From positions 1 through 37,047 of the forward strand of contig JBDSOK010000220.1 of the NCBI GenBank assembly GCA_039914845.1: a DNA stretch of 37,047 nt, given 5' to 3'. Origin of the DNA: Nitrospiria bacterium (lineage in GTDB: Bacteria > Nitrospirota > Nitrospiria > 2-01-FULL-66-17). The notes under the pieces were generated by a model. That model was not told the DNA's origin and did no database searches. It was given only the letters and a program-made list of their open reading frames with translations. Made by a program: the position numbers and the translations under genes. This document shows positions 1 through 37,047 of this stretch, in pieces (the first letter of the stretch is position 1; each line of letters begins with the position of its first letter).

Positions 1-5
1 CCTGA

Positions 6-28
6 CCCTCCCCCGCAAGGGGGGAGGG
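6..28 (+). other. GC-rich stem-loop (CCCTCCCCC / GCAA loop / GGGGGGAGGG); REP-like hairpin or terminator of an off-window gene
   Basis: Perfect 9-bp inverted repeat read directly at 6-14 and 19-28 with a GNRA-type tetraloop. No clear U-tract follows. Confidence 0.4.
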
Positions 29-55
29 AAATTTCATCCTCGGGGGTGAGCCGTC

Positions 56-160
56 GGCTCATGGCCACTCACGTACGAATGAGTACGCTCCGCGCGCAAG
101 GCAATGCCAATGGCGATCTCCCAACCGGAGCGCCTTGCATCTGACCACTCCTGAACAGCC
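56..160 (+). repeat. Degenerate copy A of the imperfect-palindromic intergenic repeat family (copies B 8917-9034 and C 13949-14096)
   Basis: Shares CTCACGTACGA..GTACGCTCCGC and CGCCTTGCATCTGaCCACTCCTGAACAGcC with copy B. The 5' arm is shortened and there is an insertion in the 3' arm. Confidence 0.6.
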
Positions 161-385
161 GCTCGCCTCCCGGCGAAACACAACAAAAAAATCTTAGGAC
201 TTTAATCTGGCGGCGAATATGGGGCGAGGGCTGACGGTTTCTCGTCTGCTATACTCAGCGGCATTCTGAACCACGGAGCGATCATTACCCCCCTCGCAGC
301 ACGACTCGTCGATCAACCGACTCTCAAGCCACAGACCGATCCGCACGTCGTCCGCCAGAGCCTGCGGTTTTCCACCCGCGATGGC

Positions 386-1726
386 GTGTACGCCTCGATC
401 ATGACGGGGCTCGGCGACAGTTACCTTGGGGCGTTTGCGATTTTTCTCAAGGCCACCAATCCCCAGATCGCGTTCCTGGCCGCCGTGCCCCAGCTCTTGG
501 GATCGTGGTGTCAGTTCATCTCGGTCTGGTGGCTGAACCGGCTCAAAGAGCGGAAGGCCTTGATTCTGGCCGGCGTCTTGGGTCAGGCGCTGACCTGGCT
601 GCTCATTCTGGCCGCGCCGTTTCTGTTCCCATCGGGCGCCGTGTGGTGGCTCATCGTCGGGGTGACGCTGTACTTCATGCTCGGAAACTTTGCCGCGCCG
701 CCGTGGAACAGCTTGATGGGCGATCTGGTCGATCCCCGTCAGCGGGGGCGCTATTTCGGCCGGCGCAATCGCGCGATGAGCGTGGCGACGTTCGGCGCCC
801 TGATCGTCGGCGGGTTGATTCTGCACGAGGCGCAAGGGCTGGGGAAGGTGGCGGCGGGGTTCGTGGCGATCTTTGCGATCGCGTTGGTCGCCCGCTTGAT
901 CTCGGCCTATTACCTGTCCCGGATGATCGAGCCTCCCTACCAATCCCGCGCCGAAGACCGGTTTTCGCTGTGGCAATTCCTGCGCGACGGCCGCCGCACC
1001 AACTTCGGCCGGTTCGTGGCGTATATCGCCCTGGTGCATTTCGCCGTCCAAGTTTCGGCGCCGTTCATCGCGCCCTACTTGCTGCGGGACCTCCACATGA
1101 CCTATCTCCAATTCATGGCGGCCACCGCCGCTACGGTCGTGGCCCAGGTTCTCACGTTGCCCTGGTGGGGGCGTTTTTGCGATCGATTCGGGAACAAGCG
1201 TGTTCTGAGCCTGACCGGCTTACTCCTGCCGGTGATCCCCGTATTCTGGTTGTGTACGACCAATTTCTATGCCATCGTGGCAATTCAATTTTTCGCGGGC
1301 GCGAGCTGGGCGGGTTTTTCGCTGGCGATGGGGAACTTCATTTTCGATACCGTCTCACCTCCCAAACGCCCTCAATGTGTCGCCGTCTACAATTCGGCCA
1401 ATGCGGCGGGCATTCTTCTCGGCGCGGGGCTGGGCGGGTGTTTGATCCCTTGGCTGCCTCGCGAGTTTGCCGTCGCCGGCATCCATGTCTCGTTGGTATC
1501 CAATCTGCAGCTCCTCTTCGCCCTCTCCGCGGTCTTGCGCCTGGTCGTCGCGCTCAAGTTCCTCCCCATCATCCGAGAAGCCCGTATTGTCTCTCCCTTG
1601 GCCGCCAAAGACTTGACGGCCAGGCTCGCGGTTGTCCTGTTCATGGGCAGGCGAATGGTGGGACGAATCGGCCGGGCGATGAGTGTCTGGGTTGTTGTCC
1701 TCGGCGGCCTCGGCAAACGAGACTAA
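386..1726 (+). CDS. MFS transporter
   Basis: 446-aa ORF with many hydrophobic helices and an MFS-like loop motif (GDLVDPRQRGRYFGRRN). The start is uncertain: GTG at 386 is the first canonical start, but the frame is open from 206. Confidence 0.8.
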   Translation: MYASIMTGLGDSYLGAFAIFLKATNPQIAFLAAVPQLLGSWCQFISVWWLNRLKERKALILAGVLGQALTWLLILAAPFLFPSGAVWWLIVGVTLYFMLGNFAAPPWNSLMGDLVDPRQRGRYFGRRNRAMSVATFGALIVGGLILHEAQGLGKVAAGFVAIFAIALVARLISAYYLSRMIEPPYQSRAEDRFSLWQFLRDGRRTNFGRFVAYIALVHFAVQVSAPFIAPYLLRDLHMTYLQFMAATAATVVAQVLTLPWWGRFCDRFGNKRVLSLTGLLLPVIPVFWLCTTNFYAIVAIQFFAGASWAGFSLAMGNFIFDTVSPPKRPQCVAVYNSANAAGILLGAGLGGCLIPWLPREFAVAGIHVSLVSNLQLLFALSAVLRLVVALKFLPIIREARIVSPLAAKDLTARLAVVLFMGRRMVGRIGRAMSVWVVVLGGLGKRD

Positions 1727-1781
1727 GCTCCATCCCCATCGTCCTTCGGCCCTCCACTATGTCGCCAGGAAATACTTCAGC

Positions 1782-1811
1782 TTGACACGTCTCATCGGGA
1801 CGGAGTATAAA
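1782..1811 (+). promoter_or_regulatory. Putative sigma70-type promoter (TTGACA - 18 nt - TATAAA) ahead of the YHS/transaldolase pair
   Basis: TTGACA at 1782-1787 and TATAAA at 1806-1811, read directly. It would give a very short leader before the ATG at 1826. Confidence 0.4.
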
Positions 1812-1825
1812 AAGGCGGTTATTCC

Positions 1826-2086
1826 ATGATACGCGTAACGCTCTATGCCGTACTCGGCCTGTTGCTGATGGCCGTGGTTGGCGTGTGGTTATCCGCTGGG
1901 AGGCGTGTGGGAACCCGTGGCGCGCCTGGAGTGCCGATGGTCCAGGACCCGGTCTGTGCGACCTATCTCCTCAAGAACCGGGCCCTGATGCGGCGCGTCT
2001 CCGGCGTCGACTATCTGTTTTGTAGTGAGGTCTGTGCCGACATCTTTGAGCGCAAGGCCGCCTCTGCAGGAGGAACCGATTCATGA
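1826..2086 (+). CDS. Small membrane-anchored YHS/TRASH-like domain protein
   Basis: N-terminal TM helix ([17 protein letters not shown]) followed by DPVC...[12 protein letters not shown], which resembles the YHS motif. Its stop overlaps the next start (ATGA at 2083-2086). Confidence 0.6.
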
Positions 2087-2733
2087 AGCTCTTCATCGAT
2101 AGCGCGAATATCACCGAAATCCGCGACGCGGCGGCGATGGGGCTGGTCGACGGGGTCACGACCAATCCCTCCCTGATCGCCAAAGAGGGCCGGCCCTTCA
2201 AAGACGCCATCCGCGAGATCTGCGAGCTCGTCGACGGTCCGATCAGCGCGGAGGTGACCGCGATCGAGGCCGACGGCATGTTGCGGGAAGGCCGTGAGCT
2301 CGCCAAGATTCACCACAACGTCGTGGTCAAGGTACCGTTGATTCCCGAGGGACTGAAAGCGGTCCGTCGCTTTACCGCCGAGGGCATCAAGACCAACGTC
2401 ACGTTGTGCTTTTCTCCCACCCAAGCCTTGCTGGCCGCCAAGGCCGGAGCCGCCTTCATCAGTCCGTTTGTGGGCCGATTGGACGACATTAGCGAGCAAG
2501 GCATGGAACTGATCCGCCAGATCATCACGATCTACGATAATTACGATTTTGAGACCGAGGTCCTGGTGGCCAGCGTCCGCCACCCGCTCCACGTGGTCGA
2601 AGCCGCCACAATGGGCGCCGACGTGGCGACCATGCCCTACGCCGTCTTGATGCAATTGGCCAAGCACCCGTTGACCGATATCGGTTTGAAGAAATTTTTG
2701 GCGGATTGGGAGAAACTTCCGAAAGCGACCTAA
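2083..2733 (+). CDS. tal: Transaldolase / fructose-6-phosphate aldolase (short Tal/FSA family)
   Basis: [34 protein letters not shown] are hallmark motifs of the ~215-aa Tal/FSA family. Confidence 0.9.
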
Positions 2734-2774
2734 CGAGCCGGGCGAGCCCGAGGTCCGAGTCCTTGGGTATTGGA

Positions 2775-2787
2775 GCCTGTTCAGGAG
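2775..2787 (-). repeat. Solo fragment matching the terminal inverted repeat of the palindromic repeat family
   Basis: GCCTGTTCAGGAG is the exact reverse complement of CTCCTGAACAGGC at 9022-9034. The flanks show only weak similarity. Confidence 0.35.
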
Positions 2788-2897
2788 CTCACCACCTGCA
2801 TAAGTGAGGAGTCCACCTGGGATCTGAGCACACGAAAGCCCGACAGACGATCACCGCCATCCTGGGCGCCGCACTGAAAGCGGCCGATCCCGCTGTT

Positions 2898-4154
2898 TTG
2901 GTCAAGCGCGCCGTCACCGTCAAGAATCGCCGCCTGCTGGCCGGCAAGCAATCTTTCCCTCTCGATAAATACGAACGCGTGCTGGTGGTGGGCGGCGGAA
3001 AAGCCGTCGCGCCCATGGCCGCCGAAATTGAGCGCCTGCTGAAGACGCGGATTGACGGAGGCTTGGTCGTCACCCGCTATGGTCACGGCGGTCCGCTGTC
3101 GCGGATCGAGATCGTCGAAGCCGGGCATCCCATCCCCGATCGCACCGGATTGTCTGCCGGCCAGCGCATGCTGGACCTGCTCAAGAAAGCGGGCGAGCGC
3201 GATCTCGTGATCGTGCTCGTATCGGGCGGCGGGTCGGCGCTGCTGCCCGCGCCGGTTGACGGCGTGAGCCTGACCGACAAGCAGGTCGTCACCACCCTCC
3301 TGCTGCGTTCCGGCGCGACCGTGCGGGAACTCAATGCGGTCCGCAAACACCTCTCGCATCTCAAGGGCGGCAATATGGCGATCGCCGCCTCACCCGCAAC
3401 GGTCCTCACGCTCGTGCTCTCCGATGTGGTGGGGAACGATTTGGCCAGTATCGCCTCGGGTCCCACCGTGCCGGACCCGACGACCTTTCAGGACGCAATG
3501 GCCATCCTTCATCACTACGACCTCTGGGACAAGATTCCCCAGGCGATTAAAGACCATCTCGTCCAAGGCAGCCGAAGCGGCTCAGGCGAAACGCCCAAGC
3601 CGAGTCACCCCGCATTTGCCCGCGTCCATAACCTGATCGTGGGCGATGTGCGGGTGTCCCTCGCCGCGGCGGCCGCCCAAGTCAAAAAGCTCGGCTACCA
3701 ACCGCTGGTGCTCACCTCCTCGTTGTGCGGCGAAGCGCGGGAAGCCGCCAAGGTCTTCGGCGCGATCGTGCGCGAAGTCGCCGCCGAAGATCGCCCGCTC
3801 AAGCGCCCCGCGGCGCTCCTGGCCGGCGGCGAAACCACCGTCTCGGTGCGTGGGATGGGGGTCGGCGGACGCTGCCAGGAATTTACCCTCGCGCTTGCGC
3901 TGGAAATTGCGGGCCTCAAAAAAGTGACCGTCTTCGCCTGCGGCACCGACGGCACCGACGGCTCCACCGAAGCGGCCGGCGCCATGGCCGACGGGTCCAC
4001 GCTGGAGAAAGCCCAGGGGCTGGGCCTGCACCCTCAACGATTCCTCGATCAAAATGATTCCCACACCTTCTTCCACAGCCTCGCCCAGACGATCCACACC
4101 GGTCCGACCCGCACCAACGTCACCGACCTGTACTGCGCGTTGATCGGCAAGTAA
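2898..4154 (+). CDS. Glycerate 2-kinase / putative hydroxypyruvate reductase (DUF4147 + MOFRL family)
   Basis: Motifs VVGGGKA, EAGHPIPD, LVSGGGSALL, GGETTV and CGTDGTDG are typical of MOFRL glycerate kinases. TTG at 2898 is the first canonical start, but family-like N-terminal sequence continues upstream to 2808. Confidence 0.85.
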   Translation: MVKRAVTVKNRRLLAGKQSFPLDKYERVLVVGGGKAVAPMAAEIERLLKTRIDGGLVVTRYGHGGPLSRIEIVEAGHPIPDRTGLSAGQRMLDLLKKAGERDLVIVLVSGGGSALLPAPVDGVSLTDKQVVTTLLLRSGATVRELNAVRKHLSHLKGGNMAIAASPATVLTLVLSDVVGNDLASIASGPTVPDPTTFQDAMAILHHYDLWDKIPQAIKDHLVQGSRSGSGETPKPSHPAFARVHNLIVGDVRVSLAAAAAQVKKLGYQPLVLTSSLCGEAREAAKVFGAIVREVAAEDRPLKRPAALLAGGETTVSVRGMGVGGRCQEFTLALALEIAGLKKVTVFACGTDGTDGSTEAAGAMADGSTLEKAQGLGLHPQRFLDQNDSHTFFHSLAQTIHTGPTRTNVTDLYCALIGK

Positions 4155-4225
4155 CGCCGCCCGCCGCATCGGTCATTCCGTCGGAGGATTTGCCGATCGG
4201 GAAGGGTTTGCTATCGTCTCGGGTG

Positions 4226-4756
4226 ATGGGACGAGCGGTGATCATCGGATGCTTGGCGTTGGCGCTGACCGCGTGTGCGGGGACACGGTCCGCTCCCGAA
4301 CCCGCGGCGCACGGTTTGGACTATGAGGCGTTGATCGCGGCGCCGGCCGGTCCGGTCACGGACGTCGGGCAACGCGTCGTCCGGACCGCCACGTCGTTAC
4401 TGGGGACGCCCTACCGCTTCGGCGGGACGACGCCGGAAGGCTTCGATTGCTCGGGGTACATCGCCTACGTGTTTCGGCACGCGGCCGGGATGAATCTTCC
4501 GCGCCGGTCGATCGATCAAGTCCGCTGGGGGCGTCCGATCTCGCCGCTCGCGATGCAGCCGGGCGATCTGGTGTCCTTTCGGATCGACCGTGAGCAAGCC
4601 CTGCACGTGGGGATTTACCTCGGAGCAGGCCGCTTCATCCACGCGCCCAGCACGCACGGCGCGGTGAACATTCAAAGTCTGGGGCTTGAGTATTGGCGCA
4701 CCCGGTTTCTCGGCGCGCGGCGGGTGCTGCCGGTCAGCGAGGGAACGCCTCTTTGA
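4226..4756 (+). CDS. NlpC/P60 (C40) family peptidoglycan endopeptidase lipoprotein
   Basis: Lipobox LALTAC after the ATG at 4226. Catalytic region GFDCSGYIAYVF...HVGIYLG..FIHAP. The ORF-track start is an alternative TTG at 4190. Confidence 0.85.
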   Translation: MGRAVIIGCLALALTACAGTRSAPEPAAHGLDYEALIAAPAGPVTDVGQRVVRTATSLLGTPYRFGGTTPEGFDCSGYIAYVFRHAAGMNLPRRSIDQVRWGRPISPLAMQPGDLVSFRIDREQALHVGIYLGAGRFIHAPSTHGAVNIQSLGLEYWRTRFLGARRVLPVSEGTPL

Positions 4757-6776
4757 CCCCGCCGTCCACCGGCAACGCGGCGCCGGTCGTTTTGGACGAT
4801 CGGTTCGAGGCGAAAAAGAGCACGGCGTCGGCCACGTCCTGCGGCAAAATCCGGGTCTGCAGCAGATTGCGCTTGGCGTAAAATTCTTCCACCTCGTCCA
4901 CGCCGATGCCGTGGGCTTTTGCCCGTTCGGCGCGAATCTCGGGCGACCACAGGCCCGAGTGCAAGAACACCCCGTCGGGATTGACCATGTTCACGCGGAT
5001 TCCATGGCGGGCGTTCTCGATCGCCATGATTTTCGCCAATTGCGCCTGCGCGGCCTTGGAGGCGGAATACGCGCCGAAGTCCTGTCCCGGCGCGAAGACG
5101 TTCTTGGTGGAGATCACCACAATCGATCCGCCCAATCGCTGCTCGCGCATGATGCGGATCGCTTCGCGCGAGGCGAGCAAATGGCCGGTGGCGTTGACCG
5201 CGATGGACTCGTGCCAGTCCGCGAGCGTGAGTCGCTCGATCGGGGCGCAGCGCGCAATGCCCGCGTTGGACACGAAGACGTCAAGCCCCCCGAAGGCCAA
5301 CGTCGCGTCCTGAAACGCGCGGGCGACCCCGCGCTCGTCGGTGACATCCATCCGCAACGCGATCGCGTGGCCCTCCCCGAACCGGCGCGAATACTCATCG
5401 GCCAATTTCTGCGTCGCATCGAGGTCCACGTCGGTCAAGACCACCACCGCACCCTCGGCAAGCAGCCGCTCGGCGATGGCGCGGCCGATGCCGCCCGCGG
5501 CGCCGGTCACGAGCGCGATCGCGCGCGACAGCGGGCGTTCCGGAGGCGCCAGCGTGAGCTTGAAGTTCTCCATCGGCCAATACTCGAAGTCGCACAGGTC
5601 GTTCGGCGCGAGCGGCCGATAGCCCCCGAGCGAGGATGCGGCCCGGATCACGCCCATGGTGTGCAGGAACAGATCACGCGCGATCAGCGTTTCACGCCGG
5701 GTCTTGCCGGTGGTGAACATTCCCACGCCGGGGATCAAGACGATCCGCGGGTTGGGGTCGCCCATCGTCACCCCGGGGCTCTTGTGCCGGTTGAAGTACT
5801 CGCCATAGGCCGTGCGGTAGCGCTCCAGCGCCTTGGGGAGCGCCTCGCGAAGCGAGGATTCGTCGCGCGACGCGCGCGGATCGAGCAGGAGCGGCCACGG
5901 TTTGGTGTACAGCAGATGATCGGGGGTGAACGGGCCGGTCAGCGTCTTGGGGTCCGCGGTGGCCGCGAAATCCAAGACCTCGGGCGAATCGTCGTAATGG
6001 AGCAAGACCGGACGCTGTCGGCTCACCTCGCCCCGCAGCACGGGCGCGATCGCCGCGGCCAGCGCGCGGCGGGCGACCGCCGGGCGGCGCGCTGGCGATT
6101 TGGCCGGCCGCTTGGTTCGCGCGGCGATGAACCGCTCGGCACGGGTGACGTACCGCACCGTGGCCAGGTACGCGGCTTGGGCCGTGTCGCCCCAGGTAAT
6201 GAGCCCGTGCTTATCCAGGATCACGGCGCGCGCGCGGGGGTGTGCCTGCACCGCCTCGCCGGTCCGCTTCGACAGCAGAAATCCCGGCCGTGAATAGGGC
6301 ACCACCACGACCTCGTCGCCGAACAGCTCGCGGATGACCTCATGGCTCTTCGGGATATCGGTCAGCGTGCAAATCGCATCGGCGTGGGTGTGATAGATGT
6401 GAGTGGCGGGGATGAACGCGTGCAGCAGGGTTTCGATCGACGGTTTGGGCGCGGCGGGCTCCAGCGTGGACTTGGCCTGGTAGGCGACCATGTCCTCGTC
6501 GGTCATCGCGGGCCGATGAATCAACGGCAGCAAATCGTCCAGACGCAGCGGCGTGAATTGCTGAGCGGTGATCGTCCGCATATCCGAGCCGCTGCCCTTG
6601 ATATACAGAATACGGGTCACCCTTCCGGTGTGGTCTTTGCCGTCCACCTTCACCGATGAGTTTCCGCCGCCCCAGAGCACGAGATTCGGACTGGCGCCGA
6701 TCACACGCGAGGCATAGACGAGCGCGGCCAATCCGTCCAGGCCCCGCGCGTCCCGTTCCGACCACAAGCTGTTCAC
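4734..6776 (-). CDS. Bifunctional class II aldolase (rhamnulose-1-phosphate aldolase-like) / short-chain dehydrogenase
   Basis: 680 aa. The N-terminal aldolase/adducin-like domain contains HTHAD. The C-terminal SDR domain has TGAAGGIG and YSASKAA. GTG start lies 2 nt after the pdxJ stop. Confidence 0.8.
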   Translation of the reverse strand: MNSLWSERDARGLDGLAALVYASRVIGASPNLVLWGGGNSSVKVDGKDHTGRVTRILYIKGSGSDMRTITAQQFTPLRLDDLLPLIHRPAMTDEDMVAYQAKSTLEPAAPKPSIETLLHAFIPATHIYHTHADAICTLTDIPKSHEVIRELFGDEVVVVPYSRPGFLLSKRTGEAVQAHPRARAVILDKHGLITWGDTAQAAYLATVRYVTRAERFIAARTKRPAKSPARRPAVARRALAAAIAPVLRGEVSRQRPVLLHYDDSPEVLDFAATADPKTLTGPFTPDHLLYTKPWPLLLDPRASRDESSLREALPKALERYRTAYGEYFNRHKSPGVTMGDPNPRIVLIPGVGMFTTGKTRRETLIARDLFLHTMGVIRAASSLGGYRPLAPNDLCDFEYWPMENFKLTLAPPERPLSRAIALVTGAAGGIGRAIAERLLAEGAVVVLTDVDLDATQKLADEYSRRFGEGHAIALRMDVTDERGVARAFQDATLAFGGLDVFVSNAGIARCAPIERLTLADWHESIAVNATGHLLASREAIRIMREQRLGGSIVVISTKNVFAPGQDFGAYSASKAAQAQLAKIMAIENARHGIRVNMVNPDGVFLHSGLWSPEIRAERAKAHGIGVDEVEEFYAKRNLLQTRILPQDVADAVLFFASNRSSKTTGAALPVDGGVKEAFPR

Positions 6777-6778
6777 GA

Positions 6779-7507
6779 TTATCCTTTCGGCGCGGCGGCG
6801 GTTTTCATTTCGCGCACCGCCTGCTCCATGCCGACCAGCATCGCCCGCGCCGCGAGGGCATGGCCCACGTTATATTGCGCGATCTCGGGCGTGGCGGCGA
6901 AGGTCCGTACGGCGTCCAAGCTCAGCGCGTGCCCGATCTGAACCGGCATGCCCAGCTTGGCGGCGAGTTTGGCGGAGTGGATGATTTGCTCCGACCAGAC
7001 CTGACGGTCGGCGGGCGTTTTGGCGGCGATGTACGAGGTGGTGTTGAGTTCCACGCCCAGCCCGGGATGGCCGAGACGATGGCAGGTTTTGATGTCGTCG
7101 ATGAGCGGTTGGACGAGCAACGCGACCGCGATCCCCGCTTGCCGGAGCGCCGCAACCGCCTGGTACACTTGGTCGCGCTTTCCGATCAGGTCCAGACCGC
7201 CTTCGGTGGTCAATTCCAGCGGTTGTTCCGGGACCAACGTGACGCGCGCAGGTCGCGCCTCCAGCGCAAACTTGAGCATGCGATCGGCCAGCGAAATTTC
7301 GAGGGTGAGCTTGGAGGCCACGACCTGCTGCAGGGCGTGAAGGTCGCGTTCTTGGATGTGGCGGCGATCCTCGCGGAGGTGAACGATGAACCAGTCGGCG
7401 CCTCCCAGTTCGCCCAGGATCGCAGCCGCCGCCAGATTGGGCTCACTCCCGCCTCGCGCCTGACGCAAGGTGGCGACGTGATCCAGCTTTACTCCAAGTT
7501 CCGCCAT
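6779..7507 (-). CDS. pdxJ: Pyridoxine 5'-phosphate synthase
   Basis: LGVKLDHVATLRQARGG..EP...HLREDRRHI are PdxJ motifs. The ATG at 7507 gives the typical 242 aa. Confidence 0.9.
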   Translation of the reverse strand: MAELGVKLDHVATLRQARGGSEPNLAAAAILGELGGADWFIVHLREDRRHIQERDLHALQQVVASKLTLEISLADRMLKFALEARPARVTLVPEQPLELTTEGGLDLIGKRDQVYQAVAALRQAGIAVALLVQPLIDDIKTCHRLGHPGLGVELNTTSYIAAKTPADRQVWSEQIIHSAKLAAKLGMPVQIGHALSLDAVRTFAATPEIAQYNVGHALAARAMLVGMEQAVREMKTAAAPKG

Positions 7508-7529
7508 GCCGCTCCGCCGGTCGCGCGGC

Positions 7530-7558
7530 ATTGTGGCATCGGCGGGATAAAAAATCAA
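7530..7558 (-). promoter_or_regulatory. Putative promoter for pdxJ (TTGATT - 17 nt - CACAAT on the minus strand)
   Basis: Read directly from the reverse complement of 7530-7558. Confidence 0.3.
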
Positions 7559-7644
7559 GAAGGTTTCGAGGCCGCGACAAATCCGATGTCTCCGAACTGC
7601 ATGGAATTATGGGACTTTCATCCCGCGAGACGCGCGGTTCACGT

Positions 7645-7673
7645 TTGACAAAGGTTTGGGCTTTCCGTATGAT
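7645..7673 (+). promoter_or_regulatory. Near-consensus sigma70 promoter (TTGACA - 17 nt - TATGAT) for the aminotransferase/threonine block
   Basis: TTGACA at 7645-7650 and TATGAT at 7668-7673, in the divergent pdxJ/alaC intergenic region. Confidence 0.5.
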
Positions 7674-7735
7674 GAGGCCGGGATTTTTCCGTGAATCGGC
7701 CGCATCGCGGCTGTTCGGGTTCCCCGGGGGGGCAG

Positions 7736-8914
7736 GTGGACGGGTTTTCACGCATCAAACGTCTCCCGCCGTACGTCTTCAACATCGTCACCGGGATGAA
7801 GACGGAGGCGCGGCGGCGCGGGGAGGATATCCTCGACTTCGGGATGGGCAATCCCGACACGCCCACGCCCCGGCACATCCAAGATAAGTTGATCGAAGCG
7901 GTGGGCAATCCCAAGAACCACCGCTATTCCCTCTCCAAGGGCATCCCCAAATTACGTGAGGCGATGGCGGCGTGGTACGGCCGTCACTACGGGGTCGTGC
8001 TCGACCCCGAGACCGAGGTGATCGCGACCATCGGGTCGAAGGAGGGCTTATCGCATCTCGCCCTGGCCATCGTGGAGCCGGGCGACGTGGTGCTGACCCC
8101 GAGCCCGACGTATCCCATCCATCCCTACAGCGTGATTATCGCCGGGGGGCAGGTCAAGAGCATCCCGCTGCGCGCCGATTCGGATTTTTTCGAAGACATG
8201 ACCGCGGCCTACAAGCAGACCTGGCCGCGGCCCAAGCTGCTCATCATCAACTTTCCCCATAACCCCACCACGCGGGTGGTCGACCTCGGCTTTTTCAAAC
8301 AGATCGTCGATTTCGCCGGCGAAAACGGCCTGCTGGTCGTCCACGATCTGGCGTATGCCGATCTGGTCTTCGACGGCTATCAGGCGCCGAGCTTTTTGCA
8401 GGTCCCCGGCGCCAAAGAGGTCGGCGTCGAGTTCTTCACGCTGTCCAAGAGCTACAGCATGCCGGGATGGCGGGTGGGGTTCTGCGTGGGCAATCGCGAA
8501 ATGGTGGGCGCCCTGGCCAAGCTGAAGAGTTACCTCGACTACGGCATCTTCCAACCGATTCAAATTGCCGCCACGGTGGCGCTCAACGGTCCGCAAGACT
8601 GCGTGGGCGAGGTGGTGGAGACCTACCGCAAACGGCGCGACGTCCTGGTCGACGGCCTCAACCGCATCGGCTGGAAGGTGGACAAGCCCCGCGCCACGAT
8701 GTTCGTCTGGGCCCCGATTCCGGAGGCGTTCCGCGGCATGGGATCGCTGGAGTTTTCCAAACGCTTGTTGACCGACGCCAAGGTGGCGGTGTCGCCGGGG
8801 ATCGGGTTTGGAGAATACGGCGACGACGCGGTGCGGTTTGCGCTGGTGGAAAACGAACATCGGACGCGTCAGGCGATACAGGGTCTCAAACGGGTCTTGC
8901 GCCATGGCCTTTAG
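7736..8914 (+). CDS. alaC: Class I/II PLP aminotransferase, AlaC (YfdZ)-like glutamate-pyruvate aminotransferase
   Basis: The N-terminus [13 protein letters not shown]...[18 protein letters not shown] and [11 protein letters not shown] closely resemble my recollection of E. coli AlaC. The GTG at 7736 is preferred over the GTG at 7691. Confidence 0.75.
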
Positions 8915-8916
8915 GA

Positions 8917-9034
8917 GCCTGTCCATGAGCGGCCATCTGCCGCGTTGTCGCTGCGCGTCCGGTGCTCACGTACGAGACAGTACGCTGCGCTCCGGTGCTC
9001 GCTCCGCCTTGCATCTGGCCACTCCTGAACAGGC
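8917..9034 (+). repeat. Copy B of a ~118-bp imperfect-palindromic intergenic repeat (ERIC/MITE-like) with ~24-nt terminal inverted repeats
   Basis: The 5' end GCCTGTCCATGAGCGGCCATCTGC matches the reverse complement of the 3' end GCCTGTTCAGGAGTGGCCAGATGC at 19 of 24 positions. The apical stem is CGTAC-GAGACA-GTACG. TCCGGTGCTC occurs twice, 33 nt apart. Confidence 0.8.
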
Positions 9035-9055
9035 GCATTTCCCTTCTCTCTCCCC

Positions 9056-10369
9056 ATGACTACTCGTCTCGGCATCGGACTGATTGGGTTTGGCACCGTC
9101 GGATCGGGGGTCGTCAAGCTTCTGCGGGAGAACGGCGACTTGTTGGCGCGGCGACTGGGGGTTCCGCTGGAGTTGATCAAGGTCGCGGATCTGGATCTGA
9201 AGCGGGATCGGGGGGTCAACCTGCCGGCCCAGCTGCTGACGACCGACGCGAACGAGGTGCTGTCGCACCCCGATGTGGATGTGGTCGTCGAATTGATCGG
9301 CGGCCTCGAACCGGCCAAGCGCTTCATTCTGGCCGCGATGAGCCGCGGCAAGCACGTGGTCACTGCCAATAAGGCGCTGCTGGCGGCGGCGGGCGAGGAA
9401 TTGTTCGCCGCGGCGGCCGCGCACGGGGTGGATTTCGAGTTCGAAGGCTCGGTGGGGGGAGGGATCCCCATCGTCCGGACGTTGAAAGAGGGCCTGTCCG
9501 CCAACCGGATCGAATCGATCTACGGGATTATCAACGGGACGTCCAATTTCATCCTGACCAAAATGACCGATGAACGCAACGCGTTTGCCGACGTGTTGGC
9601 CGAGGCCCAGCGGGCGGGATACGCGGAGGCCGATCCGACCAGCGACGTGGAAGGCCACGATTCGGCCAATAAGCTGGCGATCCTGGTGGCGTTGGCGTTC
9701 GGCACCCCCGTCACGCTCAAAGAGATTTATACCGAGGGCATTACCGGGATCACGCCGATCGACATCGAGTTCGCCCGCGAGTTCGGCTATCGCATCAAGC
9801 TGCTCGCCATCGCCAAAGCGCAGCAAGGGGCCATCGAAGCGCGCGTGCATCCCACCATGATTCCGGAAGACTATCTGCTGGCCCAGGTGGGCGGGGTGTT
9901 CAATGCGATCTACGTGGTCGGCGACCATGTGGGACAGACGTTGTTTTACGGGCGGGGCGCGGGAGACCAGCCGACCGCGAGCGCGGTGGTCAGCGACCTG
10001 ATCGAGATCGGCCGCAACATGCGGAAGGGCGTCAGCGGTCGCGTGCCGCCGGCCGCGTATCACGACGGAGGACGGCGGCATCTCCGGCTGCTGGCGATGG
10101 ACGAAATTACCAGTCTGTATTATCTGCGCTTTGCCGCGCTCGATCATCCCGGCGTGCTCTCGACCATTGCCGGGGTGCTCGGCAAATACAATATCAGTAT
10201 CTCTTCGGTCATCCAAAAAGGCCGCAAGGCCGGGGGGCCGGTGCCGGTGGTGATGATGACTCATCGCGCGCTGGAGCGGGACGTCCGGCAGGCGCTCGCC
10301 GAGATCGACGGCATGCCCTCGGTCTTGGACAAGACCGTGTTGATTCGCGTGGAAGACGAGGGGGATTGA
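9056..10369 (+). CDS. hom: Homoserine dehydrogenase
   Basis: N-terminal GLIGFGTVGSG Rossmann motif, a catalytic domain, and a C-terminal ACT domain (437 aa). Confidence 0.9.
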   Translation: MTTRLGIGLIGFGTVGSGVVKLLRENGDLLARRLGVPLELIKVADLDLKRDRGVNLPAQLLTTDANEVLSHPDVDVVVELIGGLEPAKRFILAAMSRGKHVVTANKALLAAAGEELFAAAAAHGVDFEFEGSVGGGIPIVRTLKEGLSANRIESIYGIINGTSNFILTKMTDERNAFADVLAEAQRAGYAEADPTSDVEGHDSANKLAILVALAFGTPVTLKEIYTEGITGITPIDIEFAREFGYRIKLLAIAKAQQGAIEARVHPTMIPEDYLLAQVGGVFNAIYVVGDHVGQTLFYGRGAGDQPTASAVVSDLIEIGRNMRKGVSGRVPPAAYHDGGRRHLRLLAMDEITSLYYLRFAALDHPGVLSTIAGVLGKYNISISSVIQKGRKAGGPVPVVMMTHRALERDVRQALAEIDGMPSVLDKTVLIRVEDEGD

Positions 10370-10370
10370 G

Positions 10371-11429
10371 GTGACGCCCTGGCGCGGCATTATCGACCGC
10401 TATCGCGACCTCTTGCCGGTGAGCGATCGGACGCCGGTAATCACGCTCAATGAGGGCAATACGCCCTTGATCGAAACGCACAACCTGGCGGCGGCGATCA
10501 ACCCGGGGCTGCGGCTCTTCCTCAAATTCGAAGGCGCCAATCCTACCGGCTCATTCAAAGACCGGGGGATGACGCTGGCCATCTCGAAGGCGGCGGAAGC
10601 GGGCGCCGGCGCGGTCATCTGCGCCTCCACCGGCAACACGTCGGCGTCGGCGGCGGCCTACGGCGCGCGCGCCGGTCTGGCGGTCTTCGTCCTGATCCCC
10701 GAGGGCAAGATCGCGATGGGCAAGCTCGCTCAAGCGATGATTCACCGCGCGCGGGTGATCCAGGTCGAGGGAAATTTCGACGAGGCGCTCACCATCGTCA
10801 AGGCCGTGGCCGAGCGGTATCCGGTCACCTTGGTCAATTCGATCAATCCGTTTCGCCTGGAGGGTCAAAAGACGGCGGCGTTCGAGGTCTGCGATCAATT
10901 GGGGCGCGCGCCGGATATTCACGTGTTGCCGGTCGGCAACGCCGGCAATATCACCGCCTATTGGCGCGGGTATCGGCAATATCACGAGGCGGGTAAGACC
11001 GCGTCGCTGCCCCGTATGGTCGGTTTTCAAGCCGCCGGCGCCGCGCCGATCGTCTTGGGCCACGTGGTGGACAAGCCGCGAACGATCGCCACCGCCATCC
11101 GCATCGGCAACCCCGCCAGTTGGAAGGCGGCGGTCGAAGCGGCCGAGCAGTCCAAGGGGGAAATCAATCTGGTGACCGACGAGGAGATCGTCGAAGCGTA
11201 TCGCCTGATCGCCGGATTGGAGGGCGTGTTTTGCGAGCCGGCATCGGCTGCATCGGTGGCGGGCGTGATCAAGCTGAACAAAGCGGCCTATTTCCAGGGC
11301 GGCGAGACGATCGTCTGTACCTTGACCGGGCATGGGCTCAAAGACGCCGACATCGCCATGTCCGTGTCCCAGAAACCGACCACCATCAAGGCGAGTCTGG
11401 AAGACGTCGTTAAAGTCTTGGGCTATTAG
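10371..11429 (+). CDS. thrC: Threonine synthase
   Basis: LNEGNTPL...FEGANPTGSFKDRG is the PLP-lysine motif. GTG start lies 1 nt after the hom stop. Confidence 0.9.
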   Translation: MTPWRGIIDRYRDLLPVSDRTPVITLNEGNTPLIETHNLAAAINPGLRLFLKFEGANPTGSFKDRGMTLAISKAAEAGAGAVICASTGNTSASAAAYGARAGLAVFVLIPEGKIAMGKLAQAMIHRARVIQVEGNFDEALTIVKAVAERYPVTLVNSINPFRLEGQKTAAFEVCDQLGRAPDIHVLPVGNAGNITAYWRGYRQYHEAGKTASLPRMVGFQAAGAAPIVLGHVVDKPRTIATAIRIGNPASWKAAVEAAEQSKGEINLVTDEEIVEAYRLIAGLEGVFCEPASAASVAGVIKLNKAAYFQGGETIVCTLTGHGLKDADIAMSVSQKPTTIKASLEDVVKVLGY

Positions 11430-11438
11430 CGGGGGCGG

Positions 11439-12680
11439 ATGGTGAAATACATCGTGTTGCTGGCCGACGGAATGGCGGATCTCCCCATTCCGCAACTCAA
11501 TCATCGGACGCCGCTCGAAGCGGCCAAGACGCCGCATCTCGACGCGCTGGCTCGCGGGGGCGAGGTGGGTCTGGTGCGCACCACCCCACCGGGATGCCAA
11601 CCGACCAGCGAGATCACCAATCTCGCCATTTTCGGATATGACCCGCGGAAATATCCGCAATGGGGACGGTCGCCCCTGGAAGCCGCGAGCTTGGGAGTCA
11701 GTGTCGGAAAAGGCGACGTGGTCTTCCGATGCAATCTGGTCACCTTCTGCGATGAGCAGCGGGGCTACGACGTTGAACGGCTTGGTCCCCACGTCATTCT
11801 GGAAGACCCCAGCGCCGGCCACATCGGCTCCGATGATTCCCGCGACTTGATCCAGGAATTGAACAACCAGTTGGCGACCGAATTTCTCCAGTTCTACGCG
11901 GGGGTCAGCTATCGCCATTTGATGGTCTGGATCGGCGGAAAATCCCGGGTGTCCTGCACCCCGCCCTTCGATGTGGCGGGCAAACCGGTGATGGGCGCGC
12001 TGCCGACCGGCGACGGGGCGGAGATGTTGCGCAGCGTCATGGACAGCGCGACCGCGATCCTCCCATTTCATCCGATCAACGAGGAGCGGATCGAGCAGGG
12101 ACTCAAACCGGCCAACGGCATCTGGCTCTGGGGCCAGGGGAAAGCCGCGGACCTGCCGCCCTTCGTGGAACGCTTCGGCAAACGCGGGGCGCTGATCGCG
12201 GCGGTCGATGTGATGAAGGGCCTGGCGCTGGCGGTGGGATTCGACGTGATTCAGGTGCCGGGCGCCACCGGGTATTTGGACACCAACTATGAAGGGAAAG
12301 TGGAGGCCGCGCTCAAGGCGCTCCGCACGAATGATCTGGTGGTCGTGCATGTCGAAGCGCCCGACGAGGCCAGCCACAACGGGGATGTGCAGGCGAAAAT
12401 TCAGGCGATCGAAGATTTCGACGCGCGCGTGGTGGGTCCGATCGTCTCCGCCACCGCCGCGGAACCCTCGTGCCGGATCCTGGCGCTCTGCGATCATGTC
12501 GCCCCGGTCCTGACGCGCTCCCACACCGCCGATCCGGTGCCGTATGTCGTCTATACCCAAGGTGGAGCGCCCGCCTCGTCGGCAGGCGCCGTGTCGCAGT
12601 TTACCGAGAAGGCCGCCAAGGGCGGCGGCAAACTGATCCATGAAGGCCACCGCTTGATGGAGTATTTCCTGAAGGAATAG
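11439..12680 (+). CDS. Cofactor-independent phosphoglycerate mutase (ApgM)-like metalloenzyme; proposed non-orthologous homoserine kinase
   Basis: [14 protein letters not shown]...TP...A.TP.LD and [14 protein letters not shown] are motifs of the archaeal-type iPGM family. The gene lies between thrC and lysC, matching the TIGR02535 'proposed homoserine kinase' context as I recall it. Confidence 0.7.
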
Positions 12681-12733
12681 AGGAAGAGAAGGCGTTGTTG
12701 GTTGCGTGGTGTCGCGAACAACGGCCTCTCACC

Positions 12734-13960
12734 ATGGCACTCATCGTCCAAAAATACGGCGGCACCTCCGTCGGCTCGCCCGAGCGGATCCACGCGGTGG
12801 CCGAACGGGTGATCGCCACCGCCAAGGCCGGCGATCAAGTGGTCGTGGTCCTGTCGGCGATGAGCGGGGAAACCGATCGGCTTGTGAAGCTGGCCCACCG
12901 GATGAGTCCCGCGCCGGATGAGCGCGAGCTGGATCTCTTGCTCTCGACCGGCGAGCGCGTGACCATCGCCTTGCTGGCGATGGCGCTGAACGCGCGGGGG
13001 TGCCCGGCGCGCTCGTTCACCGGCCGCCAGGTGGGGATCGTGACCGATGCCGTGCACACCCGGGCGCGAATCGAGCGCGTGTCTGCCGATCGTGTCCGGG
13101 AGGCGTTGGCGGAGGGCGTCGTGCCGGTAGTGGCCGGCTTTCAAGGCATCAACGAGCACTCAGACGTGACGACGCTGGGCCGCGGCGGATCGGACACCAC
13201 GGCGGTCGCCCTGGCGGCAGCGCTCAAGGCCGATCGCTGCGATATCTACACCGACGTGGACGGCGTGTACACCAGCGACCCGAATGTCGTCGCCGACGCC
13301 GCCAAGCTGGAGAAAGTCTCCTACGAAGAGATGCTGGAGATGGCGAGTCTGGGCGCCAAAGTGCTGCAAACCCGATCGGTCGAGTTTGCCATGAAGTATC
13401 TCGTGCCCATCCGGGTGCTCTCGAGTTTTGCCGACGCGCCCAGCGGGACGCTGGTGACCAAGGAGGATCGTGACATGGAACAGGTCGTGGTTTCGGGCGT
13501 CACCTACGACCGCCATCAGGCGAAGATCACGTTGCTCGGCGTGCCGGACCGTCCCGGGATTGCGGCCCGGCTCTTCGGCGGCATCGCCAAGCAGAGCGTC
13601 GTCGTGGACATGATCATCCAGAACATCAGCCAGGACGGCCTGACCGACATCTCGTTCACGGTGCCGCGCGGCGATATGAAGAAGGCGGTCGATCTGGTCT
13701 CCACGCTCTCGCGCGAGATCGGCGCCCGCGACGTGCAAGTGACCGAAGACATCGCCAAGGTGTCGATCGTCGGGGTGGGCATGCGATCCCATTCCGGGGT
13801 GGCCGCGACGATGTTCGAGACGCTGGCGCGCGAGGGAATCAATATCATGATGATCTCGACCAGCGAGATCAAAATTTCGTGCGTGGTGGACGCAAAATAT
13901 ACTGAACTGGCGGTGCGCTCGCTTCACGACGCGTTCGAATTGGGGGCAGCCCGTCCATGA
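12734..13960 (+). CDS. lysC: Aspartate kinase
   Basis: [14 protein letters not shown]...[15 protein letters not shown] plus tandem C-terminal ACT domains. A TTG at 12695, behind an AGGAAG box, is an alternative start. Confidence 0.9.
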
Positions 13961-14096
13961 ACGGCCATCTCGGGAAGCAGCATTTGTCCGTCACGCTAGA
14001 ACTGCGTTGCCGCTGCGCGTCCGGTGCTCACGTGCCACCCAGCACGCTCCGCTCCGGTGCTCGCGGCGCCTTGTATCTGGCCATTCCTGAACGGGC
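13949..14096 (+). repeat. Copy C of the imperfect-palindromic intergenic repeat, with a 30-nt insertion in the 5' arm
   Basis: The core aligns to copy B (GCGTTGcCGCTGCGCGTCCGGTGCTCACGT ... CGCTCCGGTGCTCGC ... CCTTGtATCTGGCCAtTCCTGAACgGGC). The ends are GCCCGT.../...ACGGGC. The element contains the lysC stop codon. Confidence 0.8.
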
Positions 14097-14144
14097 TTCC
14101 TGGCGTATCGCTGAGATGTCAGTGTGAACATTCCAAAGAAAACG

Positions 14145-15731
14145 ATGATCGAGTTGTACGATACGACGCTGCGGGATGGGGCGCAGGCCGAGGATATTGC
14201 GTTCTCGGTCGAGGATAAGCTCCGCATCGTCCAGAAACTCGACGAGCTGGGCATTCCCTTTATCGAAGGGGGATGGCCGGGGGCCAATCCCAAGGACGGT
14301 GAATTTTTCAAAGAGGTCCGCAAGCTGACGCTCAAACACGCGCAGATTGCCGCGTTCGGTTCCACGCGCCGCGCCGACCGCCGCGCGCAGGACGATCCCC
14401 AGCTCGCGGCGTTGTTGGAGGCGGAGACGCCGGTCATCACCATCTTTGGGAAGAGCTGGGATCTGCACGTCACCGAGGCGCTCGGGGTGTCGCTCAAGAA
14501 AAATATCGAGTTGATCGGCGATTCGGTGGCGTACCTGAAGTCCAAGCGGCGGATGGTGGTCTACGATGCCGAGCATTTCTTCGACGGCTATCGGGCCAAT
14601 CCTGAATACGCCTTGGAGACGGTGGCGCGGGCGGAGGCGGCGGGCGCCGACCGCATCGCACTCTGCGATACCAACGGGGGCGCCATGCCGTGGGAGGTGC
14701 GCGACGTGGTCGCCGCCGTCGCCGCGCAGATCAAGACGCCGCTGGGGATCCACGCCCATAACGACGGCGAGGTTGCGGTGGCCAATTCGCTGATCGCGGT
14801 GGAGCAGGGCGTGGTGCAGGTGCAGGGGACGATCAATGGCTTCGGCGAGCGATGCGGCAACGCCAACCTCTGCTCGCTCATCGCCAACCTCTGTCTTAAA
14901 CTGGACCGTCGCGTCCTCGGTGAGGCGCAACTGCGCCATCTGACGGAGGCCTCGCGATTCGTGTACGAGATTGCGAATCTTCCGGCGCAGAAGCGCCAGC
15001 CCTACGTCGGCGAAAGCGCGTTCGCCCATAAGGGCGGCATCCACGTTCACGCGGTCCGCAAAAAGGCGGAGACCTACGAGCACGTGCCGCCGGAGGTGGT
15101 CGGGAACCGCCGCCGGATCTTGGTGTCCGACGCCGCGGGGAAGGGCAGTCTCCTGGAGAAGGCGGCGGAGTACGGCCTCGACCTGGACGCATCCGACCCG
15201 CGGCTGCAGGGCATTCTCACCACGTTGAAAGATCTCGAAGGCCAGGGCTATCAGTTCGAAGGCGCCGAAGGGTCGTTTGAGTTGCTGATGCGCAAAGCGC
15301 TCGGTCACCACCGACGTTTTTTCGATCTCATCGGGTTTCGCGTGATCGTGGAGAAGCGGCGCGAGGGCGAAGAGCCGCTCTGCGAGGCCACCATCATGGT
15401 GCGTGTGGGCCAGGAGGTCGAGCATACCGCGTCGGTCGGCGCGGGACCCGTCAATGCGCTGGATCACGCCTTGCGCAAGGCCCTCGAGGGGTTTTACCCG
15501 CAACTCGCCGACGTGCGATTGCTCGACTACAAGGTGCGGGTTCTGGCAGCCCAGGGAGGCACCGCCTCGCGCGTGCGCGTGCTGATCGAGTCGGGGGATC
15601 AGACCGGGAAGTGGGGGACGGTCGGGGTTTCCTCGAATATCATCGAGGCCAGTTGGCAGGCGCTGGTCGATAGTATCGAATTCCGGCTGCTCCGGCCGGC
15701 CGGGCCCACGCTCCAGGCCGGCGATCGGTAG
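14145..15731 (+). CDS. cimA: (R)-citramalate synthase (CimA; 2-isopropylmalate synthase family)
   Basis: [16 protein letters not shown]...[12 protein letters not shown], plus a C-terminal LeuA-dimer-like regulatory domain (528 aa). A GTG at 14124 is an alternative start. Confidence 0.8.
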
Positions 15732-15749
15732 ATTAACCGCTTGTTTTCC

Positions 15750-15778
15750 TTGACTTCGAAGTCGGTTTTCGCTAGGGT
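15750..15778 (+). promoter_or_regulatory. Putative promoter (TTGACT - 17 nt - TAGGGT) ahead of ihfA
   Basis: Read directly in the cimA-ihfA intergenic region. Confidence 0.35.
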
Positions 15779-15844
15779 TGGCGCTGCCCAAGCCCCGGCG
15801 TCCGGCAAAGACCCCCGGGACGGGCCATCGATCGTGAGCGGACT

Positions 15845-16179
15845 ATGAGGAAAGCGGACATCGCGAATGAGGTCTACGAGAAAGTCGGCATTCCGAAAAA
15901 GGATGCCTCCGACATTCTTGAATTGATGCTCGATTCGATCAAAGGCGTGCTGCAAAAGGGCGAGACAGTCAAGATCGCCGGGTTCGGGAACTTCGTGGTC
16001 CGCCATAAGCGCGCCCGTAAGGGTCGCAATCCAAAGACCGGGGAGGAGATCGGCATCACGCCCCGCAAGGTCGTCACTTTTCGCCCCAGCCAGGTGTTCA
16101 AGCGCTTCGTCAACGACGCGCAAGGCGAGGATGTTCCCCCACCCGTTCCGGACGAGACGGCTGCAGAGGTTGAGGCGCC

Positions 16180-16183
<4 letters not shown>
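15845..16183 (+). CDS. ihfA: Integration host factor alpha subunit (HU/IHF family)
   Basis: GFGNFVVRHKRARKGRNPKTGEEIGITPRKVVTFRPSQ is a classic IHF-alpha arm. It is followed by an acidic, proline-rich tail. Confidence 0.85.
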
Positions 16184-16702
<519 letters not shown>

Positions 16703-16767
16703 ATCCGAGCTTGCTGAGCCAAACGCAGGGCCGCAGTCTCGGCCCGAGGCTTGGTATGTGTTTACTG

Positions 16768-16794
16768 TAGGGGCGTAGCTTCGCTACGCCCCTA
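16768..16794 (+). terminator. Perfect 12-bp stem-loop (TAGGGGCGTAGC-TTC-GCTACGCCCCTA) downstream of tRNA-Pro; probable terminator or REP-like hairpin
   Basis: Inverted repeat read directly. It is followed by a T-containing tract, AGCTTCTTCA. Confidence 0.5.
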
Positions 16795-16814
16795 GCTTCT
16801 TCACCCATTGGATT

Positions 16815-17600
16815 ATGGCCTCCAAACCCAAAATTCTCGTCTCCAACGACGACGGCATCCACTCCGAGGGCATCAAGCGCCTGGCCGACGCCCTACGGGC
16901 GATCGGCGAGGTGACGGTGGTGGCGCCCGACGGCGAGCAAAATGCCGCCGGCCACGCCATCACCCTACACAAGCCGTTGCGGGTCACGCAGTTGGCGGAC
17001 GGCGTGTACAGCACCAGCGGGACCCCGACCGATTGCATCAACTTGGGGGTGATCTCGATTCTCAAGGCGCGGCCCGCGCTGGTGGTCTCCGGCATCAATA
17101 AGGGCGAGAATCTGGCCGACGACGTGACCTATTCCGGGACGGTCTCGGCCGCGATGGAAGGGACCCTGCTGGGGATTCCCTCGATTGCGGTCTCGCAGGC
17201 GGGGGAGGGCGCGTTCCGGTTCGAGGCCGCGGCCTGGTTTGCGGCCCGTTTGGCTGAGTTGGTCTTGGCGAACGGCCTTCCCCCCGATACGCTGCTCAAC
17301 GTGAACGTGCCGGACCTCGACCGGTCCCAGGTCCGCGGAGTCAAGATCACGCGCTTGGGCCGTCGGTCCTACGACGCCAATGACATCGTCGAAAATACCG
17401 ATCCCCGCGGACGGAAATATTATTGGATCGGGGGCAATCGGGTGTTTGGGACGGTCAACGAAGGGACCGATTTCGGCGCGGTGCAGGCCGGGTATGTCTC
17501 GGTCAGCCCGGTCCACCTCGATCTGACCAATTACGCCGCATTGGCGACCCTCGCGGGATGGGAGGCGCGGTTGTCAGGGGCGGACGGAATCGGTCGCTGA
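16815..17600 (+). CDS. surE: 5'/3'-nucleotidase SurE
   Basis: [15 protein letters not shown]...[16 protein letters not shown]...GTPTDC...SGINKGEN are SurE motifs. Confidence 0.9.
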
Positions 17601-17604
17601 CCGG

Positions 17605-18294
17605 GTGACGATGACCGCGGACGGAGGCCTGGCTCAGCGTCGCATGGTGCTTGAACAGCTCGAGGCCCGGGGTATCACCGACGCGAGGGTCCTGGCGGCG
17701 ATGGGGACGGTGCCGCGGCATCTCTTCGTCGAATCGGCCCTGGCCGATCGCGGGTACGAGGACCGGGCGCTGCCGATCGGCGAGCATCAGACGATTTCTC
17801 AGCCGTATATGGTGGCCTTGATGACCCAGACCCTCGCGCTGACCGGGTCCGAACGGGTGCTCGAGATCGGGACCGGGTCGGGCTATCAGGCCGCGATCCT
17901 CTCGCAATTGGCGGCCCGCGTCTTTACCGTCGAACGCGTTAAGCCCCTGGCCGATCGCGCCCGGGAGATCCTCGATCGACTGAAAATCTACAACGTGGTG
18001 GTCAAGCTCTTCGACGGCACCTTCGGCTGGCCCGACGAGGCACCGTTCGACGCGATCCTGGTCGCAGCCGGCACCCCGTCGATTCCGCGGCCGCTCATCG
18101 AGCAACTCAAAGACGGGGGGCGCCTGGTCGCGCCGGTCGGCGATCGCGTCGCCCAGCAACTCCATCACGTGGTCAAGCGGCAGGGACGGGTGGAGGTCAG
18201 CTTGTCGGCCGAATGTTCCTTCGTGCCCCTCATCGGCAACCACGCGTGGCCGGAACGGGGGGACTCGCCGCCCGTCGCCGGTTCCCGGCTATGA
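17605..18294 (+). CDS. pcm: Protein-L-isoaspartate O-methyltransferase
   Basis: VPRHLFV...[10 protein letters not shown]...[15 protein letters not shown] are PCMT motifs. The surE-pcm order is widely conserved. Confidence 0.9.
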
Positions 18295-19799
18295 ATCCAC
18301 GCGCAGCCGGGCTCTCGCTTCGTCTCTACAACACGATGAGCGGCGCCAAAGAGCCGTTGCGTCCCCGCGTGGCCGGACATCTCGGGATGTATGTCTGCGG
18401 GGTGACGGTGTACGACCTATGCCATATCGGCCATGCCCGTAGCGCGATCGTCTTCGACGTGTTGGCCCGGTATCTGGAGTCGCGCGGCGTGATCCTGACC
18501 TACGTCCGCAATTTCACCGACATCGACGATAAGATCATCGCCCGCGCGGCCCGCGACGGCCTCGGATGGCGCGAGGTCGCCGACCGCTACATCGCGGAAT
18601 ACTACCGCGATATGGATGCGCTCGGCATCCGCCGGCCCACCGTCGAACCCAAGGCCACCGACTACATTGCCGAGATGCTGGCGATCATCTCACGCCTGGT
18701 CGAGAAGGGGCTGGCCTATGCCGAAGGCGGCGACGTGTATTATCGCGTGGCGCAGTTTCCCACCTACGGGCGGCTCTCGCGGCGGCGGCTGGATCAATTG
18801 CGCGCCGGCGCCCGCGTGGAGGTCGATGAGAAAAAGCGCGACCCGCTGGACTTCGCGTTGTGGAAAGCGTCCAAGCCCGGGGAGCCGGCCTGGGACAGTC
18901 CGTGGGGGTCGGGGCGCCCGGGCTGGCACATCGAGTGCTCCGCGATGGCGATGGCGCACCTGGGGTCGAGCATCGATCTGCACGGCGGCGGGCAGGACCT
19001 CGCGTTTCCCCATCACGAAAACGAGATCGCCCAGTCGGAGGGCGCCACCGGGGTCGAGTTCGCCCGCTGTTGGATGCACAACGGATTCGTGACGATCAAC
19101 GAAGAGAAGATGTCCAAATCGCTGGGCAATTTCTTTACGATCCGGGAGATCGTGGACAAGTCGCCCTACGATCAAGACGTGACGGCGGAAGCGCTGCGGT
19201 ACCTCCTGCTCGGCACGCAGTATCGGAGTCCGATCGATTTTTCTGACGAGGGTCTGCGCAGCGCCAAAGTCGCTCTCGATGGCCTGTACGATGTGCTGGG
19301 CCGATTGCGCGAGCCCGAGGGCAAGCCGGTGATGGGTGCGGGGGACGAGGTGGCGCGACGGGCGATTGATGAGTTGGATCACCGGTTTGCCGCGGCAATG
19401 GATGACGACCTGAACACTCCGCAAGCGCTGGCCGCCATCCATCACGCGCGAACGGAGCTCAACCATGCGTTGGCGATCGGGATCAGCTCTGGGTTGGCGG
19501 AGGAGGCTGAATCGGGCATCAGAAGCACCGGACGGATTCTCGGTCTGAATTTTCACGCCGCGAGCCGGTACCGTGTCTCGTCCGATGCGACGACCGATAT
19601 CCAATTGCCCGGCCCTGCCGAACCCAATGTCCGACCGGTCGTGTGGTCCGACGCCGAGATTGATCGACTGGTGGAGGCCCGCAACGCCGCCCGGGCGCGC
19701 AAGGCGTGGGCGGAGGCCGATGCGATCCGCCGACAGCTGGCCGACGCGGGCGTGATCATCGAAGACCGGCCCGACGGCACGACGCGGATCAAGCGATGA
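18291..19799 (+). CDS. cysS: Cysteine--tRNA ligase
   Basis: [18 protein letters not shown] is the HIGH motif and KMSKSLGNF is the KMSKS motif. The ATG at 18291 overlaps the pcm stop (ATGA). Confidence 0.9.
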
Positions 19800-20557
19800 A
19801 CGACACCCGCGACGATCTGCTCTTCGGCGTCAACCCGGTCTCGGAGGCGCTGAAGGCGCGGCGGCCGATCCGCCGGGTGCTCATCCAGCGTGGACGCGGG
19901 GGACGCGAGATCGACGCCATCACCGCCGCGGCGCGCGAAGCGGGTGTCCCGCTGACGTTTGAGCCGCGGGAGGCGCTCGACCGCTTGACCGGCACGCCCA
20001 AGCATCAGGGCGTGGTGGCGCAGACGGCGGGGGCGGCGTATCGGCCGTTTGAAGCGCTCATGGCCGAGGCCGCGCAGCAACCGGGAGGCCTCTTCCTCGT
20101 CGTCCTGGACGGCGTGGAAGATCCGCGCAACCTGGGAGCGATTGCCCGTACCGCGGACGCGGTCGGCGCCGGCGGCCTGATCGTCCCCCAGCGTCGGGCC
20201 GCGGGGATCACCCCGACCGCGATGAAGGCGTCGGCCGGCGCGCTCGCCCACCTGCCGGTCGCCCAGGTCACCAATCTCGCCCGCGCGCTCAAGGCGCTCA
20301 AAGACGCGGGGTGCTGGCTGGTCGGTTTGGACGCGTCCTCCTCCACCGAGTACACCGCCGTGGATTATCGCGGTCCGCTGGCGGTGGTGCTGGGGCATGA
20401 GGGCGAGGGCGCTCGCGATCTCACACTCAAATCCTGCGACTTTCGCGTCCGCATCCCCATGCGCGGTCGTATGGAGTCGCTCAACGTCTCGGTTGCCGCG
20501 GGCGTCGTCCTCTACGAGGCCCTTCGCCAGCGCGGCACGAGCATCGCGCGGCATTGA
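19796..20557 (+). CDS. rlmB: 23S rRNA (guanosine-2'-O)-methyltransferase RlmB (SpoU/TrmH family)
   Basis: FGVNPV.EAL, LDGVEDPRNLGAIARTA, VLGHEGEG and ESLNVSVAAGVVLYE are SpoU motifs. The ATG at 19796 overlaps the cysS stop (ATGA). Confidence 0.85.
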   Translation: MNDTRDDLLFGVNPVSEALKARRPIRRVLIQRGRGGREIDAITAAAREAGVPLTFEPREALDRLTGTPKHQGVVAQTAGAAYRPFEALMAEAAQQPGGLFLVVLDGVEDPRNLGAIARTADAVGAGGLIVPQRRAAGITPTAMKASAGALAHLPVAQVTNLARALKALKDAGCWLVGLDASSSTEYTAVDYRGPLAVVLGHEGEGARDLTLKSCDFRVRIPMRGRMESLNVSVAAGVVLYEALRQRGTSIARH

Positions 20558-20600
20558 CAGGGCCTTGCCGCCCTGTTAGGGTCCCGCCGGAGGTTCTCTC

Positions 20601-20669
20601 ATGTCTACGATGCCCCATCGTCTGATTTCGCCCGTGCAGCCCCTCCTTCTCTCCGAAAGGGTGCCCTGA
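20601..20669 (+). CDS. 22-aa small ORF (MSTMPHRLISPVQPLLLSERVP) translationally coupled to the downstream B12-radical SAM gene
   Basis: GGAGG at 20589-20593 lies 7 nt before the ATG at 20601. The TGA at 20667-20669 shares one nt with the radical SAM ATG at 20669 (TGATG). I recognise no homology. Confidence 0.4.
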   Translation: MSTMPHRLISPVQPLLLSERVP

Positions 20670-22297
20670 TGCGTGTGTTCTTGATTCATGTCCGAGACCC
20701 TCAGTTTTACGCCCTGCCGGCGGCGACGCGCGCCAAGAACGGGAATATCCGGGTCATGGGCTTTCCGCCCATCGGCATCATGTCGCTCTCGTCCGTGCTC
20801 AAACGCGCGGGGCATGAGTGCGTCATGTTCGATCAGGCCAATCCGGACACGCCCAACGACGTCATCATTGACGAGATCCGGCGGCAGCGCCCCGCCCTCG
20901 TCGGCATGAGCTTCTTGAGCACCACCAGCTATCCCTACGCCAAGATCCTGGCCCGCCAGATCCGCGCGGTGGACACCACCGTCCGCCTGGCGTTCGGCGG
21001 CGTCTTCGCCTCGCTCAACGCGCAGTTGGTGAAGCTCCAATGCCCCGAGGTGGACTTTGTCTGCCGCGGCGACGGCGAACAGCTCATCCTCGATCTGGTG
21101 GAGCGGATGGACGCGCCCGAGACGGTGGAAAGCCTGACGTGGACCAAGGACGGGCAGGTGATCCAGAACCCCAACCGGACGACCGAGCGACACCTCGATC
21201 AATGGCCCTTTCCCGACCGCGAGAGCCTGCCGCTGGATTTCATCGAGTCGATGCCGCTCGACGTGCCGGCGGTACTGTCGATGGAGCGTTTCACGACGAT
21301 GCAGACCTCCCGCGGTTGTCCGTGGCCGTGCATCTTCTGCGACATCCCGATCTTCAATGACGGCAAGTGGCGGTTCCGCAGCGCCGAGCACGTGGTGGAA
21401 GAGTTCAAGTATCTCCAGAATCTCGGCTACGGCGCCGTCTACTTCGTCGACGATCACTTTCTCCTCAAGCCCAAGCGGATCGAGACGATGTGCCAGGGCC
21501 TCATCGACAACGACATCACCATCGAGTGGGGCGTCGAGGGGCGCGTGGACTCGGTCTGCCAGCATCTCTTTCCCATCATGGCCAAGGCGCACTGCCGGAC
21601 GATCATGTTCGGGATCGAGAGCGGTAGCCAGAAAATCCTCGATCGGCTCAAGAAGGAACAGACGCTGGAAGACGTCGAATCCGCGGTGACGAACGCCAAG
21701 AAGTCCGGCATCGAGATCGTCCACGGGTTTTTTACCGTCGGCAATCCCGACGAAACCGTCGAGGATATGCGGGCCACGTTCGACTTCGCGTCGCGGCTTC
21801 GGCTGGACACCTTCGGATTCAACCGGCTCTGCGTCTACCGCGGCACGCCCCTCTGGCAGGAATACGTGAAGCGCGGGGTGGTCAACGACGTCACCGATTG
21901 GTACAAGTACTTTAAGTGTTCGGAAATCGACCCGACCTGTCTGCCCGGCGAGGTCATCAACGCCGAGCGCAACGCCGGCCTGCGGCGGCTCTTTGTCTAC
22001 AAGCTGACGCATTACCCCATCCAGACCTTCAGGCTGCTGCGCCGCTTCCTCCGCTTCATGCCGCTGCGCGATGTGCTCTATCTGCTGACCAAGCCGTTCT
22101 TCGGTAAAAAGAGCGGCCAAACCAAGGCCGAAGTGCTGTCGCGCGCCGTCGAGCACGGCTCGCTCAAAGACGCCGCCGCCCAGCTCACGCAAATTTCCGA
22201 CGACGTGCTCGAACACGTGATCAACGAGTCGAAAGCCGAACGCCTCCGGATCCAACGCGAAGCGGAAACCGCGGCGACCGCAGGCCGCGGAGCCTGA
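20669..22297 (+). CDS. Cobalamin (B12)-binding domain radical SAM protein (class B), substrate unknown
   Basis: N-terminal B12-binding-like Rossmann segment (GFPPIGIMSLSSVLKRAGHEC..FD). CxxxCxxC cluster TSRGCPWPCIFCD. 542 aa with a hydrophilic C-terminal tail. Confidence 0.8.
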   Translation: MRVFLIHVRDPQFYALPAATRAKNGNIRVMGFPPIGIMSLSSVLKRAGHECVMFDQANPDTPNDVIIDEIRRQRPALVGMSFLSTTSYPYAKILARQIRAVDTTVRLAFGGVFASLNAQLVKLQCPEVDFVCRGDGEQLILDLVERMDAPETVESLTWTKDGQVIQNPNRTTERHLDQWPFPDRESLPLDFIESMPLDVPAVLSMERFTTMQTSRGCPWPCIFCDIPIFNDGKWRFRSAEHVVEEFKYLQNLGYGAVYFVDDHFLLKPKRIETMCQGLIDNDITIEWGVEGRVDSVCQHLFPIMAKAHCRTIMFGIESGSQKILDRLKKEQTLEDVESAVTNAKKSGIEIVHGFFTVGNPDETVEDMRATFDFASRLRLDTFGFNRLCVYRGTPLWQEYVKRGVVNDVTDWYKYFKCSEIDPTCLPGEVINAERNAGLRRLFVYKLTHYPIQTFRLLRRFLRFMPLRDVLYLLTKPFFGKKSGQTKAEVLSRAVEHGSLKDAAAQLTQISDDVLEHVINESKAERLRIQREAETAATAGRGA

Positions 22298-22531
22298 CGG
22301 CGGTTCGCGGTCTCCCCCCCGCCGAAGATCGTCTCGGATATGGGTGAACGGCGCCCCCACGGCTAATTCCGGCATTTACACGGGCTTCAGCCTGTTTGCG
22401 GTGCTCTCATGGTGGCCGACCACTCGTCTGACGGCGACGGCGGGAGGGGATGGGGATCGATGACCAACGCTGTTAAAGGCGCGTTATTATCGGCGCTAGT
22501 TCTCCCGGGCGTCGGGGAGTCTCAGTCACGT

Positions 22532-23458
22532 TTAAGACACTCTCCGCTGTTTCCTTCCCCAAATAGTCAGGCCTATCAAGCCTGCGCCAAAGAGTAGAAG
22601 CGAAGATGGTTCGGGGACCGATTTTATCGAGCTTCCGAGGAAACCGTACACTCGATGATCGCTGCCGAGGAAGGTTCCGACGATGTCACCGGCGTCATTG
22701 ATCCCGTAAATCATGGTCGAGTATGCACCAGGGACCGTAATTCCCCAGTTCACAGTTGATGAATCCCCGTCGATCACGAAACCACTATAACCCGTGCCTG
22801 TACTATCGCTATAGAACCCAGCGATATCTCCATGGTTATTGATCCCCATCGCTTGGGATGTTGTGCCAATTATGAGGCTTGTGGGTTCACCGCCGGCAAG
22901 CCTGATGAGACTTTGTGTCTGATCGGGGGTTCCTCCGACCACATCGCCGTGATCATTGATTCCATGGGCCGACATGTTGGGAATGGTGGTGGGCGTCCCA
23001 TCCTGGCCCTGCACGAATCCGTGACCAAGGCCTTCGCTGTCAGTGAATCGTCCGACCATCTCGTTTTGATTGTTAATCCCTCGCACTTGGGTAAATGTTT
23101 CACCAATCATGATGCTCCCAATGCTGCCATCGGCTGATCTCAAAAATCCCTGGGGAGTGCTAGCCACACTGAACCCCCCGACGATATCTCCGGAATCATT
23201 AATGCCCCAGGCTAACGTAAAATTTGCGCCGGGGAAATTGATGGTGGACAAGACGCCATCGCGAAGAAGAAACCCGTGTGTGCCGGTGGTATCATCATAG
23301 CCCCCCACAATATCTCCACTGTTGTTAATCCCATGTGCTTCGGTTCCTGAAGCATTGGGGGCCTCAATCGTTGTAAAGGTATAGCTAATAGCCTGTGCCA
23401 TCGGGGCGATTCCAAGAACAAGGCTAAGCGTCGTGAAACCGAGCATCTGCTGCCGCAT
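22532..23458 (-). CDS. Secreted HAF-type repeat protein with a C-terminal PEP-CTERM sorting signal
   Basis: Signal peptide ending AQA. Six GIN(N/D)xG(D/E)(I/V)VG repeats. The C-terminus VPEPSSLLLFGAGLIGLTIWGRKQRR is a PEP-CTERM signal. A strong SD (GAGGAG) lies 6 nt before the ATG. Confidence 0.85.
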   Translation of the reverse strand: MRQQMLGFTTLSLVLGIAPMAQAISYTFTTIEAPNASGTEAHGINNSGDIVGGYDDTTGTHGFLLRDGVLSTINFPGANFTLAWGINDSGDIVGGFSVASTPQGFLRSADGSIGSIMIGETFTQVRGINNQNEMVGRFTDSEGLGHGFVQGQDGTPTTIPNMSAHGINDHGDVVGGTPDQTQSLIRLAGGEPTSLIIGTTSQAMGINNHGDIAGFYSDSTGTGYSGFVIDGDSSTVNWGITVPGAYSTMIYGINDAGDIVGTFLGSDHRVYGFLGSSIKSVPEPSSLLLFGAGLIGLTIWGRKQRRVS

Positions 23459-23655
23459 TTTCGGCTCCTCTTTAAGGCGATCACGGAATGAACTTCGCGA
23501 GGTTCGATTTGGTGAATGGATATCTCTCAGTGGACAATGGAATTATAGGAAATACAAGTTGCGGAATTGTTGCGTGAGGAGCTGCGCCAAGCCAGACCGA
23601 ACACGAGCGGGAAATTTCCGTATACTAGGCTCCACCTATACTGCGGAGGCAATGT

Positions 23656-24156
23656 ATGACTCAATCTATCATCTTGCGGCTGACGATGCTTACGTCTTGT
23701 CTGGTGTTGACCCTGACGTTCTCCGCCATGGCGGTGTCATCGGAGGCGGCTCTGGACTTTTCCTTGAAGACTCTGGATGGGAAGACGATCACCAAGGCGT
23801 CGCTTAAGGGTCAGCCGACGTTGCTCATGTTCTGGGCCTCGTGGTGTGGGACTTGCCAGCAGGAACTGCCCAACGTGAAGGCGCTCTACGAACAGTACAA
23901 GGCCAAAGGCCTTCAGGCGGTGGCGATCGGGTTTCAGGATGAAGAGGCCGACATCCGGGAGTATGTTCAGGCACATCAGAGCACGTTTGTCTTTCCCGCC
24001 GCGTACGACACCCGAAATCAGATCTCAACACTCTTCAAGGTCCGGGGAACTCCGACGTTCGTCGTGCTGGATGCCCAGGGCCGGATTGCCCTGGTCCATA
24101 CCGGAGGCGGCGTCCTTCACAATCCCGCGTTCCAGAAGTTCATCCAGACCCTGTAA
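23656..24156 (+). CDS. TlpA/ResA-like periplasmic thiol:disulfide oxidoreductase (thioredoxin fold)
   Basis: Signal or anchor sequence followed by LLMFWASWCGTCQQELP (CxxC) and RGTPTFVVLD. GGAGG lies upstream of the ATG. Confidence 0.8.
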   Translation: MTQSIILRLTMLTSCLVLTLTFSAMAVSSEAALDFSLKTLDGKTITKASLKGQPTLLMFWASWCGTCQQELPNVKALYEQYKAKGLQAVAIGFQDEEADIREYVQAHQSTFVFPAAYDTRNQISTLFKVRGTPTFVVLDAQGRIALVHTGGGVLHNPAFQKFIQTL

Positions 24157-24169
24157 GCGCGTCACGCCT

Positions 24170-24847
24170 GTGAAACTCTCCGTCACGCTGGCCGAGACCA
24201 CCCTCACGGGAGGGGCCGTGCTCTCCCTGTGCAGGCGGGACGGCCACTACTTCCTGCGCGTCGCGGGCCGCGAGCTCATGGGCACGGTGGCGGCGAACTC
24301 AGAGATGCGGCTGGCCGAACTGGGCTGTGAGATGCTCGGCACGGCGAAGGACCCGCGGGTCCTGATCGGCGGACTTGGGTTTGGGTTCACGCTGCGCCGG
24401 GTCCTCGAATTGGTGCGCCCCAACGTGAGCGTGGAGGTGGCGGAACTGCTGCCCCAGGTCGTAGCCTGGAATCGCGAGTATCTCCAGTCCGTCAACGGCG
24501 GCCTGGTCGACGACCCGCGCGTCACGATCCGGATCGACGATGTCCTGGCCGTCCTGGCGCGCGTGAAGGCGCCCCGGTACGATGCCGTCCTCTTCGATAT
24601 CGACAACGGGCCGGCCGCGATCGTGGCGGCGGCCAATGCACGCCTCTATGCGGCTCCCGGACTCACGGCCTTGTCCCGCGCGCTTCGCGCGGGCGGACGA
24701 GCGGTCTTCTGGTCGGCGTCGACCAACCGCGGGTTCTTGAAGCGACTCGCCCGGGCTGGTTTCCGCGCGACGGCGGTCGGCGCCAAGTCCTACCCGCACG
24801 CGAAGCGCGACACGCACACGCTCTTTGTGGCCGACTGGCCCGGTTGA
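24170..24847 (+). CDS. Spermidine synthase-like class I SAM-dependent methyltransferase-fold protein
   Basis: VLIGGLGFGFTLRRVL...VEVAEL...YDAVLFDIDNGP resembles the spermine/spermidine synthase family. I chose the GTG at 24170; the longer ORF from 23939 would overlap the TlpA-like gene. Confidence 0.65.
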   Translation: MKLSVTLAETTLTGGAVLSLCRRDGHYFLRVAGRELMGTVAANSEMRLAELGCEMLGTAKDPRVLIGGLGFGFTLRRVLELVRPNVSVEVAELLPQVVAWNREYLQSVNGGLVDDPRVTIRIDDVLAVLARVKAPRYDAVLFDIDNGPAAIVAAANARLYAAPGLTALSRALRAGGRAVFWSASTNRGFLKRLARAGFRATAVGAKSYPHAKRDTHTLFVADWPG

Positions 24848-24929
24848 ACTCGGGGTCTGGCTGACGCGTGACCCGTGCATCGCGCCGGAATCGGGTTCGA
24901 CACTCGTGTGCTGCGAGAACGCGTCTGCC

Positions 24930-24958
24930 TTGATTTGGCTGCAACCTCCTGTTATCGT
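24930..24958 (+). promoter_or_regulatory. Putative promoter (TTGATT - 17 nt - TATCGT) immediately upstream of queE
   Basis: Read directly. The -10 box ends 8 nt before the queE ATG, which implies a leaderless or near-leaderless transcript. Confidence 0.3.
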
Positions 24959-24966
24959 GGCTCCCG

Positions 24967-25602
24967 ATGCGCGTCACCGAGATTTTTCACAGTATTCAGG
25001 GCGAATCGACGTACGCGGGCTTACCGTGCGTGTTCGTGCGGATCACCGGCTGTCCGCTGCGCTGCACGTGGTGCGACACGACGTATGCGTTCGACGAGGG
25101 CGCGGAGTTGGGTCTCGAGCGGATCGTCGAGCGGGTGGCGGAGTATCCGTGCCGCCTCGTGGAGCTGACCGGCGGTGAGCCGCTGCATGATCCCGAGGCG
25201 TTCGTGCTGGCGACGCGCTTGCTCGATGCGGGGTATACCGTGCTGGTGGAGACGAGCGGGGCGGTGGATATCGCGCCCCTCGATCCGCGCGCGGTGATCA
25301 TCATGGATCTCAAATGCCCGGCGAGCGGGATGGCCGATCGCAATCTCTGGAGCAATCTCGACCGGCTCAAGCCGTCGGATGAGGTCAAGTTCGTGGTCAA
25401 CGATCGCGACGATTATCTCTGGGTGCGCGATGTGCTGAGCCGCACTGGCGTGGATGGCCGGCAGACCGTGCTCCTGTCCCCGGTCTTCGGCGAGCTCGAC
25501 CCCAAACTCCTGGCCGCGTGGATCCTGGAAGACGGGCTTCGGGTCCGCCTGCAAATTCAAGTACACAAGTTCATCTGGGACCCCTCGGCTCGAGGGGTCT
25601 AG
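24967..25602 (+). CDS. queE: 7-carboxy-7-deazaguanine synthase (radical SAM)
   Basis: EIFHSIQGEST.AG.PCVFVRITGCPLRCTWCDT is the QueE N-terminal cluster motif. 211 aa. Confidence 0.9.
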   Translation: MRVTEIFHSIQGESTYAGLPCVFVRITGCPLRCTWCDTTYAFDEGAELGLERIVERVAEYPCRLVELTGGEPLHDPEAFVLATRLLDAGYTVLVETSGAVDIAPLDPRAVIIMDLKCPASGMADRNLWSNLDRLKPSDEVKFVVNDRDDYLWVRDVLSRTGVDGRQTVLLSPVFGELDPKLLAAWILEDGLRVRLQIQVHKFIWDPSARGV

Positions 25603-25623
25603 GCTTTGGCGAAGAGGAGTGAG

Positions 25624-27231
25624 ATGACGCGTCAGGTGACCGTGAAGGTCGGCGATGTACTCCATGCGACGGATGAGGCGATCGTCGTGTTTCGGGGCGA
25701 GGACCGGGAGCGACAGGGAGAGTGGCGGGCGCTCGGCGAAGCGATGGGCACGGCCTTTCTCACGGCATTGAGCGGGTGCGGGTTCGAGGGCAAGCCCGGG
25801 CAAGCGGCGCTCGTCCACAGCATGGGCCGCGTGCCCGCGCGAGTGGTGATCGTGGCGGGCATCGGCCTGGTCGATGCGACCTCTCCCGAACGCATTCGTC
25901 AGGCCGCGGCGCGCGCCGCTCAGCGGGCGCGGGAGGCGGGGTGCGAACGCGTGACGTTCAGTGCCCGTGTCGAGGGGGTGGATCGGACGGCCTCCGCTCG
26001 GGCCTGCGTGGAAGGCGCCCTCCTGGGGCTCTATCGGTTTACCGCCTATAAGACCGAGCACGACGGCGATCAACGCGACGTGCGGCGCATCACGCTGCTC
26101 GCGGACAAGGCCGATCTCGCCGCGGTGCAGGCCGGTGTCCGACTGGGGACGATCGTGGCCGAGAGCGTCAACCAGGTCCGCGACCTGGGCAACCTCCCCG
26201 CCAATGTGGCCACCCCCACGCATATTGCCGAGCGCGCCCGGGCCATGGCCCGGGCCCATGGCCTGACCTGCGAGATCATCGAACGGAAGGGCATGGAACG
26301 GTTGGGGATGGGCGCGCTCTTGGGCGTGGCGCGGGGCAGCGTGGAGCCGCCGAAGCTGATTGTGCTTCGGTATTCCGGCACCGGCCGCTCGAACGGCCGG
26401 TCGGCCTCCGTCAAGCCGTTGGTCCTGGTCGGGAAAACGATCACGTTCGACAGCGGGGGCATCTCGCTCAAGCCCAGCGACAAGATGGAGCAGATGAAGA
26501 GCGACATGCTCGGCGGCGCGGGCGTCTTGGCCGTCATGCAGGCCGCCGCGCAGCTTCGGTTGCCGTTTCCCATCATCGGATTGCTGCCGGCCACGGAGAA
26601 CATGCCGAGCGGCACCGCCATCAAACCGGGCGACGTGGTGACTGCCTACTCGGGGACGACCATCGAAGTCATCAATACCGACGCGGAGGGGCGTTTGGTA
26701 TTGGCCGATGCGCTCGCGTACGCGATCAAGACGTATCAGCCGCGGGCGATCCTGGACATCGCCACGTTGACGGGAGCCTGTTCGGTTGCCCTGGGGCAAC
26801 ACGCGATCGGCCTCTTGGGAACCGACCCCGCGTTGATTGCGTGCGTGGAAAAGGCGGCCACGGCCAGCGGAGAACGCGTGTGGCAATTGCCGTTATGGGA
26901 AGACTATTACGAGCAGATCAAGAGCGACGTGGCCGATCTGAAAAACACCGGCGGCCGCGCGGCGGGCACCATTACCGCGGCGGCATTTCTCAGCCGGTTC
27001 GTGGGCAAGACCCCCTGGGCGCACCTGGACATTGCGGGCACGATGTGGAGCGATGACACGCGGCATTACGTCTCCAAGGGTGCCACCGGAGCGGGGGTTC
27101 GCCTGTTGATTCAACTCTTGTTGGATTGGGTGCGCGACGCCGATGACAAGCAGCCGGCCGTTCGCAACGGACGCCGTGCGGCGTCCGCCCGCCCCTCGCG
27201 CGGGCGTGTGCGAACGGTTGCCGCCCGATGA
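25624..27231 (+). CDS. pepA: Leucyl aminopeptidase (M17 family)
   Basis: VGKTITFDSGGISLKP and NTDAEGRLVLADAL are the M17 signatures. The ATG at 25624 follows GAGGAG. The Arg-rich C-terminal tail overlaps the nagZ start. Confidence 0.9.
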   Translation: MTRQVTVKVGDVLHATDEAIVVFRGEDRERQGEWRALGEAMGTAFLTALSGCGFEGKPGQAALVHSMGRVPARVVIVAGIGLVDATSPERIRQAAARAAQRAREAGCERVTFSARVEGVDRTASARACVEGALLGLYRFTAYKTEHDGDQRDVRRITLLADKADLAAVQAGVRLGTIVAESVNQVRDLGNLPANVATPTHIAERARAMARAHGLTCEIIERKGMERLGMGALLGVARGSVEPPKLIVLRYSGTGRSNGRSASVKPLVLVGKTITFDSGGISLKPSDKMEQMKSDMLGGAGVLAVMQAAAQLRLPFPIIGLLPATENMPSGTAIKPGDVVTAYSGTTIEVINTDAEGRLVLADALAYAIKTYQPRAILDIATLTGACSVALGQHAIGLLGTDPALIACVEKAATASGERVWQLPLWEDYYEQIKSDVADLKNTGGRAAGTITAAAFLSRFVGKTPWAHLDIAGTMWSDDTRHYVSKGATGAGVRLLIQLLLDWVRDADDKQPAVRNGRRAASARPSRGRVRTVAAR

Positions 27232-28301
27232 GCCTGGCGGATAAGCTGGGGCAGCTCGTCATGGTCGGTTTCGACGGTACGACGCCGTCGAAAGAGGTCA
27301 CCCGACTCATCAAAGGGTCGCGGGTCGGAGGCGTTATTCTGTTCCGGCGCAATATCGAAGATCCCGCCCAGGTGCTGGCGCTGACCCGAGCGCTGCAGCG
27401 GCTGGCGACCAAGGCGCCCCTCTTCATCGCCGTCGATCAGGAAGGGGGGCGCGTCAGTCGCTTGCCGCCGCCCTTTACCCAGTTTCCCCCCGCCGCCGTT
27501 TTGGGCACGCGCAACTCGTTCGACCTCACGTACGGGGTCGGTGAAGCGATGGGCCGCGAGCTGGCGGCGGTCGGCATCAACATGGATATGGCGCCGGTTC
27601 TGGACGTGAATACCAACGCCGCCAATCCCGTGATCGGGGATCGCGCGTTCGGCGACAGCCCGATCGTGGTGGAGGAGCATGGATTGGCATTGATCGTCGG
27701 ATTGCAGGACCGTCGGGTGATTGCGTGTGCCAAGCATTTCCCCGGCCACGGCGCGACCTCGGCCGATTCCCACTTCGAACTACCGGAGGTGAAGGCCTCG
27801 CTTCGCCGACTGGAGCGGATCGACCTGCGTCCCTTCGCCCACGCCATCGCCAATCGCCTGGCGGCGGTCATGACCGCGCACGTCATGTATCCGGCCCTCG
27901 ATTCCAAGGCGCCGGCAACGCTCTCCAAACCCATCATCACCGGCTTGTTGCGGCAGGCGATGGGATTTGAAGGGCTGGTCATCACCGATGATCTGGAAAT
28001 GAAGGCTATTGCGGGGCGGCACGATCCCGCGACGGCGGCCGTCAAGGCCTTTCAGGCCGGCGCGGACGTGTTGTTGTTCTGCCGGGACACCGATGCCCCC
28101 CGGCGCGCGATCGCGTCGTTGGCGGATTTGGTAAAGCGCGGACGAATTTCGGAAGCGCGAGTCGATCGGTCTCTGGAGCGCGTGCTGAGAACCAAAGAGC
28201 GATTCCTGCTGGGTGTCAAACCGCCGATGCGGACGGGACTTGCGCGGGTCATCGGGTGCGAGGCCCATCTACGCCTTGTGCAGCGCGCGCTGTCGATGTG
28301 A
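27228..28301 (+). CDS. nagZ: Beta-N-acetylhexosaminidase NagZ (GH3)
   Basis: AVDQEGGRV.RL, APVLDV, NPVIGDRAFG and KHFPGHG..DSH are GH3 NagZ motifs. ATGA overlap with pepA. Confidence 0.9.
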   Translation: MSLADKLGQLVMVGFDGTTPSKEVTRLIKGSRVGGVILFRRNIEDPAQVLALTRALQRLATKAPLFIAVDQEGGRVSRLPPPFTQFPPAAVLGTRNSFDLTYGVGEAMGRELAAVGINMDMAPVLDVNTNAANPVIGDRAFGDSPIVVEEHGLALIVGLQDRRVIACAKHFPGHGATSADSHFELPEVKASLRRLERIDLRPFAHAIANRLAAVMTAHVMYPALDSKAPATLSKPIITGLLRQAMGFEGLVITDDLEMKAIAGRHDPATAAVKAFQAGADVLLFCRDTDAPRRAIASLADLVKRGRISEARVDRSLERVLRTKERFLLGVKPPMRTGLARVIGCEAHLRLVQRALSM

Positions 28302-28386
28302 CGGGGACGGAAAACACACTACATCACGGCAGACGAACGAGGGGAGCCCCGCCCGTCGTTCGGGACGGGAAGGGGACGGACGAAGA

Positions 28387-28611
28387 TTATTTCCGCTTGG
28401 ACGCCTTGCCGGTCAACAGCCAGTCCACACTGACTTTGCCGTAGTCGGCGATGCGGAGGAGCAATTCGGGGTTCGGCACGCGACCGCGCTCATACCGGCT
28501 GATGTAGTTTTGTTTTTTGACCCCGATCAGCTTGGCAAACTCGGTCTGAGTCATCCCGCCACGGATTTCACGGATTCGTTGACCGACTTGCAGGGGAGAG
28601 TATTTTTGCAT
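28387..28611 (-). CDS. XRE-family (Cro/CI-type) helix-turn-helix transcriptional regulator, 74 aa
   Basis: VGQRIREIRGGMTQTEFAKLIGVKKQNYISRYERG is a typical HTH_3 segment. The gene has its own SD (GAGGAGGAAGG) and promoter. Confidence 0.8.
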   Translation of the reverse strand: MQKYSPLQVGQRIREIRGGMTQTEFAKLIGVKKQNYISRYERGRVPNPELLLRIADYGKVSVDWLLTGKASKRK

Positions 28612-28670
28612 GGACCTTCCTCCTCGTCAGGGACCGCATGCCTTGAACGTATACCCGGCACGCACCATCG

Positions 28671-28700
28671 GAGTATACCGAAGCAACTTCCGTCAAGTCA
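28671..28700 (-). promoter_or_regulatory. Putative promoter of the XRE gene (TTGACT - 18 nt - TATACT on the minus strand)
   Basis: Read from the reverse complement. The -35 box overlaps the rluD stop codon. Two GTATAC palindromes (28648-28653 and 28672-28677) lie at and downstream of the -10 box. Confidence 0.45.
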
Positions 28701-29699
28701 AGCCTTGTTCGGAATGCGCCGCGCGGCGCGACACGCGCACAGCGCGGCCTCCATGTCGTCCGGCAGCGGCGCGGTGAAGACCATCGGCCGGCCGGTGACG
28801 GGATGGACAAACCCCAACTCATGGGCGTGGAGCATCTGGCGGGTGATCGCGACCTCGGCAGGGGAATGGGCGCGGCGACCGCCATAGACCGTATCGCCCA
28901 AGACGGGATATCCCAGATGGGCCAGGTGGACCCGGATCTGATGGGTGCGCCCGGTTTCCAGCGTCACGCCCACCAAGGTGACGGTTCCGAACCGCTCGAC
29001 GACCCCGTAATGACTGACTGCGGATCGGGGTTTGGCCGATCGCGAGGAGATTTTCTTGCGATCCCGGAGATCGCGCCCGATGGCGAGATCCACCGTGCCG
29101 CGTCGGGGTCGAACGTCGCCGGCCACGAGCGCGAGATAACGCCGGCTGATGCTGTGGACCTTGAATTGTTTCATCAAGCCGGTGTGGGCGAGATCGTGCT
29201 TGGCCACCACCAGCAGGCCGGAGGTGTCCTTGTCGAGGCGGTGGACGATCCCGGGCCGCTCCCGACCGCCGATTCCGGCCAGGTCCCGGCAGTGGTGCAG
29301 CAGCGCATGGACCAGCGTCCCCGAATGATGGCCCGGTGCGGGATGGACGACCAAGCCCGCCGGTTTGTCGAGCACGAGCAGGTCCTCGTCCTCGTACAGG
29401 ACGCTCAGGGGAATCGGTTCGGGGCTGAGCTCGAGCCGCCGGGGAGCGGGCGGACGATGGATGACGATCCGATCACCGGGCCGGATCAGATAGCTGGGCT
29501 TGACCTGTCGACCGTTCACGTCGATCATCCCATCCGTCAATCCCCGCTGAATTCTGACTCGGGATACCGGAATGCCCTGCCGGGTCAGGAACCGGTCGAT
29601 GCGCTCGGGAGCTTCTCCGGCGGTGACGGTGAGAATCGTCACCTGCGGTTCCGTATCCCCATCGGAGCGGACGGCCGAGTCGTCGTCGGGTTGAGGCAC
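28698..29699 (-). CDS. rluD: 23S rRNA pseudouridine synthase RluD (RluA family)
   Basis: S4 domain (RIDRFL) followed by HRLDKDTSGLLVVAK and TGRTHQIRVHLA. I chose the GTG at 29699, just after the lspA stop. A GTG at 29642 is an alternative. Confidence 0.85.
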   Translation of the reverse strand: MPQPDDDSAVRSDGDTEPQVTILTVTAGEAPERIDRFLTRQGIPVSRVRIQRGLTDGMIDVNGRQVKPSYLIRPGDRIVIHRPPAPRRLELSPEPIPLSVLYEDEDLLVLDKPAGLVVHPAPGHHSGTLVHALLHHCRDLAGIGGRERPGIVHRLDKDTSGLLVVAKHDLAHTGLMKQFKVHSISRRYLALVAGDVRPRRGTVDLAIGRDLRDRKKISSRSAKPRSAVSHYGVVERFGTVTLVGVTLETGRTHQIRVHLAHLGYPVLGDTVYGGRRAHSPAEVAITRQMLHAHELGFVHPVTGRPMVFTAPLPDDMEAALCACRAARRIPNKA

Positions 29700-29707
29700 G
29701 ACAGGCG

Positions 29708-30196
29708 TCAGAGGGTCGAGGCCGATCGAGCCTGGGCGCCCTTCTGAAAGAGGAGATGACCGAGCAGCATGACCATGCCGACCGTGATGCCTGAATCGGC
29801 CACGTTGAAGACCGGCCAATGATAGGCGCCGGCGTAGACGTCGATAAAGTCGATGACCTCGCCGAATCGCATGCGGTCGATGAGGTTGCCGACGGCTCCG
29901 CCGAGGATCAGGGCCAGGGCGACGAGCGTCCACCATTCACCCGGCGGTACCTGCCGGAGAAACCCGAGAATCATCACCACGGCCGCCAGGGAGACGATCA
30001 GAAAGAACCAAAAACGAAATGTGGCGTCGGCGTCGGCCAGCAGACTGAAGGCGGCTCCGGGATTTCGGGTATAGGTCAGATTGAGTGACGGCAACAGCGG
30101 GATCGACTCATACAAGTCCATGGTCCGGCTGATCAGCGCCTTGGAGATCTGATCGACCACGACGACCACCCCGGCCAGTAGGATGGCCCGGATCAC
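29708..30196 (-). CDS. lspA: Lipoprotein signal peptidase II
   Basis: NPGAAFS, GGAVGNLIDR and VIDFIDV...WPVFNVADS are LspA motifs. The GTG start overlaps the ileS stop (GTGA). Confidence 0.9.
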   Translation of the reverse strand: MIRAILLAGVVVVVDQISKALISRTMDLYESIPLLPSLNLTYTRNPGAAFSLLADADATFRFWFFLIVSLAAVVMILGFLRQVPPGEWWTLVALALILGGAVGNLIDRMRFGEVIDFIDVYAGAYHWPVFNVADSGITVGMVMLLGHLLFQKGAQARSASTL

Positions 30197-33003
30197 GGCC
30201 CGACCACCGCGGCACAGCGTGCGCAGAGCTCCGCATGCCGCGAGCCCACATCGGTCCGATAGGTCCAGCACCGCGCGCATTTCGTGCCCCCCGCCCGCGC
30301 GACGGTCACGGCTAGATCGGCTGAGGTCTCCGAGCCCGGGGGATGCCGATCGAACGCCGCAAGGTCCACGCCCGACACGATGAACAGTTCGGCCAGTCGG
30401 TCGGTGTGCGCAGTCAGAAAGCCGCGAAGGTCGTCGCCGGCATAGAGCGTGACCTGGGCCTCAAGCGATGAACCGATGACCTTCCCCGCGCGCGCGCCCT
30501 CCAGCGCTCGGGAGGCCTCGGCCCGGACTCGAAAGAGCCGCTCCCACTGCGCGATGTGGACGTCGGTCAGTGCCCAGCCTGGCTCGGCGACCGGGAAGGG
30601 CGCGAGGTGAACGCTCGGGTGAGTGCGGGACGCCTCCGGCAGGTATCCCCACAATTCCTCGGCGGTAAACGACAGGATCGGCGCCATCAGCCGGACCAAG
30701 GCGGTGAGGACGCGGTTCAGCACGGTCTGCGCGGCACGCCGCGCAGCCGACGCCCGGCCCTCGGTGTAGAGCCGGTCCTTCAGGATGTCCAGATAGATCG
30801 CGCTCAAGTCGACCGCGCAGAAGTTGTTGAGCGCGTGAAAGACGGCGTGAAACTCATAGTCGGCATAAGCGCGATCCACCCGCTCGATCAGACCGTGCAA
30901 GCGGTGCAGCGCCCATCGATCGATGTCATGCAGGGCGTCGAGTCCCACCGCGTCGCGCCGCGGTTCGAAGTCGCCCAGATTGGCCGCCAGAAACCGGCAG
31001 GTGTTGCGGATCTTGCGGTAGGCCTCGACCAACTGCGCCATGATCGTGGGCGAGATACGGACGTCGTCGCGATAATCCTCCGCCGCGACCCAGAGTCGCA
31101 GGATCTCCGCCCCGTGTTGCTTGATGACTTCCTGCGGAGAGACCACGTTCCCCGCCGACTTGGACATCTTCTTGCTCTCGCCGTCCACCACGAAGCCGTG
31201 GGTCAGGACGGACCGATAGGGCGCCCGGCCGTCGGTCAAGAGCGAGGTGAGCAGCGCGCTGTGAAACCAGCCCCGGTGCTGGTCCGAGCCTTCGAGATAC
31301 AGATCGGCCGGCCAGGCGAGTTCCGGACGGGGTTTGAGCACCGCCGCGTGGCTCACACCGGACTCGAACCAGACATCCAAAATGTCCTGCTCTTGTCGGA
31401 ACGCTCCCTGCCCGCACCGTGCGCAGACGGTCCCCGCAGGGAGCAGGTCCTCGGCCGATTTGGAAAACCAAATATCGCTGCCGCCCTCCCGTTCCATCTG
31501 ATCGGCCACGTGGTCGGCGATCGCCCGGCTGAATAAAGGCGTCCGGCACGTGGGGTTCATGCAGGTAAAGGCGGCGATGGGCACGCCCCAGACGCGCTGG
31601 CGCGAGATGCACCAATCGGGGCGGTTGGCCATCATTCCATAGATGCGTTCACGGCCCCACTTCGGAATCCAGGCGACCTTGTCGATCTCCTCGATCGCCT
31701 TCCGTCGAAGGTCTGTGGTCTCCATCGAAATAAACCACTGCTCGGTGGCGCGAAAGATTACGGGCTTCTTGCAGCGCCAGCAGTGGGGGTAGGAGTGCCC
31801 GATCGTCGATTCGGCCAGTAGACGACCCCGCTCCTTCAGGAGGGTGATGATGGGCGTGTTGGCGTCAAAGACCCGCTGCCCCGAAAACACGTCGGCTTCG
31901 TGGGTAAAGCGTCCCTGCTGGTCCACCGGCGCAGAGACGGCCAACCCGTATTTCAGGCCGACTTCGTAGTCTTCCTGGCCGTGCCCGGGTGCGGTGTGGA
32001 CACAGCCGGTGCCCTGGTCGAGGGTGACGTGGTCGCCGAGGATGATCGGCGCATCCCGTTCCAACCACGGGTGGCCGCACACGACTCCCTCGAGTTCTTG
32101 ACCGGCCCACGCTCCCGGCGTGATTTCATACGAACCGGGTTCAAACCCGAAGATCTTCATGCACGAATCGGCGAGCTTCTGCGCGAGGATCATGTCGCCG
32201 GAGGGCGTCTTCACCAGGCGATACATCTCGAAGGGATTCAGGGCAACCGCTTGGTTGGCCACCAACGTCCAGGGGGTTGTCGTCCAAATGACGACGGACG
32301 TCCCCCGACGGTCATCGACGCGGAATTTCCCATTCGGATTCTTCACCGGAAATTTCACGTAGATCGACGGCGACGTGTGGTCGGCATACTCCACCTCGGC
32401 CTCGGCCAGCGCCGTTTCATCGAAGGGGCACCAGAGCACCGGCTTCTTCCCTTTATAGACGGCACCCGTCGCGACGATTTTGCCGAACTCGCGCACGATC
32501 GCTGCTTCGTATGCCGGCGTCATCGTCAGATAGGGGTGGTCCCAGTCGCCCAGCACGCCCAGGCGCTTGAACTCGTCGCGTTGGATGTCCACGAATCGCG
32601 CGGCGTATTCGCGGCAGAGCCGCCGGATCTCCAGCGTGCTCATCCCCTGCTTCTTCGGCCCCAGATCCTTCAGCACCTGATGTTCGATCGGCAGGCCGTG
32701 GCAATCCCATCCGGGAATGTACGGTGCGTCGCGATCCGCCATCGTGCGGTATTTGACGATGATGTCCTTGAGAATCTTGTTGAGGGCGTGGCCGATGTGG
32801 ATGTGCCCGTTCGCGTAGGGCGGGCCGTCGTGCAGGATGAAGGGGGGACGTCCATGGCGCGCTTCCCGAATGCGCCGATACAGCCCCTCGGCGTCCCACC
32901 GCGCCAGCAGCGCCGGTTCTTGACGGGCGAGGTCGGCTTTCATGGGGAACGTGGTGGCGGGCAGGTTCAGCGTGTCGCGGTATGCCTTGGAGGAGTCACC
33001 CAT
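30193..33003 (-). CDS. ileS: Isoleucine--tRNA ligase
   Basis: PPYANGHIHIGHA is the HIGH motif and KMSKSAGN is the KMSKS motif. There is a C-terminal CxxC...CxxC zinc finger. The ATG at 33003 gives 936 aa. Confidence 0.9.
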   Translation of the reverse strand: MGDSSKAYRDTLNLPATTFPMKADLARQEPALLARWDAEGLYRRIREARHGRPPFILHDGPPYANGHIHIGHALNKILKDIIVKYRTMADRDAPYIPGWDCHGLPIEHQVLKDLGPKKQGMSTLEIRRLCREYAARFVDIQRDEFKRLGVLGDWDHPYLTMTPAYEAAIVREFGKIVATGAVYKGKKPVLWCPFDETALAEAEVEYADHTSPSIYVKFPVKNPNGKFRVDDRRGTSVVIWTTTPWTLVANQAVALNPFEMYRLVKTPSGDMILAQKLADSCMKIFGFEPGSYEITPGAWAGQELEGVVCGHPWLERDAPIILGDHVTLDQGTGCVHTAPGHGQEDYEVGLKYGLAVSAPVDQQGRFTHEADVFSGQRVFDANTPIITLLKERGRLLAESTIGHSYPHCWRCKKPVIFRATEQWFISMETTDLRRKAIEEIDKVAWIPKWGRERIYGMMANRPDWCISRQRVWGVPIAAFTCMNPTCRTPLFSRAIADHVADQMEREGGSDIWFSKSAEDLLPAGTVCARCGQGAFRQEQDILDVWFESGVSHAAVLKPRPELAWPADLYLEGSDQHRGWFHSALLTSLLTDGRAPYRSVLTHGFVVDGESKKMSKSAGNVVSPQEVIKQHGAEILRLWVAAEDYRDDVRISPTIMAQLVEAYRKIRNTCRFLAANLGDFEPRRDAVGLDALHDIDRWALHRLHGLIERVDRAYADYEFHAVFHALNNFCAVDLSAIYLDILKDRLYTEGRASAARRAAQTVLNRVLTALVRLMAPILSFTAEELWGYLPEASRTHPSVHLAPFPVAEPGWALTDVHIAQWERLFRVRAEASRALEGARAGKVIGSSLEAQVTLYAGDDLRGFLTAHTDRLAELFIVSGVDLAAFDRHPPGSETSADLAVTVARAGGTKCARCWTYRTDVGSRHAELCARCAAVVGP

Positions 33004-33034
33004 GCCTGATCCTAGCAAGCGCGGCGGAAAGGAG

Positions 33035-33778
33035 TCAACACGCGCCCCGCGCGAACGCGGGCGGCGCGATGAGGCCGTCGGCGACGAGCCGCTGGGCCTC
33101 GCGATACCGGTCGGGCGTACCGATGTCGATCCAGGACGCGTCGGTCGGATGGCCGAAGACGCGCTCGCCACGCTCGACCATCGCGATATACGCGTCGGTG
33201 ATCGGCGCAAACACGCCGGGCGGGATCTCGGCCAGCACGCGGGGCTCCACCACGTGAATCCCGGTGAACATCACCTCGTGCAGCGCGGGTCCCTGCCACG
33301 GTCCCCGGCCGAGGAATCGGCGGATCCGCCCCTCGTCATCCAGGCCGAGCACTCCGTAGGAAGCCGCATCGGGCGCGCGGCGGACCGCCAGGGTGACGAG
33401 ACCGCGGTTCCGGGCATGGGCCGCGATCAACTCGCGCGGATCGAGGCCGGTCAGAATATCGGCGTTGACGACCAGGAAGGGGCCGTCTCCTAAAAAGCCC
33501 TCCACGTGCTTGAGTCCGCCGCCGGTTCCCAAAATATCGGGTTCCTCCGAATACGACAGATCGAGGCCGAATCGACGGCCGTCTCCCAAGGCCTCGCGAA
33601 TGAGGTCGCCCTTGTAATGGAGATTGATCATCACCTGCGTGATCCCCGCGGACGCGATCCAGGCCAGGGTGTATTCGATCAGGGGCCGGCCGGCGAGGGG
33701 CAGCAGCGGTTTGGGGAGGCGGTCGGTGAGCGGGCGCAGGCGTGTCCCCAAGCCCGCGGCCAGGATCATGGCCTTCAC
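33035..33778 (-). CDS. murU: Sugar-1-phosphate nucleotidyltransferase, MurU-like (N-acetylmuramate alpha-1-phosphate uridylyltransferase candidate)
   Basis: MILAAGLGTRLRPLTD..PKPLLP is the nucleotidyltransferase motif. The gene is GTGA-coupled to the upstream APH-family kinase, as in amgK-murU pairs. Confidence 0.6.
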   Translation of the reverse strand: MKAMILAAGLGTRLRPLTDRLPKPLLPLAGRPLIEYTLAWIASAGITQVMINLHYKGDLIREALGDGRRFGLDLSYSEEPDILGTGGGLKHVEGFLGDGPFLVVNADILTGLDPRELIAAHARNRGLVTLAVRRAPDAASYGVLGLDDEGRIRRFLGRGPWQGPALHEVMFTGIHVVEPRVLAEIPPGVFAPITDAYIAMVERGERVFGHPTDASWIDIGTPDRYREAQRLVADGLIAPPAFARGAC

Positions 33779-34866
33779 GCGAGTTCCGGCACCAGCGGGG
33801 CCAGGCGGTCCCGCAACTCCGCCAGGTCGGGATATTTTCCCAGATTGCGCCGGACGGCGCGCAATGTGGGCGCGACGTAGGGCAGGTGGGTCGGCCGTCC
33901 CTTGACCTTCTCGATATACACGAAACGGCCCGCCGCTTTGAGATTGCGCTGGAGGCTGGTGAGATCGAAGAGGCGGCGGAACGCCCGGGCGTCGGGGCGC
34001 GGGGCCGGAAGGCCGGCCAAATAGTAGGCGATTAAGCGGTCGATGAGATCTTCTCCCAGCGTCACATAGGAATCGCGAAGCAGGGAGGCGAGATCGTAGC
34101 TGCGGGGGCCGACCAGCGCGTCTTGAAAATCGATGAGCCGAAGCCTGCCGTCGGCCAACATCAGATTCCGGCTATGGTAGTCCCGATGCACCAGGCAGGA
34201 ATCGGCCGCCGCCAACTCATCGGCCAGTCGTCCAAAGGAAGTTCGAATGGCCTCCCGCGCGGGATCGGGAACGGCCGCGTTCCTGCGCGCTTCGATGCCG
34301 TATTCGAGAAAATGATCCAGCTCCCAGAGCAGCAGCGCGCGGTCAAACCGTCGGCCGAACGCGAGACAGCGCGCGGGATCGGGCGACGGCTCCGGCGCCT
34401 GGAGCGCGACCAGCGCATCGATCGCTTGGCGATACAGCGCTTCGACGCGTTCGGGGGCCGCCCCGGCGACGGTGTCCCATAAGGTGCAATCGCCGAGATC
34501 TTCGAGCACCAGGCGTCCGCCCTCGCGGTCGTAGTAATACATCTCCGGAACGCCGAGTCCGCGAGCGCGAAAATACCGTTGGATATTCAGAAACGGGAGT
34601 TCGGTGACGGGGGCATCAGCCGACGAGTCGGCCTCTTCCGACCGTTTGAACGCTTCCGGCTCGGCCAATTCCATCAGAATCAGCGTCTGAGGACGATGCC
34701 CGTCGGGTAGACGAATGCGAAAGTAGGTCCGATTCGAGGCGTCGCCCTTCAAGCGGTCGCACTCGAGGACGGGGGCGTGAAATCCCGCGTGCCGGACGAG
34801 CTCGCTCAAATCAAGCCGGGTTCGTTCCGTGAATGTGGAGGATGACGTGACCGGAGGGTCAACCAT
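33775..34866 (-). CDS. amgK: Aminoglycoside-phosphotransferase-fold kinase, AmgK-like (anomeric MurNAc/GlcNAc kinase candidate)
   Basis: VHRDYHSRNLM is a Brenner HxDxxxxN motif, and LIDFQDA is also present. The gene is adjacent to and coupled with the murU-like gene. I chose the ATG at 34866. Confidence 0.55.
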   Translation of the reverse strand: MVDPPVTSSSTFTERTRLDLSELVRHAGFHAPVLECDRLKGDASNRTYFRIRLPDGHRPQTLILMELAEPEAFKRSEEADSSADAPVTELPFLNIQRYFRARGLGVPEMYYYDREGGRLVLEDLGDCTLWDTVAGAAPERVEALYRQAIDALVALQAPEPSPDPARCLAFGRRFDRALLLWELDHFLEYGIEARRNAAVPDPAREAIRTSFGRLADELAAADSCLVHRDYHSRNLMLADGRLRLIDFQDALVGPRSYDLASLLRDSYVTLGEDLIDRLIAYYLAGLPAPRPDARAFRRLFDLTSLQRNLKAAGRFVYIEKVKGRPTHLPYVAPTLRAVRRNLGKYPDLAELRDRLAPLVPELA

Positions 34867-35071
34867 GGACGCGCCATTCTGCCATGCGCCGGAATGGCTG
34901 TCAAACGAGAAGGCGAGTGCGCGTCCCGGACCCGTGGGCAAATGCCCACACCTGTGTGCTTTACACCCGTGATCGAGCTAAAGAAGCGGGATATCGGGCC
35001 GGAGATGGTCGGCACGCGTCTTGCTGAGCTAGGCGATGATGATGGAGACGGCGATGGAAGGGGACGCAGGC

Positions 35072-35971
35072 ATGCAGCAACAGACCATCGGGCGGATGGT
35101 CTGTTGCAAGGGGATCGGGTTGCACTCGGGCGCGCCGGTTTCCATCCGGTTTCGGCCGGCCCCCGCGAACAGCGGGATCCGGTTCCTGCGCCAGACGGCC
35201 GGCCGCCCGGCCTGGGTTGAGGCGCGGATCGGGCAGGTCTCCGGCACCACGCTGGCCACGACGCTCGGTCGGGGAGATGAGGTGGTGCACACCGTCGAGC
35301 ACCTGCTCGCCGCCCTCAGCGGGATGCGGATCGATAATGTGATCATCGAGCTGGACGGGCCGGAGATTCCGATTATGGATGGTAGCGCCCGTCCCTTCGT
35401 CGAGGTCTTGCTTGAAGCGGGTTGCGTCCGGCAGGCGGCGGTTCGCGCCGTCTGTGTGCTCGACGCGTCGTTCGAAGTCCGCGACGACACCGGATGGATC
35501 GCCGCGGCTCCCGCCTCCCGCTTGGAGATCCATAACACGGTCGAGTACGATCACCCGGCGGTCGGACGACAAGTGTTTGAGTATATCGACGAGGGTCCGG
35601 CCGGGTTCGCGGCGTCGTTGGCCGGCGCCCGAACCTTCGGGTTCCTGGATGACGTCGAACGGCTGAAGGCCGCGGGCCTCATCCTGGGAGGAAGCCTGGA
35701 GAACGCCGTGGTGGTGGGGCCGCACGGGGTGTTGAACGCGGAAGGGCTTCGTTGGCGCGACGAATTCGTCCGACATAAAACGCTGGATCTGCTCGGGGAT
35801 CTCGCGCTGTTCGGCGGCGCGGTGAGAGGGCGGATTACGGCCTATAAGGCTGGTCACGCACTCCACGCAAAATTTACGTCATATTTGGCTGCGCATGCCG
35901 AGCTGTGGAGCCTTGAATCGCCGGAGAGCCGGGAATTGATCTCAGTGGGAGAGGCCGTGCACTCGTCGTAA
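35072..35971 (+). CDS. lpxC: UDP-3-O-acyl-N-acetylglucosamine deacetylase
   Basis: GIGLHSG..V.I.F.PAPANSGI.F and TVEHLLAAL.G..IDN..IE.DG.E.PIMDGSA.PF are LpxC motifs. 299 aa from the ATG at 35072. Confidence 0.9.
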   Translation: MQQQTIGRMVCCKGIGLHSGAPVSIRFRPAPANSGIRFLRQTAGRPAWVEARIGQVSGTTLATTLGRGDEVVHTVEHLLAALSGMRIDNVIIELDGPEIPIMDGSARPFVEVLLEAGCVRQAAVRAVCVLDASFEVRDDTGWIAAAPASRLEIHNTVEYDHPAVGRQVFEYIDEGPAGFAASLAGARTFGFLDDVERLKAAGLILGGSLENAVVVGPHGVLNAEGLRWRDEFVRHKTLDLLGDLALFGGAVRGRITAYKAGHALHAKFTSYLAAHAELWSLESPESRELISVGEAVHSS

Positions 35972-35999
35972 CGGCGTTGGGTATCACGTGAAAATAGCC

Positions 36000-36025
36000 G
36001 GGGGCTCCTCGTCAGAGGAGCCCCC
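36000..36025. terminator. Bidirectional intrinsic terminator between convergent lpxC and the HARE-HTH gene
   Basis: GGGGGCTCCTC-gtca-GAGGAGCCCCC is a perfect 11-bp stem. A T-rich tract follows on the plus strand, and ATTTTCA follows on the minus strand. Confidence 0.6.
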
Positions 36026-36096
36026 GTTCTCTTTGCCGCAGACTACTTCTTCTTTGCAGCCTTTTTCTTCACGGGTTTTTTCGTCGCCAAGTGTCA

Positions 36097-36618
36097 TCAC
36101 CCCCTTTCGTCGGAGGCCCCTCCCGGGGCTACCAAGGTTTCGTCGACCAGGTCAAAGGTGTTCGGCGCCACTTTTCGAAACCGTTTATCGCGCCGCAGCG
36201 AGATGGCAATCGAGGTCACCGGAGTCTTGCCGCGGATCCGAACTCCGCCCTCGACCAGTTTTCGATACACTTCCTTCGCATGCATCGGGGTGCCGGCTTC
36301 CTTGAGTAAGATGCCGGCAGCCTGGGGCACGCTCATCCCGAAATACTTGCTTCGCCCAAACAGAATTTCTTGAGATTGGTCGACATCCAACGGGCCCCGG
36401 TTCTTATCCCGCTCACCCTCGATCGGGAGGGGCCGGGCAGCCACCCGCGCTTTTTCCTGCTCCACTCGATACAACGTTTCGGCCAGTTCCAGATACTTCT
36501 TAATAGTCTTGATTTCCTCCTCCAGCCGATCGCGCTTTTTCTGGAGTTCCTGCAGTTTGATTTTATAGGCTTTAATCCGCTGGTCGAGTCCGCCAAGGAT
36601 GTCCTGTAGCTCTTCCAT
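36097..36618 (-). CDS. Hypothetical protein: N-terminal coiled coil plus a C-terminal HARE-HTH-like winged-helix domain
   Basis: The heptad-like segment is LDQRIKAYKIKLQELQKKRDRLEEEIKTIKKYLELAE. The C-terminal part (VPQAAGILLKEAGTPMHAKEVYRKL...ISLRRDKRFRKVAPNTFDL) resembles HARE-HTH. The ATG at 36618 is preferred, since an AT-rich -10-like tract lies within the longer ORF. Confidence 0.6.
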   Translation of the reverse strand: MEELQDILGGLDQRIKAYKIKLQELQKKRDRLEEEIKTIKKYLELAETLYRVEQEKARVAARPLPIEGERDKNRGPLDVDQSQEILFGRSKYFGMSVPQAAGILLKEAGTPMHAKEVYRKLVEGGVRIRGKTPVTSIAISLRRDKRFRKVAPNTFDLVDETLVAPGGASDERG

Positions 36619-36694
36619 ACCGTCGTGACCCTTAGCATATATATAATCGATGAGCACGCATGTCTTTCGCTATGGAGCATAGCAAAGCTAATGC

Positions 36695-36722
36695 TTGTTG
36701 TCAAGCAAGAAATTGCTATATA
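36695..36722 (+). promoter_or_regulatory. Putative promoter (TTGTTG - 16 nt - TATATA) directed toward the partial lipoprotein gene
   Basis: Read directly in the AT-rich divergent intergenic region. It overlaps the inverted repeat TGCTTG-ttgt-CAAGCA (36692-36707). Confidence 0.3.
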
Positions 36723-36817
36723 CTACGAAACAGTCTTGCTATCAGTCGTTTTGATGGAATAGCTGTACTCCGGTGCTATTTGGGAATAATCCCGGTCAAA
36801 AGAGGATTCTCAGATTG

Positions 36818-37047
36818 ATGGGCCGCACGCATCAACCGTTATGGGAATGGGGTGTTGGGGGTCTGATTTTTTTGGCGCTCTCCTCCTGCCAGCCCTTGGG
36901 TCGGACGGGTCTGCCCGATCCCCCTGGGGTCGAATGGATTCCGGCGGTGACGCACCAATCCCGGATCACGCTTTCGGGAACCAAACCGCCGGGTTCGTTG
37001 CTACTCGTCGATGACGTGGAACAGGTGTCCCGCGATACGTCGGGCAC
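36818..37047 (+). CDS. Partial (5' end only) putative lipoprotein
   Basis: The ATG at 36818 follows AGAGGA. The signal peptide plus lipobox reads WGVGGLIFLALSSC. The ORF runs off the window, so it is not in the supplied track. It competes with the minus-strand ORF 36832-37047. Confidence 0.45.
   Translation, partial: MGRTHQPLWEWGVGGLIFLALSSCQPLGRTGLPDPPGVEWIPAVTHQSRITLSGTKPPGSLLLVDDVEQVSRDTSG

Follow-up and report, generated by a model that had tools for sequence, protein, structure and literature searches.

Three imperfectly palindromic repeats of like orientation lie in short gaps between plus-strand genes in the 37,047-nt stretch of Nitrospiria DNA analysed here (the window), and the question they raise is whether they are hairpins selected at their sites or copies of a transposable element bearing terminal inverted repeats (TIRs), both of which had been envisaged in the first-pass annotation.

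Copies and anatomy of the repeat

All three repeats are present on the plus strand where the first-pass annotation had placed them, and we will refer to them in order of position as copies A, B and C; B and C are good copies, whereas A proves to be rearranged and partial. Copy B (8912-9037; profile match 8912-9040, E = 2e-37) lies between an alaT-like aminotransferase gene and hom, and consists of a flanking TA (8912-8913) followed by the core GGAGCC...GAACAGGC. The start originally assigned to it, 8917, is thus 5 nt too late, the true start being the TA in the stop codon of alaT (8912-8914). Copy C (13946-14098; profile match 13946-14104, E = 5e-30) lies between lysC and cimA and has a decayed 5' end. 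Copy A (56-160) is degenerate, with an internally deleted left arm, an intact apical hairpin and right arm and a 28-nt insertion in its right half, and the profile matches it only at 62-158, corresponding to model positions 49-123 (E = 2e-13). A fourth remnant is found on the minus strand at about 2745-2790, directly after the stop codon of the gene at 2083-2733; it comprises the 3' tail and the inner right repeat of the element (GGAGCCTGTTCAGGAG on the plus strand), and was recognised both from a weak profile match (2787-2753, E = 0.008) and by reading the sequence. Copy A and this piece are decaying copies. A 24-mer from the conserved right arm, CCTTGYATCTGRCCAYTCCTGAAC, has three matches in the window where shuffled sequences give an expectation of 0.00, and the left-arm motif is seen in copies B and C only. 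These two copies are collinear apart from a 31-nt module within the left arm of C (13969-14000, plus strand; CGGGAAGCAGCATTTGTCCGTCACGCTAGA, also given as CGGGAAGCAGCATTCGTCCGTCACGCTAGA), which occupies the same position in eight other copies, is present twice in the copy at locus L016 and occurs once free-standing (L013:5794-5825).

Copies B and C fall within an operon for amino-acid biosynthesis that runs from an alanine-transaminase-like gene (7691-8914; alanine transaminase by NCBIfam) through copy B to hom (9056-10369), thrC, an apgM-like gene and lysC (12695-13960), and through copy C to cimA (14124-15731).

The family extends well beyond the window. Using a profile of 156 nt built from 31 copies, we find, in 1.09 Mb of related DNA, 241 copies of which 223 are unique, the relatives of the window having been reached via homologues of hom. 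In loci fetched by way of hom and not by way of the repeat there is about one copy per 10 kb, and the window itself has three to four in 37 kb; a density of about one per 10-15 kb puts the number of copies in a genome at some hundreds. When one genome per species was scanned with an exact pattern, 30 loci were recovered; all belong to Nitrospirota MAGs, of five species (among them Nitrospirae RIFCSPHIGHO2_01_FULL_66_17, NC_groundwater_959 and a Candidatus Manganitrophaceae chromosome, with two others), and altogether the element is present in at least eight Nitrospirota MAG species. The left-arm pattern occurs in at least 120 metagenomic stretches, and viral contigs and plasmids contained no copies. 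Searches of Rfam gave no match to the element either at the gathering score or at E<=10, the only hits being to tRNA and SRP RNA elsewhere, and literature searches yielded no name for the family, in agreement with the initial impression that the sequence belongs to no named repeat. We also observe a sister family that has the inner core in common and has outer arms that differ and yet are again complementary to each other.

Alignment of the copies defines a complete element of about 155 nt, in which a TA is followed by GGAGCCTGTCC at the left end and precedes a second TA after GGACAsrCTCC at the right; the left end GGAGCCTGTCC matches this outer right sequence, so that TIRs are present. With its outer base the left end reads (C/G)TA followed by GGAGCCTGTCCATGAACGGCCATCTGCGGCGTTGTC, and the left arm after the TA is GGAGCCTGTCCATGAACGGCCATCTGC. 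The inverted arms are about 27 nt long, the left and inner right arms agreeing at 22 of 27 positions, and for copy B a hand count gives the same complementarity between the 5' and 3' ends (19 of 24) as had been reported before. The inner stem is variable, at least three versions of it existing that are unrelated to one another and yet each complementary within itself (GGAATCCCTCC/GGGGGGATTCC, GCCTTGCGTGC/GCGCGCAAGGC and GCGTCCGGTGC/GCTCCGGTGC), and the segment after it is TCACGTACGAnnCAGTACGCTCC; the apical hairpin, CGTAC-6 nt-GTACG, is conserved. On the right, the arm GCATCTGGCCATTCCTGAACAGGCTCC (consensus CGCCTTGCATCTGrCCAyTCCTGAACAGGCTCC) precedes a 3' tail of about 28 nt, AACACCCGAATACTCGGACAsrCTCC, which is followed by TA(G/A). 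The terminus of this tail is a second inverted copy of the left end, and a second right-end repeat; the tail has been lost from B and C. The tail spacer varies freely, in contrast to the conserved core. These true ends and the tail, together with the stop-codon target, the orientation bias and the better folding of the minus strand described below, are absent from the first-pass annotation.

Many copies carry nested insertions, namely the 31-nt left-arm module, an apical block of about 40 nt or a right-arm block of about 45 nt. The 156-nt profile contains only incidental open reading frames of 31-47 codons and has no coding capacity for a transposase. One orthologous pair of copies is 87% identical where the flanking coding DNA is 63-72% identical, and a core more conserved than its flanks is not what a purely selfish, neutrally decaying transposon would predict. 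At one orthologous site two species have different subtypes (L016 and L017), and the copies in L093 and L155 have their ends and tail in common and differ in their interiors; these three observations together point to exchange among copies by recombination or conversion, or else to the same TA having been used more than once.

Mobility, stop codons and the mobilising enzyme

The element is mobile, since orthologous sites that are empty in some relatives are filled in others. Presence/absence polymorphism of this kind is seen at five junctions, alaT-hom, hom-thrC, thrC-apgM, lysC-cimA and NlpC-aldolase, and there is in addition one clean empty/filled pair in which L142 reads CTG-TA-GCG and L093 and L155 read CTG-TA-element-TA-GGCG, with flanks 90-92% identical. 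(The L070/L115 pair was set aside because its junction is too rearranged for a duplication to be read.) The site of copy B is empty in L031-L035 and L157/L158 (six relatives), all with a native TAG or TAA at the same codon position, and copy B was inserted fairly recently, at the stop codon of alaT, the TAG of which (8912-8914, from the ORF list and the sequence) is made up of the flanking TA and the first G of the element. The site of copy C is filled in the window and in L031, L033, L034, L035 and L158, and empty in L032, where the TGA of lysC overlaps the GTG of cimA. In the window the lysC TGA (13958-13960, plus strand) lies inside copy C, within CCATGAAC; lysC runs 12 nt into the element, from which its last four codons (A-A-R-P) derive, and lysC of the relatives likewise ends in ARP or NRP. 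Copy C is an old insertion common to several species, and lysC now takes its end from it. Further copies, at hom-thrC and thrC-apgM, are present in L035 and absent from the window, and the TA of the thrC stop codon has been struck twice, by insertions of opposite orientation in L158 and L035. At the NlpC-aldolase junction L032 and L035 have the element and the window does not.

Of 166 copies, 129 have a TA before GGAGCC, and of 52 copies, 37 have one after ...CTCC; TA is found at both ends in 27 of the 46 copies with both ends readable, which is compatible either with a 2-bp duplication or with a 3' TA borne by an element that inserts behind a TA without duplicating it. Outside the left TA the next base is C (59%), G (29%) or T (10%), and outside the right TA it is G (28 copies) or A (8 copies), giving as complement C 76%, T 22% and G 3%. 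The left pattern is that of a GC-rich third codon position, and the right base is the third base of the displaced TAG or TAA. Among the 129 copies that have a co-directional gene upstream, 94 have the left TA(G) as the stop codon of that gene; in 14 copies a convergent gene ends on the right TA, and two copies (L032:5638-5792 and L035:2291-2446) lie exactly between two convergent stop codons. Because each terminus starts with G, an element entering the TA of a TAG or TAA rebuilds TAG in either orientation, and this accounts for most surviving copies lying exactly on stop codons, at operon junctions or between convergent genes. A caveat is that some empty alleles have TGA, as at hom-thrC in the window, L031 and L034, and also in L088 and L070.

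We propose, with a probability that we put at roughly 0.7, that the repeats are a non-autonomous, TA-targeting MITE of about 155 bp and of DDE type, present in hundreds of copies per genome in one uncultured Nitrospirota lineage. Its target is a TA dinucleotide and its copies come to have TA on either side, and where that TA belongs to a TAG or TAA stop codon the flanking gene has a TAG restored. IS630 elements prefer CTAG and duplicate the TA. The enzyme would be a cut-and-paste DDE transposase of the IS630/Tc1-mariner type acting in trans, and mobilisation is probably by an enzyme of this kind, to which the symmetrical inverted ends and TA flanks point, as was proposed for RUP with IS630-Spn1. 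Bacterial MITEs in general are of 100-200 bp, with TIRs, TA termini and long stem-loop transcripts (PMC2229807). Searches of 1.09 Mb for solo TIRs and for TIR pairs 600-3000 bp apart, as would flank an autonomous partner, returned only MITE copies with nested insertions, and among repeated segments of 0.6-3 kb with unrelated flanks in the same sequence the only one was an ars gene pair, so that the cognate transposase raised by the first-pass annotation was not found in this DNA.

The main rival is a mechanism of the REPIN/RAYT kind, which we consider unlikely. It would make the repeat a REPIN- or BIME-like element whose transposase is a domesticated, single-copy tyrosine enzyme (HUH, Y1) of RAYT or TIRYT type, with the outer nTAG as a REP-type tag belonging to the element and the arms as inverted REP units forming a head-to-head dimer; its hairpin would form in single-stranded DNA, on one strand, and the population would be inherited vertically over long periods. 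Head-to-head REP dimers fold together into one hairpin, and their spacers are compensated (PMC3116915), and here too we find two inverted units that form a single hairpin with a length-conserved, compensated spacer, in an nTAG-arm ... arm-CTAn layout with highly conserved ends. However, a REP unit is a self-complementary palindrome of 20-50 nt after a tetranucleotide that is conserved and is usually GTAG (PMC8266576), and single arms of the Nitrospirota consensus are not self-complementary stem-loops, as REP units are by definition. The outermost base is moreover unconserved and unequally distributed between the two ends, which is explained by codon context and not by a tag, and the termini are symmetrical (TA-GGAG...CTCC-TA) where HUH ends are asymmetric. 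That hundreds of copies occur and no multi-copy IS was found, that the family is restricted to one lineage, that orthologous copies persist across species and that one strand is consistently the better folder would all suit a REPIN, but the sequence examined yielded no RAYT-like ORF. The single weak tblastn match to E. coli RayT lies inside a GspE-like ATPase gene and is spurious; the ORFs that lie between inverted copies belong to ordinary genes (PCD, pseudouridine synthase, FAH, PstB, OmpA-like and similar); and the partial genome sequence examined contains no RAYT gene flanked by the repeats.

Folding, orientation and the element-borne reading frame

Three paired differences between copies B and C that maintain complementarity (GCCTGT/ACAGGC versus GCCCGT/ACGGGC, GAG/CTC versus GAA/TTC and CGTAC/GTACG versus CGTGC/GCACG) had been noted before, and all are present in the sequence. 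In the larger family the outer pair is U-A in 36 and C-G in 8 of 44 copies, and is broken in none. Across 85 distinct insertion-free cores 90.6% of cells are paired, compared with 29-47% when the partner column is slid, and 14 of the 40 pairs change on both sides. The number of doubly changed cells, 228, is reached in none of 500 shuffles (89.7 +/- 8.9), although subfamilies inflate such counts. The covariation score is 0.176 against 0.073 +/- 0.004 (0 of 500 shuffles reach it), with slid controls at <=0.056. As the observed values exceed all shuffled and slid controls and the outer U-A/C-G pair is unbroken in 44 sequences, the compensatory pattern is real. A selected RNA does not necessarily follow from it, since template switching allows one arm of a DNA palindrome to be corrected against its partner.

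The two strands differ in how well they fold. For copy B the predicted energies are -65.2 kcal/mol (z -5.7) on the minus strand and -56.0 kcal/mol (z -3.3) on the plus strand, and for copy C they are -72.5 and -62.4 kcal/mol respectively; over the family the means are -65.6 kcal/mol (sense) and -78.6 kcal/mol (antisense), a gap of about 13 kcal/mol, and the antisense strand is the more stable one in 89 of 90 cores. Four mismatch positions are conserved, all of them C.A on the sense strand and therefore G.U on the antisense strand (264 C.A versus 55 G.U cells). Since the better folder is the untranscribed strand, these results count against a simple selected RNA hairpin; of the two kinds of element first envisaged, it is the TIR-bearing one that we favour.

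A check of orientation relative to transcription, which had also been suggested at the outset, reveals a strong bias. Between co-directional genes 75 copies are sense and 12 antisense (p=3e-12), and overall the upstream gene is co-directional for 149 copies, compared with 21 for which it is not, although the bias is weaker where there is no close downstream gene (44 versus 18; Fisher p=0.04). We infer that the bias reflects selection inside operons after insertion, because a TA-duplicating transposase should insert both ways and the thrC site shows both. Following insertion the MITE would be co-transcribed as a long hairpin without a U-tract, and selection would mainly retain the orientation with the weaker RNA hairpin, that is, the one with C.A mismatches instead of G.U pairs; the favoured orientation would also set an AGGAG-7 nt-ATG reading frame directly after the stop codon. 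Terminator and promoter signals in the element do not rise above those in shuffles, and it contains neither a U-tract nor a sigma-70-like promoter.

A different explanation of these data is a non-mobile, selected, cis-acting structured RNA (an mRNA stabiliser, processing site or attenuator) needed at each operon junction. We regard it as very improbable, and as a sole explanation it is largely refuted by the empty and filled sites: orthologous junctions are freely one or the other in close relatives, so that the element is not needed there. The significant covariation, the co-orientation of most copies with transcription and a core conservation above that of neighbouring coding DNA are what such an RNA would show, and at one convergent gene pair the element occupies the place that a terminator-like hairpin has in a relative (L098 against L126). 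Yet the genes beside the sites are unrelated and of all sorts, the transcribed strand conserves C.A mismatches and leaves G.U pairs to the opposite one, the 12 antisense copies are internal to operons, nested insertions and truncations are tolerated, and there is neither a U-tract nor an Rfam match, even at E<=10. The remaining alternative, that the likeness is due to chance or to duplication within the window (the latter named as a refuting outcome in the first-pass annotation), for which only the small number of copies then visible (three) speaks, can be dismissed given the shuffle expectation of 0.00, the 30 matches in five MAG species, the at least 120 metagenomic stretches and the 241 profile copies in unrelated contexts across many assemblies.

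The left end of the element, TAGGAGCCTGTCCATG, provides in succession a stop codon, AGGAG, 7 nt and an ATG, the latter being found in 153 copies. In copy B the resulting mini-ORF (8925-9059, plus strand; 44 codons), which may be translated as judged from its AGGAG at 8913-8917 with the ATG 7 nt later, ends in a TGA that overlaps the hom ATG as ATGA. In copy C (13957-14127, plus strand; 56 codons) the ATG overlaps the lysC TGA (ATGA) and the TGA overlaps the cimA GTG (GTGA). At this site the orthologues keep a frame open between the stop of lysC (ATGA) and the start of cimA (ATGA or GTGA), and although several indels have occurred this frame is 44, 44, 59, 60 and 65 codons long; the probability that four independent length changes all stay in frame by chance would be about 0.012, and the ancestral empty lysC-cimA site is itself a GTGA overlap. 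There is no conserved peptide, as the frame of the 3' half differs among subtypes, stopping at CATC-TGA, at TCC-TGA or at the terminal TAG. Over the whole family, overlaps between the stop and a downstream start number 20 in the ATG frame and 11 in the sole other open frame (p=0.07), an enrichment that is not significant after orthologues are collapsed.

A tentative explanation, which we think possible but doubtful, is that the mini-ORF acts as a relay for translational coupling, whereby a ribosome would stop on the rebuilt codon, re-initiate at the ATG of the element, melt the hairpin and finish at or near the next start. If this were so, operon junctions split by insertion would keep coupled expression, and the relay could explain the 6:1 sense bias, the weaker sense hairpin and the open lysC-cimA frame.

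Relation to known repeats and significance

The first-pass annotation had likened the repeats to ERIC, Correia and BOX-type families, and the TIRs and TA flanks, the mobility and the wide set of copies bear this out as to kind. RUP is, like the element described here, small (107 bp), non-coding and TA-inserting, with inverted ends and about 100 copies (PMC2229807). Its mobilisation in trans by an IS630-family transposase has been proposed, IS630-Spn1 being linked to it through TIR similarity and the TA target (PMC2229807), and whereas RUP thus has a known partner IS, we find none for the Nitrospirota element. RUP has not been reported on stop codons nor with a duplicated right-end repeat, and the two have no sequence similarity. 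Correia (NEMIS) elements of Neisseria are similar in being 100-155 bp long with TIRs of about 24-26 bp, TA termini, co-transcription as a long hairpin and length variants (PMC2229807). They have an IHF site, promoter elements and transcripts that are RNase III substrates, none of which was detected in the Nitrospirota element; they belong to a different phylum and are unrelated in sequence, and the Nitrospirota element has strong stop-codon targeting and a 6:1 orientation bias. ERIC (IRU, RU-1) of enterobacteria is an imperfect palindrome of about 127 bp with TA termini, situated between genes in transcribed regions and with ORFs running through it (PMC2229807), but its TIRs are of 7 bp, its copies number tens instead of hundreds, and the sequences are unrelated. 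Finally, REPINs, or GTAG-tagged REP dimers, resemble our element as palindromic doublets with conserved ends, compensated spacers and hundreds of vertically persisting copies, and their termini also donate TAG stop codons (PMC3116915, PMC3733652); the Nitrospirota element is longer (about 125-155 nt as against 70-110), its arms do not fold on themselves, its tag base varies and no RAYT was found with it.

The repeats are thus a previously unnamed family of a well-known bacterial kind, the MITE, in uncultured Nitrospirota, and current understanding of bacterial MITEs and REPINs is not overturned by them. They add a very abundant repeat to a poorly studied lineage related to manganese oxidisers. 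On the practical side, gene callers make hypothetical genes of the mini-ORF and assemblies break at the element, and the empty and filled sites are usable for strain typing and population genetics of these MAGs. For the biology of the family, termini that begin with G and so rebuild TAG either way make stop codons safe landing sites, and offer a means of transposon survival in a compact genome, and the orientation bias, together with a hairpin that is stronger on the "wrong" strand, constitutes a natural experiment on how selection filters hairpin insertions in operons.

Stop-codon sites occupied in some relatives and empty in others

Related contigs, designated here by L-numbers, carry the ~155-bp hairpin element at various sites. 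At the stop-codon TA of thrC, two relatives carry independent insertions in opposite orientations, one on the plus strand (L158:4814-5010) and the other on the minus strand (L035:12522-12668), while the same TA is without an insertion in the window (11427-11429), in L032 and in L034. At one convergent gene pair the element adjoins both stop codons (L098:961-1154), and in another genome the same pair has in its place a GC-rich, terminator-like hairpin (L126:5728-5777). The window begins with a GC-rich hairpin, CCCTCCCCCGCAAGGGGGGAGGG followed by AAATTT (positions 1-30), directly upstream of the degenerate copy A, and this looks like the terminator of a gene truncated by the window edge. Rfam matches the window at a single place, a tRNA gene (16626-16699).

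Modular variation and a sister family

The left arm of nine element copies contains an inserted 31-nt module, CGGGAAGCAGCATTCGTCCGTCACGCTAGA, always at the same position, as in copy C of the window (13969-14000). The module occurs twice within one copy (L016:1801-1833 and 1883-1915) and once away from any copy of the element (L013:5794-5825). Possibly the module is itself a very small insertion element, or else a conversion tract. The left end also varies, with a tandem duplication of the element's first 14 nt (TAGGAGCCTGTCCA; L025:1016-1045 region) in the copy at L025:875-1029.

A sister repeat family (L031:1613-1719, L028:2298-2401 and L063:543-646) shares the inner core and apical hairpin of the main family, but its outer arms, GCAGGCTGCTGAAAAAGTCCATCTGC ... 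GCATCTGGAGCTTTTTGAGCAGCCTGC, are unlike those of the main family. At the junction between the NlpC and aldolase genes the sister family occupies the site at which L032 and L035 carry the main family.

Other candidate mobile units

A 117-nt insertion unrelated to the element, with two CCCCGCAGCTTGCTGCGGGG-like hairpins, is present at L115:4457-4574 and missing at L070:3513, the two contigs being 97% identical; it appears to represent a further family of small mobile repeats in the same community. L085:3543-4665 and L104:2461-3606 share, at 89% identity, a pair of arsenate-reductase and aquaporin-like genes amid otherwise unrelated flanks, which suggests a small mobile ars cassette.

The mini-ORF in public annotation

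On the JGI contig with P0010, an automatic gene caller placed a 60-aa ORF between lysC and cimA (10148-10330), with a 4-nt overlap at the lysC stop. The annotated ORF is the mini-ORF carried by the element, and such elements thus seed hypothetical-protein calls in public data.

Follow-up and report, generated by a model that had tools for sequence, protein, structure and literature searches.

In genome mining, the coupling of a short ORF to a radical SAM gene is a standard pattern, and some class B radical SAM enzymes are peptide methyltransferases. As for coupling itself, strict translational coupling was found in 13 of 14 gene pairs with TGATG or ATGA overlaps in Haloferax volcanii and E. 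coli, and it was proposed that a hairpin over the start region makes translation of the downstream gene depend on the ribosome at work on the upstream one (Huber et al. 2019, PMC6728339). Furthermore, leaderless short ORFs that control downstream genes have been documented in mycobacteria (Canestrari et al., bioRxiv 10.1101/834739). Here, we analyzed a stretch of 37,047 nucleotides from a Nitrospiria bacterium (contig JBDSOK010000220.1), hereafter the window, in which a 22-codon ORF directly precedes and overlaps a gene for a class B radical SAM enzyme. In a preliminary description of the window, this arrangement was taken as a possible precursor-maturase pair for a ribosomally synthesized and modified peptide (RiPP) of the PqqA/PqqE kind, and a regulatory upstream ORF or coupling device was named as the alternative. 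It is the alternative that we favour: we see about an even chance that we are dealing with a promoter-proximal leader ORF of 22 codons on the radical SAM gene's own transcript, acting by translational coupling, and not with a peptide gene.

The features of the locus are collected in Table 1. The GGAGG, its 7-nt spacer (TTCTCTC), the ATG, the 22 codons, the TGATG overlap and the 542-aa class B gene were all read from the window sequence exactly where they had been placed before, and the AAGGG agrees with the weak Shine-Dalgarno (SD) sequence earlier ascribed to the enzyme gene. A second ATG lies in the frame of the short ORF at position 20610. The short ORF is co-directional with the enzyme gene and its stop falls on the downstream start (as TGATG in the window, at +1 or +16 in relatives), which is the arrangement expected of a coupled leader ORF. 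Taken alone, this pattern of SD, ATG and overlap is statistically unremarkable. GGAGG-N5-9-ATG occurs 10 times in the window versus 7.9 +/- 2.7 expected; only two of the ten serve as the first start of an ORF of >100 aa, and another five begin ORFs of 25-74 aa. When the 90-nt leader of the window was shuffled, 17% of the shuffles had an out-of-frame ORF of 10 or more codons that began with ATG and ended on or beside the enzyme start.

Table 1. Features of the radical SAM locus, in positions of the window
Feature	Position	Strand	Basis or remark
RlmB-type 23S rRNA 2'-O-methyltransferase gene	19706..20557	+	TIGR00186, 221 bits vs cutoff 160
-35-like hexamer TTGACA	20554..20559	+	Clade conservation
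-10-like hexamer TAGGGT, 17 nt after the -35	20577..20582	+	Clade conservation
SD-like GGAGG	20589..20593	+	7 nt 5' of the short ORF's ATG (20601); read from sequence
Candidate leader ORF, 22 codons + TGA, predicted product MSTMPHRLISPVQPLLLSERVP	20601..20669	+	Sequence
Weak SD-like AAGGG of the radical SAM gene, inside the short ORF	20657..20661	+	7 nt before the ATG
TGATG stop/start overlap of short ORF and radical SAM gene	20667..20671	+	Sequence; TGA 20667-20669 shares its A with the ATG at 20669
542-aa class B (B12-binding) radical SAM enzyme, orthologue group highly conserved	20669..22297	+	Pfam PF02310, PF04055

The enzyme has both an N-terminal cobalamin-binding domain (PF02310, aa 33-140, 2.1e-17) and a Radical_SAM domain (PF04055, aa 212-374, 2.3e-23) with the cluster motif CPWPCIFC at aa 217-224 (CxxxCxxC), the combination that identifies class B radical SAM enzymes. 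Its C-terminal region of about 140 aa gave no Pfam match, and a sequence-level search found no PqqD/RRE or SPASM domain in the enzyme (Pfam, E <= 1e-3). The preliminary description had recognized no specific subfamily for it, and this holds, since every NCBIfam match lies far below its cutoff. The best matches are BchE (146 bits, cutoff 481), HpnJ (142, 578), PhpK (139, 600) and ApyD (127, 750), with HpnR (76, 650) and TIGR03975 (77, 282) likewise below, so that the curated cutoff was reached for none of BchE, HpnJ, PhpK, HpnR and ApyD. The best match among solved structures is AprD4 (6fd2, 1.4e-24). Homologues are numerous (3044 matches at E <= 1e-20; more than 100 clusters at 78-94% identity), and the orthologue group is 78-94% identical across Nitrospirota, NC10 and other bins. 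A literature search on this enzyme group in Nitrospira returned nothing relevant; that mid-chain methyl fatty acids (Nitrospira, NC10) might be the substrate is speculation. The start at 20669 is the right one: in 159 orthologous loci, the N-terminus MRVFLIHVRD aligns with residue 1, and upstream there is an in-frame stop at -114, with no in-frame start between this stop and the ATG. A frameshifted N-terminal extension was considered and rejected in view of that stop. Longer gene calls exist for four homologues (P0004, P0005, P0022 and P0056) that begin upstream of an Ile-initiated N-terminus; their extensions are mutually unrelated, which argues against an N-terminal extension.

The gene upstream encodes an RlmB-type protein with Pfam SpoU_methylase and SpoU_sub_bind domains; its HMM match opens at residue 36-37, and its true start is probably downstream of 19706. 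The neighbours in the window (SurE, Pcm, CysS, RlmB, a PEP-CTERM protein, a spermidine-synthase-like protein, PepA and NagZ) are housekeeping genes, and no RiPP accessory genes (protease, transporter, tailoring enzymes) were found near the enzyme gene. No conserved gene partner of the enzyme was found among the compared loci. In many Nitrospira loci, succinyl-CoA synthetase-like and flavoprotein-like genes, as identified by sequence motifs only, lie upstream, which is not the case in the window.

Comparison with related loci points to a promoter between these two genes. The TGA stop of rlmB (20555-20557) lies inside the -35-like hexamer, and TTGACR occupies the corresponding position in the window and in 14 loci of its clade (L001-L006, L009, L081-L083, L089, L100, L161 and L162), regardless of which gene lies upstream. 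The mean pairwise identity is 94% for this hexamer versus 31% for the 12 nt upstream of it, and the TAnnnT found 17-18 nt past the -35 across the clade has a mean identity of 72%. These conserved islands predict a sigma-70-type promoter, TTGACA-N17/18-TAnnnT, immediately past the upstream gene. A generic scan for promoters and terminators returned no matches; it missed the promoter because the window's TAGGGT fits the -10 consensus at only three of six positions. Transcription would start at about 20587-20591, so that the predicted transcript would have the GGAGG at its very 5' end. As this start coincides with the GGAGG in the window, the SD may lie partly outside the transcript.

The distribution of the upstream ORF was determined in 165 orthologous loci, with enzymes that share 78-94% identity with that of the window. 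We counted ATG-initiated, out-of-frame ORFs of at least 10 codons that end between -6 and +16, and obtained the expectation from shuffles. A comparable ORF is present in 11 of 15 loci of the window's small Nitrospirota clade, where 3.7 were expected; in the other lineages it is present at chance level (20 of 139 loci, 18.3 expected). L161 and L162 are two further examples in the clade. The position of the ORF is kept: its stop lies on the enzyme start codon or 15 nt beyond it. Its ATG occurs in at least three registers (-68, -80, -83/-89), either directly past the -10, at 6-9 nt (L001, L003, L004, L005, L009, L090 and L100), or behind GGAG(G) at a distance of 18-20 nt from the -10, as in L002, L083, L161, L162 and the window, where the distance is 18 nt. 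Each ORF of the clade would therefore have a plausible route of initiation. The TGATG overlap is a derived state in the window: its nearest relatives (L001, L161 and L162) have CTCATG instead and an ORF stop at +16, and L003 gained TGATG independently.

The ORF has also been lost. In L081, a relative at 94% identity, ACG replaces the ATG behind a GGAG(G) that is still present; the ORF is absent as well from L082, from L006 (24-nt leader, ATC start, no SD) and from the near-leaderless L165, and L089 has an ORF of only 11 codons. The enzyme stays conserved in all five, and coupling can therefore not be obligatory.

The start codons of the enzyme gene vary within the clade. Ten relatives have near-cognate starts (ATT in six loci, ATC in four), and these loci lack an SD, with GAGCC at the position of GAGG. 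Translation of the enzyme N-terminus from these near-cognate codons is nevertheless clear from the mismatches in codons 2-29, which number 126, 31 and 819 at the three codon positions. The upstream ORF is present in seven of the ten near-cognate-start loci of the clade versus six of the seven ATG-start loci, a comparison that says nothing about a link between the ORF and a weak start codon.

We now consider what else the 22-codon ORF might be. That the peptide is a substrate of the enzyme, to be modified for example by C-methylation as in polytheonamide-type and ApyD-type systems, was suggested by its position, where it directly precedes a class B radical SAM gene and overlaps it, and the appearance of ApyD among the weak NCBIfam matches could be taken in the same sense. 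However, the enzyme is 78-94% identical over the 165 loci, while the peptide is a singleton when compared by blastp-short with 2838 nearby small ORFs. Relatives whose enzymes are 93-95% identical share with the window only 6-8 of the 22 peptide residues. Substitutions in the frame of the short ORF show no codon-position bias (e.g., 12, 15 and 9), and non-synonymous changes far exceed synonymous ones (e.g., 15 to 2). For the same genome pairs, divergence of the leader and of fourfold sites is 0.09 and 0.11, 0.11 and 0.11, 0.32 and 0.38, and 0.50 and 0.51, respectively. By these comparative measures, the peptide evolves like neutral DNA, free of purifying selection. Moreover, the ORF of L005 is in a different frame, four clade members (L081, L082, L006 and L165) lack an ORF, and in 26 Nitrospira loci the enzyme ATG lies 5-6 nt past the -10, which leaves no room for a precursor gene. 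A conserved small ORF upstream of the homologous genes, which a precursor would entail, was not found across the family: no small ORF within 600 nt is common to more than 30 of the 165 loci. Together with the housekeeping neighbours, the lack of RRE and SPASM domains and the low ApyD and TIGR03975 scores, an unconserved, non-covarying and mostly absent peptide makes the precursor-maturase proposal extremely unlikely to be right. Lineage-specific small proteins exist, and the ORF has an SD-like site and an ATG, so that it might instead encode a free-standing, organism-specific protein with a function unrelated to the enzyme. The neutral evolution of the ORF in relatives, the lack of a homologue among the nearby small ORFs and the absence of a recognizable hydrophobic or signal feature in the 22-aa peptide speak against this, and we regard it as most unlikely.

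Regulation through the leader could also take the form of a sensory leader peptide or a riboswitch, in which codon-specific stalling or ligand binding switches the enzyme gene via alternative structures. In favour of it, the minimum-free-energy fold of the window leader pairs the AAGGG SD with CCCCU at about 20640-20644, and a conserved hairpin, with pairing in 72% of cells and some double changes, occurs in orthologue leaders of other lineages and beats slid controls, from which the gene family seems to be regulated via its leader. Against it, the loop conserved in those lineages, GGAAUCCCGGUUAC, is missing from the window leader, the product MSTMPHRLISPVQPLLLSERVP contains no single-amino-acid run, and no terminator-like site was found. 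The fold of the window leader is no more stable than that of shuffled sequence (z = +0.64), the consensus folds of two subclades reach -0.2 and -6.3 kcal/mol with almost no covariation, and no structure is common within the clade. Rfam gave no match when the whole window was searched at gathering thresholds, nor on the window leader at E <= 10, nor for 15 related loci and one foreign leader. A structured leader RNA was rejected for the window on the fold z-score and the weak subclade energies, and a sensory switch here seems very unlikely; no conserved RNA structure competes with the leader-ORF reading. The strongest competitor is a neutral relic, in which 20589-20668 is a 5' UTR with a chance open frame that is ancestral, decays neutrally and has no effect on expression. 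We consider this a real possibility, at somewhat below an even chance. It accords with the equality of leader and fourfold-site divergence, with the ORFs in shuffled leaders, with the chance frequency of GGAGG-N-ATG (about half of these sites precede short, presumably spurious ORFs) and with the loss of the ORF from the same four clade members with no visible consequence. It does not easily accommodate the threefold excess in the clade, or the occurrence of at least three ATG registers, each of them past the -10 or behind GGAG(G). Simulated drift gave a probability of 0.003-0.66 that at least seven of nine lineages keep the ORF, depending on the assumed ancestor and divergence, and of 0.003-0.08 with most ancestors; the model is substitution-only, and indels, which are frequent here (18-28 gap positions), would lower retention further. 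As the loci share descent and the simulated probabilities span this range, retention of the ORF is only suggestive.

The reading as a leader ORF with coupling, the regulatory alternative of the preliminary description, is the one that the evidence favours: the ORF keeps its position in the clade, with an end on or just past the enzyme start, but not its sequence. Retention of position in 11 of 15 loci, the plausible route of initiation of each ORF, the conserved promoter islands, the weak enzyme starts of the clade, the published cases of coupling at TGATG and ATGA overlaps and of control by leaderless short ORFs, and the lack of a competing RNA structure support it. According to this reading, the mRNA would start at about 20589 from the predicted promoter, and ribosomes would load at the GGAGG and ATG and translate the 22 codons. 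In doing so, they would melt the weak local pairing that covers the poor AAGGG, translation would end at the TGA, one base of which also belongs to the enzyme ATG, and either termination-reinitiation or coupling by unfolding would set the amount of enzyme. In relatives, a leaderless AUG would lie at the 5' end of the predicted transcript, 6-9 nt past the -10, and the ORF would end 15 nt beyond an AUU or AUC start that lacks an SD, which is where ribosome delivery would matter most. A broader proposal, which we put forward tentatively and think rather unlikely as it stands, is that the 5'-end ORF of the clade, often leaderless, delivers ribosomes for reinitiation at the SD-less AUU/AUC starts of the enzyme gene, the window being the SD-led TGATG form. 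If this were true, the locus would exemplify a tuning of enzyme initiation across the family, with a leaderless AUG, a CUG after a strong SD, AUU or AUC after a leader ORF and, in other lineages, a hairpin leader as its modes.

These results remove a false RiPP lead, and they indicate that an ordinary leader ORF can give rise to the pattern of a short ORF next to a radical SAM gene. A check of leader against fourfold-site divergence, together with codon-position bias, makes the RiPP question decidable without experiments. The AUU, AUC and CUG starts on one conserved protein form a natural set for the study of near-cognate initiation, and the enzyme, conserved at 78-94% in Nitrospirota, NC10 and other lineages, is well worth functional study. 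Should the coupling reading be correct, the locus would also be a non-actinobacterial case of leader ORFs at transcript 5' ends that control a downstream gene.

Compared with known systems, the locus resembles PqqA/PqqE and the pairs of ApyD and TIGR03975 in having a very short ORF upstream of a radical SAM gene, and its enzyme has a B12-binding domain like the peptide C-methyltransferases. Unlike in those pairs, the peptide is unconserved and does not co-occur with the enzyme, RRE and SPASM domains and protease and transporter genes are lacking, and the family HMM scores are far below cutoff. With BchE, HpnJ, PhpK, AprD4 and OxsB, which are its best sequence matches, the enzyme shares the N-terminal B12-binding domain and the CxxxCxxC core; it differs from them in scoring at 20-30% of the family cutoffs, and from characterized class B enzymes in a C-terminal region of about 140 aa that has no Pfam match and in having no conserved operon partners. 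The locus also resembles the coupled overlapping pairs (PMC6728339), in which, as in the window, both ORFs run in one direction, the upstream TGA and the downstream ATG have a base in common, a weak downstream SD is located within the upstream ORF, and a hairpin is predicted over the start. On the other hand, the upstream partner in the window is an unconstrained 22-codon ORF and not a protein-coding gene, so that the arrangement would serve delivery or regulation instead of stoichiometry; the ORF of the nearest relatives stops 15 nt past the start without such an overlap, and coupling here is putative. As for the leaderless ORFs of mycobacteria, the short ORF of the window differs from them in being SD-led, with its ATG 18 nt past the -10, in lacking a poly-Cys or other sensor tract and a stable duplex that sequesters the ribosome-binding site, and in belonging to a different phylum, the Nitrospirota, in which the transcription starts are predicted. 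The leaderless geometry is found only in the relatives, and it is there that the likeness lies: the predicted transcripts of seven of them would open with the AUG of an unannotated short ORF which, like its mycobacterial counterparts, would affect translation of the downstream gene in cis.

The 22-codon small ORF (sORF) ahead of the B12-binding radical SAM gene was found, with its GGAGG, its spacing and the overlap of its TGA with the downstream ATG, where the preliminary description had placed it, and the weak Shine-Dalgarno (SD) sequence attributed there to the enzyme gene corresponds to AAGGG at 20657-20661. This GGAGG-spacer-ATG-ORF pattern is statistically not unusual. GGAGG followed by ATG after five to nine bases occurs ten times in the window (7.9 +/- 2.7 expected); the ATG is the first start of an ORF of >100 aa at only two of these ten sites, five of the remainder begin ORFs of 25-74 aa, and dinucleotide shuffling of the window's leader gave an equivalent ATG-initiated ORF abutting the start in 17% of cases.

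Features of the radical SAM locus in the window, and features of the orthologous loci (L numbers) compared with it
Feature	Position or loci	Strand	Basis or remarks
tRNA gene	16626-16699	+	Rfam, 64 bits; just upstream of surE
-35-like element, TTGACA	20554-20559	+	clade conservation
-10-like element	20577-20582	+	clade conservation
GGAGG, SD-like	20589-20593	+	read from sequence; seven bases, then sORF ATG at 20601
sORF, 22 codons, product MSTMPHRLISPVQPLLLSERVP	20601-20669	+	TGA 20667-20669 overlaps ATG 20669 by its A
Class B radical SAM ORF, 542 aa	20669-22297	+	Pfam B12-binding aa 33-140, Radical_SAM aa 212-374
PEP-CTERM/HAF-repeat gene	22532-23458	-	
c-di-GMP-I riboswitch	L009 1286-1371	+	43.8 bits; ~3.6 kb upstream of the L009 radical SAM gene
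Clade of the window	window, L001-L006, L009, L081-L083, L089, L090, L100, L115; plus L161, L162		similar leaders and shared promoter-like element
sORF ATG 6-9 nt after -10	L001, L003, L004, L005, L009, L090, L100		leaderless-mRNA geometry
sORF ATG 18-20 nt after -10	window, L002, L083, L161, L162		behind GGAG(G)
Octamer GAATCGAG	L001, L002, L005, L009, L081, L089, L090, L100, L115, L161, L162		-14 to -7 before enzyme start
ATT enzyme start	L005, L009, L089, L090, L100, L115		clade
ATC enzyme start	L002, L004, L006, L082		clade
CTG enzyme start	L061, L070, L074, L076, L078, L079, L144, L150, L155		strong AAGGAG 5 nt upstream
Enzyme ATG 5-6 nt after extended -10	L015-L017, L019, L021, L023, L025, L026, L030, L033, L037, L038, L041-L043, L069, L096, L101, L102, L106, L107, L113, L114, L122, L130, L131		Nitrospira; all ATG starts
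Hairpin leader	L020, L029, L048, L075, L099, L117, L160, L052, L065, L077, L093, L086, L119, L054 and others		~95 nt upstream of enzyme

The enzyme start codon at 20669 is correctly placed: the N-terminus MRVFLIHVRD aligns with that of 159 orthologues, an in-frame stop lies at -114 (signed positions are relative to the enzyme's start codon), and no start codon in that frame intervenes before the ATG. A frameshifted N-terminal extension was excluded. The protein carries a CPWPCIFC motif at residues 217-224, has AprD4 as its best solved-structure match (1.4e-24) and has over 100 cluster representatives that are 78-94% identical to it. It is a true class B radical SAM protein, and the orthologue group to which it belongs is uncharacterised but strikingly conserved. 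Its scores lie below the curated family cutoffs for BchE (146/481 bits), HpnJ (142/578), PhpK (139/600), ApyD (127/750) and HpnR (76/650). The C-terminal region gave no Pfam match and contains an Arg/Lys-rich hydrophobic stretch, LRRLFVYKLTHYPIQTFRLLRRFLRFMPLRDVLYLLTKPFFGKK (residues ~441-483, window ~21990-22120), which looks like an amphipathic, membrane-associating segment and might, speculatively, hint at a lipid or membrane-bound substrate. A 599-aa antisense ORF over the whole gene (20576-22375, minus strand) was rejected as a high-GC artefact, since domain matches and conservation all lie on the plus strand.

The upstream neighbours SurE, Pcm, CysS and RlmB are housekeeping genes in the same direction as the radical SAM gene; downstream follow the convergent PEP-CTERM gene, a spermidine-synthase-like gene, PepA and NagZ, and none of the window neighbours resembles a RiPP-cluster gene. 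The longest CysS (18213-19799) and RlmB (19706-20557) ORFs overlap by 94 nt; because the RlmB HMM match begins at residue 36-37, the true rlmB start probably lies ~100 nt downstream of 19706. The contig is part of a Nitrospiria metagenome-assembled genome (MAG). Its GC content is 0.53-0.58 in 22001-24000 (the PEP-CTERM gene and the intergenic region after it) and in 36001-37000, at the contig end, versus 0.62-0.68 elsewhere.

It had been proposed that the sORF and the enzyme form a RiPP precursor/maturase pair, a reading that failed on every testable point of membership. The loci compared came from species-representative genomes (80), metagenomes (80) and exact-protein look-ups (5), and the enzyme start position is conserved in every one. 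Upstream ORFs that begin with ATG, are out of frame, span at least 10 codons and end between -6 and +16 were found at 20 of 139 loci outside the clade (18.3 expected). Among small ORFs up to 600 nt away on either side, none was common to more than 30 of the 165 loci, and the window peptide was a singleton in this comparison; the family as a whole does not conserve a small ORF upstream of the enzyme. Furthermore, the 26 loci whose enzyme ATG closely follows an extended -10 (TGnTAnnnT; TGnTAGGNT) imply a leaderless radical SAM mRNA, which leaves nowhere for a precursor gene to fit.

Comparable ORFs are common within the clade (found at 11 of 15 loci, where shuffles predict 3.7), and their sequence is unconstrained. 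In gap-free relatives, the leader has diverged as much as the enzyme gene has at fourfold-degenerate sites, genome pair by genome pair (0.09/0.11, 0.11/0.11, 0.32/0.38 and 0.50/0.51). Differences in the sORF frame are spread evenly over codon positions (e.g. 12, 15, 9) and codon changes are mostly non-synonymous (e.g. 15 versus 2 synonymous); in the first 29 enzyme codons, counts are such as 1, 1, 12. With gaps allowed, identity between the window leader and its relatives is 69-76%, at the cost of 18-28 gap positions, and the window peptide matches that of relatives with 93-95% enzyme identity at 6-8 of 22 residues. The ORF of L005 lies in another frame and ends at -16, ACG replaces the sORF ATG in L081 (94% enzyme identity), L089 retains only an 11-codon ORF, and the ORF is missing from L082, L006 and L165. 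A peptide substrate of so highly conserved an enzyme is irreconcilable with the neutral leader divergence, the few shared residues and the ORF losses, and we regard a RiPP precursor as very improbable.

The other reading offered for the sORF, a regulatory uORF or coupling device, is the best supported, and we give a functional leader ORF about an even chance; a neutral relic is somewhat less probable. In a drift simulation (substitutions only, from a common ancestor), the probability of the ORF being kept in 7 or more of 9 lineages was 0.003 to 0.66. Given this range and the counterexample of L006, which has an ATC start with neither an SD nor a leader ORF, the evidence for selection on ORF presence is only suggestive. 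The clade ORFs end at +1 (TGATG, in the window and L003, as independent acquisitions) or at +16, a stop forced by the enzyme's Leu-Ile codons. Leader-peptide attenuation is disfavoured, as there is neither a sensor tract in the peptide nor a terminator, and Rfam, single-sequence folding and clade consensus folds gave no support for structured regulatory RNA within the window.

Alignment of the clade upstream regions revealed TTGACR, 17-18 nt and TAnnnT, with a mean identity of 94% in the -35 and 72% in the -10, versus 31% in the 12 nt further upstream. This promoter-like element directly follows the preceding gene, whatever that is (RlmB in the window and a HAD hydrolase in L161 and L162), and in the window it predicts a transcript start at ~20589, on the GGAGG. 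The TTGACA hexamer contains the rlmB stop codon; that of L161 likewise contains the stop of its unrelated HAD hydrolase gene. The octamer GAATCGAG is nearly invariant in both subclades amid an otherwise neutrally drifting leader; the homologous window positions 20655-20662 read GAAAGGGT instead. Because the octamer survives the frame change in L005, the constraint is on nucleotides; the octamer may be a relic of an SD (GAGG), may pair with the ATT start in a hairpin (GAAU/AUUC) or may serve as a site for protein binding.

Initiation modes of the enzyme appear to vary family-wide, with CUG, AUU and AUC starts included. Near-cognate codons occupy the start position at 19 of 159 loci (CTG 9, ATT 6, ATC 4); TTG (13) and GTG (6) also occur. 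The near-cognate loci of the clade have GAGCC where ATG-start members have GAGG. At the CTG loci an in-frame stop lies 27-78 nt upstream and no canonical in-frame start is closer than 24 nt, which, together with the AAGGAG, makes CTG appear to be the real start. In the window's clade, the N-terminal 29 residues are under strong purifying selection despite the weak start (126, 31 and 819 mismatches by codon position). Gene callers truncate the protein to Met30 or extend it upstream at near-cognate loci. Leaders of other lineages carry GGAUCGGC-CUCC..GGAG, followed by a stem whose loop, GGAAUCCCGGUUAC, is conserved, and by GGAGGUG-AUG. This stem (72% of cells paired, four double-change pairs) is better than slid controls, and an Rfam search gave no match; this hairpin leader, absent from the window, may be an undescribed cis-regulatory RNA whose 5' CCUCC could sequester the SD. 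Together with the variety of initiation modes, likewise outside the window, it may outrank the sORF in interest.

For a functional leader ORF, we infer from the observed anatomy and evolutionary pattern that a dedicated transcript would begin at the predicted promoter with the sORF at its 5' end, and that sORF translation, ending on the enzyme start codon, would couple or modulate initiation there; in the window, the translating ribosome would open a predicted pairing of CCCCU with the AAGGG SD. Initiation at near-cognate codons in E. coli reaches no more than 0.01-2% of that at AUG (bioRxiv 10.1101/063800), so delivery of ribosomes by a leader ORF would be useful at AUU/AUC starts. In function, the sORF arrangement resembles translationally coupled overlapping genes and the mycobacterial leaderless short ORFs. 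Of 14 gene pairs tested with TGATG overlaps, 13 were strictly coupled (PMC6728339), and control of downstream genes by leaderless short ORFs is established in mycobacteria (bioRxiv 10.1101/834739).
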